From positions 79,196 to 143,195 of the forward strand of contig JAZHDD010000059.1 in assembly GCA_036541255.1 (NCBI GenBank): a stretch of DNA of 64,000 nucleotides, written 5' to 3'. The notes under the pieces were generated by a model that did no database searches, was not told the DNA's origin, and was given only the letters and a program-made list of their open reading frames with translations. Shown here one piece after another: positions 1-64,000 of the stretch; the first letter of the stretch is position 1, and every line of letters begins with the position of its first letter. Source of the stretch: Desulfovibrionaceae bacterium. GTDB lineage: Bacteria > Desulfobacterota > Desulfovibrionia > Desulfovibrionales > Desulfovibrionaceae. The translations under genes were made by a program, and so were the position numbers.

Positions 1-7
1 GAAATCT

Positions 8-36
8 AAGCCCTGAAGCAATTCAGGGCTTTTTCT
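8..36 (+). terminator. Rho-independent terminator of an upstream gene
   Basis: aagccctgaa-gcaa-ttcagggctt hairpin followed by a T-tract. Confidence 0.7.
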
Positions 37-297
37 TTGTCCCGTCACGGCCCGGGACGGATACGACTTAAGGGTAGGGTCTGCTGTCGGAGAAACATGC
101 GGCTAGCGGGGCAGCTTATCTGCTGCCTGTCTCAAAAATCATTCCTCTCTTTATTTTTCGGCTGCATCCCCTTAATCTCTTTTTGGTTGGGCATTCTCCT
201 GAGAGGTTGTACGAAAACAGCCAGTCTTGGTTTGTTTTGATAAACGTATTTTGGGGAACGGTTTTTTTTAATGTGTCAGGGCAAAGAGGGAGGACAA

Positions 298-1212
298 GTG
301 AGCGGTAAGGTTGATGTCATAATCAATGTTTGCGGGAAGGTGTATCAGACGGCCTTGGCATTACTGACGTTGGACAGAGTATCTGGACAACATATCGATA
401 AAATTTATTTCGTTGAAGAAAATACCACTTATCGCAATGTTGAAATGCACGGTGGGCACCATGAATATGTCCGGGAGAAATTGAAGGAAAAAATCGTCTA
501 TATGATGCCTTCGCAGTGGAATTATTGCTTCGACTTAGAGCGTGACAAGCTGAAATCTACAGAATACAGGCATTCTGTGCGTTATCAGTATGGCTGGGAG
601 TCGAGCGACAAAGATCACGTTTTGATCATACATAATGATGCAACGTTTCATGGAGATGTTGTCGGAGCCATGCTGAAGGCCATAGAAGACAATATTGCGA
701 TCGGTCACATCGGCCAGTGTTGGTATTGCCCGGCCGCTTTTACCGGAAAGTGTTCTTCGGAAACTTATACGGAGTATCGTCCTTCGTTCTCCGAGCTGCG
801 CAATCTGTACCGGAAGACCATTGCTCCGCAGGGGGAACTCATGCGGGCCTATCACTTGCCGCGAATGCATGAGATGTTTGAACGTCAACCGTGGCCGTTG
901 CCCGAGTGTAGAGTCAATGAATGGTGCGCGCTCGTGAATATGAAGAAAGCACGAGCAATCACCGTCCCCACTGGCAGTGTTACGCCGTTTGGGGCAATCA
1001 TCAACGTGGGCAAGCAGATTCTTGATGTGGGGTGCCAATGGTTCAGGGATGTCCACATCCGGGGATTTACATGCAAACATTTCGACATCTATGAATATAT
1101 GCATCATGATGTCCCGCCTACCGGGCAGCCCACGCTTATTGACAAGGATCGTTATCAAGTCAAGGAAATGGAGGCGTTGGAACGATTGAGAAACGATTTT
1201 GGACACCCGTGA
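298..1212 (+). CDS. Hypothetical protein, possible GT-A-like glycosyltransferase fold
   Basis: Long ORF; GGAGG RBS before GTG at 298; N-terminal VDVIIN strand and LIIHND segment resemble GT2-type enzymes; CWYC and ECRVNEWC motifs. Confidence 0.6.
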   Translation: MSGKVDVIINVCGKVYQTALALLTLDRVSGQHIDKIYFVEENTTYRNVEMHGGHHEYVREKLKEKIVYMMPSQWNYCFDLERDKLKSTEYRHSVRYQYGWESSDKDHVLIIHNDATFHGDVVGAMLKAIEDNIAIGHIGQCWYCPAAFTGKCSSETYTEYRPSFSELRNLYRKTIAPQGELMRAYHLPRMHEMFERQPWPLPECRVNEWCALVNMKKARAITVPTGSVTPFGAIINVGKQILDVGCQWFRDVHIRGFTCKHFDIYEYMHHDVPPTGQPTLIDKDRYQVKEMEALERLRNDFGHP

Positions 1213-1313
1213 TCCGTTGCATTGGCGAGAGGCTTTTTCAGCCTTGACTGTGCGTACGGGAGCGCGTAGATAAAGCGATCCGGCGATAGGCCGGTATGTG
1301 TAAGTGTAATGCT

Positions 1314-1404
1314 CAGGGAAGCCGGGTGGCGGTTGCGTCGTGAACCCCGTCAGGCCCGAAAGGGAGCAGCGGTAACGGTTGTTGCCGGGTGCCTGGCTTC
1401 CCTG
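1314..1404 (+). ncRNA. ffs: Signal recognition particle RNA (4.5S, small bacterial SRP)
   Basis: Domain IV motif GTCAGGCCCGAAAGGGAGCAGC inside a long hairpin closed by CAGGGAAGCC/GGCTTCCCTG; TTGACT-17-TAGATA upstream (1244-1272). Confidence 0.93.
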
Positions 1405-1510
1405 AAAAGCGCGTCTCGATCCGAAAGGATAGACGCGCTTTTTTTGTGGTTATTGAAAGCACAAAATGTATTCGTTTCATCCTCCAATTCAACGAAAACA
1501 AGATTGGTGA

Positions 1511-1539
1511 TTGACGCGTGTTATTGGTTTGGATAACGT
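1511..1539 (+). promoter_or_regulatory. sigma70-type promoter for the DUF4198 gene
   Basis: TTGACG-17 nt-TAACGT. Confidence 0.55.
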
Positions 1540-1580
1540 GTGAAAATACTAATTAATGGTATCCCGAACTGGAGGTGGGT

Positions 1581-2327
1581 ATGAAACGGTTATCGTTGGC
1601 TTGCGTTGCTGCGGCTTTGGTTCTTATGCTTTGTTCCAGCGCCATGGCGCATTTTGGAATGGTCATCCCCGACAAGGACGAGGTCCTGCAGGATGACAAG
1701 AATATCCATTTGGCCCTTTCTTTTTCTCATCCTTTTGAAGGCATTGGGATGAATTTGGTCAAGCCGGAAAAATTTGATGTATATTTTGAAGGTAAAGCCA
1801 CCAATCTTCTTGGCAGCCTGAAAGAAACCAAAATAATGGATCATATGGCCTGGGGAGCGGATTACAAAGTGACACGTCCGGGCATGTATACGTTCGTGAT
1901 GGAGCCGAAACCCTATCCTGAACCAGCCGAAGACAACTATATCATTCATTATACGAAGGTTGTCGTGGATGCATTCGAGGGCGGCGAAGAATGGAATCAG
2001 CCCTTGGGCATCAAGACCGAGATCGTTCCGCTGACCCGTCCTTTTGGCAACTATGCGGGGAATGTCTTCCAGGGGTTGGTGCTGGTTGATGGCAAGGCCG
2101 TTCCGTATGCCCGCGTCGAGGTTGAATTCTACAATAAGGACAAATCCCGCGAAGCTCCCAATGGCCGTATGATTACGCAGGAAGTCCTGTGCGACGGCAA
2201 TGGTGTGTTTACCTTTGCCTGTCCCTGGCAGGGGTGGTGGGGGTTTGCTGCATTGACCGACGCCGACTACCAGATTGAAGGCAAGGTGGTGGAGTTGGGC
2301 GCGGTGCTTTGGATGGAAATGAAGTAA
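1581..2327 (+). CDS. DUF4198 family periplasmic protein (Ni/Co uptake-associated)
   Basis: Signal peptide ending AMA-HFGM (N-terminal His), SFSHPFE, EIVPLTRP and GWWGFAAL motifs; GGAGG RBS. Confidence 0.85.
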   Translation: MKRLSLACVAAALVLMLCSSAMAHFGMVIPDKDEVLQDDKNIHLALSFSHPFEGIGMNLVKPEKFDVYFEGKATNLLGSLKETKIMDHMAWGADYKVTRPGMYTFVMEPKPYPEPAEDNYIIHYTKVVVDAFEGGEEWNQPLGIKTEIVPLTRPFGNYAGNVFQGLVLVDGKAVPYARVEVEFYNKDKSREAPNGRMITQEVLCDGNGVFTFACPWQGWWGFAALTDADYQIEGKVVELGAVLWMEMK

Positions 2328-2346
2328 TCATAGCCAGTTGGTGATT

Positions 2347-2375
2347 AAAAAAACCCGGCCTTGGCCGGGTTTTTT
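2347..2375. terminator. Bidirectional intrinsic terminator
   Basis: AAAAAAACCCGGCC-TT-GGCCGGGTTTTTT between convergent genes. Confidence 0.85.
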
Positions 2376-2389
2376 CTTGGACAGCACGC

Positions 2390-2803
2390 TTAACTGGCCT
2401 GCTCGCGGGATATGATGAGTTGTTCTTCCCAGGATTCAAGAAGCAGAGGCTCATGGATTGGTTCTGGATAAGGTTCAAGAAATTCCAGGTCGGATTCGCT
2501 TTCATGGAGCAATCGAAGAATGTCGGGGACGATTTCATCAGGGAATGCCCCGATCATGCCGCCTATAAACCCTCCAACGCAAGCACTGAGCGCGCAATAC
2601 GGATGTGCTCCTATAAGTGCTTGTCCAAGAATGGCGACAAGTGAACCAAACAAAGCTCCTATGAGTGATCCATCGTTGGATTGCCCCATATATGCTTTTA
2701 GCCCACGAAAAACTCGAAGAGCATTCTTGATAAAGAATCCTGTAAAGCTTCCTAAAAAGGCCGTAGTGCCGAGCAGTATCAAGCCTGAGAAGAAGTTATA
2801 CAT
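2390..2803 (-). CDS. Hypothetical Gly-rich membrane protein (start uncertain, may extend to 2929)
   Basis: Three hydrophobic segments with GxxxG repeats (GSLIGALFG, GGFIGGMIG) and an acidic C-terminal tail. Confidence 0.55.
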   Translation of the reverse strand: MYNFFSGLILLGTTAFLGSFTGFFIKNALRVFRGLKAYMGQSNDGSLIGALFGSLVAILGQALIGAHPYCALSACVGGFIGGMIGAFPDEIVPDILRLLHESESDLEFLEPYPEPIHEPLLLESWEEQLIISREQAS

Positions 2804-3162
2804 AATGGATTGATGCAGCCAGTGGTATTCAACAATGCCGGACAAGCCTCCTGTAAGCAATAACCCATAAAAACATCTTTGTCGGACAAGGGTGAAATCA
2901 CGCATTCTTCCTCCTGGCATATTTCGCAATCTTTTGGGGAGGGAGCAGCATTGTTGGCGTCATTTCTTGGTTGCCACAATGGTGATACGCTTCCTTCATT
3001 GGTCTCATCGGCAATTCCACCATATTGTTTATGTTTACTTTTGCCTTAAAGAACTGTAAGTGTTTTTTCCAGTTGCAAGGCTCATGTGGGCATTATTTTG
3101 AGTGAGAAGTTGTTTTAAACCCCTGAAGCGTGACGGCTTAAGGGCATGTGGAAGAGTGTCCA

Positions 3163-4443
3163 ATGAAGAAAGTTTGTATTTCAATTATTGTGGTCCTTGG
3201 AATGTGGGCACTCACTTTCTCGCTGGTTAAACCGAATTCTGCCCAGGCCGCAGGCTTTGGCTTGTATGAGTGGAGCGCGCGTGGAAACTCCATGGGCGGA
3301 GCGCTGGTAGCCACACAAAATCCTGATGCCTCCACTGTCGCCTTCAATCCCGCGGCCATGACAATGATTGACGAAACCGAAACCTTGCTTGGCGCTTCGT
3401 TCATTTCTCCCTCTGTGACGGTCGCCATTGATGGTGTGGATACCGTGACCGAAGATCAGACGTTTATCGTGCCGCACGCCTATTATGTGAACCAGATCGG
3501 AGAACGAGTCTGGTTTGGTTTTGGCACCTATACCCGCTTTGGTTTGGGCAATGAGTATGATCGCGATTGGCAGGGCAATGATCGCCTGTACAAGGTTGAT
3601 TTCCAGTCCTCCTCCATCAGCCCCACTTTGGCATTCAAGGTCACTGACGATCTTTCCGTGGGACTGGGGGCGGAGCTTTTCCTCGCGGCCATTGAGATCC
3701 GCCGCTTTTTGACCTCTGCCACCCTTGGCGGAATTTCTTCCGACATGGAGATGAAAACCTGGGGTCAGGCCATCGGCGCAAACCTTTCCGCGTACTATAC
3801 CTTCAATGACGAATGGGCTCTCGGTTTCATGTATCGGTCGGGTATGCGTCTGCATGGTGACGGCAACGTCAATTTGGAGGGCCCGCTGGCAAGCCACCCG
3901 GCCGTTCGCTGGGACAGCGGAGACATGAGCATGGATGCCAACGTTCCTGGCAGTTGGACCCTCGGACTTTCCTACACACCGTTCGAAGAGCTGGCCATGG
4001 AGTTGGATGTCGTCCGCACAGACTGGAGTTCCTACAAGACGTTTGGTTTCAGCTTCAACCCGGAGACCAATCTGCCCGACTCCATCCAGGAAAAAATGTA
4101 TAAGGATGTGTACCGGGTGCAGTTCGGCGTGGAATATTCCCCGCTGGATTGGATGACCGTACGCGGCGGCTACATCTTTGATCAGAGCCCGATTCGTGAT
4201 GGCTATGAAGATTATATGCTGCCTTCCAATGACCGCCAGCTTTTCAGCACCGGCCTTGGCTTCGCTTACGGGGATTGGACCCTGGATACTTCCTACACCT
4301 ACATTGTCGCCAAAGAGCGCAACAACATGTCGCATCTGACCAATCTTGGTGGTCCTCTGGGGCTGGGCGGTGGTGGTTCGGATGTTGATTTCAAGGACGG
4401 CACCGTGCACATCTTCGGCGCGAGTGTTGGCTACAAATTCTAA
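3163..4443 (+). CDS. OmpP1/FadL family outer-membrane transporter
   Basis: Signal peptide, AGFGLYE hatch, NPA motif (FNPAAMT), C-terminal YKF. Confidence 0.93.
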   Translation: MKKVCISIIVVLGMWALTFSLVKPNSAQAAGFGLYEWSARGNSMGGALVATQNPDASTVAFNPAAMTMIDETETLLGASFISPSVTVAIDGVDTVTEDQTFIVPHAYYVNQIGERVWFGFGTYTRFGLGNEYDRDWQGNDRLYKVDFQSSSISPTLAFKVTDDLSVGLGAELFLAAIEIRRFLTSATLGGISSDMEMKTWGQAIGANLSAYYTFNDEWALGFMYRSGMRLHGDGNVNLEGPLASHPAVRWDSGDMSMDANVPGSWTLGLSYTPFEELAMELDVVRTDWSSYKTFGFSFNPETNLPDSIQEKMYKDVYRVQFGVEYSPLDWMTVRGGYIFDQSPIRDGYEDYMLPSNDRQLFSTGLGFAYGDWTLDTSYTYIVAKERNNMSHLTNLGGPLGLGGGGSDVDFKDGTVHIFGASVGYKF

Positions 4444-4469
4444 CTTTCTCTCTATTCTTCCGCTTCAGT

Positions 4470-4497
4470 AAAGGCTCCTCTTTTGAGGAGCCTTTTT
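4470..4497 (+). terminator. Intrinsic terminator after the fadL-like gene
   Basis: AAAGGCTCCTC-TTTT-GAGGAGCCTTTTT. Confidence 0.85.
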
Positions 4498-4592
4498 CGC
4501 GTCTTGACCTTGCCGCATGGCATATGAAACACATTCAAAACGCGTTATTTTGGTTCAGCAGTATTGTTGACTCGAGTCGGCAGGGAGCCTCA

Positions 4593-5321
4593 GTGATCCA
4601 TATTCATCAAGTATCATTTTCGTATTCCGGGAACGTTGCCGTCCTGGACAATATCTCTTTGCATCTTGAACCGGGGGGGGTGCACATTCTTGCCGGGGCC
4701 AACGGGAGTGGAAAATCTACCTTGCTCGCACTTATGGCTGGCTTGTATCTCCCCAAAGCAGGTTGGATCGGGATTGACGGGAAAAAGGGAGAAGCCATTC
4801 GTGATCTGGGGCGATTGGTTTTGCAGGAATCGGATTTACAAATTCTCGGTGCAACGCCTGCGGAAGATTTACTTTTGGGGTGCGAGGAAAAGTCGGAAAA
4901 CGTGACAGAGGCGCGAGCAATGGCGGACCTTTTTCAACTGCTCGATTATTGGGATAAGCCCGTGCAAACATTGTCCGGCGGCATGAAACGCAAACTCTGT
5001 CTGGCAGCGGCGTTGCTGGACCGGCCACAGGTTCTGTTGCTTGACGAGCCGTTGAGCGGTCTTGATTATCCCGCTGTGTGCGAGATGCGCAGAATTCTTC
5101 GCCGTCAGGGGCAAGAGGGCATGACGCAGGTTGTTGCCGTGCATGATCTGGATCCGGTCATCGATTTGGCTGACACGCTGACTGTGCTCGCCTCCGGGCG
5201 ATTGGTTTTGCATGGTTCGCCTGAAACAGTGCTGGCTCATGTACGCGAATACGGAGTTCGTCCGCCTGCCACTTGGCAGGCGGGGTTGGGGATTCGCGCC
5301 TGGGATGAGGATGATGTTTGA
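4593..5321 (+). CDS. ECF-type ABC transporter ATPase (CbiO/BioM-like)
   Basis: Walker A GANGSGKST, signature LSGGMKRK, Walker B LLLDEP; GGGAG before GTG at 4593. Confidence 0.85.
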   Translation: MIHIHQVSFSYSGNVAVLDNISLHLEPGGVHILAGANGSGKSTLLALMAGLYLPKAGWIGIDGKKGEAIRDLGRLVLQESDLQILGATPAEDLLLGCEEKSENVTEARAMADLFQLLDYWDKPVQTLSGGMKRKLCLAAALLDRPQVLLLDEPLSGLDYPAVCEMRRILRRQGQEGMTQVVAVHDLDPVIDLADTLTVLASGRLVLHGSPETVLAHVREYGVRPPATWQAGLGIRAWDEDDV

Positions 5322-6015
5322 ATTTGCGGGCCGGACCGATCCACGTCTTAAGCTGCTTTTGGCTTTGCTGCTGGGCGTATTGATTTGGCGGGCGGGATGG
5401 CTCGGTGTCGCAGTGTACGCCATGGGATTGGGTACGTTTGTCGTGCAGGGGCGTGATCGCCTCTCCGGTGGTATGCGGATAGTACGAACCTACATTGTTT
5501 TTGTGCTCTTTTGGACCGCAGCCAAGTGTCTTGTGGATATATGGGGAGCATATTCTGTCGAGGATGCGCTGTTCAATGGCTTGCTGCTTGGTGAGCGTGT
5601 TGCTTGCCTGCTTCTTCTTGGAATGGCTCTCGGCGTGAGCACTTCCGCTCCAGCCCTTGGCCGAGGGTTGACAGCATTGTTGCGTCCCATTTTAGGGCGT
5701 CGACATTCCTGGAAAATTGCATTGGCCTTTTCTCTTATGGTACATTATTTGCCAATGATGTGGCGCTCTTTGGACCAGATACGAGCAATTGTAAAGCGAC
5801 GTTGTCCGAATCTCTCTGTATGCAAGCGTGTGTTGCTGCTGGCCCAGGCTCTACTTCGAAGCATGGGACAAAAAACATGGGATCAATCTTTGGCGGTTGC
5901 GGCGCGAAACATGGATCATGCCAGGGCGTGGCAATGCAGTTTTGCTTTCCGGTGGCGTGAATGGACAGGCGGGGCAGTCTTGGCTGTCGGGTTAGTGGCT
6001 CTTACGATGCTCTAG
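5311..6015 (+). CDS. ECF transporter T component (CbiQ/BioN-like)
   Basis: N-terminal DPRLK, several TM helices, C-terminal xRx motifs (KRR, AARN); overlaps the ATPase stop. Confidence 0.75.
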   Translation: MMFEFAGRTDPRLKLLLALLLGVLIWRAGWLGVAVYAMGLGTFVVQGRDRLSGGMRIVRTYIVFVLFWTAAKCLVDIWGAYSVEDALFNGLLLGERVACLLLLGMALGVSTSAPALGRGLTALLRPILGRRHSWKIALAFSLMVHYLPMMWRSLDQIRAIVKRRCPNLSVCKRVLLLAQALLRSMGQKTWDQSLAVAARNMDHARAWQCSFAFRWREWTGGAVLAVGLVALTML

Positions 6016-6414
6016 GGAGAGCATGACCAAAACCGTTAGGCTGAGTGTGCTGATTATGCCGTCGCGAATAAGCGACCAGAGCATCTCCGGTTCCGCGGTC
6101 GGGTCTGTGCTGAAGCAGCCGCAGGCAACATCCAGTCCCCGCATATAATTGAATCCGAGCGCCACAAGAAATACCGCCATGAGTACCGTGGTAAGCAGGG
6201 CAGCACCGCGTGCGCAAAGGTTCAAAATCAGGGCGATGCCGCAAATGAATTCCAGCCAGGGGAGCAATAGTGCGGCAGGATTGACAAAAAGCTCAGGGAG
6301 TATCTTGTAATTACTGATGATTTGGGCAAACGCCTCTGGATGCTGGAGTTTGTCGAAACTGGCCAGTAAAAAGACAATGCCAAGAAGATTCCGCAACAAA
6401 GAAGAGTGGTTCAC
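5992..6414 (-). CDS. MauE/DoxX family membrane protein
   Basis: LPWLE and GLDVACGCF motifs, 4 TM helices; GTG overlaps the upstream TGA. Confidence 0.85.
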   Translation of the reverse strand: MNHSSLLRNLLGIVFLLASFDKLQHPEAFAQIISNYKILPELFVNPAALLLPWLEFICGIALILNLCARGAALLTTVLMAVFLVALGFNYMRGLDVACGCFSTDPTAEPEMLWSLIRDGIISTLSLTVLVMLSLEHRKSH

Positions 6415-6869
6415 TTTCCAGCCTCCAACAGTCCCCCGACCTGAAACCAGCCTTTCAAGCCTTCGGGCATGACTACCAGTTCCACTCCGCGCTCGCGCAA
6501 CAGCACAAGCAGGTTTTCCGCCATGGCACACTCCCTGCTGTCGCAATAGAGGATGAGGCGCAAGGGGTGCGTCCCCTTTTTGACTTCGGAGTACGGAATG
6601 TTCACCGCGCCGCTGACATGCCCATCTGCAAATTCTGCCCGGCTGCGGGCGTCAATGAACAGGGTGGGGCCGTCAATGGCGGCCTGCATGGCTTGGGCAG
6701 GGGAGAGTGTGTTTATGGACGCCTGTTGCGGGATAGACGGATCTGATGACCGTGAAAGAGGAAGGCTGTCCGATCGAAAGTGGTTGGACGCCAATGCCAA
6801 TGTCGTTGAAAAGAACAGGAGAAAGAGGGCTTCCCAAAGGAATGCTCCCCAGCGTCTTTTTTTTTGCAT
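6411..6869 (-). CDS. Membrane-anchored rhodanese-like protein
   Basis: N-terminal TM; FIDAR..EF..GHVSGAVNIP, LILYCDSREC and GLKGW motifs. Confidence 0.8.
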   Translation of the reverse strand: MQKKRRWGAFLWEALFLLFFSTTLALASNHFRSDSLPLSRSSDPSIPQQASINTLSPAQAMQAAIDGPTLFIDARSRAEFADGHVSGAVNIPYSEVKKGTHPLRLILYCDSRECAMAENLLVLLRERGVELVVMPEGLKGWFQVGGLLEAGK

Positions 6870-6965
6870 AGCCATCACTGCTTGTTGCGTTTACTATCGA
6901 AGGCAAAGTTTTACGCCACGGCTTACCGTTTGGCAACGCCAAGTCGGAAAGTCAGGGGAGGCGCC

Positions 6966-7790
6966 ATGCAGCAAATGGATACGGGAAATGTAAAAAAAAT
7001 GCTCGACGAGGCTCGTCCGGGCGAATTGGATGTCTTGGATGTACGACAGGAATGGGAATACGAGGAGTTTCATCTCCCTGGAGCGATTCTGGTTCCCTTG
7101 CCGGAATTGCCGGACAAGATGGCGGGACTGCATCGTGAGCGGAGAATTTTGGTGTATTGCCGTTCCGGCAACCGCAGCATGGCGGCGGCCTCTCTTCTGG
7201 AGAGTCATGGCTTTCGTGATGTCGTGAATATGGATGGTGGCATGAGTGCCTGGCAAGGGGCCACAGCCGTGGAAGGTGTGTTGAGCGGTATGGAATTTTT
7301 CCCGAAGATAATGGAAACAGCCGATGTGTATCGTTTTGGGTATGGCATGGAGCGTGTCTTGGAAGCTTTTTATCGGCGTATGGCCGAAATAGCTCCCACC
7401 AGAGAAAGTGCGGATCTTTTTCAGACGCTGGCCGGCTTTGAGGAAGCGCATATGCGTAGTTTGTATATCCGCTATGGCCGGACCAGCGAGTCACCCCTCC
7501 CGCGTGAAGAGTTCGAGAAGCAAGCGCTTGCCGAGACAGGTGAAGGCGGCCGCGACCCAGAAGCCTACTTTGCCGACAGTCTTACTTCTCTTGTCGATTT
7601 GCGTGGCATTGTGGAAACGTCAATGATGATTGAAGCGCAGGCGCTGGATTATTATCAACGTTGTGCGCGGCAACCGGAACATGCCGATAGTGCGGAAGTC
7701 TTGCTGGTGCTTGCGCGTGAAGAACAGGGGCATTTGCGCATGTTGGGAAATTATCTTAAGAAATCAGCTGAAAGTAGTAATTTTTTATAG
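6966..7790 (+). CDS. Rhodanese + ferritin/rubrerythrin-like two-domain protein
   Basis: LDVRQEWEY..HLPGA, YCRSGNRS active loop; C-terminal half with E..FY/EEAH and E..YY/EEQGH di-iron motifs. Confidence 0.85.
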   Translation: MQQMDTGNVKKMLDEARPGELDVLDVRQEWEYEEFHLPGAILVPLPELPDKMAGLHRERRILVYCRSGNRSMAAASLLESHGFRDVVNMDGGMSAWQGATAVEGVLSGMEFFPKIMETADVYRFGYGMERVLEAFYRRMAEIAPTRESADLFQTLAGFEEAHMRSLYIRYGRTSESPLPREEFEKQALAETGEGGRDPEAYFADSLTSLVDLRGIVETSMMIEAQALDYYQRCARQPEHADSAEVLLVLAREEQGHLRMLGNYLKKSAESSNFL

Positions 7791-7801
7791 AAGGAAGAAC
7801 C

Positions 7802-8443
7802 ATGGACGTATCCATTGGTGTCAATGTGCTCATGGAATCCATGGGAGCGGCGGATCGCGTGAAATGCGTCCTTCAGGGGTACAGTCGCGACGAGTATCTC
7901 ATCCTGCGCCTTCCTCTTACAGCCGGTATTCGTGCACGCGTTCCCGATGGAGCATTACTGACCTTTCGTTATTTGAACCGTGGAAAACTGATTTCCTTTC
8001 GCGCCAATGTGATGCGTTATCTTGCCGTGCCTTTTTCGCTGTTGTTTGTGACCTATCCCAAAAGATTCGAAGCCCATGACCTGCGCAGTGAGGAACGGCT
8101 TTTTTGTCATTTTCCAGCTACCTTGCGTCGGGGGCAAAAGGTCTTCCACGGGCTGATGCTTGATTTGAGCCATGGCGGCTGCCGCTTTTTCCCTGATGTG
8201 GAACAGAATCGTGCGCCCTTCAATTTGCGTATCAGCGATGTGGTCAAAGGGGAGTTTCGATTACCCAACGGCAGCCCGCTTGAATTCCGAGGCAAGATAA
8301 CCGCACTGGAAGGACATCCGCCGCATACCGTGGGGCTGCGCTTTCCGCAGGGGGATAGCCCGCTCAGCGGCGAACTGCTGACGTATATGGACGAAGTCCA
8401 TAACTTGCGGGAACGGATGTTTGAACGGGGTGGAGTGGGTTAA
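7802..8443 (+). CDS. Flagellar-brake (YcgR-like) PilZ domain protein
   Basis: RSEER (RxxxR) and DLSHGG (DxSxxG) c-di-GMP motifs after an N-terminal domain. Confidence 0.85.
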   Translation: MDVSIGVNVLMESMGAADRVKCVLQGYSRDEYLILRLPLTAGIRARVPDGALLTFRYLNRGKLISFRANVMRYLAVPFSLLFVTYPKRFEAHDLRSEERLFCHFPATLRRGQKVFHGLMLDLSHGGCRFFPDVEQNRAPFNLRISDVVKGEFRLPNGSPLEFRGKITALEGHPPHTVGLRFPQGDSPLSGELLTYMDEVHNLRERMFERGGVG

Positions 8444-9183
8444 GCGCGGAAACAGGCAAGGTATTCCTGGTTTCCCTTGGGGCCTTTGATCGCGGATGGA
8501 GTAACTCCCGCGCAGGTCAGGCGCATTTCTCGTTCTACAAAATCAAGTACTTTTTGTATGGCTTCCTGACGATGCGCTTCCTCGCGTACAACACCTTTGC
8601 GGTTTTTTTCCGGTCCCAGCTCAAATTGTGGTTTGATCAGGGCCACGATGCAGCCTCCCGGTTTCAGGAAGCGGATGCAGGAGGGCAGGATCAGTGTCAG
8701 GGAGATGAAGGAGACATCGATTACCACGAGGTCAACAGGTTCCGGCAGCAAATTGTCCGGGGCATGACGCAGATTGGTATTCTCCATGCTCACCACGCGT
8801 GAGTCGGCGCGGAGACGTTCGTGTAATTGCAGAGTGCCCACGTCCACCGCATAGACCTTGGAAGCGCCGTGTTGGAGCAGGCAGTCCGTGAATCCTCCTG
8901 TGGACGCTCCCGCATCCAAGCAGACCGAATCGCGGACATCCAGCTGGAAATGTTCCATGGCTGTGAGGAGCTTCCAGCCTCCACGACTGACAAAACGTTC
9001 GGCCTGTTTCAGTTCCAGTATGTCGTCTTCACGTAACTGTTGCCCGGGCTTGTCCACGGGCACGGCTTCGCTGCCCGACACCAGCAGTACCTGACCGGCC
9101 ATGATCAGGCGTTTGGCCTTTTCCCGGCTGTCTGCAAGGCCCTGACTGAAGAGAAGTTGGTCGGCGCGTACTTTTGCGGCCAT
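8440..9183 (-). CDS. tlyA: TlyA family rRNA 2'-O-methyltransferase
   Basis: S4 domain, FVSRGGWKL, DAGASTGGFTD, DVSFISL, KPQFE, GNQEY. Confidence 0.95.
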   Translation of the reverse strand: MAAKVRADQLLFSQGLADSREKAKRLIMAGQVLLVSGSEAVPVDKPGQQLREDDILELKQAERFVSRGGWKLLTAMEHFQLDVRDSVCLDAGASTGGFTDCLLQHGASKVYAVDVGTLQLHERLRADSRVVSMENTNLRHAPDNLLPEPVDLVVIDVSFISLTLILPSCIRFLKPGGCIVALIKPQFELGPEKNRKGVVREEAHRQEAIQKVLDFVEREMRLTCAGVTPSAIKGPKGNQEYLACFRA

Positions 9184-9203
9184 GTGTTTCCTTGGCGGCG
9201 AAA

Positions 9204-9237
9204 CAGGATGCCCCGTTATTCAGGATGCCCCGTTATT
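9204..9237. repeat. Perfect 17-bp tandem duplication spanning the thrC stop codon
   Basis: CAGGATGCCCCGTTATT twice (9204-9220, 9221-9237). Confidence 0.95.
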
Positions 9238-10684
9238 TGTGTTCCAGGCCGAGCCGTTTGACCACGTTTCCGGCAGCGGCCACAGCGTATTCCTGCGGGG
9301 AGAGTCGTTCCCGTTCCGACGGTTCGATGACCAGCTCGGGAGCGTTGGCCATGGCCGGGTCAGGCGAGACGCCAAAAGCGGCAGGGAAGCTGTTCTGGAA
9401 ATACATGTTCTGGAAATCGATGAACTTGAGCTGATGCGCAGTGGAGTCCAGGATGGCAAGTTCGTCGGAAGAGAGCAGGCCCAGCTCCCCGGCGCGGATG
9501 GCGCCGGCCAGACACTCGCCGCCCTGCGTACAGGCGATGTGGCCGTTGCGGTTGGCCCGGATCATGCCTTCCATGATCTGTTGTTCCGTAACCTGCACCA
9601 CCAGGAAGGAACCAGGACCGCCAACAGCTTCGAAGCGCTCTGCAAAATGACGCACGCGGGGGAAAGAGACCGGGTTGCCGATCATGGCGGCCTGGGCCAC
9701 GGAAGGTTCCACAGGAACCGGGGCAAAGCTGCGTTTGGCGGGCTCGTCCACGGAATAATACCGATAGACAGGATCGGCGTGGTGCGACTGGACGCCGAAA
9801 ATACGCGGCAATGTGTCGATGATGTTCAGCGTATGCAGCTTGAGGAAGCCCGCCATGATGGCCGTGATATTGCCTGCATTGCCGATGGGGACGAAGACGC
9901 ATTTTTCGGAAAGATCCCAATCGAACCATTGGGCAATTTCAAAGGCATAGGATTCCTGGCCCAGGATGCGCCAGGCGTTTTTGGAATTCAGCAGCGCTAC
10001 GCGGTAGTTGTCCGCGAGGTGTTCCACGACCTTCATGCAGTCGTCGAATACGCCGGGCACTTCCAAGACCGTTGCGCCGCTGCCCAGAGGCTGGGCAAGC
10101 TGCTGGGGAGTGACCTTGCCGTGGGGCAGGATGACGACGCTTTTGACCGGCCCGGCAAGATAGGAGGCGTATAAGGCCGCGGCTGCCGAAGTGTCGCCGG
10201 TGGAAGCGCAGACGGTGAGCACCTGATCCCAGCCGTGCTTTCGGATTTGCGCCTTGAGGTAGCTGAAGGCGCAGGCCATGCCCCTGTCCTTGAAGGACGC
10301 GGAAGGATTCTGGCCGTCGTTCTTGTATGCGGTGGTAATGCCGGACTCGGCGCAAAGGGCTGAATTGGAATGAATGATGGGCGTATTGGCTTCGCCGAGG
10401 TAGACGATGTCTTCCTCCTCCAGCACCGGAGCCATCAATTCGTAAAAACGGAAAATGCCGCGCAGCGCCGTTTTCTTGGTGGCGGCTCGGGAATCGAAAA
10501 TGGTTCGCCACTCGGCTCCCGACGTTTTCTTCAAATCGTCGAAGTCCAGGTTTTCCAGCAGAAACACCCCACCACAGTCCGGGCAGGTGTACAGCAGTTC
10601 GTCAACAGGGAAGCGGCGGCCGCAACCCAGGCAGACGTACTCCATGCGTCCGCGATACGAGGGAAACTGGTTGGCGATGTTCAT
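9233..10684 (-). CDS. thrC: Threonine synthase
   Basis: N-terminal CxxC..CxxC, NPSASFKDRG PLP lysine, CASTGDTSAA, PIGNAGN. Confidence 0.95.
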   Translation of the reverse strand: MNIANQFPSYRGRMEYVCLGCGRRFPVDELLYTCPDCGGVFLLENLDFDDLKKTSGAEWRTIFDSRAATKKTALRGIFRFYELMAPVLEEEDIVYLGEANTPIIHSNSALCAESGITTAYKNDGQNPSASFKDRGMACAFSYLKAQIRKHGWDQVLTVCASTGDTSAAAALYASYLAGPVKSVVILPHGKVTPQQLAQPLGSGATVLEVPGVFDDCMKVVEHLADNYRVALLNSKNAWRILGQESYAFEIAQWFDWDLSEKCVFVPIGNAGNITAIMAGFLKLHTLNIIDTLPRIFGVQSHHADPVYRYYSVDEPAKRSFAPVPVEPSVAQAAMIGNPVSFPRVRHFAERFEAVGGPGSFLVVQVTEQQIMEGMIRANRNGHIACTQGGECLAGAIRAGELGLLSSDELAILDSTAHQLKFIDFQNMYFQNSFPAAFGVSPDPAMANAPELVIEPSERERLSPQEYAVAAAGNVVKRLGLEHK

Positions 10685-10712
10685 GGCGTCACCTTGCAAA
10701 GCTTGGTTCACG

Positions 10713-11216
10713 TTAAGGCCAGATTCTGGGCACACAGAGCAGGAACATGGTCAGGCCCAGAGAGAGTTTTACAGTCATGCCGAGCGACTTGCCGAAGAAC
10801 GCGCCCATGGAGGCGCGATTGGCTTCGACAGCCGGGCGGCCCTTGCTCAATTCAAAGATAAAACATCCGACATAAGCACCCAAGAGCGCGCCCAGGAGCG
10901 CGCCCACGCCAAGCAGAAATGGAGCGCCCAGTATTGCGCCGATGATAGCTCCCAGGATGCTGCCGAAATTCCCCCGGCCTGAAGCACCGTATTTTCTGGC
11001 ACCCCAGGATTGGGCGATCCACTCCACGGCCTCGCCGAACAGGGCAATGGCGGCCAGCACTCCCACGAACACCCAACCCATATTGGACTCAGGGCGTAAA
11101 TAAGTCCAGACGCCGACAAAAAGGGTCAGCAGCCAGTTGCCCGGCAGACTGAAGATGTTCAGCGCCTGGGCCGTGAAAAGCAGCAGCAGGAAAAGCGTTG
11201 CCCAGAGATAATCCAT
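10713..11216 (-). CDS. DUF456 family membrane protein
   Basis: LPGNW and GARKYGAS motifs, Gly-zipper GAIIG repeats. Confidence 0.85.
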   Translation of the reverse strand: MDYLWATLFLLLLFTAQALNIFSLPGNWLLTLFVGVWTYLRPESNMGWVFVGVLAAIALFGEAVEWIAQSWGARKYGASGRGNFGSILGAIIGAILGAPFLLGVGALLGALLGAYVGCFIFELSKGRPAVEANRASMGAFFGKSLGMTVKLSLGLTMFLLCVPRIWP

Positions 11217-11217
11217 G

Positions 11218-12510
11218 CTACGCGTTGCGCAGGTCCACCACCCGCTTGGCCTTGCCCTCGCCCTTGGGAATGGTGCCGGACTGCACGAGTTCGACTCGCG
11301 GCGTCACCAATATCTCGTCGCGCAGGCGGGAGGCAATGCGTTTTTGCAGGCTCTGCAACTCGCGCATGTCCTCCACGAAGAACTCTTCGCGAATCTCCAC
11401 CTTGACGCGGATTTGGTCCATGACGCCTTCGTGGAAGAGTTCGATGAGGTAGTTTTGACCCACTTCGGGAATGTTCATGAGGGTCTGCTCGATCTGCATG
11501 GGGTAGATGTTCACGCCCTTGATGATGAGCATATCGTCGGCGCGGCCCGTGATGCGGTCGATGCGCCGATGGGTGCGGCCGCAGGCGCATTCGCCGGGAA
11601 TGAACCTGGTCAGGTCGCGGGTGCGGTACCGCAGGAGCGGCATGCCTTCGCGGGTCAGGTTGGTCATGACCACTTCGCCGATCTCGCCTTCTGCTGCGTC
11701 TTCGCCGGTCTCAGGATTGATGATTTCGATGAGGAAGGCGTCCTCCCAAACATGCATGCCGGATTGCTGCGTGCATTCAAAGGCCACGCCCGGTCCGTTC
11801 ATTTCCGAAAGGCCGTAAGAGTTGTAAGCCTTGATGTGCAGCATCTGCTCGATGCGTTTGCGGATCTCCTCTGTATGAGGCTCTGCGCCGATAAGAGCGA
11901 TACGCAAGGGCAGGCTGGCCGGGTCAATTCCTTCGGTCTCAAGGAATTCTGCAAAATAAAGCGCGTAGGAAGGAATAATGTGGGCGACAGTGACGTTGAA
12001 GTCGCGAATCAGCTTGACCTGGCGCTTGGAGTTGCCGGCTCCGGCGGGTACGGTCAGACAGCCCAGATGTTCCGAGCCGTAATGGATGCCCAGGCCGCCG
12101 GTGAACAGGCCGTAGCCAGACATGTTCTGCAGTACGTCACTCTTGCGGATGCCGCAGGCGTACATGCTGCGGGCCATGAGCGAAGCCCATTCCCGTATGT
12201 CGTTCTCCGTATAAAATATGGCGGTCGGCGTGCCCGTGGTGCCGGAGGATGCGTGCAGGCGAACGAAATCATCCAAGGGACGGCTGAGCATGCCGTAAGG
12301 ATATTGGGAGCGGAGATCTTCCTTGGTGGTGAAGGGCAGTTTTTTCACGTCTGCGGAGCATGTGATGCTTTCAGGGGAGAGGCCCATGGCCCCAAGCCGT
12401 TCCGCATAAAAGGGCGATTTCAGGGCAATGGCCACGGAGCGTTTCAAACGTTGGGCCTGAAGCGCCTCAAGTTCAGGGCGTGGAAGGGTTTCCACGGGAT
12501 CGAAATACAT
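11218..12510 (-). CDS. paaK: Phenylacetate-CoA ligase family protein
   Basis: LPFTTKEDLR, HASSGTTG, YGLFTGGLG, YGLSE, RYRTRD, GRADDM. Confidence 0.9.
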   Translation of the reverse strand: MYFDPVETLPRPELEALQAQRLKRSVAIALKSPFYAERLGAMGLSPESITCSADVKKLPFTTKEDLRSQYPYGMLSRPLDDFVRLHASSGTTGTPTAIFYTENDIREWASLMARSMYACGIRKSDVLQNMSGYGLFTGGLGIHYGSEHLGCLTVPAGAGNSKRQVKLIRDFNVTVAHIIPSYALYFAEFLETEGIDPASLPLRIALIGAEPHTEEIRKRIEQMLHIKAYNSYGLSEMNGPGVAFECTQQSGMHVWEDAFLIEIINPETGEDAAEGEIGEVVMTNLTREGMPLLRYRTRDLTRFIPGECACGRTHRRIDRITGRADDMLIIKGVNIYPMQIEQTLMNIPEVGQNYLIELFHEGVMDQIRVKVEIREEFFVEDMRELQSLQKRIASRLRDEILVTPRVELVQSGTIPKGEGKAKRVVDLRNA

Positions 12511-12528
12511 GTCGCCTCCGGAAGGATG

Positions 12529-13977
12529 CTAGCCCATGGGCTCGTTTTCTGACGGATAGGGCGTGGTCGTGAGGTCCTCGAACCGGGTCCACTGCTTGTG
12601 GAAATAGAGATCCACATCGCCCACAGGGCCATTGCGTTGTTTGCCGATGATGACTTCGGCCTGGTTCTTTTTTGGGTTGTCTTCGCTCTTGTTGTAGAAG
12701 TCGTCGCGATAGAGAAAAAGGATAACGTCGGCGTCCTGTTCAATGGCGCCGGATTCGCGCAGGTCCGAGAGCATGGGACGGGGTGGTTTGCGTTCCTCAA
12801 CCTTGCGGTTGAGCTGTGACAGGGCGATGACGGGGATGTTGAGTTCTTTGGCCAAGGCCTTGAGGCTTCGGGAAATGTCGGAGATTTCCTGCTCGCGGGA
12901 ATCGATTCGCCGACTGGAGCGCATGAGCTGGAGATAGTCCACCACGACGAGTCCAAGATTGTGTTCCGCTTTGAGGCGGCGACATCGGGCGCGCAATTCG
13001 AGGGTGGAAAGAGCCGGAGTGTCGTCGATAAACAGAGGCGACTGCATGAACTGGTTGGCCGCGTCCTGGAGTTTGACCCAATCCTCGTCCTGTAAATATC
13101 CGGTACGCAAATGCCCCAGGTTGACCCTGGCCTGACAGGCGAGCAAGCGGGTCATGAGCTGTTCCTTGCTCATTTCCAGGGAAAAAACCGCAGTGGCAAT
13201 GCCTGAATTGATGGCCGCACGCATGCCCAGGTTCAGGGCAAAGGCGGTCTTGCCCATGGAGGGACGTCCGGCCACGATGATCAAGTCGGACTTTTGCAGT
13301 CCGGCGGTCATTTCGTCGTATTTCTGGTAGCCTGTGGGGATGCCCGTGACAGCGGATTTGTTTTCGAAGCGTTTGGTCAGCTCGTCAAAGACCTGGTTCA
13401 CGAGGTCGCGGCTGCTGGTAATGGTGCCGGTGGTCTTGGCGTCGGCGATTTCGAAAATGGATTTTTCCGCTTCGTCCAGCAGGGAATCCACATCCTGCGT
13501 GTCGTAGCAATTGGAAATGATGCCGCTGGCCGTGTCGATAAGCTGTCGCAGGATGGCCTTGTCGCGCACGATGTGGGCATGGCGCGCAGCGTTCGCCGAA
13601 CTGACCGGGGAATTGGACAGCTCTGCGAGATATGCCGGACCGCCCAACTCGTCCAGGACTCCAGCCGTCTTGAGATGGTTGGAGACCGTGATCAGGTCGA
13701 TTGGCGAGTTGCGGTTGTAGAGGTCGATAAACGTGCTGAAGATCGTCTGATGCACCGGGGAGTAGAAATCCTCCGGTGTGACGATGTCAACGAGCGTATG
13801 GAAAAGGGAGTTTGACTGAAAAACCCCCCCCAGAACCGCCTGTTCGGCTTCCAGGTTCTGGGGGGGAACATTGCGCAATAGATCGGCTGAAGCCCTGTCC
13901 AGAGCCTCGCCGTTCTTTGCCCGGGATTTCCGGCTATTAGGCCTCGTCTTCGACGGGCTTGACCGTTCCGGCATCAT
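12529..13977 (-). CDS. dnaB: Replicative DNA helicase (start uncertain; overlaps the rplI 3' end)
   Basis: PPQNLEAEQAVLG, GRPSMGKT, DYLQL, SQLNR, LRESGAIEQDAD, KQRNGP. Confidence 0.97.
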   Translation of the reverse strand: MMPERSSPSKTRPNSRKSRAKNGEALDRASADLLRNVPPQNLEAEQAVLGGVFQSNSLFHTLVDIVTPEDFYSPVHQTIFSTFIDLYNRNSPIDLITVSNHLKTAGVLDELGGPAYLAELSNSPVSSANAARHAHIVRDKAILRQLIDTASGIISNCYDTQDVDSLLDEAEKSIFEIADAKTTGTITSSRDLVNQVFDELTKRFENKSAVTGIPTGYQKYDEMTAGLQKSDLIIVAGRPSMGKTAFALNLGMRAAINSGIATAVFSLEMSKEQLMTRLLACQARVNLGHLRTGYLQDEDWVKLQDAANQFMQSPLFIDDTPALSTLELRARCRRLKAEHNLGLVVVDYLQLMRSSRRIDSREQEISDISRSLKALAKELNIPVIALSQLNRKVEERKPPRPMLSDLRESGAIEQDADVILFLYRDDFYNKSEDNPKKNQAEVIIGKQRNGPVGDVDLYFHKQWTRFEDLTTTPYPSENEPMG

Positions 13978-14473
13978 TGTCCTCGACTGCCTCGGCAGCC
14001 TTGTCCTGCTCAGCTTCGCCCGCGGTGGAGCCGTGGCGCAGCACAAAGAGTTTCAGCTGGCCGCGAACATCCGGATGAAGCTTGATTTCCAGTTCATACT
14101 CGCCCAGGGAACGGATGGGATCGTCCAGAAGGATCTTGCGGCGATCGATTTCGATACCGTTTTCTTCCAGGGCGTCTCCGATCATGGACGCGGTGACAGA
14201 GCCGTAAAGCTTTTCACCTTCGCCCACCCGGACAAGAATTTCAATCGGAGCGGCGGCAATTTTTTCAGCCAGAATTTCGGCTTCGGCTCTGACGGAGTCG
14301 GCCGTGGCCTTGAGCTTGTTGCGCTCCAGATCGAACTGTTTGAGGTTGCCTTCAGTGGCGGGCATGGCCAACCCCTGAGGGATGAGGTAGTTCCGGCCAT
14401 AGCCGGGCTTCACAGCGATAATGTCTCCGAGACGTCCGAGGTTGTCGACGTCCGCACGCAGAATAACTTTCAT
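13937..14473 (-). CDS. rplI: 50S ribosomal protein L9
   Basis: MKVIL..V..LG..G....VKPGYGRNYLIP, KLYGSV; acidic tail. Confidence 0.98.
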   Translation of the reverse strand: MKVILRADVDNLGRLGDIIAVKPGYGRNYLIPQGLAMPATEGNLKQFDLERNKLKATADSVRAEAEILAEKIAAAPIEILVRVGEGEKLYGSVTASMIGDALEENGIEIDRRKILLDDPIRSLGEYELEIKLHPDVRGQLKLFVLRHGSTAGEAEQDKAAEAVEDNDAGTVKPVEDEA

Positions 14474-14487
14474 GGTCGGCGCCTCCT

Positions 14488-14748
14488 CTAGATGCTCTTT
14501 TTCTTGACGTCCGTGCTGTGCACAGTGGTGTAGAACAGGAGGGCCATCTGACGGGCGCGCTTGATCTCAGTGGTCAGGCTCCGCTGGTGCCGGGCACAAG
14601 TGCCGGTGATGCGGCGGGGAATGATCTTGCCCCGGTCCGTGATGAAGTCCTTAAGAATGTCGACACGCTTGTAATCCAGGGGAAGGTTCTTGTCGGCGCA
14701 AAAGCGGCAGAACTTCTTCCTCGGAGTGAATTTCTTCCTGAAGGCCAT
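14488..14748 (-). CDS. rpsR: 30S ribosomal protein S18 (Cys/Zn-type)
   Basis: [24 protein letters not shown]. Confidence 0.98.
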
Positions 14749-14750
14749 GC

Positions 14751-15059
14751 TTATCCCTCCTGGCTTTCTGCCGGGCTTTCCAGCTTGACGGTGATGAACT
14801 TGAAAATGCCGTCAGTGATGCGGATGATACGTTCGAGCTCCTGCACCAGGGCGCCGGGAGCGTCGTAGACCATGCGCATGTAGTAGCCACGGGTCTGTTT
14901 CTTCACGGGATAAGCCAGGGTACGCATGCCCCAGTCGTCCATTTCCACGATCTTGCCGCCGTCGCGTTCCACGATGCCGGTGCAGGTGGCAAAGATCTCG
15001 GTGCGGCGCTCTTCTTCCAACTCGGGAGAGAGCAGCAGCAGCGTTTCATAGTTCTGCAT
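14751..15059 (-). CDS. rpsF: 30S ribosomal protein S6
   Basis: [19 protein letters not shown]; AAGGAGG RBS before ATG at 15059. Confidence 0.98.
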
Positions 15060-15064
15060 TATAT

Positions 15065-15106
15065 CCTCCTTACGGTCATTGGCCCTCCCCTGTAGGGAGA
15101 GCAAGG
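15065..15106 (-). promoter_or_regulatory. S6:S18 ribosomal protein autoregulatory leader
   Basis: CCTTGC pairs with GTAAGG, occluding the SD, around an inner hairpin TCTCCCT-ACA-GGGGAGG and a CCG-containing internal loop, directly before rpsF. Confidence 0.75.
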
Positions 15107-15116
15107 CAGAAGGGGA

Positions 15117-15145
15117 GTCATAGTCTCTTCATTCTTGGCTGTCAA
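15117..15145 (-). promoter_or_regulatory. sigma70 promoter of rpsF-rpsR-rplI-dnaB
   Basis: TTGACA-17 nt-TATGAC. Confidence 0.75.
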
Positions 15146-15354
15146 GGGTTGCGGCCCTTGTCGTCGGCTTCGTTTGTCGGTTGCTGCTGATGAGGCGTTT
15201 TCAAATCGTCTCCCTCGGTTTCGGTTTCCTGTGGCGGCTTCCAGCCGCACTGATTGGCGGCACCTCAGGAGGGCAGGCCGAGTCGGGGCAACACAAAGCG
15301 CATCAGGACAAAGGCGCCTACGAATGTTCCGAGCAGAATAAGCAGGTCCTGCAT
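15142..15354 (-). CDS. Candidate small membrane selenoprotein, 70 aa, Sec at codon 30 (not in the ORF track)
   Basis: ATG overlaps the purC stop (TGATG) after GGAGG; MQDLLILLGTFVGAFVLMRFVLPRLGLPS-TGA-GAANQCGWKPPQETETEGDDLKTPHQQQPTNEADDKGRNP*; SECIS-like hairpin downstream of the TGA; selC in window. Confidence 0.65.
15231..15250 (-). promoter_or_regulatory. Putative bacterial SECIS element
   Basis: GT-GCGGCT-GGA-AGCCGC-C-AC hairpin; G-starting apical loop begins 22 nt after the in-frame TGA (15267-15265). Confidence 0.6.
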
Positions 15355-16250
15355 CAATCCTCCAGTTTCGAGCCGGTCAACCGTTCATAGGCTTCCAGGT
15401 ATTTTTCCTGGGTGCGCATGGCTACGTCCTCAGGGATGTTTGGCGCGGGGGGCTGCTTGTTGAAGCCGATGTCCGTGAGCCAGTCGCGCAGGTATTGTTT
15501 GTCGAAGCTGGGCTGTCCATGGCCGGGTTCGTAACCGTTTACCGGCCAGAAACGCGAGGAGTCGGGCGTCAGCACTTCGTCAATGAGCATGAGCCCCTGA
15601 TCGGTGAGGCCAAATTCGAATTTTGTGTCGGCAATGATGATGCCGCGTTCGCAGGCGTAGTAACGCGCACGGGAATAGATCTCTATGGCGGTGCGCTGCA
15701 CCTGCTCCATGAGTTCCGTCCCGATCAAGTCCCGGGCTTGGGCCACACTGATGTTTTCGTCGTGCGAGCCGAGTTCGGCCTTTGTGGACGGGGTGAACAG
15801 CGGTTCGGCCAGCATGTCGGACTCCTTGAGTCCTTCGGGCAGTACATGTCCGCAAACCTTACCTGTTTTCAGGTAATCCTTCCAGCCGGAACCCGTGATG
15901 TAGCCGCGTACGATGCATTCGATGGGCAGCGGTTTGGCCTTTGTGACAAGGACGCTACGTCCCTCCAGTTCGGCGGCATAGGCGTGCAGGGGTGCGGGAA
16001 AGTCAGCAACCTTGCTGGCCAGAACGTGGTTGGCGATAATATCCTGATATTTTTCCATCCAGAACAAAGTGATCTGGTTCAGAATGCGTCCCTTGAGCGG
16101 AATGGGATCAGGCATGATCACGTCAAAGGCCGAGATGCGATCCGTGGTTACGATGAGCAGGGATTCCGGTGATATTTCATAGATGTCGCGCACTTTTCCG
16201 CGCGAGACCAGTGGATATTCCTTGATGTTTGTCTGGATGACGGGCTGCAT
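15354..16250 (-). CDS. purC: SAICAR synthase
   Basis: GKVRDIY, TDRISAFD, ECIVRGY, FTPSTK, ADTKFEFG, DEVLTPDSSRFW, DKQYLRDWL. Confidence 0.97.
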   Translation of the reverse strand: MQPVIQTNIKEYPLVSRGKVRDIYEISPESLLIVTTDRISAFDVIMPDPIPLKGRILNQITLFWMEKYQDIIANHVLASKVADFPAPLHAYAAELEGRSVLVTKAKPLPIECIVRGYITGSGWKDYLKTGKVCGHVLPEGLKESDMLAEPLFTPSTKAELGSHDENISVAQARDLIGTELMEQVQRTAIEIYSRARYYACERGIIIADTKFEFGLTDQGLMLIDEVLTPDSSRFWPVNGYEPGHGQPSFDKQYLRDWLTDIGFNKQPPAPNIPEDVAMRTQEKYLEAYERLTGSKLED

Positions 16251-16275
16251 GTTCGTCTCCTGGGATTGCTGGGGG

Positions 16276-17589
16276 TTATTTGTTTTCGGTAAGCCGGATT
16301 TCAATGGAACGGGCATGGGCTTCCAGGCCTTCCAAACGGGCCAGCCGGGCGATCTTGCTTCCATGCCTTTGAACAAAGGCCGGAGAGGCCGCAATGATGC
16401 TCGATTTCTTGCAAAAATTCTGAACGGACAGGGCCGATGAGAAACGCGCCGTACCCAGGGTGGGCAGCACATGGTTCGGTCCGGCGAAATAGTCGCCCAC
16501 AGGTTCGGGGCAGTGATGTCCCATGAAGATGGCGCCGGCATGACGGATTTTGCCGAGCAGAGACCATGGATCATCCACACAGAGTTCCAGGTGCTCCGGC
16601 GCAATGCGGTTGACGAGATCCGCAGCCGTGTCCAGGTCCGGGGTCACGATGAGCGCGCCCCAATCCTGCAAGGATTTAGCAGCGATTTCTCCGCGGGGCA
16701 GGGCCGATGTCTGACGCTCCAAAGCGTTGTCCACGGCTTGGGCCAGATTTGGGTCAGGCGTTATAAGCAGAGCTGCGGCCAAGGGATCGTGTTCGGCCTG
16801 GGAAAGCATATCTGCGGCAAGCCAGTCCGGGTTGGCGTTTGCATCAGCCAGTATGGCGATTTCGCTTGGCCCGGCGATCATGTCGATGCCCACTTCGCCG
16901 ACCAGAAGCGCTTTTGCTGTGGCGACGTAAATATTGCCCGGACCGGCAATGACGTCGCAGGCCGGAATGGATTGTGTCCCATAGGCCAGGGCTGCCACGG
17001 CCCAGGCGCTGCCCGATGCGTAAACATCCTGAATGCCGAGCAGGGCGGCCGTGGCCAGCAAATAGGGATTCAGGCTGCCGTCCTTGCGGGGCGGCGTGAT
17101 CATTACGATTTTCGGAACGCCTGCCACAAGCGCAGGGACGGCATTCATGATGATGCTGGAAATGAGCGGGGTGGAGCCGCCTTGGCCGCCAGGGACATAC
17201 AGGCCAACGCGGTCGACAGGAGTGACCATCTGGCCGAGCAGCGTGCCGTCGGCCTGGGTGGTCCACCAGGAATTCTCTTTTTGCCGCTCATGAAAGGCGC
17301 GCACGTTGGCAATGGCTTCCTGGAGTATGGAGAGATCTTCGGCCGGGACTTGGGCCAGCGCGGTTTGCAAATCCTGGTCCTTGATGCGTAGCATGCCGGG
17401 CGTAAAGTCCGGGCAATCGAAGCGGCGCGTGTAATCCATCAACGCATTGTCGCCTTCGTTGCGAACCTTGGTCAGGATGTCGCGTACCTGGGCTTCAACT
17501 TTGGCGTCAGGATTTTTGCGGCCTAGCAAACGTTGCTGCAAGGTCGGCCAATCTTTTTTCGAGGTGTAGCTGATCGTGGTGCAGAGCAT
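16276..17589 (-). CDS. hisD: Histidinol dehydrogenase
   Basis: GLYVPGG, GPGNIYV, IDMIAGPSE, QAEHD, APEHL, GDYFAGPNHVLPT. Confidence 0.97.
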   Translation of the reverse strand: MLCTTISYTSKKDWPTLQQRLLGRKNPDAKVEAQVRDILTKVRNEGDNALMDYTRRFDCPDFTPGMLRIKDQDLQTALAQVPAEDLSILQEAIANVRAFHERQKENSWWTTQADGTLLGQMVTPVDRVGLYVPGGQGGSTPLISSIIMNAVPALVAGVPKIVMITPPRKDGSLNPYLLATAALLGIQDVYASGSAWAVAALAYGTQSIPACDVIAGPGNIYVATAKALLVGEVGIDMIAGPSEIAILADANANPDWLAADMLSQAEHDPLAAALLITPDPNLAQAVDNALERQTSALPRGEIAAKSLQDWGALIVTPDLDTAADLVNRIAPEHLELCVDDPWSLLGKIRHAGAIFMGHHCPEPVGDYFAGPNHVLPTLGTARFSSALSVQNFCKKSSIIAASPAFVQRHGSKIARLARLEGLEAHARSIEIRLTENK

Positions 17590-17717
17590 GGAGTGTCGTC
17601 CTTGATGTTGCTGGCGTCGAATGAAAGCCGAGGAAATTCAGAGCGGCTTGATCCGGGCAAAATAATCTAGCCGAGAGATCGTGAAATGTCGAGGCGCGGC
17701 ATAGGGCGTTGTTTGGC

Positions 17718-17752
17718 AAAATAAGAAGGGCCGGGGCGCAAGGCCCCGGCCC
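17718..17752 (-). terminator. Intrinsic terminator after the porin gene
   Basis: GGGCCGGGGC/GCCCCGGCCC stem followed by TTCTTATTTT on the minus strand. Confidence 0.75.
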
Positions 17753-17789
17753 AAGCGGGTCGTTTTGGCTGAAGGTCGCGAGGACCTTA

Positions 17790-19205
17790 TTAGAACTTGT
17801 ACTCGATGCCCAGGGTCATGCGAGCAGCGTCATCGTCGTCACCGTTGTTGGCGGTGGCCCAGACATCGGAGTCGAAGTCGGCGGCGATGTAACCGATACC
17901 CAGGGTAGCGGTCAGCTGGTCGTAGATCTTGTACTGGTTCACGATGCTGAATTCCCAAATGGAATCCTGATCGGTCAGGGTGCGGCCGTAGGCCACGGAA
18001 CCGAACACGGCGTCGTTGCCGGTGAAGCGGTCGCCGATGGACTCGTCGTTGGTGCCCTGAGCGTACATGATGGTGATGGAGTGGGTCAGGCCCTCAAGGA
18101 AGGAAATGTCCTTGAAGTTCATGCCCAGCTGCCAGTTGCCCATCTGCTGAGCGACGGACTGCAGGCCGTTGTCGATAGCCATGCCACCGGAATTGAAGAA
18201 GTAGTTGCCGAAGCCGTAGTCGCCGCCAACGGTGGGCAGGCGCTCGGAGTCGCCGTTGCCTTCGGAGGAGTTTCCATCCTCACCGGAGGAGTAGGAGAAG
18301 AACAGCTCGGGGGTCACGAAATCAAAACCAGTGTAGGAGACAGCCAGGTCGGCCAACCAACCGGAACGGTCCAGGTTGTCCTGGCCGGCGGAGGAGTTGC
18401 CGTAGATGAAGCTGGCGGTCAGCTTGATGGGATCGAACATGGTCAGGTCGAAGGTCAGGCCGCCGTACCACACGGACAGGCTGCCGTCTTCTTCCATGGC
18501 CAGGGTGTTGTTGGAGGTCAGCAGGCCGACACCAACAGCATTGTAACGGTTGACGTTGCCGCCGGCAACCATGCCCTGCAGGAACTGCTCACCGGAGTAG
18601 CCATAGGCCAAGTACGGGGTCAGAGCGACGCCGTCAAAGGACAGGGGCACGGCCGCGAACAGGATGTCCATGGCGGTGTTGGCTTCTTCAGCATCCCACA
18701 GGTGGCTGTAAGGACGAGCCCAACCAGCCAGCAGGGAGACGTTGTCGGTCAGAGGAGCGGACATGACGAAAGCAGCCACGTCGTTGTCCAGGACCGGGTT
18801 GCCAGCAGCGCCGGCGGGCAGAGCCAGGGGCATAAGACCAGCGTAGAAAGCGATGTCAGTGTTCGGCCACACCCAGTTGATGTAGGCGGACTTGACTTCG
18901 ATCTGGGTCTGGTCAGCGTCGAAACGGGTGAAACCGGCAGGGTTGCCCCATTCAGTGGAACCGATTTCGATCTGCAGAGCGCCCATCAGGTTCTCATTCG
19001 CAGTGAAGTTGAACTGGGTGCGCAAGCGCTGACGGACGTCGAAGTCGGACTCGACGTCACCAGCGTTGTCGCTGAAATCTTCGTTGTCAGTCCACTGAGC
19101 GAAGATTTTCCAAGAACCGGTGGCGGTGAGGTCGGCGGCGGCAGCCATGGAGGCGGTGCCGAGGACCATGGCGAGCAGAGTCGCCAGAACCACGATGCGT
19201 TTCAT
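17790..19205 (-). CDS. Outer-membrane homotrimeric porin (Desulfovibrio type)
   Basis: Signal peptide, QRLRTQFNFTANENL, IEVKSAYI, C-terminal YKF, strong codon bias; AAGGAAGG RBS. Confidence 0.9.
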   Translation of the reverse strand: MKRIVVLATLLAMVLGTASMAAAADLTATGSWKIFAQWTDNEDFSDNAGDVESDFDVRQRLRTQFNFTANENLMGALQIEIGSTEWGNPAGFTRFDADQTQIEVKSAYINWVWPNTDIAFYAGLMPLALPAGAAGNPVLDNDVAAFVMSAPLTDNVSLLAGWARPYSHLWDAEEANTAMDILFAAVPLSFDGVALTPYLAYGYSGEQFLQGMVAGGNVNRYNAVGVGLLTSNNTLAMEEDGSLSVWYGGLTFDLTMFDPIKLTASFIYGNSSAGQDNLDRSGWLADLAVSYTGFDFVTPELFFSYSSGEDGNSSEGNGDSERLPTVGGDYGFGNYFFNSGGMAIDNGLQSVAQQMGNWQLGMNFKDISFLEGLTHSITIMYAQGTNDESIGDRFTGNDAVFGSVAYGRTLTDQDSIWEFSIVNQYKIYDQLTATLGIGYIAADFDSDVWATANNGDDDDAARMTLGIEYKF

Positions 19206-19480
19206 GTTGTTTCCTTCCTTCTTTGCAGTTTGAAAGCCAGCCAAAACAACCCTATCCTTCAGCGCCCTTATACAGAGGCCAAAACTGCTTTGCAAGGGTT
19301 TTTGACCATTTTTTTGACAAAAGTTAAATTTTTTTTACCGTCGAAATATTTGTACTCTTAGAGCGTTCTTTGATTATAAAGTTAATTGTTTCAGCGAACA
19401 AGGATGCATTTTTTGCTGAAAAACATAATGACCTGAAGGGGAATGTTGCCTTTGTCGAAAAAAATGACAAGTATCGATCC

Positions 19481-21322
19481 ATGAACACGGGCTTTGTTTT
19501 TCGGGGCGAAGAGTATCCGTCCACTCCTGGCGTCTATCTGATGAAAGGAGCGTCCGGGAGTATTTTATATGTGGGCAAGGCCAAGGCGCTTCGTAAACGG
19601 CTGGCTTCCTATTTCCGGCCCGGAGCACGGCTCACCCCCAAGACCTCGGCCTTGGTCGCCCGAGTGCGAACAGTGGATACGTTGCTGGCTTCCACGGAAA
19701 AAGAAGCTTTGCTGTTGGAAGCCAGTCTGATCAAGAAACACCGGCCTCCCTACAATATCGTTCTGCGTGACGATAAGCAGTACGTCTTGTTCCGTCTGGA
19801 AAAGAACGGCGAATATCCCCGGTTGCTCATGACGCGTCGAGTCGTACGTGACGGATCCGTCTATTTCGGTCCTTTTACCTCTGCGGCTGCGGCGCGTCAG
19901 ACCTGGAAACTCATCGGCAAGGCGTTTCCTTTGCGCAAGTGTTCCGACAACGTGTTCCGCAACCGGGTTCGGCCTTGTCTTTATTATGATATCGGCCAGT
20001 GCTGGGCGCCCTGCGTCCGTGATGTGGATAAAACAGCTTATAAGGATGTCGTGCGCCGGGTGGAGTTTTTTTTGCGTGGACGGACCAGCGAATTATTGGC
20101 GACCCTGGAGCGCGAAATGCAACAGCATGCCGAAGGGTTGCGGTTTGAACAGGCCGCGGAGTCGCGTGACTTGATACGCGACGTGCGCCGGACATTGGAA
20201 CGGCAGACAGCAGTGTTGCAACGGGAGGCGGACCTGGATGTCCTGGCCTTGACGGAAACCTCTTCCGGGTTGGGACTGGGGCAATTGTTCGTGCGACAGG
20301 GACGGCTGCTTGATGAAAAACGGTTTTCCTGGCCGGGCCTGACTCTGGACGAAGGGCCGGAGGTTTTGCAAAGCTTTTTGGTACAATTTTACGAAGCAGG
20401 CCGCATTGTTCCTGAGCGAATAGTCTTGCCCTACGAATTGGATGTGGCGCTGGCCGCAGAGTTATTGACGGAGCGACGCGGCGGCTTGGTTCGTGTCAGC
20501 CCTGCCACGACGTCGGAAGAACGGGGCCTTGTGGATTTGGCGCGTACGGTTGCTGCACGGCCTGATCCGCGGGAACAAGTTTCGGATATCACGGAATTAC
20601 TGCGCAGCAGATTGCGTCTCGGCGCTGCGGCGGAACGCATTGAGGGAGTGGATGCATCCCATCTTTCCGGGCAGGGATTGCGCGTCGGACAAGTCGTGTT
20701 TGTGCAGGGGCGCCCTGTGACCAGCGAATACCGTCTGTTTGCGTTTCCCGAGCTGGAGGGAGCATCCGACGATTACGGTGCCCTGGCAGCCTGGGCGCGG
20801 CGTCGGGTTGACGCGGGGCCGCCTTGGCCTGATTTGATTTTGTTGGACGGAGGCAAGGGGCAGCTCGCTGTGGTGGAGCGTGCTTTTGCCGAATGCCGTT
20901 CGTCAGGCGTGGAAGTACCGTTTCTTGAATTGTCGGCCATTGCCAAAGGGCCTTCGCGACGTGCCGGGGAACTGGAAGACCGCATTTTTCGTCCTGGTCG
21001 AAAGAACCATGTCAATTTGAAGTCAGGATCGCCTGAATTGCTTTTCCTGCAACGGGTGCGCGACGAAGCGCATCGCTTTGTGCTGGGCATGCAACGTCGT
21101 TCCCGGAAAAAGCAGATTTTGCAGAGCGAAGTGCAGGCCTTGCCTGGGATCGGCCCAAAAACAGCGCGGCTGCTCTGGGACCATTTTGGGTCTCTTGAGG
21201 CCATGCTTGCCGCTGATGTGCCGGCGTTGCGGAATGTTTCGGGAATAGGCGCAAAAAGAGCCGCGCAACTGCACACGGCTCTTTCGAGATTGCGAACAAG
21301 CCGCGGTTCTTCGACGGATTGA
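19481..21322 (+). CDS. uvrC: Excinuclease ABC subunit C
   Basis: PGVY..YVGKAK.L..RL.SYF GIY-YIG, YNIVLRDDK, UVR FEQAA, DGGKGQ, RDEAHRF, HhH. Confidence 0.96.
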   Translation: MNTGFVFRGEEYPSTPGVYLMKGASGSILYVGKAKALRKRLASYFRPGARLTPKTSALVARVRTVDTLLASTEKEALLLEASLIKKHRPPYNIVLRDDKQYVLFRLEKNGEYPRLLMTRRVVRDGSVYFGPFTSAAAARQTWKLIGKAFPLRKCSDNVFRNRVRPCLYYDIGQCWAPCVRDVDKTAYKDVVRRVEFFLRGRTSELLATLEREMQQHAEGLRFEQAAESRDLIRDVRRTLERQTAVLQREADLDVLALTETSSGLGLGQLFVRQGRLLDEKRFSWPGLTLDEGPEVLQSFLVQFYEAGRIVPERIVLPYELDVALAAELLTERRGGLVRVSPATTSEERGLVDLARTVAARPDPREQVSDITELLRSRLRLGAAAERIEGVDASHLSGQGLRVGQVVFVQGRPVTSEYRLFAFPELEGASDDYGALAAWARRRVDAGPPWPDLILLDGGKGQLAVVERAFAECRSSGVEVPFLELSAIAKGPSRRAGELEDRIFRPGRKNHVNLKSGSPELLFLQRVRDEAHRFVLGMQRRSRKKQILQSEVQALPGIGPKTARLLWDHFGSLEAMLAADVPALRNVSGIGAKRAAQLHTALSRLRTSRGSSTD

Positions 21323-21327
21323 CACAA

Positions 21328-22008
21328 TCAGCCGAAGTCGAGCGTTTGTCCTGGCTTGAGCGCGACGAGTTCGGTGTCTGGCGCAGCCAGACGAAGTTGT
21401 TCCGCAAAATCATCCGTATTTTGCTCAAGAACAGGGAATGTACCCCAATGCATGGGGACCACCATGCGGCATCCAAGCAGCTTGCAGGCATACGCGGCTT
21501 GACGTGGATCCATGGTGTAATGACCGCCGATGGGCAGCAGGGCCAGATCTATTTTGTGGAAGACGCTGAAGAGTTGCATGCTGCCAAAGAGGCCCGTATC
21601 GCCTGCATGGTAAAGGCAGAATCCGTCAGGCATGGTAAGAATATAGCCGGTTGCCGCGCCCGTGGCCGAGGAATGCATGGCCTGGACCATATGTACGGCC
21701 ACGCCGGCAACGTTCACCGTGCCGCCGATGTTCATGTCCAGCGCCAGTTCCTGGGGCAACCCTTGCTTGACGAGACTGCCTACGGTGTCGGCCACGCCGA
21801 CCAGGGTGGCTTTGGATGCCCGGCAGATTTCCAAGGCTTGCCCCACGTGGTCTCCGTGGTCATGGGTCAGCAATACCGCGTCCACTTGTCCTATTTCGGT
21901 GTAGAGTACAGGGGTGGTGGGATTGCCCTGAAAGAACGGATCAATGACGATGGTTTTGCCGTTCACACGAATGCGGAAGTTGGAATGTCCGTACCAGGTC
22001 AGTTCCAT
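21328..22008 (-). CDS. UPF0173 metallo-beta-lactamase-fold hydrolase
   Basis: GHSNF, THDHGDH, HAGDT, LPIGG, PMHWGTF. Confidence 0.92.
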   Translation of the reverse strand: MELTWYGHSNFRIRVNGKTIVIDPFFQGNPTTPVLYTEIGQVDAVLLTHDHGDHVGQALEICRASKATLVGVADTVGSLVKQGLPQELALDMNIGGTVNVAGVAVHMVQAMHSSATGAATGYILTMPDGFCLYHAGDTGLFGSMQLFSVFHKIDLALLPIGGHYTMDPRQAAYACKLLGCRMVVPMHWGTFPVLEQNTDDFAEQLRLAAPDTELVALKPGQTLDFG

Positions 22009-22020
22009 GGTGTGCTCCTT

Positions 22021-22590
22021 CTATTCTCCCCAACGGGAGGAAAGTTGGTGGCTGATACCAAGCTGGTCCAGAATGCGGCCTGCAAGATGGTCCACGAGGT
22101 CGGCGATGCTCAACGGGTTGTGGTAGAATCCTGGACAGGCGGGCAGGATGGTCGCGCCTGCGCGTTTGGCTTGCAGCATGTTGCGCAAGTGGATTTCATT
22201 GAGGGGTGTTTCCCGGGGGACCAGAATCAACGGGCGGTTTTCCTTGAGTGTGACGTCTGCAGCGCGATGGATAAGGTTGTTGCCCATGCCGTTGGCTATG
22301 GCCGCCAAGCTGGCCATGCTGCATGGGCAGACGATCATGCCGTGATGTATCCAGGAACCGCTTGCCGGCGGCGCTCCGATGTCAGAGACCTTGTGCGCAG
22401 CGCAGGCAGGGCCGGTCAGGTCTACAGTGGAATTTCCCGTCTCTCGTTTCATGACTTCCCGTGCGGCGTCTGAAATGATGAGGTGCAGTTCAATGTCGTC
22501 CCGACCGCCAAGTTCTCCTGCCAAAGCGGTGGCGTAGGCCGAGCCGCTTGCGCCTGTGACGGCGAGTATGATGCGTTTTTTCATGTCCAT
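22021..22590 (-). CDS. ubiX: Flavin prenyltransferase
   Basis: TGASG, ASGS, PCSM, RAADVTLKE, PRETP, PGFY. Confidence 0.95.
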   Translation of the reverse strand: MDMKKRIILAVTGASGSAYATALAGELGGRDDIELHLIISDAAREVMKRETGNSTVDLTGPACAAHKVSDIGAPPASGSWIHHGMIVCPCSMASLAAIANGMGNNLIHRAADVTLKENRPLILVPRETPLNEIHLRNMLQAKRAGATILPACPGFYHNPLSIADLVDHLAGRILDQLGISHQLSSRWGE

Positions 22591-22703
22591 AGAATACATC
22601 AGCGGAGTAGGAGTGACAAGGCGAAGCGTGCTTGTCGGATTAGTAGTCCTAGGGTAAAAGGAGTTGACAGCGGCAAGGATGGAGTATAGCGATTCCCACT
22701 CGC

Positions 22704-22780
22704 GGGCAATTAGCTCAGATGGATAGAGCGCCAGCCTCCGGAGCTGGAGGCCGCAGGTTCGAATCCTGCATTGCCCACCA
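22704..22780 (+). tRNA. tRNA-Arg (anticodon CCG)
   Basis: GGGCAAT/ATTGCCC acceptor stem, CCAGC-CTCCGGA-GCTGG anticodon arm, GGTTCGAATCC, encoded CCA; TTGACA at 22664. Confidence 0.97.
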
Positions 22781-22791
22781 TGACTGTATGG

Positions 22792-22827
22792 AATCCGACC
22801 ACATATTGTGGTCGGATTTTTCTTTTT
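22792..22827 (+). terminator. Terminator after tRNA-Arg
   Basis: AATCCGACCACA-TAT-TGTGGTCGGATT plus T-tract. Confidence 0.85.
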
Positions 22828-23443
22828 AAGCTTTTGATGATTTTGAGTTGCAAAACCATTGATCGTTTTAGTGGAAAAAATGTGCAAGATATTATTATAT
22901 GCTAATGTTTTTTGACTACTTTGGAGTAATGTTGTGTTCAGATAAAGTATGTCTGAATTCAATATTAATGCACATAGGAACTCGCACTCTAGAGACTGAT
23001 GAGCGTAGTTGTATCGATTGAGTTGATATTTGTCAGGCAATGTATCGCGATGCTCTTTTTTTTCTCCATTATAGACAAACGCAAAAGCACTTTTTATATG
23101 ACATGTATTGTTATTGGAGTGCTGCCTAATTTGTTTTATTGATATTATATAACTTTTCCTTTTGGATTTAATACGCTGTTTCTTGTCCAGGAAAGCGATG
23201 GTCTTGTCATAAAACAAGAATACAGGCTTTGTTTTGAGATTGAATGCTTGCCTGTGCTTTGCAGTAAATCTCATTATTCATTGTTTTGTCTTTTTATTAC
23301 AGCGTATTGTGTTAATTTTTTAATCGCTGATTTTTTATTCTACACCTCTTCACAAGACAAAGGTTTAGACCTATGCAGGCTCATTCACGACGGGAGAGGC
23401 TGTTGCCTTGACCTATCGCCGATCGAACCAACAGGAGCAACGA

Positions 23444-23845
23444 ATGGCTCTCAAGATTCTTTTGATTGATGACGAGGAAAGTCTGAGCGAGGTGCACCGT
23501 AAGCGGTTGCATCATCGTGGGTATGAGGTGTTGGTCGCCTCAAGCGGCAAACAATCTTTGGAGGTTGTGGCGAACCATGATGATATCGCCGTGGCCGTGC
23601 TTGACGTGCGTATGCCTGGGATGGACGGCATCGAACTGACTTCACGATTGAAGCAGGTGCGTCCCGACTTGGAAATCATAATTCTCACAGCATATAATAC
23701 GCCTCTTTGTCGTATTGAATGTGCTCGTTGGGGGGCCCGTGATTTCCTTGTTAAACCGGTGGATGTAGATGAATTGGTCGCATCCATTGACAAGGCAGCT
23801 GCTGCGCGTGCCGATCGTATCGCCCGAATGGAGCGGACTGCCTAA
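23444..23845 (+). CDS. Stand-alone response regulator receiver protein
   Basis: LIDDE, LDVRMPGMDG, LTA, KP; AGGAG RBS. Confidence 0.92.
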   Translation: MALKILLIDDEESLSEVHRKRLHHRGYEVLVASSGKQSLEVVANHDDIAVAVLDVRMPGMDGIELTSRLKQVRPDLEIIILTAYNTPLCRIECARWGARDFLVKPVDVDELVASIDKAAAARADRIARMERTA

Positions 23846-23931
23846 AAACGAGTGCGTTAACGCACATTACCCACTTTAACCTTGCCGAATTGGCAAATTT
23901 TTTCCTGTAAAATTACAGGAGGCCTATAGTT

Positions 23932-25563
23932 ATGTCTTTTCAAAAGATACGTGGTGATATTTTTGGAGGACTCACGGCCGGTGTTATTGCTCTTCCTCTG
24001 GCTCTGGCCTTTGGAGTGGCCAGTGGACTGGGGCCCGCAGCCGGGCTGTATGGCGCCATTGCATTGGGGCTTTTGGCGGCAGTGTTCGGAGGTACCAGGA
24101 CCCAAGTCTCAGGCCCTACCGGCCCCATGACCGTGGTTACGGCAGCTGCTGTGGCATCCTTTGGCGGGGATTTATCCTGTGTTCTGTTGGTGGTCCTGCT
24201 GGCCGGTTTGTTGCAGGTCGTCTATGGTCTGGGCGGTCTCGGAGCTTTTGTTCGCTATATTCCCTATCCCGTGATTTCAGGCTTCATGAGCGGTATCGGG
24301 ATGATCATCATTTTTTTGCAGTTACAGCCGCTTTTGGGTGTCGCTGCGATGAATTCGCCTTTGCATGCCGTTCTGGCGCTTCCCGGTGCCTTGGCCCATG
24401 TGGATATGGCCAGCCTGGCTTTGGGGGTGGCGAGTATGGCCGTGGTCTTTCTCACCCCAGGACGAATCTCGCGGGTTATTCCATCACCGCTCATCGCCCT
24501 CGTGGTACTCAGTGTCGTGGCGACTGTGATGAAATTGCAGGTGCCTGTCATCGGCAGCATCCCCTCTGGCTTGCCCGGATTCCATCTGCCGTCTTTTTTT
24601 GCGCAAGACTGGGGAAAAGTATTGGGATTCGCTTTCAGTCTCAGTTTGCTCGGCACTATCGACACCTTGTTGACGTCCATCATCTCGGATTCCCTGACTC
24701 GCGATCGGCATGATCCCCGACGTGAACTTATTGGCCAGGGCATAGGCAACATGTTCGCCGCACTCACGGGAGGCCTGGCCGGAGCAGGAGCGACCATGCG
24801 TACCGTGGTGAACATCAAGGCCGGAGGAAATTCACGCTTGTCTGGCGTGATCCATGCGTTGTTTCTTCTGGCTGTGTTGCTTGGACTCGGTCCGTTGGCC
24901 TCACATATTCCCTTGGCGGTCTTGGCGGGAATTTTGTTCAAGGTTGGCGTGGATATTCTTGATTATCGCATGCTTCGTTTGCTGCGTTTCGCTCCGAAGC
25001 CCGACGTGATCGTGATGGTGACGGTGTTTTTTGTAACGGTATTTTTTGATCTGATTGTTGCCGTAGGAGTGGGCGTGACCATGGCGTCCTTGCTTTTAAC
25101 CTATCGCATGTCCCGGCAGACGCAAGTCAAGGTCAGCGAGGTTGAACCATCTGGCGAACAGTTGGAGCGCGAACGTGAGCTTATTGAATTGAGCGGTCGT
25201 ACGGTTCGCGTCATCAGTGTGCGCGGCCCGTTCTTTTTCGGCTCGTCCGCGCAGATGCAGGACAAGGTTGATAAGCTGCTGGGCACGCGAGTGGTTATTG
25301 TGGAATGTCTGGACGTGCCGTTCATGGATCTTTCCGCCGTTTTTGCCCTGGGAGAAATGATTGAAAAGCTCAAGGCCGCGGGAGTGGACGTGATTGTTGC
25401 GGCCGCATCGGAACATCTGCGAGGATTGGAAAAATGCGGCATCGTTCGCATGATTGGAACGGACCATGTTTTCAGCGACCACGAGGCCGCTGTGGAATGT
25501 GCATTGTCGGCGGTTGCTCTGACCGAAGCAGGGACGACCGATTACGCTCTTACCACTCCTTGA
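23932..25563 (+). CDS. SulP/BicA family anion transporter with STAS domain
   Basis: GD..GG.TAGVIALPLALAFG, SGPTGPM, GATMRT, C-terminal GPFFFG and D.SA. Confidence 0.93.
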   Translation: MSFQKIRGDIFGGLTAGVIALPLALAFGVASGLGPAAGLYGAIALGLLAAVFGGTRTQVSGPTGPMTVVTAAAVASFGGDLSCVLLVVLLAGLLQVVYGLGGLGAFVRYIPYPVISGFMSGIGMIIIFLQLQPLLGVAAMNSPLHAVLALPGALAHVDMASLALGVASMAVVFLTPGRISRVIPSPLIALVVLSVVATVMKLQVPVIGSIPSGLPGFHLPSFFAQDWGKVLGFAFSLSLLGTIDTLLTSIISDSLTRDRHDPRRELIGQGIGNMFAALTGGLAGAGATMRTVVNIKAGGNSRLSGVIHALFLLAVLLGLGPLASHIPLAVLAGILFKVGVDILDYRMLRLLRFAPKPDVIVMVTVFFVTVFFDLIVAVGVGVTMASLLLTYRMSRQTQVKVSEVEPSGEQLERERELIELSGRTVRVISVRGPFFFGSSAQMQDKVDKLLGTRVVIVECLDVPFMDLSAVFALGEMIEKLKAAGVDVIVAAASEHLRGLEKCGIVRMIGTDHVFSDHEAAVECALSAVALTEAGTTDYALTTP

Positions 25564-25900
25564 AGATGACAAATGTGGCCAGGACGATGAGCGCGAAACC
25601 AAGAATATGATTCCAACGAATGCGTTCACCTAAATACAAAATGGAGAAGCCGAGGAATACCGTAAGCGAGATGACTTCTTGGATTGTCTTCAGTTCAACG
25701 GCGTTGAAATGGCCATAGCCGATGCGGTTGGCCGGAACCTGAAAGCAGTATTCGAAAAATGCGATTCCCCAGCTCGCAAGGATGACGACAAGCAGGGGGA
25801 CTGCCTTGAAGCGAAGATGGCCATACCAGGCAAAGGTCATAAACAGGTTGGATACTGCCAAAAGGCCTACTGTGGTGACGGGAATCCCAGGAAAACTCAT
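25550..25900 (-). CDS. DMT superfamily small membrane protein (DUF486)
   Basis: SNLFMTFAWYGHL, FFEY..QVPANRIG, LKTIQE. Confidence 0.9.
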   Translation of the reverse strand: MSFPGIPVTTVGLLAVSNLFMTFAWYGHLRFKAVPLLVVILASWGIAFFEYCFQVPANRIGYGHFNAVELKTIQEVISLTVFLGFSILYLGERIRWNHILGFALIVLATFVIFKEW

Positions 25901-26294
25901 CTGGCTCTCCTTTGCTGGTGGCAGGCGTTGATTAAGTGAGCGGTAGTCTCACAGGTTTTCAGAGACGGCAAGCAGAAAAATGGTTCGTCAACATGAATAA
26001 AACAGCATATTCGGTGAGGGATTGATGAGCGTTTTATATCAGGCCGTAATTTTGTGAAAAATAAATTCACATAGTGCTTTTTATTTCTTGACGAGGCTCT
26101 TTGCTTGGCGTAAGCAGAGGTAACTTTGAATCCAGTGGCGTCCATGGAGACGCGGTCGCACACGGTCGACCCGAGCTGGCGAGATTATACCGGGGTTTGC
26201 AAGGGGCAGTGCGGCATCTTGTGCACTGTCCCTTGTTTTTAGGCGCATGGGCGCCATAGAACAGTTATACGATTTACTTGGAGATTTTGTAGGA

Positions 26295-26561
26295 ATGAGC
26301 AAGAACATTTATGTGGGCAATCTCCCCTGGAGTGCCACCGAAGAGGAAGTGCGTGCCGCGTTTGCCAATCATGGCGAGGTTATCTCCGTCAAGCTGATCG
26401 AAGATCGTGAGACCGGACGCCCCCGTGGCTTCGGCTTTGTCGAGATGGACGATCAGGGTGCTCTCGCCGCTATCGAGAGCCTGGACGGCAGCAACTTCGG
26501 CGGCCGGAACATTAAGGTCAACGAAGCTCGCCCCCGCGCCGAGCGCCCCTCGCGCTGGTAA
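26295..26561 (+). CDS. RRM RNA-binding protein
   Basis: RNP2 IYVGNL, RNP1 [15 protein letters not shown]. Confidence 0.96.
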
Positions 26562-26652
26562 TTGCCCGCGCTTGCGCCATTTCTTGGCATTTGAGCCCGC
26601 TTCCGATTCGGGGGCGGGCTTTCCCGTCTCAAACACAACCCATGGAGGTTGC

Positions 26653-26871
26653 ATGTCAAAGCAGGAAGGGATCACGGTTCAGGGAACCGTTGAAGAGGCG
26701 CTGCCCAACGCCATGTTTAAGGTTGAACTCGAAAATGGGCATGAAGTTTTGGCACACATTTCCGGTAAGATGCGCAAATTCCGCATTCGAGTAATGCCAG
26801 GTGACACCGTTAGCGTTGAGCTCTCCCCCTACGACCTCACTCGGGGTCGCATTACCTTCCGGCCCAGATAA
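26653..26871 (+). CDS. infA: Translation initiation factor IF-1
   Basis: [33 protein letters not shown]; GGAGG RBS. Confidence 0.98.
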
Positions 26872-26905
26872 GCGCCCTGCGCCACATTTCCAAACCAAGG
26901 AACAC

Positions 26906-28498
26906 ATGAACGGATTCGAACAATTAGGCCTGTCCGGCGCTACGCTGGCGGCCTTGGCTGACAAAGGTTTTACCGAGCCGACTCCCATCCAGGCCCGGAC
27001 CATTCCGCTGTTACTGAACGGCGAGACCGACATTGTCGGTCAGGCCATGACAGGAACCGGCAAGACCGCGGCCTTTGGGCTGCCCATTATCGAACGGGCC
27101 GTGCAGGGCGCAGGGCATGTTCAGGCTCTCATTCTGACGCCCACTCGCGAACTTGCCATTCAGGTGGCCGAAGAAATCGCCTCTCTGCGGGGCGGGAAGC
27201 GCGTCAATGTCCTGCCTGTCTATGGCGGCCAATCCATTCATCTGCAATTGGGCGGTTTGCGCAGAGGCGCGGATATCGTCGTGGGAACACCAGGGCGCGT
27301 GCTTGATCATTTGCAGCGTGGAACACTGCGCCTGGACAGGATTTCCTTTTTTGTCCTCGATGAAGCTGATGAAATGTGCAACATGGGGTTTGTGGACGAT
27401 GTGCGCGCCATTTTCGAACAGGCCGGGCCTGAACGTCGCACGTTGCTTTTTTCCGCTACCATGCCGCATGAAGTGTTGCGGATCGCCACGGAATTTATGG
27501 GTGAATACGAGGTCGTCTCTGTACGGCCCGAGCGTGATGAAACGCCTCTGACGCGGCAGATTTTCCACGAGGTCCCGGCCCGTGACCGTTTTGAAGCGCT
27601 TTGCCGCGTCATTGATGCCGAACCGGAATTCTACGGTCTCGTTTTTTGCCGTACCCGTATGGAGACGGATCGTATTGCCGAATGGCTCGTTGAGCGCGGT
27701 CATCCTGCCGAACCCATTCACGGCGACTTGTCACAGGCCCGCCGTGAAGAGATTCTGGCTAAGTTCCGTAAGCGCCGCGTCAATATCCTCGTGGCTACTG
27801 ATGTGGCTGCGCGCGGAATCGACGTGCCCGACCTGACGCATGTGGTCAACTTCGCCTTGCCTCAGAATCCGGAGGTCTATGTGCACCGCGTTGGGCGCAC
27901 AGGCCGCGCAGGCAAAAATGGCGTTGCCCTGACGCTTATTTCTCCTCAAGAGTATCGCAAACTGATGCATATGGCTTCCAGCTTGCGTCTGGAGATCAAA
28001 AAACAGCCGCTGCCTTGTGTTACGGACGTGATTCGTGCCAAAAAAGCTCGCATTCTCAGCGAGATGGATGCTGTGCTCGCGACCAAGCCGCAGGTCGCCT
28101 ATCAGGAGATGGCCCTGGAGCTGCTGAATACGCAGGATCCGGAATTGTTGCTGGCTGCTGTGTTGCAGCGCGCCTTCGGTGCCGAGCTTGACCCGCGTGG
28201 ATATCGTGAGGTGGGGAATCCCCGCAGTACGCATGACGTGGGAACGGCTCGCCGTGGTGGTTCCAGCTCGGACCGTGTCGTCTTCAAGGCTGCGGTGGGC
28301 CGACAGCATGGTATGACTGCCCGCAAGTTCGTGGATTATATCTGTCAACATGCGCACATTCGACCCTTCAAGGTGCAGAATGTGCGGATCGGCGGCAGAC
28401 AGTCGACCTTTACCGTACCCGAGTCGGATGGCGAAGCCGTGTTCCGTTCATTGAATAAATCGACTCGTGACGGGCGTCCCTTGATCTCCCGGGGTTGA
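26906..28498 (+). CDS. deaD: DEAD-box RNA helicase (DeaD/CsdA-like, DbpA-type C-terminal domain)
   Basis: Q motif, TGTGKT, PTRELA, TPGR, DEADEM, SAT, ARGID, HRVGRTGR. Confidence 0.92.
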   Translation: MNGFEQLGLSGATLAALADKGFTEPTPIQARTIPLLLNGETDIVGQAMTGTGKTAAFGLPIIERAVQGAGHVQALILTPTRELAIQVAEEIASLRGGKRVNVLPVYGGQSIHLQLGGLRRGADIVVGTPGRVLDHLQRGTLRLDRISFFVLDEADEMCNMGFVDDVRAIFEQAGPERRTLLFSATMPHEVLRIATEFMGEYEVVSVRPERDETPLTRQIFHEVPARDRFEALCRVIDAEPEFYGLVFCRTRMETDRIAEWLVERGHPAEPIHGDLSQARREEILAKFRKRRVNILVATDVAARGIDVPDLTHVVNFALPQNPEVYVHRVGRTGRAGKNGVALTLISPQEYRKLMHMASSLRLEIKKQPLPCVTDVIRAKKARILSEMDAVLATKPQVAYQEMALELLNTQDPELLLAAVLQRAFGAELDPRGYREVGNPRSTHDVGTARRGGSSSDRVVFKAAVGRQHGMTARKFVDYICQHAHIRPFKVQNVRIGGRQSTFTVPESDGEAVFRSLNKSTRDGRPLISRG

Positions 28499-28521
28499 TT
28501 TCGTCCCACGCCAGAAAGCAG

Positions 28522-28555
28522 AAAGGGCCGACAGCATTTGCTGTCGGCCCTTTTT
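28522..28555. terminator. Bidirectional terminator
   Basis: AAAGGGCCGACAGCA-TT-TGCTGTCGGCCCTTTTT between convergent genes. Confidence 0.88.
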
Positions 28556-28567
28556 ACGTAAGAAATT

Positions 28568-29515
28568 CTAGCCGTTGTTGTGAATGCCCACCAGTGATTG
28601 CTTGTCGCCACTCATGACTGCGAACGCAATATTCTTGCAATTGTGGGCAACCCCGATGTCGCCGTTGGGAGAAAGCACAATCAGTCCGCCTTTTCCTCCG
28701 GTACGCTCTTCCAGGCGGGCAATGGTTGCTTCAGCGGCTTTCTGGGCGTTGAGGCCTTGTCCCGCAAGATCGCAGGCCGCCTTGCAGGCCACGATCTTCA
28801 TGAAAGCTTCGCCAAGCCCGGTCGAGGACGCCGCTCCAAGCTGGTTGTCGGCGTAACAGCCGCAACCGACCAGAGGCGAGTCGCCCACGCGCCCCGGAAG
28901 TTTGTTGAAGGTGCCTCCCGTGGAGGTCGCGCCGGCAATGTTTCCTTCCGTATCAAGAGCTACCGCGCCAACTGTGTCTGAAGGCATGTTCTCCAGGGAA
29001 TTGCCGAATTCGTCGTAGGTGGTTTTTTCGCCCGAGCGCGCCTTTTCCCAGCGCTCTCTTTCCCGGCCATGGAGTAAATCCTGAGTGCGGCAAGGCTTGA
29101 TGCCCATCTTGTCGGCAAAGCGGAATGCGCCATTGCCGGCCAACATGCAATGGCCGCTTTTCTCCATGACCAGACGCGCCAGGCTGACGGGATTCTTGAT
29201 GCGTTGTACCGCGGCCACGGAACCGAAATCAAGCGTCTTGCCGTTCATGATGATGGAATCCAGCTCCACATCGCCATCCGAGTTCAGGAAGGAACCGAAG
29301 CCCGCATCAAAGGTGGGGTCGTCTTCCATGACACGCACGGCAGCCTCCACGGCATCCAGTGCGGAGCCACCGGCCTGGAGTACGGCGAACCCGGCTTCGG
29401 CAGCGGCTTTACATCCCTGCCTATGGGCTTCATGGGCTTGTTCCGGGATGTCGTATGCGCCTCCATGAACCAGAATGACGGGAGCCTTGAGTCCGTTAAG
29501 GGGAGCCTGGGCCAT
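28568..29515 (-). CDS. iaaA: Isoaspartyl peptidase/L-asparaginase (Ntn hydrolase)
   Basis: HGGA, DTVGAVA (Thr nucleophile), TSTGG, GRVGDSP, TGLGE. Confidence 0.92.
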   Translation of the reverse strand: MAQAPLNGLKAPVILVHGGAYDIPEQAHEAHRQGCKAAAEAGFAVLQAGGSALDAVEAAVRVMEDDPTFDAGFGSFLNSDGDVELDSIIMNGKTLDFGSVAAVQRIKNPVSLARLVMEKSGHCMLAGNGAFRFADKMGIKPCRTQDLLHGRERERWEKARSGEKTTYDEFGNSLENMPSDTVGAVALDTEGNIAGATSTGGTFNKLPGRVGDSPLVGCGCYADNQLGAASSTGLGEAFMKIVACKAACDLAGQGLNAQKAAEATIARLEERTGGKGGLIVLSPNGDIGVAHNCKNIAFAVMSGDKQSLVGIHNNG

Positions 29516-29576
29516 AAAAAACCTTCCTTATGAAAAGGCCGCACATGGTGCGGCCTGTGATTGGTATTTGCTGGGC

Positions 29577-31403
29577 CTACATTTCCAGCCGGACGTTTTC
29601 CGGGCTGAGTCGCTGCTCCAGGCGTTTGGCCCAAAGGCTCAGGCTGTAGCAGATGATGAAGTAAAGAATGGCAATGACTGTATACACCTCGAAAATGAGG
29701 TCGGTGCGGCGGTTGATAATGATTTGCGCTGCGAGCGTCATTTCTGTTGCGCCGATGATATAGGCCAGGGAGGTGTCCTTGATCATGGCTACGGACTGGC
29801 CCACGATTGCCGGGAGCATTTGCTTCAGGGATTGTGGCAGGACGATCTTGCGCATGGTCTGCCAGTAGGAAAGGCCGGTGGAGTAGGCCGCCTCGAATTG
29901 GCCCGGAGGCAGGTTCTGGATGCCGCCGCGCACAATTTCCGCAATGTATGCAGCATTGAACACGGTCATGGCAATGGTGGCCGAGGAAATAGCATCCAGA
30001 TAATTACCGCCGCGCACCACGCCGATGAAGAAGTACGACCAGAATATGACCATGATTAGCGGGTTGCCGCGGATAAGCTCAATGTATGCCAGGCAGGGCA
30101 GGCGGAACAGCTTGTTTTTGGAACAACGGCCAAGGCCCACAAATAGTCCGATGGGAAAGCTGACAGTGAGAACAATCACGGACATGAGCAGAGTCAGGGA
30201 GAGGCCGCCGATACCCCAGAAAATCGCTTCACTGGCGGGTGCCGGGAACCGGTAGATGGTCAGAACCCGCATGTTTTCTGCCATGGCGGACCAATTGTAA
30301 CCCGCAAGGCCTTTGAGGCAGATGTATAAGAGATAGAGCAGCGCGGTCACGAAGGTGATTTTGAGCACCAGGATCATGACGGCCCAAGTCTTGTGCAGCG
30401 CGACCTGCCAGGCGGGCAGGGTGCCGACTTCGGCCAGGGCGCGGCTGCGTAGTTTGCGTTTGCGGTCAATGCGCCTCAAGGTTCGGGCCGCATTACGGAA
30501 GCACAGCCCCAAGGGGCAGAGGCAGCAATCAACGATGCGGTCCATGAGGCCGGAGCGATCAATGCCGCTAGATGTCTGAAGCTTGCGGTTGATGGCGTTC
30601 ATCACGCCCGAAGTGATCAGACACGTCAGCAGGTAGAGCGCGGAGGCTGCGCAGGCGGCCTCAAAGCCTTTGAATGTAAGGGCTTCGACGTCCTGCGAAG
30701 TCCAGGCCAGTTCGGCTACACCCACGACCATGGCCAGGGAGGAGTTCTTGAGGTTGTTCAGAAATTCGCTGCCCAGGGGGGGGATGATGTTTCGGAATGC
30801 GATGGGCAGAATAATTCTGGTCAGAACCTGGAAATAGCTGAGTCCGGACGAGTAAGCGGCCTCAAGCAGTCCCTTGGGGATGGATTGCAGCCCCGCGCGG
30901 ATGACTTCGGCCATGTAGGAGCCGGAATAGACAGCGAGTCCTACGGTAGCGCACCAGAACTCGAAAGTGATGTTCATGCCGAACCACGTCATGTCCATGC
31001 CGAAATATATCCAGTCGCGTGCGACATCGGGCAGGATGGAGGGGAAGGCGTAATACCAGAAGAAGAGTTGCACCAGCAGCGGCGTGTTGCGGAAAAATTC
31101 CACGTATGCCGTTGCCAGGACATATAACGGTTTGAATCGGGAGAGTCGCGCAAGACCGAAAAAAATGCCCAGACCGAGAGCCGCAACGGCGCTGATGAGG
31201 GAGATGACGATGGTCAGGCGAAGTCCGCGAAGCATCTCCAGGCCGAAATGTTTGTCGTACGTCGTGTTGGTTTCATACAGCACGTTCCATTGAAATTTGT
31301 AGGGAGACTCGAAACCGTAGGCCCAGTAATAGGCCACGGCCCCGAGGATCGTGCCGAGCAGAAGATATTGAACCCAGTTTTTTTCCAGCCAGTACTTGAT
31401 CAT
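29577..31403 (-). CDS. Polar amino acid ABC permease with two fused permease domains
   Basis: FRNTPLLVQ/AEVIRAG..EAA and IRGNPL/AEIVRGG..EAA/KDTSL duplicated motifs. Confidence 0.9.
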   Translation of the reverse strand: MIKYWLEKNWVQYLLLGTILGAVAYYWAYGFESPYKFQWNVLYETNTTYDKHFGLEMLRGLRLTIVISLISAVAALGLGIFFGLARLSRFKPLYVLATAYVEFFRNTPLLVQLFFWYYAFPSILPDVARDWIYFGMDMTWFGMNITFEFWCATVGLAVYSGSYMAEVIRAGLQSIPKGLLEAAYSSGLSYFQVLTRIILPIAFRNIIPPLGSEFLNNLKNSSLAMVVGVAELAWTSQDVEALTFKGFEAACAASALYLLTCLITSGVMNAINRKLQTSSGIDRSGLMDRIVDCCLCPLGLCFRNAARTLRRIDRKRKLRSRALAEVGTLPAWQVALHKTWAVMILVLKITFVTALLYLLYICLKGLAGYNWSAMAENMRVLTIYRFPAPASEAIFWGIGGLSLTLLMSVIVLTVSFPIGLFVGLGRCSKNKLFRLPCLAYIELIRGNPLIMVIFWSYFFIGVVRGGNYLDAISSATIAMTVFNAAYIAEIVRGGIQNLPPGQFEAAYSTGLSYWQTMRKIVLPQSLKQMLPAIVGQSVAMIKDTSLAYIIGATEMTLAAQIIINRRTDLIFEVYTVIAILYFIICYSLSLWAKRLEQRLSPENVRLEM

Positions 31404-31473
31404 GTATGTTGTCCGGTTACGTTCCAAAGGAAGAGGTCCGGACTTTCGTCCGGACCTCGGTATTCTCGTGGGC

Positions 31474-32301
31474 TTACGGCCACATCTCGATCTTGCTGGT
31501 CAGCGGGAAGGTCCACTTGGAATCCGGACCGTACCACTTGTTGTAGATGGTCATATAGGTGCCGTCGTTCCACATGTCCTGCAGGGCGAAGTTCACTGCG
31601 TCGCGCCAGGCGGAGTCGTCCTGGGGCAGACCGGCGCCGTAGGGCTCATCCGAGAAGAAATCGCCGATGAGCTCGAACTGTCCGGGCTCCTCTGCAGCGT
31701 AGCCGATGAGCAGGGTGGAGTCGGTGCTCCAGGCGGCAACGCGGCCCATCTTCAGAGCCTGGAAGCATTCGGCCTCGTTCTGATAGGAAATGACGTTCTT
31801 GTCGGCATCGGGATCGCCAAGCTTCTTGAGCAGTGCACGGACATTCAACTCGGAAGTGGTGCCCTGCATGGAGGCGATCTTTTTGCCAACGAGGTCTTCC
31901 CATTTGGTGAAGGCGCCCTTCTTGACCAGGAACTTCTGGCCGTCGAAGAAGTAGGTGATGGAGAAGTCGATGGACTTGTCGCGCTCACGCTTGTGGGTCA
32001 TGTTGGCCAGGGACATGTCGATCTGGCCGGTCTGGACCATGGTGACGCGGGTCTTGTTGTTGACCTGCACTTTTTCGATCTCGACGCCGATGCGCTTGCA
32101 GATCTCGGTGGCGATGTCGACGTCAAAGCCGAGCCATTCACCTTTTTCGTTAATAAAGCCGGCAGGCTTGGCATTGGCCATCAGGCCAACTTTGGCTTTC
32201 TTGTCCTTCATGACCCTGTCATAGGTCGGACCGGCAAAAGCGAAGCTGATGGTCAGCAGGGCCGCGAGGACGGTGAGAGCGGCGATTCTCATGACTTTCA
32301 T
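31474..32301 (-). CDS. Polar amino acid ABC substrate-binding protein (Glu/Asp/Gln-type)
   Basis: Signal peptide, GFDVDIA, THKRER, IDFS..YF, GTTS, EPYG. Confidence 0.9.
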   Translation of the reverse strand: MKVMRIAALTVLAALLTISFAFAGPTYDRVMKDKKAKVGLMANAKPAGFINEKGEWLGFDVDIATEICKRIGVEIEKVQVNNKTRVTMVQTGQIDMSLANMTHKRERDKSIDFSITYFFDGQKFLVKKGAFTKWEDLVGKKIASMQGTTSELNVRALLKKLGDPDADKNVISYQNEAECFQALKMGRVAAWSTDSTLLIGYAAEEPGQFELIGDFFSDEPYGAGLPQDDSAWRDAVNFALQDMWNDGTYMTIYNKWYGPDSKWTFPLTSKIEMWP

Positions 32302-32388
32302 CACACACACTCCTTTCATTGATTAGGGTTGATAACCGCGCAACGTTAAGGCCCTGGTCGCGACCGCCGCGCCTGGGCCCGACATTCG

Positions 32389-33117
32389 TCAATGGGACAG
32401 GATTTTGCTGAGAAAATCTTTGGTCCGGTCGTTTTGGGGGTTGTGGAAGAATTCTTCCGGTGAATTCTCTTCGACCAAAAGCCCCTCGTCCATAAAGATG
32501 ACCCGGTCGGCCACTTCACGCGCAAAACCCATTTCATGGGTCACGCAGATCATGGTCATGCCCTCGCGGGCGAGTTGTTTCATGACGTCCAATACCTCGT
32601 TGATCATTTCCGGATCGAGCGCGGAAGTGGGTTCGTCAAAAAGCATGATCTTGGGTTGCATGGCCAGACCTCGTGCAATGGCCACGCGCTGCTGCTGGCC
32701 ACCTGAGAGCTGGCAAGGGTAGGCGTCGGCCTTGTCCGGGATATTCACCTTGTCCAACAGAGCCATGGCGACCGTCTCGGCATCGACGCGAGGCATGAGT
32801 CTGACCATGCGCGGGGCCAGGATGATGTTGTCCAGCACTGTCATGTGCGGGTACAGGTTGAATTGCTGGAAGACGAATCCAACCTCGGCGCGAAGCTTGG
32901 TCAGGTTGGTGCGGGGATCGTTGACGTCCATGCCATCGACCACTATCCGTCCCTTCTGTATCGGTTCCAGACGGTTGATGCAACGGATCAGGGTGCTTTT
33001 CCCAGAGCCTGAAGGCCCGCAAACCACCACCACTTCGCCGCGGTTGATTTCAAGATTGATGTCGGTGAGCACTTGATGCTCACCGTACCACTTATGTACA
33101 TTTTTAAAAGAAATCAC
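32389..33117 (-). CDS. Polar amino acid ABC ATPase (GlnQ-like)
   Basis: [36 protein letters not shown]. Confidence 0.95.
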
Positions 33118-33460
33118 AAAATACGCCCCTTTAACACGTTATCTTTGTCGCTTTCACAACCTAGCAGAAATAGCAGATTCACACGATTGCGGCAAGTCAT
33201 GTGTGCTTTTCGGTTCGCTCTGTCAGGGGCTGCTTAGATTTCTCTTCCGAGTTTTTTTTTGCATTTTTTTTGCGAAAGACGAAACGTAAAAAGGAGTACA
33301 GAATCGCCTGAAAACGACGGGTACAGCCCATGACAGAAGGTGTTTTGAGGCATGGACGGCACGAATTCATCCGTTGCGGGAAGAGTGGTGATTCATCCGG
33401 GAATCATTTTTTATTCTTCGAGCGGGAGGGAGTCTGCGTGTATTGTACAGTCGACAGGAA

Positions 33461-33910
33461 TTATTCTTGAAAGTGGCTAAGTACTTTGTTGGCGGTGTCA
33501 GCGTCGATGAATCCCAACGTAAGGCAGGTGGAAAGGATATCCATTTTCATGCTTTCTTTCGACGAGAGTGCCTTTTGATGTTGTTCCAAGGTGATGAATC
33601 CCTGAGACACGAGCAGATCGCCAAGAGCATTTTCCCGTTCCCGTTTGTCTTGGGGGGAAGCAAGTTTCTTGATTCGTGCGGCTGTCCTTTCCTGTGCCTG
33701 GGCGTGGAGAAAGGCGATTCGGGTTCCCAATTCATTCAATTCATTACGCAGCAGAGCTTGGGTGCGCAGAAGCTGCTCATATTTGGCCCGAAGCTCGGAG
33801 TGGGCATTTTTCAGTGTCTGCCGCTCGAGCTCATGACTTTTACTGATCTGGTTCCGCAGGAGCGAGAACAGTACGAGTGAGAGTCCGAATGCCGCCAGGT
33901 AGCCGATCAC
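33461..33910 (-). CDS. TM + coiled-coil protein with C-terminal MshEN-like motif
   Basis: N-terminal TM, heptad region, ALGDLLVSQGFIT..Q...AL and a degenerate second repeat ending LGFID. Confidence 0.65.
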   Translation of the reverse strand: MIGYLAAFGLSLVLFSLLRNQISKSHELERQTLKNAHSELRAKYEQLLRTQALLRNELNELGTRIAFLHAQAQERTAARIKKLASPQDKRERENALGDLLVSQGFITLEQHQKALSSKESMKMDILSTCLTLGFIDADTANKVLSHFQE

Positions 33911-34146
33911 AATTCAATACTCCGAAATGAAGTTGCTTCAAAGGCCTTTTGGTCAATTTCTTCCTGGAGCCCAGCTACCGCAACCTGTAGTCCGTCGATT
34001 TTTTTTTGTAGCTTGTCTCCTTCCATTTGAAGAAATCTTCTGGTCAACCGGGTTTTTTCGGCCTGGGTTTGATGGTGGACAAGGAGCAACACTCCTTCCA
34101 CAAAAAGGAAGAGCAGGAGCATCAGCAAGGCGGTGGTATGAGTCAT
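33907..34146 (-). CDS. Small TM + coiled-coil hypothetical protein
   Basis: Hydrophobic N-terminus, heptad pattern, GTGA overlap with the downstream gene. Confidence 0.6.
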   Translation of the reverse strand: MTHTTALLMLLLFLFVEGVLLLVHHQTQAEKTRLTRRFLQMEGDKLQKKIDGLQVAVAGLQEEIDQKAFEATSFRSIEL

Positions 34147-34327
34147 GGCTTCTCGGTTAAAACAGAGTCCTATCGTTAATATTGACTTTTTGTCTTATAC
34201 AACGCCGTATGTCAAATACTGGACCCATACTCGACAAAGATAGCTGCCTGGACTAAATGAAAAAAAGTTTGGCTGTGAAGCGACAGGGCAGAGCTGCCAG
34301 CGCATGGAGGAAGAGTTGAAGGCATTG

Positions 34328-34987
34328 ATGCGACACATGTGGTGCGCCAGCGTCTTGATATGTTTTGGCCTGACGGGTTGTGGCGTCAAAGACGGCACAG
34401 TCCAATCCGTTCTCCGGAAATATGATATGAATGATTCCCCCAAAGTTGCGGCTTTTGATGTCTGTGGCGGCTTTGGTTGTACTGTGAAGCACAGCTTGGT
34501 GCTGGACGAGGCGCAATGGCGGAACGTCAGCGAATTGTTTTTCCCCCGAGCCATTGATGCCGCAGAGGAACGGTGTCGGATAGCCCGAGCCGTGGCACTG
34601 CTTGAATATCTCGTCGGAGAGAAGAATGGAACGGCGCAGGACGCTCCCCGTAATGACTTGGCCGGAGCTGGACAGCTTGATTGCATTGCGGAATCCGTGA
34701 ATACCAGCGTCTATTTATTGATGCTTCAGGGAAGCGGTCTTTTGAATTATCATGTTGTTGGAGCACCGGAAAGGCGGGGCACATTTATCTTTTATCCGCA
34801 CAACACGGCCATTCTTGTGGAACGGGACAGCGGACAGGCCTTTGCCGTGGATTCCTGGTTCCGGGAAAACGGCGCGCTGCCTGCTGTTGTGCCGGTGCAA
34901 CTGTGGAAGGACGGCTGGCGACCAGTTCCACAGGCAGAGCAGCCCGAGGCGCACGATAACACCGCCGGGGAGGGACATGGGGTATAG
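34328..34987 (+). CDS. Lipoprotein, possible Cys-His-Asp (transglutaminase-like) hydrolase
   Basis: Lipobox LTGC; QLDCIAES, PHNTA and AVDSW motifs. Confidence 0.7.
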   Translation: MRHMWCASVLICFGLTGCGVKDGTVQSVLRKYDMNDSPKVAAFDVCGGFGCTVKHSLVLDEAQWRNVSELFFPRAIDAAEERCRIARAVALLEYLVGEKNGTAQDAPRNDLAGAGQLDCIAESVNTSVYLLMLQGSGLLNYHVVGAPERRGTFIFYPHNTAILVERDSGQAFAVDSWFRENGALPAVVPVQLWKDGWRPVPQAEQPEAHDNTAGEGHGV

Positions 34988-36830
34988 GAATCTTTCGGAA
35001 TGCATGTCCGACCTGGAACAGACAGGACAACTGGTTCGTGTCGATGTTGAAATCGACCCACGGCTCGAAGCTGGCGTGATTCAACGCCGAGCCTTTCAGG
35101 CCAAGGGACCGGCCTTGTTGTTCACACGGGTCAAAGGCACGCCGTTTCCCATGCTTTGCAATCTGTTCGGCACCATGGAGCGGACGCGTTGGATATTCAG
35201 GGATGCGTTGCGTCGGGTCGAGTTGTTGCTCCGGCTTAAAGCAGACCCCATGGAGGGCCTCAAAAGCGCCTTGAAGCATCCGTGGGATCTGGCCGGATTG
35301 GCCCGCACAGGCCTGCACACGCCACCAAAAAAGGTCGCATCCGGGCCGGTTCTGCAAAATGAAACCACCATTTCCCAACTGCCTCATCTGATTTCCTGGC
35401 CCATGGACGGCGGCGCGTATGTGACGTTGCCTCAGGTTTATACGGAAAGTCCCGACCGTCCAGGATTTGGCCGCTCCAATCTGGGCATGTACCGGGTGCA
35501 ATTGACCGGCAATCAATATGTGCCGGATCAGGAAATAGGGCTGCATTACCAAATTCATCGGGGCATCGGCCCGCATCACGCCGAGGCGATTCGTCGGGGC
35601 GAATCCTTGCGTGTCAACGTCTTTGTAGGCGGACCTCCGGCCATGACCCTGGCCGCGGTGATGCCCCTGCCCGAGGGGGTGCCCGAACTTTTTTTCGCGG
35701 GAGCCATCGGTGGCCGACGTATGCCAATGGCAACCGGCCCCGGCGGCCTTCCTGTGGCCGCGGAAGCGGATTTTTGTATCTGCGGCACGGTTTCCGGTCG
35801 AGAGCAGAAGCCCGAAGGACCGTTCGGCGATCATCTTGGCTACTACAGCCTGACGCACGATTTTCCTGTCTTCCGAGTGGACAAGGTCTATCATCGAACA
35901 GGCGCTGTCTGGCCTTTCACCACGGTGGGGCGGCCTCCGCAGGAGGACACGATATTCGGGGCCTTCATACATGAATTGACTGAGCCTCTGGTGCCTACCG
36001 TTTTCAGCGGTGTGCGCGAGGTGCATGCCGTTGATCAGGCAGGAGTGCACCCATTGCTGTTGGCCGTGGGCAGCGAACGGTACGTGCCGTATGAAAGTGA
36101 GCGGCGTCCGCAGGAATTGCTCACCAACGGCCTTTCCCTGCTTGGCTCCACCCAGACCTCGCTTTCCAAATATGTGCTTATCGCCGCCCATGAAGATGAT
36201 CCTGGTCTTTCTGCCCATTGTATCCCGGAATTTTTTCGCCATATCCTTGAGCGGGTCGATCTGACGCGGGATTTGCATTTCATCACCCGGACCACGATCG
36301 ATACGCTGGACTATTCGGGCATCAGCCTGAACCAGGGGTCTAAATTATTACTGGCCGTGGCAGGGCAGCCTCGTCGGTCCCTGGCCATGGTATTACCGGG
36401 TGAATTGCGTCTGCCGCATGGCTTTGGCAGGCCGCAGGTCTTTGCGCCGGGCATAGCTGTTATCGAGGGGCCTCCACATGCTCGCAGTCGCGATGAAAAC
36501 GATCCCTCGCTGGAGGCGCTGGCAAAGTCATTGGAAGAGCAATCCGGCCTGGAGGGATTTCCGTTGGTCGTGATTGTGGACGACGCGTTGTTCACTGCGA
36601 AAGATTGGGACAATTTTCTCTGGGTAGCCTTTACCCGTTCGGACCCAGCCACTGACCTCTATGGCGCAGGAGCCTTCACCCATTGCAAGCATTGGGGCTG
36701 CCGCGGGCCGCTGGTCATGGACGCGCGCCTCAAGACGTACCACGCCCCGCCCCTGGTGGCGAATCCGGACGTGGAGCGGCGTGTGGATGCGCTGGCCGCT
36801 CCTGGCGGACCTTTGAACGGCATCATCTGA
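34977..36830 (+). CDS. UbiD family prFMN-dependent decarboxylase
   Basis: NLFGT, NLGMYR, EGPFGDHLGYY, GRPPQED, DTLDY. Confidence 0.93.
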   Translation: MGYRNLSECMSDLEQTGQLVRVDVEIDPRLEAGVIQRRAFQAKGPALLFTRVKGTPFPMLCNLFGTMERTRWIFRDALRRVELLLRLKADPMEGLKSALKHPWDLAGLARTGLHTPPKKVASGPVLQNETTISQLPHLISWPMDGGAYVTLPQVYTESPDRPGFGRSNLGMYRVQLTGNQYVPDQEIGLHYQIHRGIGPHHAEAIRRGESLRVNVFVGGPPAMTLAAVMPLPEGVPELFFAGAIGGRRMPMATGPGGLPVAAEADFCICGTVSGREQKPEGPFGDHLGYYSLTHDFPVFRVDKVYHRTGAVWPFTTVGRPPQEDTIFGAFIHELTEPLVPTVFSGVREVHAVDQAGVHPLLLAVGSERYVPYESERRPQELLTNGLSLLGSTQTSLSKYVLIAAHEDDPGLSAHCIPEFFRHILERVDLTRDLHFITRTTIDTLDYSGISLNQGSKLLLAVAGQPRRSLAMVLPGELRLPHGFGRPQVFAPGIAVIEGPPHARSRDENDPSLEALAKSLEEQSGLEGFPLVVIVDDALFTAKDWDNFLWVAFTRSDPATDLYGAGAFTHCKHWGCRGPLVMDARLKTYHAPPLVANPDVERRVDALAAPGGPLNGII

Positions 36831-36847
36831 TTGAGGAGAATAATGTC

Positions 36848-37354
36848 ATGCAGGAAAAAGTAGTGGAAACGCTGAAAACGGCTTTTGCGGCCGATGTGTT
36901 TGAAACCGTGTTGGCCGCGCGTAAACATCGCGAAGAAACTGTTTATCGTCATACCATGTTCGAGGGCGAGGACGGCACCATGGTCTTTTGCGGTTTTTTC
37001 CCCAAGGCTGAGATACAGGCTTTCCCGGGTCTTACGGAAGAATTTCGCGATTCGTTGAAAACCTTCAACATGGTCGGTGTGATCACCAACTCGCGTAATT
37101 TGATCGAACTCTACCATTTGGGCGGCGCGACCAAGCCCTTTACAAGTCTGGACAAGGCCGAAGAGGTGATCAGGCTGCTGTCAGGGGAACGGTTGATGGC
37201 TTTTCTTCAGGCCTATTTCACGGTTCGGGGACTGAAGATCGATCTGGAGACCATGAGCTACGAGGAGGTACTCGCGGCCATGCAGGAAGAGGTTTTCCGA
37301 TTCACCACAATGACGGAAATGCATCGAGTGGCGGAACAGCTCAGCAAGAATTGA
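36848..37354 (+). CDS. Hypothetical protein
   Basis: GAGGAG RBS, genome-typical codon usage, followed by a terminator. Confidence 0.75.
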   Translation: MQEKVVETLKTAFAADVFETVLAARKHREETVYRHTMFEGEDGTMVFCGFFPKAEIQAFPGLTEEFRDSLKTFNMVGVITNSRNLIELYHLGGATKPFTSLDKAEEVIRLLSGERLMAFLQAYFTVRGLKIDLETMSYEEVLAAMQEEVFRFTTMTEMHRVAEQLSKN

Positions 37355-37361
37355 ACCTGAT

Positions 37362-37385
37362 AAGGCCTCTTTCGAGGCCTTTTTT
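37362..37385. terminator. Terminator between convergent genes
   Basis: AAGGCCTC-TTTC-GAGGCCTTTTTT. Confidence 0.8.
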
Positions 37386-37401
37386 ATTGCGGCGGAGGCG
37401 A

Positions 37402-37797
37402 CTACTCCGGGTCCATTCCGGTCACTTCGCACAACCGTTCGTGCAGGTCCGTGATATCCATTTCATCACTTGCTTCCAGATCTTCGAAGAGTTCGTTGAT
37501 CATGTCCAGACCTTCCAACATCAGACTGGTCATGCCCTTGTCCGGCGAAAGATGCCCCTGGCGCATCAGGTCCAGCAGATTTTCCAGACCGTGGGAGAGA
37601 AGCTCGATATTACGCAGCCCGAGCAGGTTGGCTCCGGCCTTGATGGAATGGGCATCGCGGAAGATGCTGTTGATCAGTTCCTCGTCGATAATTTCGCCAT
37701 ACGATTCCAAGGCGAGGATGCCGGATTCAATGTCCATGAGCCGATCTTCGGATTCGGCGAGGTAGGTGGAGAGAACTTCGGGGTCCATTGCTGTCAC
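37402..37797 (-). CDS. Stand-alone Hpt (CheA P1-like) domain protein
   Basis: IFRDAHSIKAGA and HGLENLLD motifs. Confidence 0.9.
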   Translation of the reverse strand: MTAMDPEVLSTYLAESEDRLMDIESGILALESYGEIIDEELINSIFRDAHSIKAGANLLGLRNIELLSHGLENLLDLMRQGHLSPDKGMTSLMLEGLDMINELFEDLEASDEMDITDLHERLCEVTGMDPE

Positions 37798-37802
37798 GCC
37801 TG

Positions 37803-38738
37803 TTATCCTTCAATGAGAGTGAGCGCAATTTCCGGCAGGCGGTCCATTTCCGGTTTGGCGATCTGCGCGTCCGCGCCGACCGATTCCCCCTTGTGCCGGA
37901 GTTCCTTGGTGATGATCGAGGAGTAGAGCACCACGGGCAACTTCCGAAGAGTTTCATCCGTCTTGATGTGCTTGGTCAAGCTGAAACCGTCCATGAGCGG
38001 CATTTCTATGTCGGAAATGACGATGTCCAGGATGTCGCTCAAGGCGATGTTTTCCTTCGCGGCCCGTGATTTGAACTCTTGCAGCATATCCAGGGCCTCG
38101 CGGCCATTGTTTGTGATGATGGGGTTGAATCCGGCTGCATCAAGGCTTTTCTTGAGCATCAGCCTGATGGTTGCGGAGTCGTCGGCCACAAGCGCCGTAT
38201 AGGTCCGGCCTGCGGCTGGACGACTCGTCGCACTCGGAGTCGAGGGCGTGGAGAATTCCGAAAGTATGCTTTCCAGGTCCAGCAGCTGGATGAAACGGTC
38301 GCCCTTGTTGACCATGCCGATGATGGAATTGGCACCCATGCTGTTGAGATAGTTGCAGGGAGGAATGACCTCTTCCCAGTTAAGGCGGTGGATTTCCGTT
38401 ACGCCGGAGACCAGGAAGCCGGTGACGGCCTGACTGAACTCGGTAACGATAACGATGTCCAGTTCGTTTTGGGCTCGGTCAATGTCCAGCCAGACAGCCA
38501 GGTCCAATACGGGAAGAATCAAGTCGCGCAGTGGGATGTTGCCAAGGAAGGACGGATGTGGGGCAGATTCCGGGGCAACAAGTCCAGGGCTTTCGATAAC
38601 CTGCATGACCTTAGCGACATTGATTCCGAAATGGCAGGCGACAGGGGGCCTGCTCGCATCGCTTTGGTCGTTGATGAAGAATTCAAGAATTTCGAGTTCG
38701 TTGGTGCCTGTTTCCAGCAAAATTTGTTTTTCCGCCAT
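37803..38738 (-). CDS. cheV: Chemotaxis protein CheV (CheW + receiver)
   Basis: ILLETGTNELEI, FGINVAKV, ADDS, SDIEMPLMDG, KP. Confidence 0.92.
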   Translation of the reverse strand: MAEKQILLETGTNELEILEFFINDQSDASRPPVACHFGINVAKVMQVIESPGLVAPESAPHPSFLGNIPLRDLILPVLDLAVWLDIDRAQNELDIVIVTEFSQAVTGFLVSGVTEIHRLNWEEVIPPCNYLNSMGANSIIGMVNKGDRFIQLLDLESILSEFSTPSTPSATSRPAAGRTYTALVADDSATIRLMLKKSLDAAGFNPIITNNGREALDMLQEFKSRAAKENIALSDILDIVISDIEMPLMDGFSLTKHIKTDETLRKLPVVLYSSIITKELRHKGESVGADAQIAKPEMDRLPEIALTLIEG

Positions 38739-38948
38739 GCAACGCTCCCCTTCAAAGCTCATGTCTTTCCCATCTATCTTTTTTCTACGCTTGCCGTTCA
38801 TCTCTGTCCAGCATGTGCTGCATGGGGAAATTGCGAAAAGCGTTTGATTGTTGTCGCAAATTTGGTATTTGCGTAATCAGGTAACCTTAAAACAGCCCTT
38901 TGGGTTGAACCTGAAGCGACAGTAATCGCAGAATCGTGGAGGAACCAG

Positions 38949-41894
38949 ATGAGCGCAAGCGATGCAAAGGCGACGACAGCGGTACTGGACAAGCTCAAAC
39001 ACGATCTGGAGGGAGCCGCACAGCAGCTCGTTCCCTGGTTTTACGAGAACATGCCGGAGTATTATTTTTTAACGCATACCGAAGAAGAACAGGTCCGGCA
39101 TCTGCATGCCTTGATTTCGGCGCAGGTCAAGACCGAGCGTCAGGCTGTGGTGTTGAAGAGCCCCTGCGGCACGCGCATCACGCACATCATGCCTGGAAGC
39201 GACATGAAGGGACTGGTGCAGTCCGTGAGCCTTTTGGCCGAGGAAAAAATACAGACGGCGCGTTTGTACACCAGTAAGGACAAAGCCCTGCGGTTGGATA
39301 CGTTTCTGCTCGGCAAGCAGCCGCTGTGCGTTGTCAAAAACAAACCGTTTAAAAATGCCCTGTCCCAGTTGGCGCAGAGCAAGCAAGAGGTGGAGGACGG
39401 AAAACTCTTCAACGAGTTCCTGGCCACTGCGTCAGAGGACTATGTGGACAAATTCGAGGCCAACCGCGCAGTGCGGCATTTCAATATGTGCCGCTGTGTT
39501 GAGGGAACCGAAAGGGTGCATGTGCGTCTGGAATCGGATGCGGAGCAGGGGTTCGACCGCATCATGATCGCCATGGCCAACCCTCCGGCCAAAGGTTTGC
39601 TGTTGCAGGCACTCAAGGTCTTTGAACGGGAAGGTTTCGAAGTCATGCGTGCCTATGGTGATGAATTCGATCGGGGGCCGGATGGCACCATCGTGGTCAT
39701 GTCGTTTTATCTTGATCGCGAGAACGGTGGGCTTGATGCGGAGAGTGAGCGCTTCAAAAGGTTGGAGCGTCAACTTCGAGCCTGCAAGTGGTTTGCTTTC
39801 CACGGATTGGAGGCCCTTGCCGAGGAAAACGGATGGGAACTCGGTCGAGTCATGCTTATGCAGGCTGCCTGCGAATTCGCACATCAATTCCTGATTCGCA
39901 AGAATATCTATGCCTATACGTCAAACAAGATCGTACGCACCATGCTGCGAAACAGGGAGCTGGCTGAGAAGTTGGTGAGTTATTTCGAAGCGCGGTTCGA
40001 TCCTGACCTGAAGATGGGCCGCACCGAACGTGTCGCAGAATATACCGAGTCCATTCATGCGGCGTTGCGGAGCGTCACGGACGACATTTCCCGTAAGATC
40101 CTGGGCTATGTCTTCCGTTTCTTCCGCTACGTGTTGCGTACCAATTACTATATGCCCAACCGCTTTGGCCTTAGCTTTCGCATGGACCCCAAAGTTCTGC
40201 CGCCGTTGCCGGACGAAGAGCGTCCCTATGCGTTCTATTGTTTCCACGGGCCGAGCTGCTTTGCATTTCATGTCCGTTATCGCGACATGGCCCGTGGCGG
40301 GGTGCGGGTCGTCCGTACCTGGACCCAGGAGCAGTTCGAGATCGAGTCCAACCGCTTGTTTGACGAGGCCAACCAATTGGCCCGCGCACAGCAATATAAA
40401 AATAAGGATATCCCGGAAGGCGGCTCCAAGGCTGTGATCCTGCTCGGTCCCACGGGCGAGATCGATTTGGCCGTGAAAAGCATGGTCGATTCGCTTTTGG
40501 ATCTTATTGTTACCGACGAAAAGGGCAGGCTTTCGCAGTATGTGGTGGATTATTTGGATCATGAGGAAATAATTTATCTTGGTCCGGACGAAAACATCAC
40601 TCCCGAGCACATCAATTGGATCACGGAACGCGCTGCCAAGCGCGGTTATCGTTGGCCCAATGCGTTCATGAGCTCCAAACCGAGCACGGGTATCGGCCAT
40701 AAACGATATGGCGTGACCAGCGAAGGCGTGATCGTCTTTGCCGAGGAAGTGCTTAAATACTTGAATATTGATCCGCACAAGGACCCCTTTACCGTGAAGA
40801 TAACAGGTGGTCCGGCAGGCGATGTTGCCTCCAATGTGGTCAAGATCCTGCACCGGGAATACGGCGACAAGGCCCGTGTGGTGGCCATGTCTGATGGGCA
40901 TGGCGCCATCTATGATCCGGACGGCCTGGACTATGACGAACTGTTCCGGCTTATCAAAGAGGTCAAGCGGACATCGCATTTTGACCCGTCCAAACTGACC
41001 GGACGCGGCTCTTTTGTGGTTTCCACTGACACTCCCGAGGGCGTGCGCCAGCGCGACGATATCCACAACATGGCCGAGGCCGACATCTTCATCCCTGCGG
41101 GGGGACGTCCGGACACGCTGAATATGAAGAATTGGCACCGGTTCATGAAAAAGGACGGAACGCCCTCGGCTCTGGCTTCCGTGGAAGGGGCCAACCTCTT
41201 TATCAGTCCCGATGCCCGCGCGCGTTTGGAAAAGCACGGTGTACTTTGCGTGCCCGGTCCTTCGGCCAACAAGACCGGCGTGATTTGCTCCTCCTATGAA
41301 ATCCTGGCCGGACTCATTCTGGAGGATGAGGAATTCATCGAGATCAAAGATACTTATGTTGAACAGTTGCTGGACATTTTACGTCAGCGAGCCCGCGACG
41401 AAGCTCGGCTCCTGTTGCGTGAATATCGCTATGCCGCAGGAACGAAGAGTCTGACTGACATCAGCTTCGAAGTGTCTCGAGCCATCAATGGTCTAGGTGA
41501 TACCGTCGTCGAGGTGCTTTCCCGCGACGTGCCTTCGCTGGCCAAGGATAAGGCGCTTTGCGACCTGTTGCTTGCCTACTGCCCACAAGTACTGGTGGAC
41601 CGTTATGCGGATAGGATCATTAATCGAATTCCCTCGCGGCACCAGTTCGCCCTGCTTGCAGCCTACATCGCCTCTAGGATTCTTTATGCCGAGGGGTTGG
41701 GCTGGATCAACAAGCTGACCCGCGTCCGTCCGGTGCGGGATGTGGTGTATGCCTATCTTGAAGAAGAAAAGCGTGTGGCGGCGTTGGTCGCGGAACTTCG
41801 CCGCAGCAAGCTCGCCGACAAGGACGAAATCGCCCGTCTGGTCGAGGCGGGAGGACGCAAACAACTCACGGCCCGTCGTCTTGGACTGAGTTAG
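38949..41894 (+). CDS. Large NAD-specific glutamate dehydrogenase
   Basis: RDMARGGVR, KNKDIPEGGSK, GPDEN, YGVTSEG, GGPAGDVA, EGANLF, SANKTGVICSSYE. Confidence 0.92.
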   Translation: MSASDAKATTAVLDKLKHDLEGAAQQLVPWFYENMPEYYFLTHTEEEQVRHLHALISAQVKTERQAVVLKSPCGTRITHIMPGSDMKGLVQSVSLLAEEKIQTARLYTSKDKALRLDTFLLGKQPLCVVKNKPFKNALSQLAQSKQEVEDGKLFNEFLATASEDYVDKFEANRAVRHFNMCRCVEGTERVHVRLESDAEQGFDRIMIAMANPPAKGLLLQALKVFEREGFEVMRAYGDEFDRGPDGTIVVMSFYLDRENGGLDAESERFKRLERQLRACKWFAFHGLEALAEENGWELGRVMLMQAACEFAHQFLIRKNIYAYTSNKIVRTMLRNRELAEKLVSYFEARFDPDLKMGRTERVAEYTESIHAALRSVTDDISRKILGYVFRFFRYVLRTNYYMPNRFGLSFRMDPKVLPPLPDEERPYAFYCFHGPSCFAFHVRYRDMARGGVRVVRTWTQEQFEIESNRLFDEANQLARAQQYKNKDIPEGGSKAVILLGPTGEIDLAVKSMVDSLLDLIVTDEKGRLSQYVVDYLDHEEIIYLGPDENITPEHINWITERAAKRGYRWPNAFMSSKPSTGIGHKRYGVTSEGVIVFAEEVLKYLNIDPHKDPFTVKITGGPAGDVASNVVKILHREYGDKARVVAMSDGHGAIYDPDGLDYDELFRLIKEVKRTSHFDPSKLTGRGSFVVSTDTPEGVRQRDDIHNMAEADIFIPAGGRPDTLNMKNWHRFMKKDGTPSALASVEGANLFISPDARARLEKHGVLCVPGPSANKTGVICSSYEILAGLILEDEEFIEIKDTYVEQLLDILRQRARDEARLLLREYRYAAGTKSLTDISFEVSRAINGLGDTVVEVLSRDVPSLAKDKALCDLLLAYCPQVLVDRYADRIINRIPSRHQFALLAAYIASRILYAEGLGWINKLTRVRPVRDVVYAYLEEEKRVAALVAELRRSKLADKDEIARLVEAGGRKQLTARRLGLS

Positions 41895-41898
41895 GAGG

Positions 41899-42990
41899 AT
41901 GTCTATGCCCCTGCCGTTTGCAAATGATGATCAAGCCCTGCATGAAGGCGTGGACAAGGTCATGCAGGAGCGGAAGAAGCATGGGTTGGAGGGGTTGGTC
42001 GGCGGGCTGGAGGCCGTGATCGTCAATGTCCAGCCTGCCAACCTGCGTGTGGCTGCCGAGGAATTCCTCGCAGCCACGGGATATGCTTTTGACATGGCCT
42101 ACGAACATGAACGAGCCCACGTTTGTCTCTTGCGACAGGAAGGTTCGGCTGATGTGCTCTTCACCAGCCGCAAGGACGCGGGAAATCCTTTTGTCGCGTT
42201 CAATATGGGGCCCAAGTCCATGCATCTTCCGGATACCAGGCTGGAAACATTTGTGTTCAAATGCCCCGACCTGGAGAGGTTCGTTGCACACCAGATGGCC
42301 AGAGGCCATTGCTTTCTGACGGCGGAGCCGTTGCGTACGGACAAGTATCTCTTCATTCAGACCACACCATCCCGTTTTACAGGCAATTCCATTGGATTCA
42401 TTCAGTGGCTTGATGCCGAAGGGGAATACTTCCGCCATGGTTGCGGAGAATTGGGGTTGGTTCCGGAAAAATCTGAACGAGCATATCTCGCCAATGTGCG
42501 CGAGTTGGATCACGCCGCCACGCGGGTCAGGGCTGAAGAGCGCGACAGGGCCATCTTGGAGTTCATGGATTGGACCAACTATCGGTTCGATTTCGCCGTG
42601 TACGTGGACTTCCTGAATTCCATCACCAATGTGGCCCGGCTTTCAGCCGACGACTTTGCTATGGTTTTTACCTCGGGTATTTCTCCTTTTACCAGCCTGG
42701 AGGAGTCTGGGCCGACGGAAAAGTACATCCATAACTATAACACCCGGGTGCATCATCTTGCTTTCCGTACGGAGAACATCGAGGAGACGTACCAGGGGCT
42801 CAAGAGAGACGGCATGCAGTTTCTTGTTGAGCTGGTGGGCGGGCCCGAGGAGGGGCTGCACCAGACCTTTACCAAGCCGTTCGGAACGACCATGTTGGTT
42901 AATGAATATATTCACCGCTACGGCGGATTTGACGGTTTCTTCACCAAAAGCAATGTGACGTTGTTGACCGAAGCCACTGACAATCAATAG
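41899..42990 (+). CDS. VOC-superfamily, 4-hydroxyphenylpyruvate dioxygenase-like protein
   Basis: LDHAAT, VHHLAF, L.QTF and EYIHR..F.GF match the HPPD His/His/Glu metal triad layout. Confidence 0.75.
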   Translation: MSMPLPFANDDQALHEGVDKVMQERKKHGLEGLVGGLEAVIVNVQPANLRVAAEEFLAATGYAFDMAYEHERAHVCLLRQEGSADVLFTSRKDAGNPFVAFNMGPKSMHLPDTRLETFVFKCPDLERFVAHQMARGHCFLTAEPLRTDKYLFIQTTPSRFTGNSIGFIQWLDAEGEYFRHGCGELGLVPEKSERAYLANVRELDHAATRVRAEERDRAILEFMDWTNYRFDFAVYVDFLNSITNVARLSADDFAMVFTSGISPFTSLEESGPTEKYIHNYNTRVHHLAFRTENIEETYQGLKRDGMQFLVELVGGPEEGLHQTFTKPFGTTMLVNEYIHRYGGFDGFFTKSNVTLLTEATDNQ

Positions 42991-43015
42991 AACGGCTTAC
43001 CCGATGATGAGAAGG

Positions 43016-43052
43016 AAAAGGGTCGCCCGGAGTTTTTCCGGGCGGCCTTTTT
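43016..43052 (+). terminator. Intrinsic terminator after the gdh operon
   Basis: GGTCGCCCGGA/TCCGGGCGGCC stem plus T-tract. Confidence 0.75.
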
Positions 43053-43142
43053 GCATTACAAATGCTGACCATCGGCACTTGAAGGAGCGGACGGAAGTAT
43101 CTATGACAAGCTCTGCCCGGATATGTTGAAAGGGGGTTTTGC

Positions 43143-44075
43143 ATGTTGCATGTTTTTTCCGTTCCCGTTGCGCTGCTTGCCGCGTTGCTGTTTTTTCTAC
43201 CGGCCCATGCCGACGACACGGTACGTTTCGGCATCCTGAGCGTGCTCGACACTCTGCCGCTACAAGTCGCGGAACATGACGGCCTGTTTGACGCCCAAGG
43301 GCTGGATGTGGAACTGGTGCCTTTCGCCAGCGCCATGGAACGCGATGTCGCCTTGCAGGCCGGCCGGCTCGACGGATATTTTGGTGATCTCATTGCGGCA
43401 CTGCTGCTGCTTGAGCAGGGGCAACCCATGCCTGTGGCTTTGGTGAGTTACCGGACCACACCGGGGCAGCCCATGTTCGGCCTGACGCTTTCGCCCGCTC
43501 GGGCCGGACAGAAGCTCGATGCCTTGCGCGGGGCCACAGTGGGGTATTCCCGATCCACGATCATGGAGTATCTCTTGGACAAGATGTTGAACAATAATGG
43601 TCTTGCAGCGGATTTTTTTGAAAGGACGGAAGTGAAGAAGATTCCTATCCGGCTGCAGATGCTGTTATCCGATCAGCTCGACACGGCGTTGCTGCCAGAA
43701 CCATTGCTTTCCCTGGCTCGGCTCAAGGGAGGGCAGACGTTCCTGACCGCTGAAAATTTGGCTATTCCATTGACCGTGCTCTGTCTGCATGAAAAATATT
43801 ATACCGGGGATGCAGCCCCGATCCATAAATTCCTGGCTGCCTACCGCGAAGCCCTGTTGCGCTTGCGAAAGACACCGGAACACTATCGGGCGCTCATGGC
43901 CGAAACCTGCCGCATCCCCGGACCTTTGGTGGATCGTTTCCCCATCTATGCGTATCCGGACCCGGCGTTGCCCACCTATGAAGAGGTTGGCGACGTGCAG
44001 GACTGGATGATCGGCAAGGGAATGCTCAAGGCGCGTCTTCCCTACAACACTGTAATCGCGCCGTTGATTCCCTGA
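43143..44075 (+). CDS. NitT/TauT-type ABC substrate-binding protein
   Basis: Signal peptide AHA, PFASAMER, LPEP; first gene of a 3-gene ABC set. Confidence 0.85.
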   Translation: MLHVFSVPVALLAALLFFLPAHADDTVRFGILSVLDTLPLQVAEHDGLFDAQGLDVELVPFASAMERDVALQAGRLDGYFGDLIAALLLLEQGQPMPVALVSYRTTPGQPMFGLTLSPARAGQKLDALRGATVGYSRSTIMEYLLDKMLNNNGLAADFFERTEVKKIPIRLQMLLSDQLDTALLPEPLLSLARLKGGQTFLTAENLAIPLTVLCLHEKYYTGDAAPIHKFLAAYREALLRLRKTPEHYRALMAETCRIPGPLVDRFPIYAYPDPALPTYEEVGDVQDWMIGKGMLKARLPYNTVIAPLIP

Positions 44076-44083
44076 CGGGTAGG

Positions 44084-44842
44084 GTGACCGTGCAACTTGA
44101 AACAATGCTCCAGGCTGAGGGGCTGACCCTTGCCTACCGCGAGGGCCCGCCTGTTCTCGAGGGGTTTTCTTTACAATTACGGCAGGGGGAAACCTTGGCC
44201 GTGGTTGGTCCTTCCGGTTGTGGTAAAACCACATTGCTTTATGCCTTGAGCGGCTTGACGCATCCTGCTGCCGGACGAGTGACATTGCGCGGTCGTCCCG
44301 TGGATCGGCCCTTGCCTGAGATATCCTTTATCCTCCAGGATTATGGGCTTCTGCCCTGGCGGACCGTGCTTCAAAATGTGGCTTTGGGACTCAAAATTCA
44401 GTGTGTTCCCAGAGCCGAACGTAGAGAACGTGCCAGGATGCAGCTTGCGGATGTCGGCATTACGGGTAGGGACAATGATTATCCGGCGGCATTGTCCGGC
44501 GGCGAACAGCAGCGGGTGGCCATTGCCCGGGCTTTTGTCTCCAATCCGAGTTTGTTGCTCATGGATGAACCTTTTTCTTCGTTGGATGCGTTGACCCGGG
44601 AAAAATTGCAGGCGGCCTTGCTCGATATCTGGCGCGGTCGTCTTGTTCCGTACGTGTTGGTCACACACAGTCTGGAAGAAGCCGTATTCCTGGGGCGGCG
44701 TATTCTGGTACTGGCCGGCACGCCGGCCCGAATCGCTGCCTGTTTTGAGAATCCAGGATTCGGTACGCCCGGACATCGGGACAGTGATCAATATTTTCAG
44801 CTTTTGCGCGAGTTGCGCAGAACTGTGGAGCGGTTCTGGTGA
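44084..44842 (+). CDS. NitT/TauT-type ABC ATPase
   Basis: GPSGCGKT, LLPWRTV, LSGGEQQR, MDEPFSSLD. Confidence 0.92.
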   Translation: MTVQLETMLQAEGLTLAYREGPPVLEGFSLQLRQGETLAVVGPSGCGKTTLLYALSGLTHPAAGRVTLRGRPVDRPLPEISFILQDYGLLPWRTVLQNVALGLKIQCVPRAERRERARMQLADVGITGRDNDYPAALSGGEQQRVAIARAFVSNPSLLLMDEPFSSLDALTREKLQAALLDIWRGRLVPYVLVTHSLEEAVFLGRRILVLAGTPARIAACFENPGFGTPGHRDSDQYFQLLRELRRTVERFW

Positions 44843-45600
44843 ACAGGCTCAAGTCGCTTTTTTCCTATGCCCTGGTCGTGGTGGTCCTAGGCGTGTTGTG
44901 GAAAATCGCCGCTATGGTTCTGGGTAGCGTCCTGCTTCCACCGCCCGAGGTCGCGGCCTCGGCGTTTTGGCATGCGCTCGGGACCGCCACGTTTTGGGGA
45001 CATTTTGAAGCCTCGGCGTTTCGGGCCACTGCTGCCATGTTTCTGGCCTTTGTCCTGGCCTTTCCCCTGGGAGTGCTCATGGGGGGCTTTCCCCGGCTGG
45101 ACAGCATTCTTGCTCCCTTCGTTTTCCTGACCTACCCGATTCCCAAGATCGTGCTTCTGCCCGTGTTCCTCCTGTTGCTCGGTCTGGGTGACACCGCAAA
45201 AATCGCCATGATCGGTTTGATCCTCTGGTATCAGATACTCGTGACCACGCGGGACGGGGTGCGGCTGGTCAATGCCAAGTATTTGGACTCTGTGAGTTCG
45301 TTGGGCGGAACACGACGGGATCTGCTTCTGGAGGTGCTGGTTCCGGCGGCCTTGCCGCATGGGTTCACCGCTCTGCGGCTGGGCACGGGCACCAGCGTGG
45401 CAGTGCTGTTTTTCGTGGAGTCCTTTGCCACCTCTTCCGGACTGGGGTATCTGATCATGGACGCCTGGGGGCGTATGGATTATCCATCCATGTTCACTGG
45501 CATTTTCGGTATGAGTGCACTTGGCGCTATATTGTATGAACTGGCGAATCTGCTGGAACGGCATTGTTGCCGCTGGAAGGACGTTCAACGAGGAGAGTAG
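44839..45600 (+). CDS. NitT/TauT-type ABC permease
   Basis: LPPP, PIPKIVLLP, PAALP, GLGY. Confidence 0.9.
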   Translation: MNRLKSLFSYALVVVVLGVLWKIAAMVLGSVLLPPPEVAASAFWHALGTATFWGHFEASAFRATAAMFLAFVLAFPLGVLMGGFPRLDSILAPFVFLTYPIPKIVLLPVFLLLLGLGDTAKIAMIGLILWYQILVTTRDGVRLVNAKYLDSVSSLGGTRRDLLLEVLVPAALPHGFTALRLGTGTSVAVLFFVESFATSSGLGYLIMDAWGRMDYPSMFTGIFGMSALGAILYELANLLERHCCRWKDVQRGE

Positions 45601-45606
45601 GGCATC

Positions 45607-46638
45607 ATGCCCACGCGCAAACTTGAATTTGACGACAGCAATTTGGCTGCCCGGTTGTTTGGGCCGCGTAACGCTCATTTGGACCTCTTGGCCGAGAAGG
45701 CCCGGGTGCGTATCGATTCGCGTGGCGCAAGCGTGACCATCAACGGCGAGGATGAGGCGGACATCGAATTGGCGGCCAATGCCCTGTCCCAGTTGTATGC
45801 CATGCTTCGGGCTGGCAAGCGGGTGCATCCGCAGGACGTTGACTGTGCTTGCCGCATCCTGGCGCGCGATCCTTCGGCCCGGATTCGCGACGTGTTCGAA
45901 GATACGGTCTATGCAGCCTCTCCGCGCAAGACCATTGCTCCCAAGACCTTGACCCAGCGTGAATATCTCGACGCCATCCGTAAGAACGATCTGGTGTTCG
46001 CAGTGGGGCCCGCGGGAACCGGCAAGACCTACATGGCCGTAGCCATGGCCGCAGCGGCTCTGGCCAAGCGTGAGGTCAAGCGCATCGTGCTGACGCGGCC
46101 CGCAGTGGAGGCCGGGGAGAAGCTCGGCTTCCTGCCGGGCGATCTCGTGGAAAAGGTCAACCCTTATCTGCGTCCGCTGTACGACGCTCTGCACGATATG
46201 ATGGATTTCGAGCGGGTGCAGGAGTTGCTGAACACGGGTGTAATCGAGGTGGCTCCCCTGGCTTTCATGCGCGGCCGTACGCTCAATGACGCCTTTGTGA
46301 TCCTGGACGAAGCCCAGAACACTACGCCGGAACAGATGAAGATGTTTTTAACCCGCCTGGGGTTTGGATCGCGTGCCGTGGTCACTGGCGACGTGACCCA
46401 GATAGACCTGCCCAGCCGCCAGGTTTCCGGGTTGGTTCAGGCCGTGAGCATCCTTGAAGATGTCCAGGGCATCGACATCGTCCATTTTAACGAGGAGGAC
46501 GTGATCCGTCATCCTCTGGTGGGGCGTATCGTGCAGGCTTACGACCGTCACGGCAACGGCGGAGACCGCACGGCCCGCCGCAGCGACGGCAGTGTCGGCG
46601 ATGGGGTGGATCAAGCGGAAGAGCGGGGAGGAAAGTAA
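45607..46638 (+). CDS. phoH: PhoH family ATPase (KH-PhoH/YbeZ)
   Basis: GPAGTGKT, RPAVEAGE.LGFLPG, MRGRTL, DEAQN. Confidence 0.95.
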   Translation: MPTRKLEFDDSNLAARLFGPRNAHLDLLAEKARVRIDSRGASVTINGEDEADIELAANALSQLYAMLRAGKRVHPQDVDCACRILARDPSARIRDVFEDTVYAASPRKTIAPKTLTQREYLDAIRKNDLVFAVGPAGTGKTYMAVAMAAAALAKREVKRIVLTRPAVEAGEKLGFLPGDLVEKVNPYLRPLYDALHDMMDFERVQELLNTGVIEVAPLAFMRGRTLNDAFVILDEAQNTTPEQMKMFLTRLGFGSRAVVTGDVTQIDLPSRQVSGLVQAVSILEDVQGIDIVHFNEEDVIRHPLVGRIVQAYDRHGNGGDRTARRSDGSVGDGVDQAEERGGK

Positions 46639-47177
46639 TGGTAAGGATTTTTGTTGAAGCCGCTCTGCCTCCGGGGTTTCCGTTGAATCGCTCCGAGTTG
46701 AAGCCGTTGCTGACCACCATTCAGGAGAGCCTGGGCTTGGAAAGGGCGTCCTATAATTTGCGTCTTGTCAATGACGCGGAGATTGCCCGTCTCAATCAGC
46801 AATATTTAGGTTGCGTCGGCCCTACCAATGTGCTCAGTTTCCCTGCGGACGACGACACGGATGCGGAATGGCGGGATGCGTTGGACGATCTGCCTGGTGA
46901 ATTGCATGCGGCTTTGGAGAGTTTGCAGACGCAAGCGTTACCGGACAGTGGGCCGGACAGTTCGACGGAAGCGGAACTGGGCGGCATTGCCTTGTCCGTG
47001 GACACGTTGGTGCGGGAAGTTTTTCTATACGGCCAGGACCCCGCCGAACATCTCTCCCGGCTTCTCGCCCATGCCCTGCTGCATCTGTCAGGCCTGGATC
47101 ACAGCCCGGAAATGGACGCGCTGACAGAAGCCGCCGTAACCGCCGCCACGGAGCACGTCGCGGGCCGCACAGAATAA
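46638..47177 (+). CDS. ybeY: rRNA maturation endoribonuclease
   Basis: PTNVLSFP, HALLHLSGLDH; acidic insertion. Confidence 0.9.
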   Translation: MVRIFVEAALPPGFPLNRSELKPLLTTIQESLGLERASYNLRLVNDAEIARLNQQYLGCVGPTNVLSFPADDDTDAEWRDALDDLPGELHAALESLQTQALPDSGPDSSTEAELGGIALSVDTLVREVFLYGQDPAEHLSRLLAHALLHLSGLDHSPEMDALTEAAVTAATEHVAGRTE

Positions 47178-47269
47178 GCGATACGAGCCCCTGAGCATTG
47201 CTTTACATTCATGCCCGGCTAAGGCATGATTCTCACCTTTTCGTATCAGAGCAAAGATTATTCGGAGCC

Positions 47270-48172
47270 ATGAACATGACACACTTTCTGTCGATTTTGG
47301 ATATGTCCCGCGAGGATGCAGCCAAGGTGTTGCTCCGGGCCAAAAAAATCAAGCAGGACAAGGTTCGCAACGATTTTCTGGCCGGAAAGACTGTGGTGCT
47401 TATTTTTGAAAAAGCATCCACGCGAACTCGCGTTTCCTTTGAAGTGGGCGTCCGTCAGTTGGGCGGGCAGAGCCTGCTCATGACTCCTGCGGAATCGCAA
47501 TTGGGTCGAAGCGAACCCATCAAAGATACGGCACGCGTTTTGTCGCGCTATGTGGACGGGCTCGTGGTCCGCACCTTTGGCCAGGACGTGTTGGAAACTC
47601 TTGTGGAGTATGGCACCATCCCGGTGATCAATGCCTTGACGGACATGTATCATCCCTGTCAGGTCATGAGCGACGTGCTGACCATGCACGAGCGTACGCC
47701 GAACCTGGAACAGGTCAAGGTGGCCTGGGTTGGCGACGGTAACAATATGGCTCATTCCTTCATCAACGCCGCGGCCCGATTCCCGTTTTCGCTTTCCTTG
47801 GCCTGCCCCAAAGGCTACGAGCCCGATCCGCAGATCGTGGCCAGAGCCGTTGAACAGGGTGCCAGGATCGAGCTCAGCGATGATCCGCATAAGGCCGTGT
47901 CCGGTGCGCACTATGTGAATACCGATGTCTGGGCTTCCATGGGCCAGGAAGAAGAACAGAAATTGCGCGAGGCCGCTTTTGCCGGGTACGAGGTGAATGG
48001 CGCGCTCATGTCTTTGGCGGATCCTGCCTGCAAGTTCCTGCACTGCCTGCCCGCCCACCGGGGTGAGGAGGTCAGCGAGGAAGTGTTTGAAAGCGAGGCG
48101 TCCGTGGTTTTCGATCAAGCCGAGAATCGCCTGCACATGCAGAAGGCGATCATGGAATGGGCCTTTGTGTAA
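47270..48172 (+). CDS. argF: Ornithine carbamoyltransferase
   Basis: STRTR, HPCQ, GDGNN, SMG, HCLP. Confidence 0.96.
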   Translation: MNMTHFLSILDMSREDAAKVLLRAKKIKQDKVRNDFLAGKTVVLIFEKASTRTRVSFEVGVRQLGGQSLLMTPAESQLGRSEPIKDTARVLSRYVDGLVVRTFGQDVLETLVEYGTIPVINALTDMYHPCQVMSDVLTMHERTPNLEQVKVAWVGDGNNMAHSFINAAARFPFSLSLACPKGYEPDPQIVARAVEQGARIELSDDPHKAVSGAHYVNTDVWASMGQEEEQKLREAAFAGYEVNGALMSLADPACKFLHCLPAHRGEEVSEEVFESEASVVFDQAENRLHMQKAIMEWAFV

Positions 48173-48211
48173 GGCCGGTTATACAAATACTTTTTGAGGT
48201 AACATTACGCA

Positions 48212-49435
48212 ATGAGCAGCATCAAGAAGGTCGTTCTGGCCTATTCCGGCGGACTGGACACGTCCGTGATCCTGAAGTGGATCAAGAAGCACTACAATTG
48301 TGAAGTCGTCACTCTGACCGCGGACCTGGGACAGGGTGAGGAGTTGGACGGCATCGAAGAGAAAGCCCTGAAGACCGGTGCTTCCAAGGCCTATGTCGAG
48401 GACCTGCGCGAAGAGTTCGTGCGCGACTATATCTTTCCGGCTTTCCGGGCCAACGCCCTGTACGAGGGGCGGTATCTCATGGGTACTGCCATTGCCCGTC
48501 CCCTGATCGCCAAGCGCATGGTGGAGATAGCCAACATGGAAGGCGCTCAGGCCGTGGCGCACGGCGCAACGGGCAAGGGGAACGACCAAGTCCGTTTCGA
48601 GTTGGCCGCCATGGGACTGGAGCCCCGGCTCAAGACCATTGCCCCTTGGCGCGAATGGGACCTCAAGTCCCGTTCGGACCTGATGGCCTTTGCCGAGGCC
48701 AACGAAATTCCCATCCCGGTGAGCCGCCAGAAACCCTGGTCCATCGACGCCAACATGCTGCATATCAGTTTTGAAGGCGGGGAATTGGAAGATCCCTGGA
48801 ACGAGCCGGGTCCCGATTGCTTTCGGTTCACCCAGCCCGTGGAAAAGGCTCCGGATCAGGCCGAGATTTTGACCATCGACTTTGAGGCGGGCGATCCCGT
48901 GGCCCTCAATTCGGTCAAACACTCGCCTGCGGCCTTGCTACAGAAGCTCAACGAAATCGGCGGCAAGCACGGTATCGGCCGGGTGGACATGGTCGAGAAC
49001 CGTTTCGTGGGCATGAAGTCCCGCGGCGTTTACGAGACTCCGGGCGGCACGATTCTGCATGTGGCGCATCGTGATCTGGAAGGTCTGACCATGGACCGCG
49101 AGGTCATGCATCTGCGCGACAGCCTGATTCCCCGCTACGCTGAGATGATTTATTACGGCTACTGGTTCTCGCCCGAGCGGGAAGCTTTGCAGGCCATGAT
49201 CGACAAGAGCCAGGAGAAGGTGACGGGCACGGTACGGCTTAAGCTGTACAAGGGTAATGTCATTCCTCTTGGTCGTAAGTCGCCGTACTCCATGTATAAT
49301 ATGGACTTAGCCACCTTTGAGGAAGATGTGATCTACGACCAGACCGACGCCAACGGCTTTATCAAGCTCGTGGGCTTGCGGCTCAAGGGGCGCATGCAGC
49401 AGAGCAAATGGGGCGGTCGGGACACCGACGATTAA
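48212..49435 (+). CDS. argG: Argininosuccinate synthase
   Basis: [30 protein letters not shown]. Confidence 0.98.
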
Positions 49436-49449
49436 GGACGGATCAAGGC

Positions 49450-50847
49450 ATGGCGGAGAAAAAGCTCTGGGGCGGCAGGTTCAGCGAAGGGACCAAGGCT
49501 TCGGTGGAACAATACACCGAATCCATTTCCTTTGACTGGCGTCTTTTTCGCGAGGACATTGCTGGTTCGCAAGCCCATGCGCGAATGCTCGCCCGTCAGG
49601 GCGTGCTGACGCCGGAAGAGGGCGACGTCATCGTGCGTGGGCTCGACGAGGTCCGCAAGGAGATCGAGTCCGGCACCCTGCAGTGGAAAACCGAGCTTGA
49701 AGACGTGCATATGAACATAGAGGCGCGGCTGACCGAACTCATCGGGCCTCTGGGCGGCAAACTGCACACGGGCCGCAGTCGCAACGATCAGGTAGGCCTG
49801 GATTTTCGGTTGTACGTCGCCGGTCGTCTGGGACAATGGCGGAATCTGCTCGCCAAGCTTGTGGCCGTGCTCGTGGAGCGCGCTGCCGAGAACCGCGACG
49901 TGCTGCTGCCCGGATGTACGCATTTTCAGCCCGCCCAGCCCGTGAGCCTGGCCCAACACCTTTTGGCGTATGCCTGCATGTTCCGGCGCGACCATGAGCG
50001 TGTCGGGGATTGTCTGAAACGGGTTTGCGTCTCGCCCTTGGGGGCGGCCGCACTTGCCGGAACGACCTATCCTCTTGATCCGGCCTCGGTTGCTGCGGAA
50101 TTGGGTTTTGAGCGGGCTTTCGACAACAGCATGGACGCTGTGTCGGATCGGGATTACGCGGTTGAGTCGCTGTGTGCGGCCAGCCTGTGTATGGCTCATT
50201 TGAGTCGTCTTTGCGAAGAGTTGATTATTTGGGCCAATCCACAGTTTGGTTTTGTGCGTTTGCCCGATGCCTATTCTACGGGCTCGTCCATCATGCCCCA
50301 GAAGAAGAATCCGGACATCTGCGAACTCATGCGCGGCAAGACGGGGCGGGTATACGGCGCATTGGTCACGTTGCTGACCCTGATCAAGGGGCTGCCCATG
50401 ACCTACAACCGGGATTTGCAGGAAGATAAGGAACCGTTCTTTGATGCGGACGCTACATTGAGTGCCTCTCTTGACATCATGGCCGACATGCTTGCCGAGA
50501 TTGGTTTCGTGCCGACAGCCATGGAAGCGGCCCTGGATGCAGGATTTCTCAATGCCACGGAACTGGCTGACTATCTGGTCGGACGGGGCATGCCGTTCCG
50601 GCAGGCGCATCATGCTTCAGGGGCGTGCGTGGCCCTGGCCGAATCCCTGGGGTGCGGCCTGAGCGATCTCAGCGTGGAGCAGATGCGCAAGGCCGGGGCT
50701 GGTGTGGATGAGGACGTGTTTCTTGTCCTTTCGTATCGAACCTCTGTGGAGCGACGCGTTTCTCCCGGAAGCACCGGGCCGACATCCGTGGAGTCCCAGC
50801 TTTCCGCGCTGCGTTCTTGGCTGGTCAGCCTGGGAGTGGGAGAATGA
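49450..50847 (+). CDS. argH: Argininosuccinate lyase
   Basis: [36 protein letters not shown]. Confidence 0.97.
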
Positions 50848-51386
50848 TCCTTACCGAGAAGCATGTCCAAATCCTGAAGCATATTCAGGCGTATGCCAAT
50901 GTGAAGCGGTACCATGGCATGCTTCCGGAACGCGAGGCTCTGGCCTATGACGAACTTGTGCTGGACTCCCTCAAAGAGAATGGCTTGGTGGAGGAGGGCA
51001 TGATCATGACCTCCTGCGGGTCCAATCCCAAGGGGTATCGACTGTCCGACGGTGCGCGGGCGGAATTGGAAGCCTTTGGCATCGATTTTACAGATCGTGG
51101 ATGGGAAAAGGTCCGTAATGACGACAATGTGTCTATGGATCAACTTGATAAAGAACATATTGAAATGCTTCGGGATATTTACCATCTTTCCCGAGTCAGC
51201 AGGAATCATGGTGTGGCTCCCGGCGCCGTGCTCGACGACTACGAAAAACCATTGTTGCGTATGCTCTATGACATGGGCTACGTCTTTCACATCAAGCTGA
51301 AGGGCAAGAACGTAAAGCACGGTGACGGCTACGTGCTTTCGGACAAAGCCACACGACTGCTGCGGCAGATCGGGCTTGAAGGGTGA
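50844..51386 (+). CDS. Hypothetical protein with an internal tandem duplication (winged-helix-like)
   Basis: ATGA overlap with argH; two similar halves of about 80 aa. Confidence 0.75.
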
Positions 51387-51429
51387 TACGGGAGTTTCCG
51401 CGGGGAATGCGACCGCTTGGTGGGGATGA

Positions 51430-51523
51430 TGGCGGAAGCGTATAGGAGTCGAACCTACCGCGGACGTTGCCGCCCGCCACTGGGTTTGAAGCCCAGGCGC
51501 CACACCGGTGACGAAACGCTTCC
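51430..51523 (-). tRNA. selC: tRNA-Sec (anticodon TCA)
   Basis: 94 nt; 8-bp acceptor GGAAGCGT/ACGCTTCC, 6-bp D stem with 4-nt loop, CTTCAAA anticodon loop, long variable arm GCGGGCG-GCAA-CGTCCGC, G discriminator + CCA. Confidence 0.96.
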
Positions 51524-51695
51524 ATAGTCGGAAATACTGGCTATCAGGTTTGTGCCCTACGCGCAAGAAACGTGAATCAAAGCTGCTCCCTCTTGTCTTT
51601 TTTCGCAGGAGGGTTACATTGTCATTCATTGGCCGTCCTTTGCGGCGCATATGCCGAGAGGCGCATCCGAACAGGCTCGATCCGGAGGAACAAGC

Positions 51696-53696
51696 TTGAA
51701 TAATTTCGGCAAGAATCTGCTCATCTGGGCGACGATTTCGATCATGATGGTCGTGTTGTTCAACCTTTTGAATCAGACCCAGACTCAGGACCAGCGTATT
51801 CCCTACAGCGATTTTCTTATTCGCGTGGAATCGGGTGGTGTGGATTCCGTGCTCATACAGGGCCGGGAAATCAACGGCGTGACCGGGTCGGGAGAAAAAT
51901 TCACGACCTTCTCCCCGGACGACCCCAAGCTTGTGGAAAAATTGGTCGGGAACAATGTCCGTATCATGGCCGAGCCTCCTGAGGATGCTCCATGGTATAT
52001 GACGCTTTTGGTGTCCTGGTTCCCCATGCTTCTGCTCATCGGCGTCTGGGTGTTCTTCATGCGCCAGATGCAGGGCGGAGGCTCCGGCGGGCGTGGGGCC
52101 ATGTCCTTTGGTCGCTCCAAGGCCCGGCTTATCAACGAGGAGATGACCAAGGTCACCTTTGAAGATGTTGCCGGTGTGGACGAGGCCAAGGAAGAACTTT
52201 CGGAAGTCGTGGATTTCCTGCGCGAACCCCGCCGTTTTACACGGTTGGGAGGGCGGATTCCCAAAGGTGTACTTTTGGTCGGCCCTCCGGGCACCGGTAA
52301 GACACTGTTGGCTCGTGCCGTGGCAGGCGAGGCAGGAGTTCCGTTTTTTTCCATTTCGGGTTCGGATTTTGTTGAAATGTTCGTGGGTGTGGGCGCTTCG
52401 CGCGTGCGCGATCTTTTTGCTCAGGGCAAAAAAAATGCTCCCTGCCTGATCTTCATCGACGAAATTGACGCCGTGGGCCGCCAACGTGGGGCCGGCCTGG
52501 GCGGCGGGCATGACGAGCGCGAACAGACCTTGAACCAGCTTCTCGTGGAAATGGACGGTTTCGAGTCCAACGAGGGCGTTATTCTGGTGGCGGCCACCAA
52601 CCGGCCGGACGTTCTTGATCCGGCGTTGTTGCGGCCTGGTCGTTTCGACCGTCAAGTGGTTGTCCCGACTCCGGACGTGCGCGGCCGTGAGCGTATCCTC
52701 AAGGTGCACACCCGCCGGGTCCCTCTGGCCAAGGATGTGGACCTGGGAGCCATTGCACGCGGCACGCCCGGTTTCTCCGGTGCCGACCTGGAAAACCTAG
52801 TCAACGAGGCTGCGCTCTATGCGGCCAAGATGAATCAGGAATCCGTGGAGAACAAGGATTTCGAGGAAGCCAAGGACAAGGTGCTCATGGGCAAGGAACG
52901 CCGGAGTGTCATCCTCAGCGAGCAGGAAAAGACCACTACGGCTTATCATGAAGCGGGTCATGCCCTGGTGGCCAAACTCCTGCCCGGTACCGACCCGGTG
53001 CACAAGGTCTCCATCATTCCGCGCGGCATGGCTTTGGGCGTGACCCAGCAATTGCCCGTGGACGATCGTCACAACTATTCCAAAGACTATCTTGAAAATC
53101 AGCTGACGATGCTGCTTGGCGGCAGAGTGGCCGAGGAACTCGCCCTGAATCAGATGACCACGGGCGCGTCCAACGATATCGAGCGGGCCACAAAGCTTGC
53201 CCGCAGCATGGTCTGTCAATGGGGCATGAGCGAAAAACTCGGTCCTCTTTCTTTTGGCGACAATCAGGAACAGGTTTTCCTGGGCAAAGAGCTGGTGCAT
53301 AATCGCAATTTCGGTGAGGAGACCGCACGGACCATTGACGAGGAAGTGCGGCGGATCATCGACACGGCTCATGAGAATGCGCGGAAGCTGGTGTCTGAAA
53401 ATCGTGAACACCTTGACCGCATCGCTGCGGCCTTGCTGGAACGTGAGACCATCAGCGGTGCTGACATTGACCTGCTTTTGGCTGGCGAAGAGTTGCCCCC
53501 ACAGAATTCCAATGGCGGTTCGGATGATCCGACCGGCAATGGATCAGAGGGGGAAGGTTCCGGGCCGGGATATGCCCCGGTAGAGGAATCCGCCGCGGGA
53601 ACGAAAAGCGCCGATGCGGGAGACGATGAATTTACCCTGGAAGAATCCGAAGAATCGGATGGGACCCGGGGTGACGGCGGACGCAACCTGCAATAG
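51696..53696 (+). CDS. ftsH: ATP-dependent zinc metalloprotease FtsH
   Basis: Two TMs, [21 protein letters not shown]; GGAGG before TTG. Confidence 0.97.
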
Positions 53697-53711
53697 GATG
53701 GCACTGGGCGC

Positions 53712-54575
53712 ATGCAACAGCACGCATGGAAAATAGGAAGGGGCAAGGTCCTTGGGCCTGCCCCTTTTTTCATTGCCGGTGTGGTCAATGTCACGCCAGA
53801 TTCATTTTATGATGGCGGAAAATGTGCAGCCACAGAGGACGCTGTACGCCATGGCCGTGTATTGGCAGGGCAGGGTGCGCATATTCTGGACATTGGCGGT
53901 GAAAGCACCCGGCCCTTTGCCGAGCCCGTGAGCGAAGCCGAGGAATTGCGCCGGGTGATCCCGGTAGTCCGGGAGTTGGCGAAAAATGTCGACGGAGGAC
54001 TTTCCATTGATGACAGCGGCCCTGTCGTTTCGGTGGATACGACCAAGGCAGAGGTGGCGCGGCAGGCGCTTCAGGCCGGAGCTCTCATCGTCAACGATGT
54101 CTCGGCCTGCCGTTTCGACCCCGCGCTGTTGGACGTGCTTGTGGAATACCAGCCCGGCTATGTGCTCATGCATACGCAGGGTGGTCCCAGGAATATGCAG
54201 CGCGACCCCAAGTATGCGGACGTGGTTTCCGAGGTCAGCGCTTTTTTTGAAGAACAGTTGGGCCTGCTTACAGAAGCAGGGCTCAAGGAATCGCGGATCG
54301 TGCTTGATCCTGGTATAGGCTTCGGCAAGACTTTGGAGCACAACCTCGCCATTCTTCAGCATATTGACCGGTTCAGGGCCTTTGGGCTACCTGTGTACGT
54401 GGGATTGTCAAACAAGTCGCTCTGGGGCGGCCTGCTTGGATTGGGTGTGGACTCGAGACAGGAGGCCACTGTGGTGGCGACAGCCCTGATGGCCGCCAAA
54501 GGCGTGGCCATACACCGGGTTCATGACGTGTCTGCGGCGGATCAGGCCTTGAAAATCGTACAAGCCATTGCGTGA
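53712..54575 (+). CDS. folP: Dihydropteroate synthase
   Basis: NVTPDSFYDGG, GGESTRP, DPGIGFGK, RVHDV. Confidence 0.96.
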   Translation: MQQHAWKIGRGKVLGPAPFFIAGVVNVTPDSFYDGGKCAATEDAVRHGRVLAGQGAHILDIGGESTRPFAEPVSEAEELRRVIPVVRELAKNVDGGLSIDDSGPVVSVDTTKAEVARQALQAGALIVNDVSACRFDPALLDVLVEYQPGYVLMHTQGGPRNMQRDPKYADVVSEVSAFFEEQLGLLTEAGLKESRIVLDPGIGFGKTLEHNLAILQHIDRFRAFGLPVYVGLSNKSLWGGLLGLGVDSRQEATVVATALMAAKGVAIHRVHDVSAADQALKIVQAIA

Positions 54576-54581
54576 GCCTGA

Positions 54582-55331
54582 ATGATAGAACTGCTCGGAC
54601 TCCAGATTGCGTGGCGTGACATCATCGACATCGCCATCGTGACCATTGTGTACTACCAGCTTATCCTGTTGGTGCGCGGCACTCGCGCCGTGGCCGTGAT
54701 CTACGGTCTGATGCTGCTCCTGGTCGTGTACTGGGTTTCGGATGAACTCGGTATCTTCACGGTCAACTGGCTGCTGACAAATTTCCTAGGTTCTTTCTTT
54801 CTTGTTATCATCATTCTCTTTCGCAACGATATCCGCAAGGCATTGGCCCAGATCGGCGTGGGACGATTCTGGAGGCGTACTCCGGTCGAGGAACAGAGCC
54901 TGAACGAGATCGTGTTGGCTATTCTGACCATGGCCCGCAAACGCACCGGAGCGCTCATCGTTGTGGAACGCGCCGTTCCCCTGGGAGACATTGTGGAACG
55001 CGGTATCGAAGTGGACGCACGTATCTCCAAGGAACTTTTATTGAATATTTTCAAGACGGATACGCCTCTGCACGACGGCGCCGTGGTCATTCGCGGCGGG
55101 CGGCTCGCCGCTGCGGCCTGCATCCTGCCGCTTTCCTCCAAATTCAAGGGGCAGACTATTTTTGGTACGCGCCATAGGGCGGCCCTGGGCATCAGTGAAG
55201 AGTCCGACGCCGTCACCATCGTTGTTTCCGAGGAAACAGGGGACGTCTCCATTGCCATGAATGGTCGTCTGACCACCAGCCTGGACGAGCTGCGTTTGCG
55301 GCGCGTGCTGAAGAACGTGACGGAGCGCTAA
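54582..55331 (+). CDS. cdaA: Diadenylate cyclase CdaA
   Basis: 3 N-terminal TMs, LHDGA and GTRHRAA catalytic motifs. Confidence 0.93.
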   Translation: MIELLGLQIAWRDIIDIAIVTIVYYQLILLVRGTRAVAVIYGLMLLLVVYWVSDELGIFTVNWLLTNFLGSFFLVIIILFRNDIRKALAQIGVGRFWRRTPVEEQSLNEIVLAILTMARKRTGALIVVERAVPLGDIVERGIEVDARISKELLLNIFKTDTPLHDGAVVIRGGRLAAAACILPLSSKFKGQTIFGTRHRAALGISEESDAVTIVVSEETGDVSIAMNGRLTTSLDELRLRRVLKNVTER

Positions 55332-55333
55332 TC

Positions 55334-56251
55334 ATGACGATCCGTTGGCAGACCGCACTTGTCGCCTTTCTCCTGGCCGTTTCCACCTGGTACCTCGTGA
55401 CCGGGCGTGAAAAGGTGGACACCTGGATTCCCATGGCCGTTGAGATGACCAACACCCCAGAGGGGCTCGTGATTCAAAAGGGCCTGGTCAAGCGGGTGGA
55501 GGTGCGCGTACGCGGCCCCAAGGGGATGATCAGCACCATGGATTTGAACAAGCTGGCCTACCCGCTGGATGTCAGCTCCCTCAAGGTCGGAGAGAATCTC
55601 ATTGATCTTGACGGCGGCAAGGTGCCTATTTCCCGCGCGTTCGAGGTCATGGAGATCAAACCGGACAGGCTCATCCTGACCGTGGACCGCGAGGCCGTGA
55701 AAACCGTCCCCGTCGTAGTTGATTGGACGGGGAGGGACAACCTGCATCGCGACTTGGAATTGGTGGAGCTCAAGGCCACGCCGTCCTTTGTCGAATTGCA
55801 TGGCCCGTCGAGCGAATTGAAGAAAATCGACGAAGCACAGGTCCGTATGGACACGGCGTTTGACGACGAACTGGCCCGGACCTGGAGCGAGGATCTTCCT
55901 GTACTCCTGCCCGAGTCCATCAAGGCGCAGCCGGGGTTGGTGCGTGTCGATCTGCGCATAGGACCAAAGACGCAGCGCATCGTGGTCAAGATACGCAGCA
56001 TTGAAGTGGAACCTCCGGCAGGACTGGAAATCAAGATAGCGGACAATCTCGTCACGCTGGACATCGAAGGTCCGGTGGCGCTGTTCCGCAATGATAAATT
56101 CCGCAACGAAATTGCGGCGTATCCCAAGGTGGACCCGGACCTGCAGCCGGGCAAGCATGAACTGGATTATTGGGTCAGCCTGCCGCAGGGATGCCGGCTG
56201 ATTGAAAAGACACCGGAAAAGCTCTCCGCAGTGGTACGGGTCAAGCAGTGA
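55334..56251 (+). CDS. cdaR: YbbR/CdaR family protein
   Basis: N-terminal TM, repeated V.V.GP beta-rich domains, located between cdaA and glmM. Confidence 0.85.
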
Positions 56252-56282
56252 CCTGTATCGGCGGTCAGGGCTGGAGCAATGG

Positions 56283-57635
56283 ATGAATAAACGGCTTTTC
56301 GGCACGGACGGCCTACGCGGCCAGGTGAATCTGTTTCCCATGACGCCGGAGATCGCACTCCGGCTCGGACTTGCAGCCGGACAGTATTTCCGGAACGGAA
56401 GCAAGCGTCACAAGGTTGTCATCGGCAAGGATACCCGTCTTTCGGGCTATGTCTTTGAGACGGCACTGACCTCGGGCTTCTGCGCCACGGGCATGGACGT
56501 CTATCTGGTGGGGCCCTTGCCCACCCCGGCCATTTCCTTTTTGACGCGCAACATGCGTGCCGATTTGGGAGTGGTGATTTCCGCGTCGCACAATCCCTTC
56601 AGCGACAACGGCATCAAGTTTTTCGACCGAATGGGCTTCAAGCTTCCGGACAAGGCCGAAGAGGAGATCACGGAAATGGTCCTTTCCTCGGATTCCAAGT
56701 GGAGTTTCCCGGCTCCGGAAGATGTGGGGCGCGCCAAGCGCATTGTCGACGCCAACGGCCGTTACATCGTCTATTTGAAGAACAGTTTCCCGCAGCATCT
56801 GACCTTGGACGGCCTGAAAATCGTCCTGGACTGCGCCAATGGCGCGTCCTATGGCGTTGCGCCCATGATTCTGCGCGAACTTGGGGCGGAAGTCGTTACC
56901 TTGTCCTGTGATCCTGATGGCCTGAATATCAACGAGAAATGCGGATCACTCTATCCCGAGGTGATTTCCCGCACTGTTGTCGAGGAAGGCGCGGACATTG
57001 GTCTGGCCCTGGATGGCGATGCGGACAGGCTCATCGTCGTGGATGAAAAGGGGCGCATTCTGGACGGTGATCAGATCATGGCGCTGTGCGCTCAGGATTT
57101 GATCGACCGGGATGAACTCGCCGCCAATATGTTGGTGGCCACGGTCATGAGCAATATGGCCTTGGAGATATTCATGCAGGAGCGGGGATGCCGCCTGCTG
57201 CGCACTCCTGTGGGCGATCGGTACGTGGTGGAAGCCATGCGCCGTGAAGGCGCGGTGCTTGGAGGGGAACAATCCGGCCATTTGATCTTTATGAATTATA
57301 CGACCACGGGCGACGGATTGCTTGCTGCGCTGCAGCTCATGCGTATTATGGTAGAAAAGCAGCGTCCGTTGTCCGAATTGTCCCATTTGCTGACACCGTT
57401 CCCGCAGATGCTGAAAAATGTCCACGTGGAGCGGAAGATTCCTTTTGAACAGGCTCCGGCTGTCCAGGAGGCCGTACGGCAGGCCGAGTTGGAATTGGCA
57501 GGCAAGGGGCGGGTGCTGCTGCGGTATTCCGGAACCGAACCTGTTGCCCGTGTCATGGTTGAAGGCGAGAACCAGGCAAAAGTGGAGTCGCTGACCGATC
57601 GTCTCTGTGAAGTGTTGAAGCAACATCTGCGCTGA
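56283..57635 (+). CDS. glmM: Phosphoglucosamine mutase
   Basis: [37 protein letters not shown]. Confidence 0.96.
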
Positions 57636-57664
57636 TTCGCAACCCGGCGAAAAAGGAGAGCTTG

Positions 57665-58537
57665 ATGCACATCAAGAAGGTGGTCATTCCCGTGGCGGGC
57701 TGGGGCACCCGGTCTCTTCCGGCTACGAAGAACATCCCCAAGGAAATGCTTCCGGTCTACCGCAAGCCCGTTGTTCAATACATCGTGGAAGAGGGTATTC
57801 AGGCTGGGTTGGAAGATGTGGTGTTCGTCACAAACCAGAACAAGAAGATCATTGAGGATCATTTCGATCGCAGCTTCCTTTTGGAGAATCTCCTGGAGCG
57901 CGCCGGCAAACTGGACTTGTTGGCCGAAGTGCGTGCCGTTGCCGACATGGTCAACGTCATTGCCGTACGCCAGAAGGAACAACTCGGCCTCGGGCATGCC
58001 GTGCTGTGCGCACGTGAAGTGTGCAAGAACGAACCTTTTGCGGTCATGCTCGGCGACGACATGATCTTCGGCAAGGGAGCAGGTATTTCCCAGCTCATCG
58101 AAGCGGCCGAAACCGAGAATGCCGCGGTGGTGGGCGTGATCGAAGTTCCGGATGAAAAGGTCCACAAGTACGGCATTATCCAGGGCGAGGAATTTGCTCC
58201 GGGCATGTTCCGCGTTTCCAAGCTGGTGGAAAAACCCAAGCTGGAAGAAGCGCCTTCGCGCATGGCCATTATTGGACGCTATGTGCTGCTGCCGGAAATT
58301 TTCGACATTCTGGAACACCAGGATGCGGGCGTGGGCGGGGAAATTCAGCTCACGGACGCCTTGCAGGGATTGGCGGACAGAGGCAAGCTTATAGCCGTGA
58401 AAATCAATGGTCGTCGTTTCGACGCAGGCGACTGGGTGGAATATCTTACGGCGAACATCTATTTTGCCTTGCAGGACGACGCCCTGCATGACGACATTTC
58501 CGCACGTCTCCGCGAACTTCTTCCCCCGCGCAAATAG
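57665..58537 (+). CDS. galU: UTP-glucose-1-phosphate uridylyltransferase
   Basis: PVAGWGTR.LPATK..PKEM, GLGHA, VEKP, GEIQLTD. Confidence 0.95.
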   Translation: MHIKKVVIPVAGWGTRSLPATKNIPKEMLPVYRKPVVQYIVEEGIQAGLEDVVFVTNQNKKIIEDHFDRSFLLENLLERAGKLDLLAEVRAVADMVNVIAVRQKEQLGLGHAVLCAREVCKNEPFAVMLGDDMIFGKGAGISQLIEAAETENAAVVGVIEVPDEKVHKYGIIQGEEFAPGMFRVSKLVEKPKLEEAPSRMAIIGRYVLLPEIFDILEHQDAGVGGEIQLTDALQGLADRGKLIAVKINGRRFDAGDWVEYLTANIYFALQDDALHDDISARLRELLPPRK

Positions 58538-58578
58538 CTGAAATGACCGGCGGTCCGGAAACGGGCCGCCGCTGCACC

Positions 58579-60912
58579 ATGAAAGAATATTGGCAGATCC
58601 TGCTTCCTTCGCCGCCGTATTCCGTATTGACGTACGAGCGGCCTGACTGGTTTCCGGCTCTTGAGCCGGGTTGCCGCGTCCTTGTGCCCATGCGCCGTTC
58701 TTTGCGTGTGGGCGTTCTTATGCAGATGTGTCCCAAACCGGAATTTGCGACCAAGCCCTTGCTGTGGGCTTTGGACCGGACGCCTTTGCTCGATGCGGAC
58801 TACATGGACCTTGTCCAGACCATGGCCAGCCGCCAGATGACTGAACCAGGCGCCATTCTTGGCCAACTCTTGCCTGCGGGGCTGCGTGTTTCGGATTTGA
58901 CGTTCACCCTGGACAGAGGCCCGTTTCCTTCCCGGCTCAGCCCGCGGGAGCTTTCCCGTCTTTCCGATAAGGACAAGGGCACACTGCTCGAGTTGTGGCG
59001 CGACGGGGCCATGCGGGTTCTGCTGAACCCGGGACGCGAGTCCGATGAAACCATTGTCCGTCTGCTCGCTGATCCGCCATGGCCGGTGCGACCCAATGCG
59101 CAACTTCAAATGGGCGTATTGGAATACCTTTTGGAAAACGGGCCAGCAACGCGCCGTCGTCTTTCTGAAGCAGTGGGGCCCAATCTTGGTCCTGTATTGC
59201 GGCGTCTGGCAGAGGCTGGACTTGTTTGTGTCGAGCGTTCAGGCGAGAGTCTGGCAGACCTGGATAATATCGTGTGCGAACCGCATGGAGACTATCTGGT
59301 CTCTTCGCCGGAACAGGAAGCGGCGTTGGAATCGCTTTTGCGCGCTCAGGCTTCAGCTCAGCCGGAAACGGCGTTGCTGCATGGGGTGACGGGCAGCGGC
59401 AAGACGCATGTCTACCTGGAGCTGGCAGCCGCCTGCCTGGACTCGGGGAAGCCTGCGTTGCTTCTTGCTCCGGAAGTGGCCTTGGCCTGCGGGCTCTTTA
59501 AGGCCGTGCAAAAGCGTTTTCCGCAACAACGTTGTTTGTTTTACCATGGCTACCAGACGCCAAGCCAACGTCGCGATACCTTTCTTGCCTTGGCTGAGCA
59601 AGGCCCGGTCCTGGTGGTCGGAACCCGTTCGGCCTTGTTCCTGCCGCTCCGTCGTCCCGGTTTGATCGTGATTGACGAAGAGCATGATGAAAGTTTCAAG
59701 CAGGAAGAACGGTTGGCCTATCAGGCCAAGGAAATCGCCTGGTATCGGGTGCAGCAGTCCGGCGGCCTGCTTGTGCTTGGTTCCGCGACTCCCGACGTCA
59801 AAACGTTTCAGGCCGCTCGGCTTGGATCGTTCCCCGTGCATTCCCTGACCAAACGCGTGGGGGGGGGCACTGTGCCGGATATCCAGTTGGTGGACATCGC
59901 CGGCTTCAAGGATCCGGATAATCCTTTGGCGGCGTCCACGTTGCAGGCCTTGTCCGAAACCGTTGAGCAGGGCGGCCAGGCCATTGTGATGCTCAACCGG
60001 CGCGGCTATGCCCCGCTCATGTACTGCCTGGATTGCGGAGACGTGGTGCGCTGTCCCAATTGTCATGTTTCCATGACATATCACAAGAACAGGGAGCGTC
60101 TGGTCTGTCATTATTGCGGTTTGTCCCACCCCTATCCGCTGCTCTGTTCCGGCTGCGGCGGCGGAAATCACCTGCCCATGGGCGAGGGCACGGAACGCAT
60201 GGAAGAGGTTTTGGTCAAGGCATTGCCCGAGGGAACAGGTATTTTGCGCATGGACCGGGACACCACGCGGCGACCTGAACGGCTGGAGCAGATACTCGAC
60301 GATTTTTCCAAGGAACGCGCGCAGGTTTTGGTGGGGACGCAAATGCTTTCCAAAGGCCATCATTTCCCCAATGTGACTCTTGTAGTGGTGGCGGATGGCG
60401 ATTTGGGGCTCAATCTGCCCGATTATCGTTCTGCTGAACGGACGTATCAGCTTTTGCTGCAAGTGGCTGGACGGGCAGGGCGCGGCGTGAAATCCGGCAA
60501 AGTTCTGGTGCAGACCAGGAATCCCGGACATCCATTTTGGTCCCACGTGTTGCAGTCGGATTACGTTTCCTTTTTCGAGCAGGAGATCGCCAAGCGGGAG
60601 AATTTTCGTTATCCACCATTTGTACGCCTGGGGTTGATTCGACTCAGCGTCCCTATGGACGACACTGCCGGAGGTTTGCCCAAAGACGCGGCAGCGGCGT
60701 TGCAGCGTGCGGCGCAGGGACTGGATGTGACCGTGCTTGGTCCGGCTCCGGCCCCTCTGGCCATGTTGCGTGGCCGTCAACGTTTCAATTGCCTGATCAA
60801 GGCTGCGGATTGGCGCGACGTGCGCATGGTTTTCAAGCGGATGTCGGCATGGAATCCCGAACCGGAGCGCATTCGTTTGCGTCTTGATCTGGACCCTGTG
60901 AATATGCTTTGA
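58579..60912 (+). CDS. priA: Primosomal protein N'
   Basis: GVTGSGKT, DEEH, SATP, NRRGY, four CxxC motifs, QVAGRAGR, DLDP. Confidence 0.96.
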   Translation: MKEYWQILLPSPPYSVLTYERPDWFPALEPGCRVLVPMRRSLRVGVLMQMCPKPEFATKPLLWALDRTPLLDADYMDLVQTMASRQMTEPGAILGQLLPAGLRVSDLTFTLDRGPFPSRLSPRELSRLSDKDKGTLLELWRDGAMRVLLNPGRESDETIVRLLADPPWPVRPNAQLQMGVLEYLLENGPATRRRLSEAVGPNLGPVLRRLAEAGLVCVERSGESLADLDNIVCEPHGDYLVSSPEQEAALESLLRAQASAQPETALLHGVTGSGKTHVYLELAAACLDSGKPALLLAPEVALACGLFKAVQKRFPQQRCLFYHGYQTPSQRRDTFLALAEQGPVLVVGTRSALFLPLRRPGLIVIDEEHDESFKQEERLAYQAKEIAWYRVQQSGGLLVLGSATPDVKTFQAARLGSFPVHSLTKRVGGGTVPDIQLVDIAGFKDPDNPLAASTLQALSETVEQGGQAIVMLNRRGYAPLMYCLDCGDVVRCPNCHVSMTYHKNRERLVCHYCGLSHPYPLLCSGCGGGNHLPMGEGTERMEEVLVKALPEGTGILRMDRDTTRRPERLEQILDDFSKERAQVLVGTQMLSKGHHFPNVTLVVVADGDLGLNLPDYRSAERTYQLLLQVAGRAGRGVKSGKVLVQTRNPGHPFWSHVLQSDYVSFFEQEIAKRENFRYPPFVRLGLIRLSVPMDDTAGGLPKDAAAALQRAAQGLDVTVLGPAPAPLAMLRGRQRFNCLIKAADWRDVRMVFKRMSAWNPEPERIRLRLDLDPVNML

Positions 60913-60939
60913 TCCGTCGAGTCTGGACAGAGAAGGCAA

Positions 60940-61497
60940 ATGAATAGACATCTTGGAGTGCTGATGAAGAATTCTGGTTGCGTTTCGCCTGCGGGCGGGG
61001 GGCGAATATGTGCCCTTTTGATTTGTTTGCTGTTCCTTGGAATGGGGACAGCCTGGGCGCAGCAAAAAGTCGGCTTCGTCAATCCGCAACGGCTCATCGA
61101 TGAATCCCGTATCGGCAAATCCGCCCAGGAGGACCTTGCCAAGTTGGGCAAGGAAAAGGATCGTCAGATTCGGGACAGCGCCAAGCGAATCAACGAACTC
61201 AAAGCGCGCCTGGGTGATTCCACTCTTTCCGACGCCGAAATGAAGACGCTGGAAAGCAAGCTGGAGGCGTATTACGAACAGCATGACCGACTCATCAAGA
61301 TGAGCAATGAGGATATTCAGATCGAGGAGGCTCGCCTCATCCAGTTCATCATGAAACGCGCCGACGGCAGCCTCAAGGCCATTGCCAAGGAACACGGGTT
61401 TTCCATGGTGCTGACCGATCCGGATATCGTTGGTTATATTGATGCCTCCGCCGACATAACCGATCTGGTCATTCAGGATTTGAACAAACGTTTTTGA
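60940..61497 (+). CDS. OmpH/Skp periplasmic chaperone
   Basis: Signal peptide, KVGFVN, coiled coil, DITD.VI. Confidence 0.88.
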   Translation: MNRHLGVLMKNSGCVSPAGGGRICALLICLLFLGMGTAWAQQKVGFVNPQRLIDESRIGKSAQEDLAKLGKEKDRQIRDSAKRINELKARLGDSTLSDAEMKTLESKLEAYYEQHDRLIKMSNEDIQIEEARLIQFIMKRADGSLKAIAKEHGFSMVLTDPDIVGYIDASADITDLVIQDLNKRF

Positions 61498-61499
61498 TC

Positions 61500-63059
61500 A
61501 TGATGATGCAAAAGAGAATTTTATTTTTGACGATGTTGTTTTGCTGTGTCGCTGTGTCGTGCCTTGCTGCTGATTGGGGCAAGCTGGTTACGCCGATACG
61601 TCCTCTGAACATGCGAGAAGCCCCCAGCCTCAAGGCCAAGGTTCTTGATACGTTGCGTCCGGGCGAACAGGTGCGCGCGGATTTCTTGCGAGATGGCTGG
61701 TTCGCGCTTTTTCCCGTGGACGCCACGATGCGGGACGAGAAAAGAGCCATGGGGTACGCCAAAGCGGCCTATCTCAAGCCTGTGGGCGCATGGGGCGAGT
61801 TCCGCGTGCCCAAGGGGGGCATGCTCAACATCCGTCAGGGACGCACTCCCAGTTCCGAGCATGTCCGTACCCTGCACCAGGGCGATGTGGTCAAGGTAGA
61901 CTTTCTCAAGGACAATTGGGTGGCCGTCTTTGAACCGAGCGAGACGGTACGCTCCGAATCAAGGGCTATTGGGTATTCCAACGTCAATTACCTTGTGCCC
62001 GCCAGCAAAAAGCAGATCGACGAGGCGCTTGCAGCCACTCGGGCCAGAAGCGAGCCGCAGGTTGCATCTTCAAAGACCGCAGTCGCCGAACCGGAACCGG
62101 CCCTGCTTCCCGATTCCGGAATGCCCGAACCCAAAGCGGAAGCCGAGGTCGTGTCCAGTCCGTCGCACTGGGGTCGTCTGGTTTCGTTGACACGGGCTGT
62201 GCAGGTGCATGCGGGACGTACGTCGGATTCAAAGGTCGTTGCGACGTTGCAGCCTGGTCAGGCTGTACGCGTGGATTTCGCGGTCAAGGGCTGGGTGGCC
62301 GTGTTCAAGCCCGGTGCCATGTCGCGTAATGAAGCCGAAGCCTTGGGATATGTCTACGAACAGATGCTCGAAGCGGACTTGGCCCCGCTCCCGGAAGCAT
62401 CGGCCCTGAATCCGGAACGAGCGGAGCGTGTCGAGGAGAAAACCGCAGAAACGCAGGCCAAGCCTGGCCCCAAGCCTGTTGATGGCCTGCCGTTGTATCA
62501 GGCGCGCGTCAAAGTGGCGGAAGTTCCATCTTCGGCCGTTGACTCTGCTGAATCACATGAAGTCAAGGAAAGCGCAGTGGCTTCGGAGGTTCGGCAACAG
62601 GCTGCAGAAAAAGCGGACATTGGCGAGACTCGTGGAAGCGCGAGCCAAATGCAGCCGGTTGAAACGGCAGCGCAGACTCGGCCGTTTCGCCGTCTCGGAG
62701 ACATTCCGCCCGCCGATGAACCTCACAAGGGACCAGTCCCCGTAGCCGACCAGGAGCGCCATGGCTTCCGCTATGCCGTGCTGGATCGACTGGAAACGCG
62801 GAGCGGGCGCATTCCCCGGGTGTTGATTCGCATCTATCTGGATGTGAATGTGATTCCTAAAGATGAGGCGCTCAGCGATTTTTGTGCTACGATCTGGAAG
62901 GAAGAATGGCGCCAGGGCTCTGAGCTCGAAGTGGACGTTTTTCTGCCCGGCATGGATCTCAAGGATCTTTCCTATGTCGAGGCCTTGTATGACGGCAGAG
63001 GACTCAAGCAGTTCTGGACGCGTGAGGCCACCCTCTACGGGACACGTTTCAAGAGATAG
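61500..63059 (+). CDS. Secreted protein with three bacterial SH3 domains
   Basis: Signal peptide; three WG..LN.R..L.PG..V..DF...W repeats with Pro/Glu-rich linkers. Confidence 0.85.
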   Translation: MMMQKRILFLTMLFCCVAVSCLAADWGKLVTPIRPLNMREAPSLKAKVLDTLRPGEQVRADFLRDGWFALFPVDATMRDEKRAMGYAKAAYLKPVGAWGEFRVPKGGMLNIRQGRTPSSEHVRTLHQGDVVKVDFLKDNWVAVFEPSETVRSESRAIGYSNVNYLVPASKKQIDEALAATRARSEPQVASSKTAVAEPEPALLPDSGMPEPKAEAEVVSSPSHWGRLVSLTRAVQVHAGRTSDSKVVATLQPGQAVRVDFAVKGWVAVFKPGAMSRNEAEALGYVYEQMLEADLAPLPEASALNPERAERVEEKTAETQAKPGPKPVDGLPLYQARVKVAEVPSSAVDSAESHEVKESAVASEVRQQAAEKADIGETRGSASQMQPVETAAQTRPFRRLGDIPPADEPHKGPVPVADQERHGFRYAVLDRLETRSGRIPRVLIRIYLDVNVIPKDEALSDFCATIWKEEWRQGSELEVDVFLPGMDLKDLSYVEALYDGRGLKQFWTREATLYGTRFKR

Positions 63060-63123
63060 AGCCGCTGAACAGGGAGACCGGGCGCACTGAACGTCCGTAA
63101 CGCAGCATTCAAGGGGGTACTTC

Positions 63124-63450
63124 ATGCAGGAACCGGCAGAAAAGGCCACGGAACTCTTCCGGCTGATGAACAAGAACAGGCGCGACGTTTTCAAGGCGTA
63201 CAGCGACTTTACCGCCACCATCAAAAAGGGCAGCTCCATCGAAAGCAAGTATCAGAGCCTGATCCTCATTGCCTGCTCCATCCTGTCGCAGTGCGATATG
63301 TGCATTTCGCTACATGTCCAGAACGCCGCGTCCCATGGGGCGACGCGGGACGAGATCATTGATGCGGGACTGCTGGCCGTGGCCATGGGGGGGTCGCCCA
63401 AGATGATGTATATGCGCTATGTCTACGAAGAAGCGGACAAGCTGTTTTAG
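63124..63450 (+). CDS. Carboxymuconolactone decarboxylase/AhpD family protein
   Basis: QCDMCI..H, GAT..EI, MGGSP. Confidence 0.88.
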   Translation: MQEPAEKATELFRLMNKNRRDVFKAYSDFTATIKKGSSIESKYQSLILIACSILSQCDMCISLHVQNAASHGATRDEIIDAGLLAVAMGGSPKMMYMRYVYEEADKLF

Positions 63451-63488
63451 TTGAGCATCCTGTCCCTGCTTCGGCAGGGACTTTTCTT

Positions 63489-64000
63489 TCATAGACGTTC
63501 CAGCAGCCAGTAGGGTTTGCCTTCGCGATGGCTGATCCGTTCCTGTTGGATCAGGGCCTGGCTCACGGCGTTGCAGGCGGCGGCAAGGTCTCTCTTTTGG
63601 CCAGCGGTCATTTCAAGCAGCCGGACTTGTTCCTTAAGTATCTTGTCCAGCACCACTTGCCCTGCCTGCACGCCAGGAAAGGCTTGCCAGTGGCGGAGGG
63701 CCTGTTCCTGCCTGCCCAGCATGGCGTGCGCCAGCCCTGCCCAGACCATGGCGGGCAGCAGCATGCGGTCCGATTCCACGGCGCGTTCCAACAGTGTCGC
63801 GGCGGTTTCGGGGTCGCCCTCGCGTAGCAGGGCTACTCCGGCAGCGACCAGACGCGCAGGGAAGATGGGTTTGCCTTCGGCTTGCGTAAGCATGGCCCGA
63901 AAGGCCTGGGCTGCCAGGGTGTTGTATTCGGCTGCCTGCGCCATGTCATTGTTCAGGAGTGCCCTGTGCGCACGTTCGAGATTGCGTTTGCCGATTTGGA
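63489..64000 (-). CDS. TPR-like helical protein, frame open to the window edge (5' end possibly outside)
   Basis: AGVAL..G....A and AGLAHA.LG....A TPR patterns; no stop upstream of 63944 in this frame. Confidence 0.6.
   Translation of the reverse strand, partial: QIGKRNLERAHRALLNNDMAQAAEYNTLAAQAFRAMLTQAEGKPIFPARLVAAGVALLREGDPETAATLLERAVESDRMLLPAMVWAGLAHAMLGRQEQALRHWQAFPGVQAGQVVLDKILKEQVRLLEMTAGQKRDLAAACNAVSQALIQQERISHREGKPYWLLERL

Follow-up and report, generated by a model that had tools for sequence, protein, structure and literature searches.

A candidate single-pass membrane selenoprotein gene between purC and rpsF in a Desulfovibrionaceae genome, and its family across bacterial phyla

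Introduction

Bacterial selenoproteins that depend on SelB and a bacterial SECIS element (bSECIS) are recognized by an in-frame UGA, a hairpin that fits the bSECIS model, Cys homologues, and co-occurrence with selA, selB, selC, and selD, all of which are shared by the family that we describe here. In the excerpts of PMC13188914 that set out the bSECIS model, the hairpin has a loop of 3–9 nt with a G at loop position 1–2 and a stem of 4–16 bp, lies 16–37 nt from the UGA, and folds at −7.5 kcal/mol at most; the same excerpts report that Sec forms are usually far fewer than Cys homologues. Characterized bacterial selenoproteins are mostly thioredoxin-fold or enzyme domains, whereas the members of this family are made of one helix and a disordered tail.

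In architecture, the family resembles human SELENOS (SelS), whose Sec and Cys both lie in the disordered C-terminal part of a membrane protein, as well as SELENOK, another membrane protein with Sec in a region of this kind; in both cases, the likeness is an analogy of architecture only. For SelS, excerpts of PMC3628699 propose a Cys-Sec selenosulfide and describe a truncated, Sec-free form. By the same excerpts, SelS differs in being eukaryotic and 189 residues long, with a penultimate Sec and a SECIS in the 3'-UTR, whereas the SECIS of the family is of the coding-region type. Comparing the family with Pfam and the PDB gave no match to SELENOS or SELENOK.

Clusters of sulfane-sulfur genes (i.e. 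SQR, rhodanese, persulfide dioxygenase, and ArsR proteins of the SqrR/BigR type) are also relevant here, as the family gene lies inside such clusters in many loci of Planctomycetota, Acidobacteriota, and Myxococcota. The excerpts of PMC9774590, which treat these clusters, name no such micro-protein. The ArsR proteins beside the family gene score below the BigR cut-off, and the window locus is without a sulfane-sulfur cluster. Lastly, DUF6132 (PF19628) is a similar small membrane protein in which a hydrophobic stretch precedes C-x-S-G-x-C (C-x4-C), and it is the direct upstream neighbour of the family gene in one Cys-form lineage. Profile comparison with DUF6132 showed no homology (probability of 3.9% over 12 columns).

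The locus analysed here lies in a 64,000-nt stretch of contig JAZHDD010000059.1 (positions 79,196 to 143,195, assembly GCA_036541255.1) from a Desulfovibrionaceae bacterium, hereafter the window. An earlier note, made from the letters of the window alone, had proposed a hidden 70-residue membrane selenoprotein between purC and rpsF.

Results

The reading frame between purC and rpsF

The candidate gene is on the minus strand, where all features of the window given below are also found, and runs from an ATG to a final TGA (15142..15354). Translated with TGA as U and compared with its homologues, it encodes a predicted single-pass protein of 70 residues. The start is as the earlier note had read it: a Shine-Dalgarno-like GGAGG (15359..15363) lies inside the 3' end of purC, 4 nt ahead of the ATG, and the A of this ATG at 15354 is the last base of the purC stop (TGA, 15356–15354), which creates the overlap TGATG (purC stop, 15354..15356). 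We infer from this overlap that translation of the candidate gene may be coupled to that of purC.

The frame then encodes a predicted transmembrane helix (residues 4–22, 15289..15345; mean hydropathy 2.42, within a predicted helix 2–24), followed by a P-R-L-G stretch and an in-frame UGA at codon 30 (15265..15267), which translation and family conservation predict to be selenocysteine. Family-wide, a near-invariant P-[RK]-x-G cap stands between helix and UGA. The order of one helix and then a TGA thus holds as proposed, and so does the Cys 6 codons beyond it, i.e. Cys36 (15247..15249), which translation and homologues predict to be the partner of Sec30. The frame had also been said to remain open up to the −35 box of the rpsF promoter, and its final TGA (15144–15142) indeed falls within the TTGACA box (15145–15140) of the predicted promoter (15117..15145). 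This promoter prediction (TTGACA, 17 nt, and a hexamer starting with TA) was not called by a simple consensus promoter scan and rests on its recurrence in front of rpsF in all 14 distinct loci that carry rpsF (18 rows compared, 4 of them duplicates).

In the window (15145–15075) and in 13 related loci, the conserved predicted promoter is followed by a conserved pyrimidine-rich leader ahead of rpsF. This region of the window has no match in Rfam, and we take the leader motif to be possibly a regulatory RNA of the S6:S18 type.

The tRNA call confirms selC at 51430..51523, i.e. a tRNA-SeC with anticodon UCA that would act in trans, and the same genome also carries selA, selB, and a TGA-containing selD.

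A large family and its database records

A homologue search of 61 related genomes provided 25 full-length homologues, the window's own included (the search gave 30 loci, 4 of them unrelated, and one more homologue was recovered later). All 25 share P23, G26, U30, and the downstream Cys without exception. The profile built from the homologues matches 191 of 401 Desulfobacterota genomes, a few of them near E 0.01 and possibly by chance, and 135 of 251 genomes in the window's order. In one large genus of the window's family (g50), the profile search did not find the gene in any of 48 genomes; selA is present in all 10 genomes of this genus that were tested.

Scanning GTDB with a degenerate motif leads to an estimate of ~1,500 matching stretches, extrapolated from 6 of 64 parts scanned. 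Among 120 matches that were fetched, 119 are members with the helix and the TGA and 1 is spurious. By record titles, these members come from Desulfobacterota, Planctomycetota, Acidobacteriota, Myxococcota, Obscuribacteraceae, Spirochaetota, Rokubacteria/Methylomirabilota, Zixibacteria, and Coatesbacteria. The family is present in about half of the sampled Desulfobacterota genomes and in about a tenth of the sampled Planctomycetota.

Against 1.84 billion protein representatives, the profile matched 595 clusters. Among the best 150 of these, 88 break off immediately ahead of the UGA position, 46 have a Cys at this position, and the remainder have W, G, or another residue, probably in part because the UGA was read under other codes. 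The claim that ORF callers miss the gene needs correction, as its first half is often called (the same 88 of the best 150). Databases store the family solely as a 29-residue truncated peptide or as a hypothetical Cys form, and the source annotations that we met read "hypothetical" or "uncharacterized" protein, with one labelled HemY.

Profile searches were needed to reach the homologues, as a word-based protein search with the window protein gave no match. The window protein also has no match in Pfam, NCBIfam 20.0, or the PDB, and no meaningful match in Rfam. When family members were queried, the best hits were to unrelated membrane proteins, both in NCBIfam (E 0.039 for 25 Sec members and 0.022 for 46 Cys members) and in Pfam (E 0.0024). 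With the Cys homologue P0005 as query, a protein atlas gave no named family, its match being an unnamed cluster from Planctomycetota with 123 members (score 0.90).

No family match was found in plasmid sequences, and viral contigs gave two motif matches, one spurious and one real. The latter (L318:1380-1625) is an IMG/VR contig with an intact TGA member, and may be host DNA. Three loci (L079, L116, and L117) carry two paralogues in tandem between purC and rpsF, each with the TGA, and the second paralogue of L117 is without a Cys after the Sec. Another locus (L069, ~1400–1630, minus strand) has an internal duplication with two UGA motifs and a Cys after the second, and is possibly a two-Sec form.

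Evidence that codon 30 encodes selenocysteine

Reading the UGA site in 75 relatives gave TGA in 74, TAA in one, and TAG in none, and all 21 further genes (from 19 of 20 loci) have TGA. In contrast with the usual excess of Cys homologues, the Sec form dominates the family, with 119 to 0 in the GTDB motif sample; the motif pattern fixed TG, so that TGY and TGG were visible among these matches while TAA and TAG could not appear.

Beyond the TGA, the tail extends over at least 14 residues in 206 of 207 distinct TGA members, compared with 64% in other frames. Specifically, a Cys lies 4–6 residues past the Sec in 181 of these 207 members, compared with 5.6% in a comparable window of other frames; 198 have a Cys somewhere past the Sec and 9 have none. 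Codon comparison among 7 close relatives was uninformative past the UGA, because these codons are also under constraint from the hairpin.

Homologues with Cys in place of the Sec (e.g. WP_078683970.1, with Cys aligned to the UGA) are real at the DNA level, as 34 distinct TGY loci remain from 48 metagenome matches once duplicates, spurious matches, and cut ends are removed. Pooled with four Planctomycetota copies, they represent ~22 lineages at 70% identity. The sequences suggest a repeated change from Sec to Cys, because 12 of the 38 Cys forms have a Sec form rather than another Cys form as their closest relative (by identity).

Every one of the 191 family-positive genomes has selA over the cut-off, or selB in the 9 without selA, although with 377 of 401 Desulfobacterota genomes positive for selA, this co-occurrence is a weak test of little power in that phylum. 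In Planctomycetota, where selA is found in 129 of 201 genomes, the TGA copies lie in selA-positive genomes in 16 of 16 cases (15 without the seed genome), and the 4 of 4 TGY copies, from three lineages, lie in genomes in which the search found neither selA nor selB.

The single TAA copy (L058:1501-1683, G039) is in a small genome positive for selA and selB, and a locus from the same genus (L118) keeps the TGA. This copy, which counts against recoding, is likely decayed, i.e. a pseudogene, or else a natural 29-residue form. In three metatranscriptome contig sets from one study, no piece among those listed covers the family gene, a result that is neutral on its expression.

The earlier note had tied its proposal to conservation of the frame past the TGA, to the presence of TGA rather than TAA or TAG in relatives, and to co-occurrence with sel genes, and the relatives agree with it on these points. 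We conclude that the gene is a real gene of a large family and, reasoning from the sequences, that its UGA30 is very likely decoded as Sec.

A hairpin of the bSECIS type

The hairpin that the earlier note had described is present downstream of the UGA (15234..15248). Upon folding, it has 6 bp and a GGA loop that starts 22 nt after the UGA, and reaches −8.7 kcal/mol, and it fits the bSECIS model as given in the excerpts of PMC13188914 (scored by our own script). Shuffled sequences fold as well in 11 of 200 cases for a 31-nt piece (z −1.76) and in 107 of 200 cases for a 68-nt piece (z 0.22), and an equally strong hairpin follows 2.3% of 3,000 TGA trinucleotides sampled in the window's own genome. 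The hairpin of the window is weak evidence by itself, and it is conservation across the family that makes the case convincing.

For example, a hairpin of −5 kcal/mol or lower is found in 103 of 119 and in 65 of 74 TGA members, compared with 17% and 12% in synonymous-codon controls, and at −7 kcal/mol or lower the proportion is 82 of 119 (control 9%). The peptide encoded under the hairpin varies widely while the hairpin stays, whereas in Cys forms the hairpin is mostly lost (7 of 34 at −5 kcal/mol or lower, control 9%). Covariation points the same way, with two-sided changes at all 7 pairs among 49 members in a shared register (53 of 128 members were fitted and 49 aligned). These members have 95 cells with two-sided changes against 6–19 in slid controls, a count that is inflated because the register set was picked for pairing, and a covariation score of 0.72 against 0.04–0.16. 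Both conservation and covariation of the hairpin, which the earlier note had named as tests, are found in the family, the latter in the set picked for pairing.

The hairpin bears directly on the alternative that the UGA is an ordinary stop, with a 29-residue product and, downstream of it, either a separate micro-peptide that starts from an ATG after the TGA or an RNA element. Such an ATG does follow the TGA directly in 110 of 207 members, and the 29-residue form is found in databases. However, the hairpin is gone when TGA becomes TGY, the codon tracks the presence of selA, TAA or TAG is nearly absent from the site (1 of 75), and the window gene has GGT after its TGA. Stop-restart coupling was rejected as well, since the Cys homologues are continuous and also have a Met after their Cys in 20 of 34. 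Altogether, we consider an ordinary stop very improbable.

Topology and the Sec/Cys pair

AlphaFold modelling on 25 homologues gives one helix at residues 2–24 (pLDDT ~90) followed by low-confidence coil, and the Desulfobacterota members that were read are mostly 44–70 residues long. The first five residues are acidic (mean of 0.85 D/E and 0.2 K/R), and the flank that follows the helix is richer in K+R than the N-terminus in 205 of 207 members. Under the positive-inside rule for membrane protein topology, the Sec would therefore face the cytoplasm, i.e. the protein is predicted to have its N-terminus outside and its Sec-bearing tail inside. A bacterial lipoprotein, which carries the lipobox pattern [LVI][ASTVIG][GAS]-C/U after a signal peptide with a basic N-region, was rejected, as the lipobox fits 1 of 207 members and the N-terminus is acidic.

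The U-x5-C pair that had been proposed stands for the window gene, where it is formed with Cys36, but not as the spacing of the family, in which U-x4-C is commonest (140 of 207) and x5 is found in 27. In the 198 members that have the Cys, the spacer is never below 4, being typically 4–6 with a Cys sometimes far down the tail. A thioredoxin-fold selenoprotein of the UxxC/CxxU kind was rejected on this spacing and on the architecture of one helix followed by coil. Of the 34 Cys forms, most are without the hairpin, and 31 retain the second Cys at +5, so its position reflects a constraint on the protein and not just on the hairpin. In some loci (L110–L115, L130, L145, L174, and L225), the second Cys is shifted toward the C-terminus, often as GGC or GC at or near the end.

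The tail past the Sec is variable, with a median length of 26 and a median net charge of 0. The acidic, disordered tail of the original proposal is therefore upheld in its disorder, in line with the modelled coil, while its acidity is specific to this genome and is ruled out as a family trait.

Gene neighbourhoods and fusions

Within the window's order, the gene is surrounded by housekeeping genes (purC in 16, rpsF in 13, and fabI in 5 of 48 loci), and the purC/rpsF setting is lineage synteny that gives no functional clue. A tRNA-Ser(GGA) gene is near the family gene in 10 of 26 close relatives (L008, L010, L011, L013–L016, L018, L021, and L022) and serS in 4, a proximity that is probably ancestral gene order.

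Across 161 loci, by contrast with this order, clustering of ORFs (some counted as chained ORFs) recovers thioredoxin-type proteins (27), ArsR (17), FmdB zinc ribbons (16), CcdA/DsbD-type proteins (14), metallo-beta-lactamase/rhodanese (11), DUF302 (10), zf-HC2 anti-sigma factors (7), YgaP-like (6), SQR-like (5), and NrfD (5). In a stricter, seed-based count, sulfane-sulfur genes (rhodanese, persulfide-dioxygenase-like, DUF302, YgaP-like, SQR-like, and TauE-type) are found in 20 of 80 GTDB loci, 12 of 34 Cys loci, and 1 of 47 further Desulfobacterota loci. The corresponding numbers for thiol-redox genes are 8 (thioredoxin-type), 16, and 8, an ArsR repressor is present in 14 of the 80 GTDB loci, and 26 of the 34 Cys loci have a sulfur or thiol gene. 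In random 5-kb windows of the window's own genome, the background is 1.2% for sulfane-sulfur, 0.9% for thiol-redox, and 0.6% for ArsR genes. The direction of the enrichment can be trusted but its size cannot, because the seeds were drawn from the counted loci and the background is one unrelated genome that is not phylum-matched; the loci also include kin, with 9 Cys loci being one lineage.

Three of 247 members run on in frame into a WCGPC thioredoxin, i.e. one Sec form (L141:2444-2953) and two near-identical Cys forms (L254:1444-1956 and L255:989-1507), with tails of 140–141 residues. In the Sec form, a separate ATG, preceded by a purine-rich stretch, is available to the thioredoxin, so that this fusion may be read-through into a separate gene. 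One Cys-form lineage (L260, L265, L266, L275, L281, L283, L292, L295, and L296) has the order thioredoxin, DUF6132, family gene, and CcdA-thioredoxin fusion, which makes it a compact candidate redox relay. Through the neighbour genes and the thioredoxin fusions, the redox idea of the earlier note gains support.

The neighbourhoods also speak to a selenoprotein whose Sec and Cys would bind a metal or cluster (Zn, Cu, Hg, or Fe-S) at the membrane, perhaps together with the FmdB zinc ribbon and with no redox cycling. In Desulfobacterota, no neighbour is more common than FmdB (14 of 47), and a member without its own Cys (L249:30-389) continues in frame into an FmdB zinc ribbon. Several Cys forms also have extra adjacent cysteines, and the neighbours include a few P-type ATPase-like, cation-efflux, or NikR-like genes. 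Thioredoxin and sulfur genes nevertheless recur more than metal transporters, and the pair offers two ligands only across its variable spacer. Metal binding is, in our view, unlikely.

Regulators near the gene, i.e. ArsR (in the 17 loci noted above), zf-HC2 anti-sigma factors (7), ECF sigma factors (5), and histidine kinases (5), would suit a membrane sensor of redox or selenium that signals to an ECF sigma factor with its zinc-finger anti-sigma factor, to ArsR, or to a two-component system; its two states would be the 29-residue and the full-length form. Because the UGA follows the helix closely, a product terminated there would still have its membrane anchor intact. On the other hand, these regulators plausibly just control the operon, the tail beyond the codons for the hairpin is not conserved, and Cys forms cannot switch on selenium and yet persist in ~22 lineages, all of which makes a sensor quite improbable.

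Membership, as a small accessory subunit, in a membrane complex (CcdA/DsbD-type electron transfer, an NrfD module, or an RND exporter), with the helix face binding the complex and the Sec passing electrons or sulfur, would agree with the strong conservation of W14, L17, W20, P23, and G26 family-wide. A CcdA-type gene is adjacent in several lineages (the 14 loci by clusters; 5 of 47 and 9 of 34 in the seed-based count), NrfD is found in 5 loci, and RND parts are present in several Planctomycetota and Acidobacteriota loci. No single partner tracks the gene across phyla, however, and none is adjacent in the window's order, and the odds of a subunit role are accordingly rated as low as those of a sensor.

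Discussion

We propose that the family encodes a membrane-tethered, cytoplasm-facing Sec/Cys redox centre that is recycled by thioredoxin, and give this reading a probability of roughly 55% on the evidence of genes and sequences. In the proposed mechanism, a hairpin bound by SelB would let UGA30 be read as Sec, while absence of selenium would leave the 29-residue peptide. The single helix would sit in the membrane with the N-terminus outside and the Sec-bearing tail inside, where the selenol may attack persulfide or polysulfide (sulfane sulfur) or another thiol oxidant at the membrane. Cys36 would then resolve the oxidized or sulfurated Sec30 into a selenenylsulfide, and thioredoxin would reduce it back, with a role in sulfane-sulfur or thiol-stress defence. 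The chemistry, i.e. oxidation or sulfuration at Sec with resolution by Cys, and the thioredoxin partner are both inferred. The housekeeping neighbours in the window's own order, the scarcity of sulfane-sulfur genes in the 47 further Desulfobacterota loci, and the 9 of 207 members without a Cys after the Sec count against this redox model.

At the level of its sequence, the gene passes the tests for a bacterial selenoprotein gene, i.e. a UGA with coding beyond it, a bSECIS, Sec machinery, and Cys homologues. Table 1 of the 2026 review PMC13188914 contains 119 families and subfamilies, none of which matches the family by name or Sec motif. A literature search that included the motif letters found no description of the family, although a mention is possible in Haft and Tolstoy 2025, in the BSepDB family table, or in the groundwater deep-Sep list. 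The literature compared includes PMC1976440, deep-Sep (PMC12013277), and BSepDB (PMC13326102), with partial texts among these sources, and the families of Haft and Tolstoy through the table of PMC13188914. On this basis, the family has probably not yet been described.

A broader view, which we hold as doubtful, is that these proteins are among the most widespread uncatalogued bacterial selenoproteins (more than 1,000 species in at least eight phyla) and a counterpart of SelK/SelS. In such a scheme, a fold-less tethered selenol would catch sulfane sulfur at the inner face of the membrane and hand it to thioredoxin, and selenium supply would switch between the 29-residue anchor and the active form.

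The family would add a single-pass, fold-less architecture to the bacterial selenoproteins and would fill a gap in sulfane-sulfur and thioredoxin gene clusters. With ~50 residues, whole synthesis of the protein is feasible, and versions with Sec, with Cys, without Cys, and fused to thioredoxin exist in nature. Given this synthesizable size and these natural variants, it would be directly testable why Sec is retained in place of Cys.
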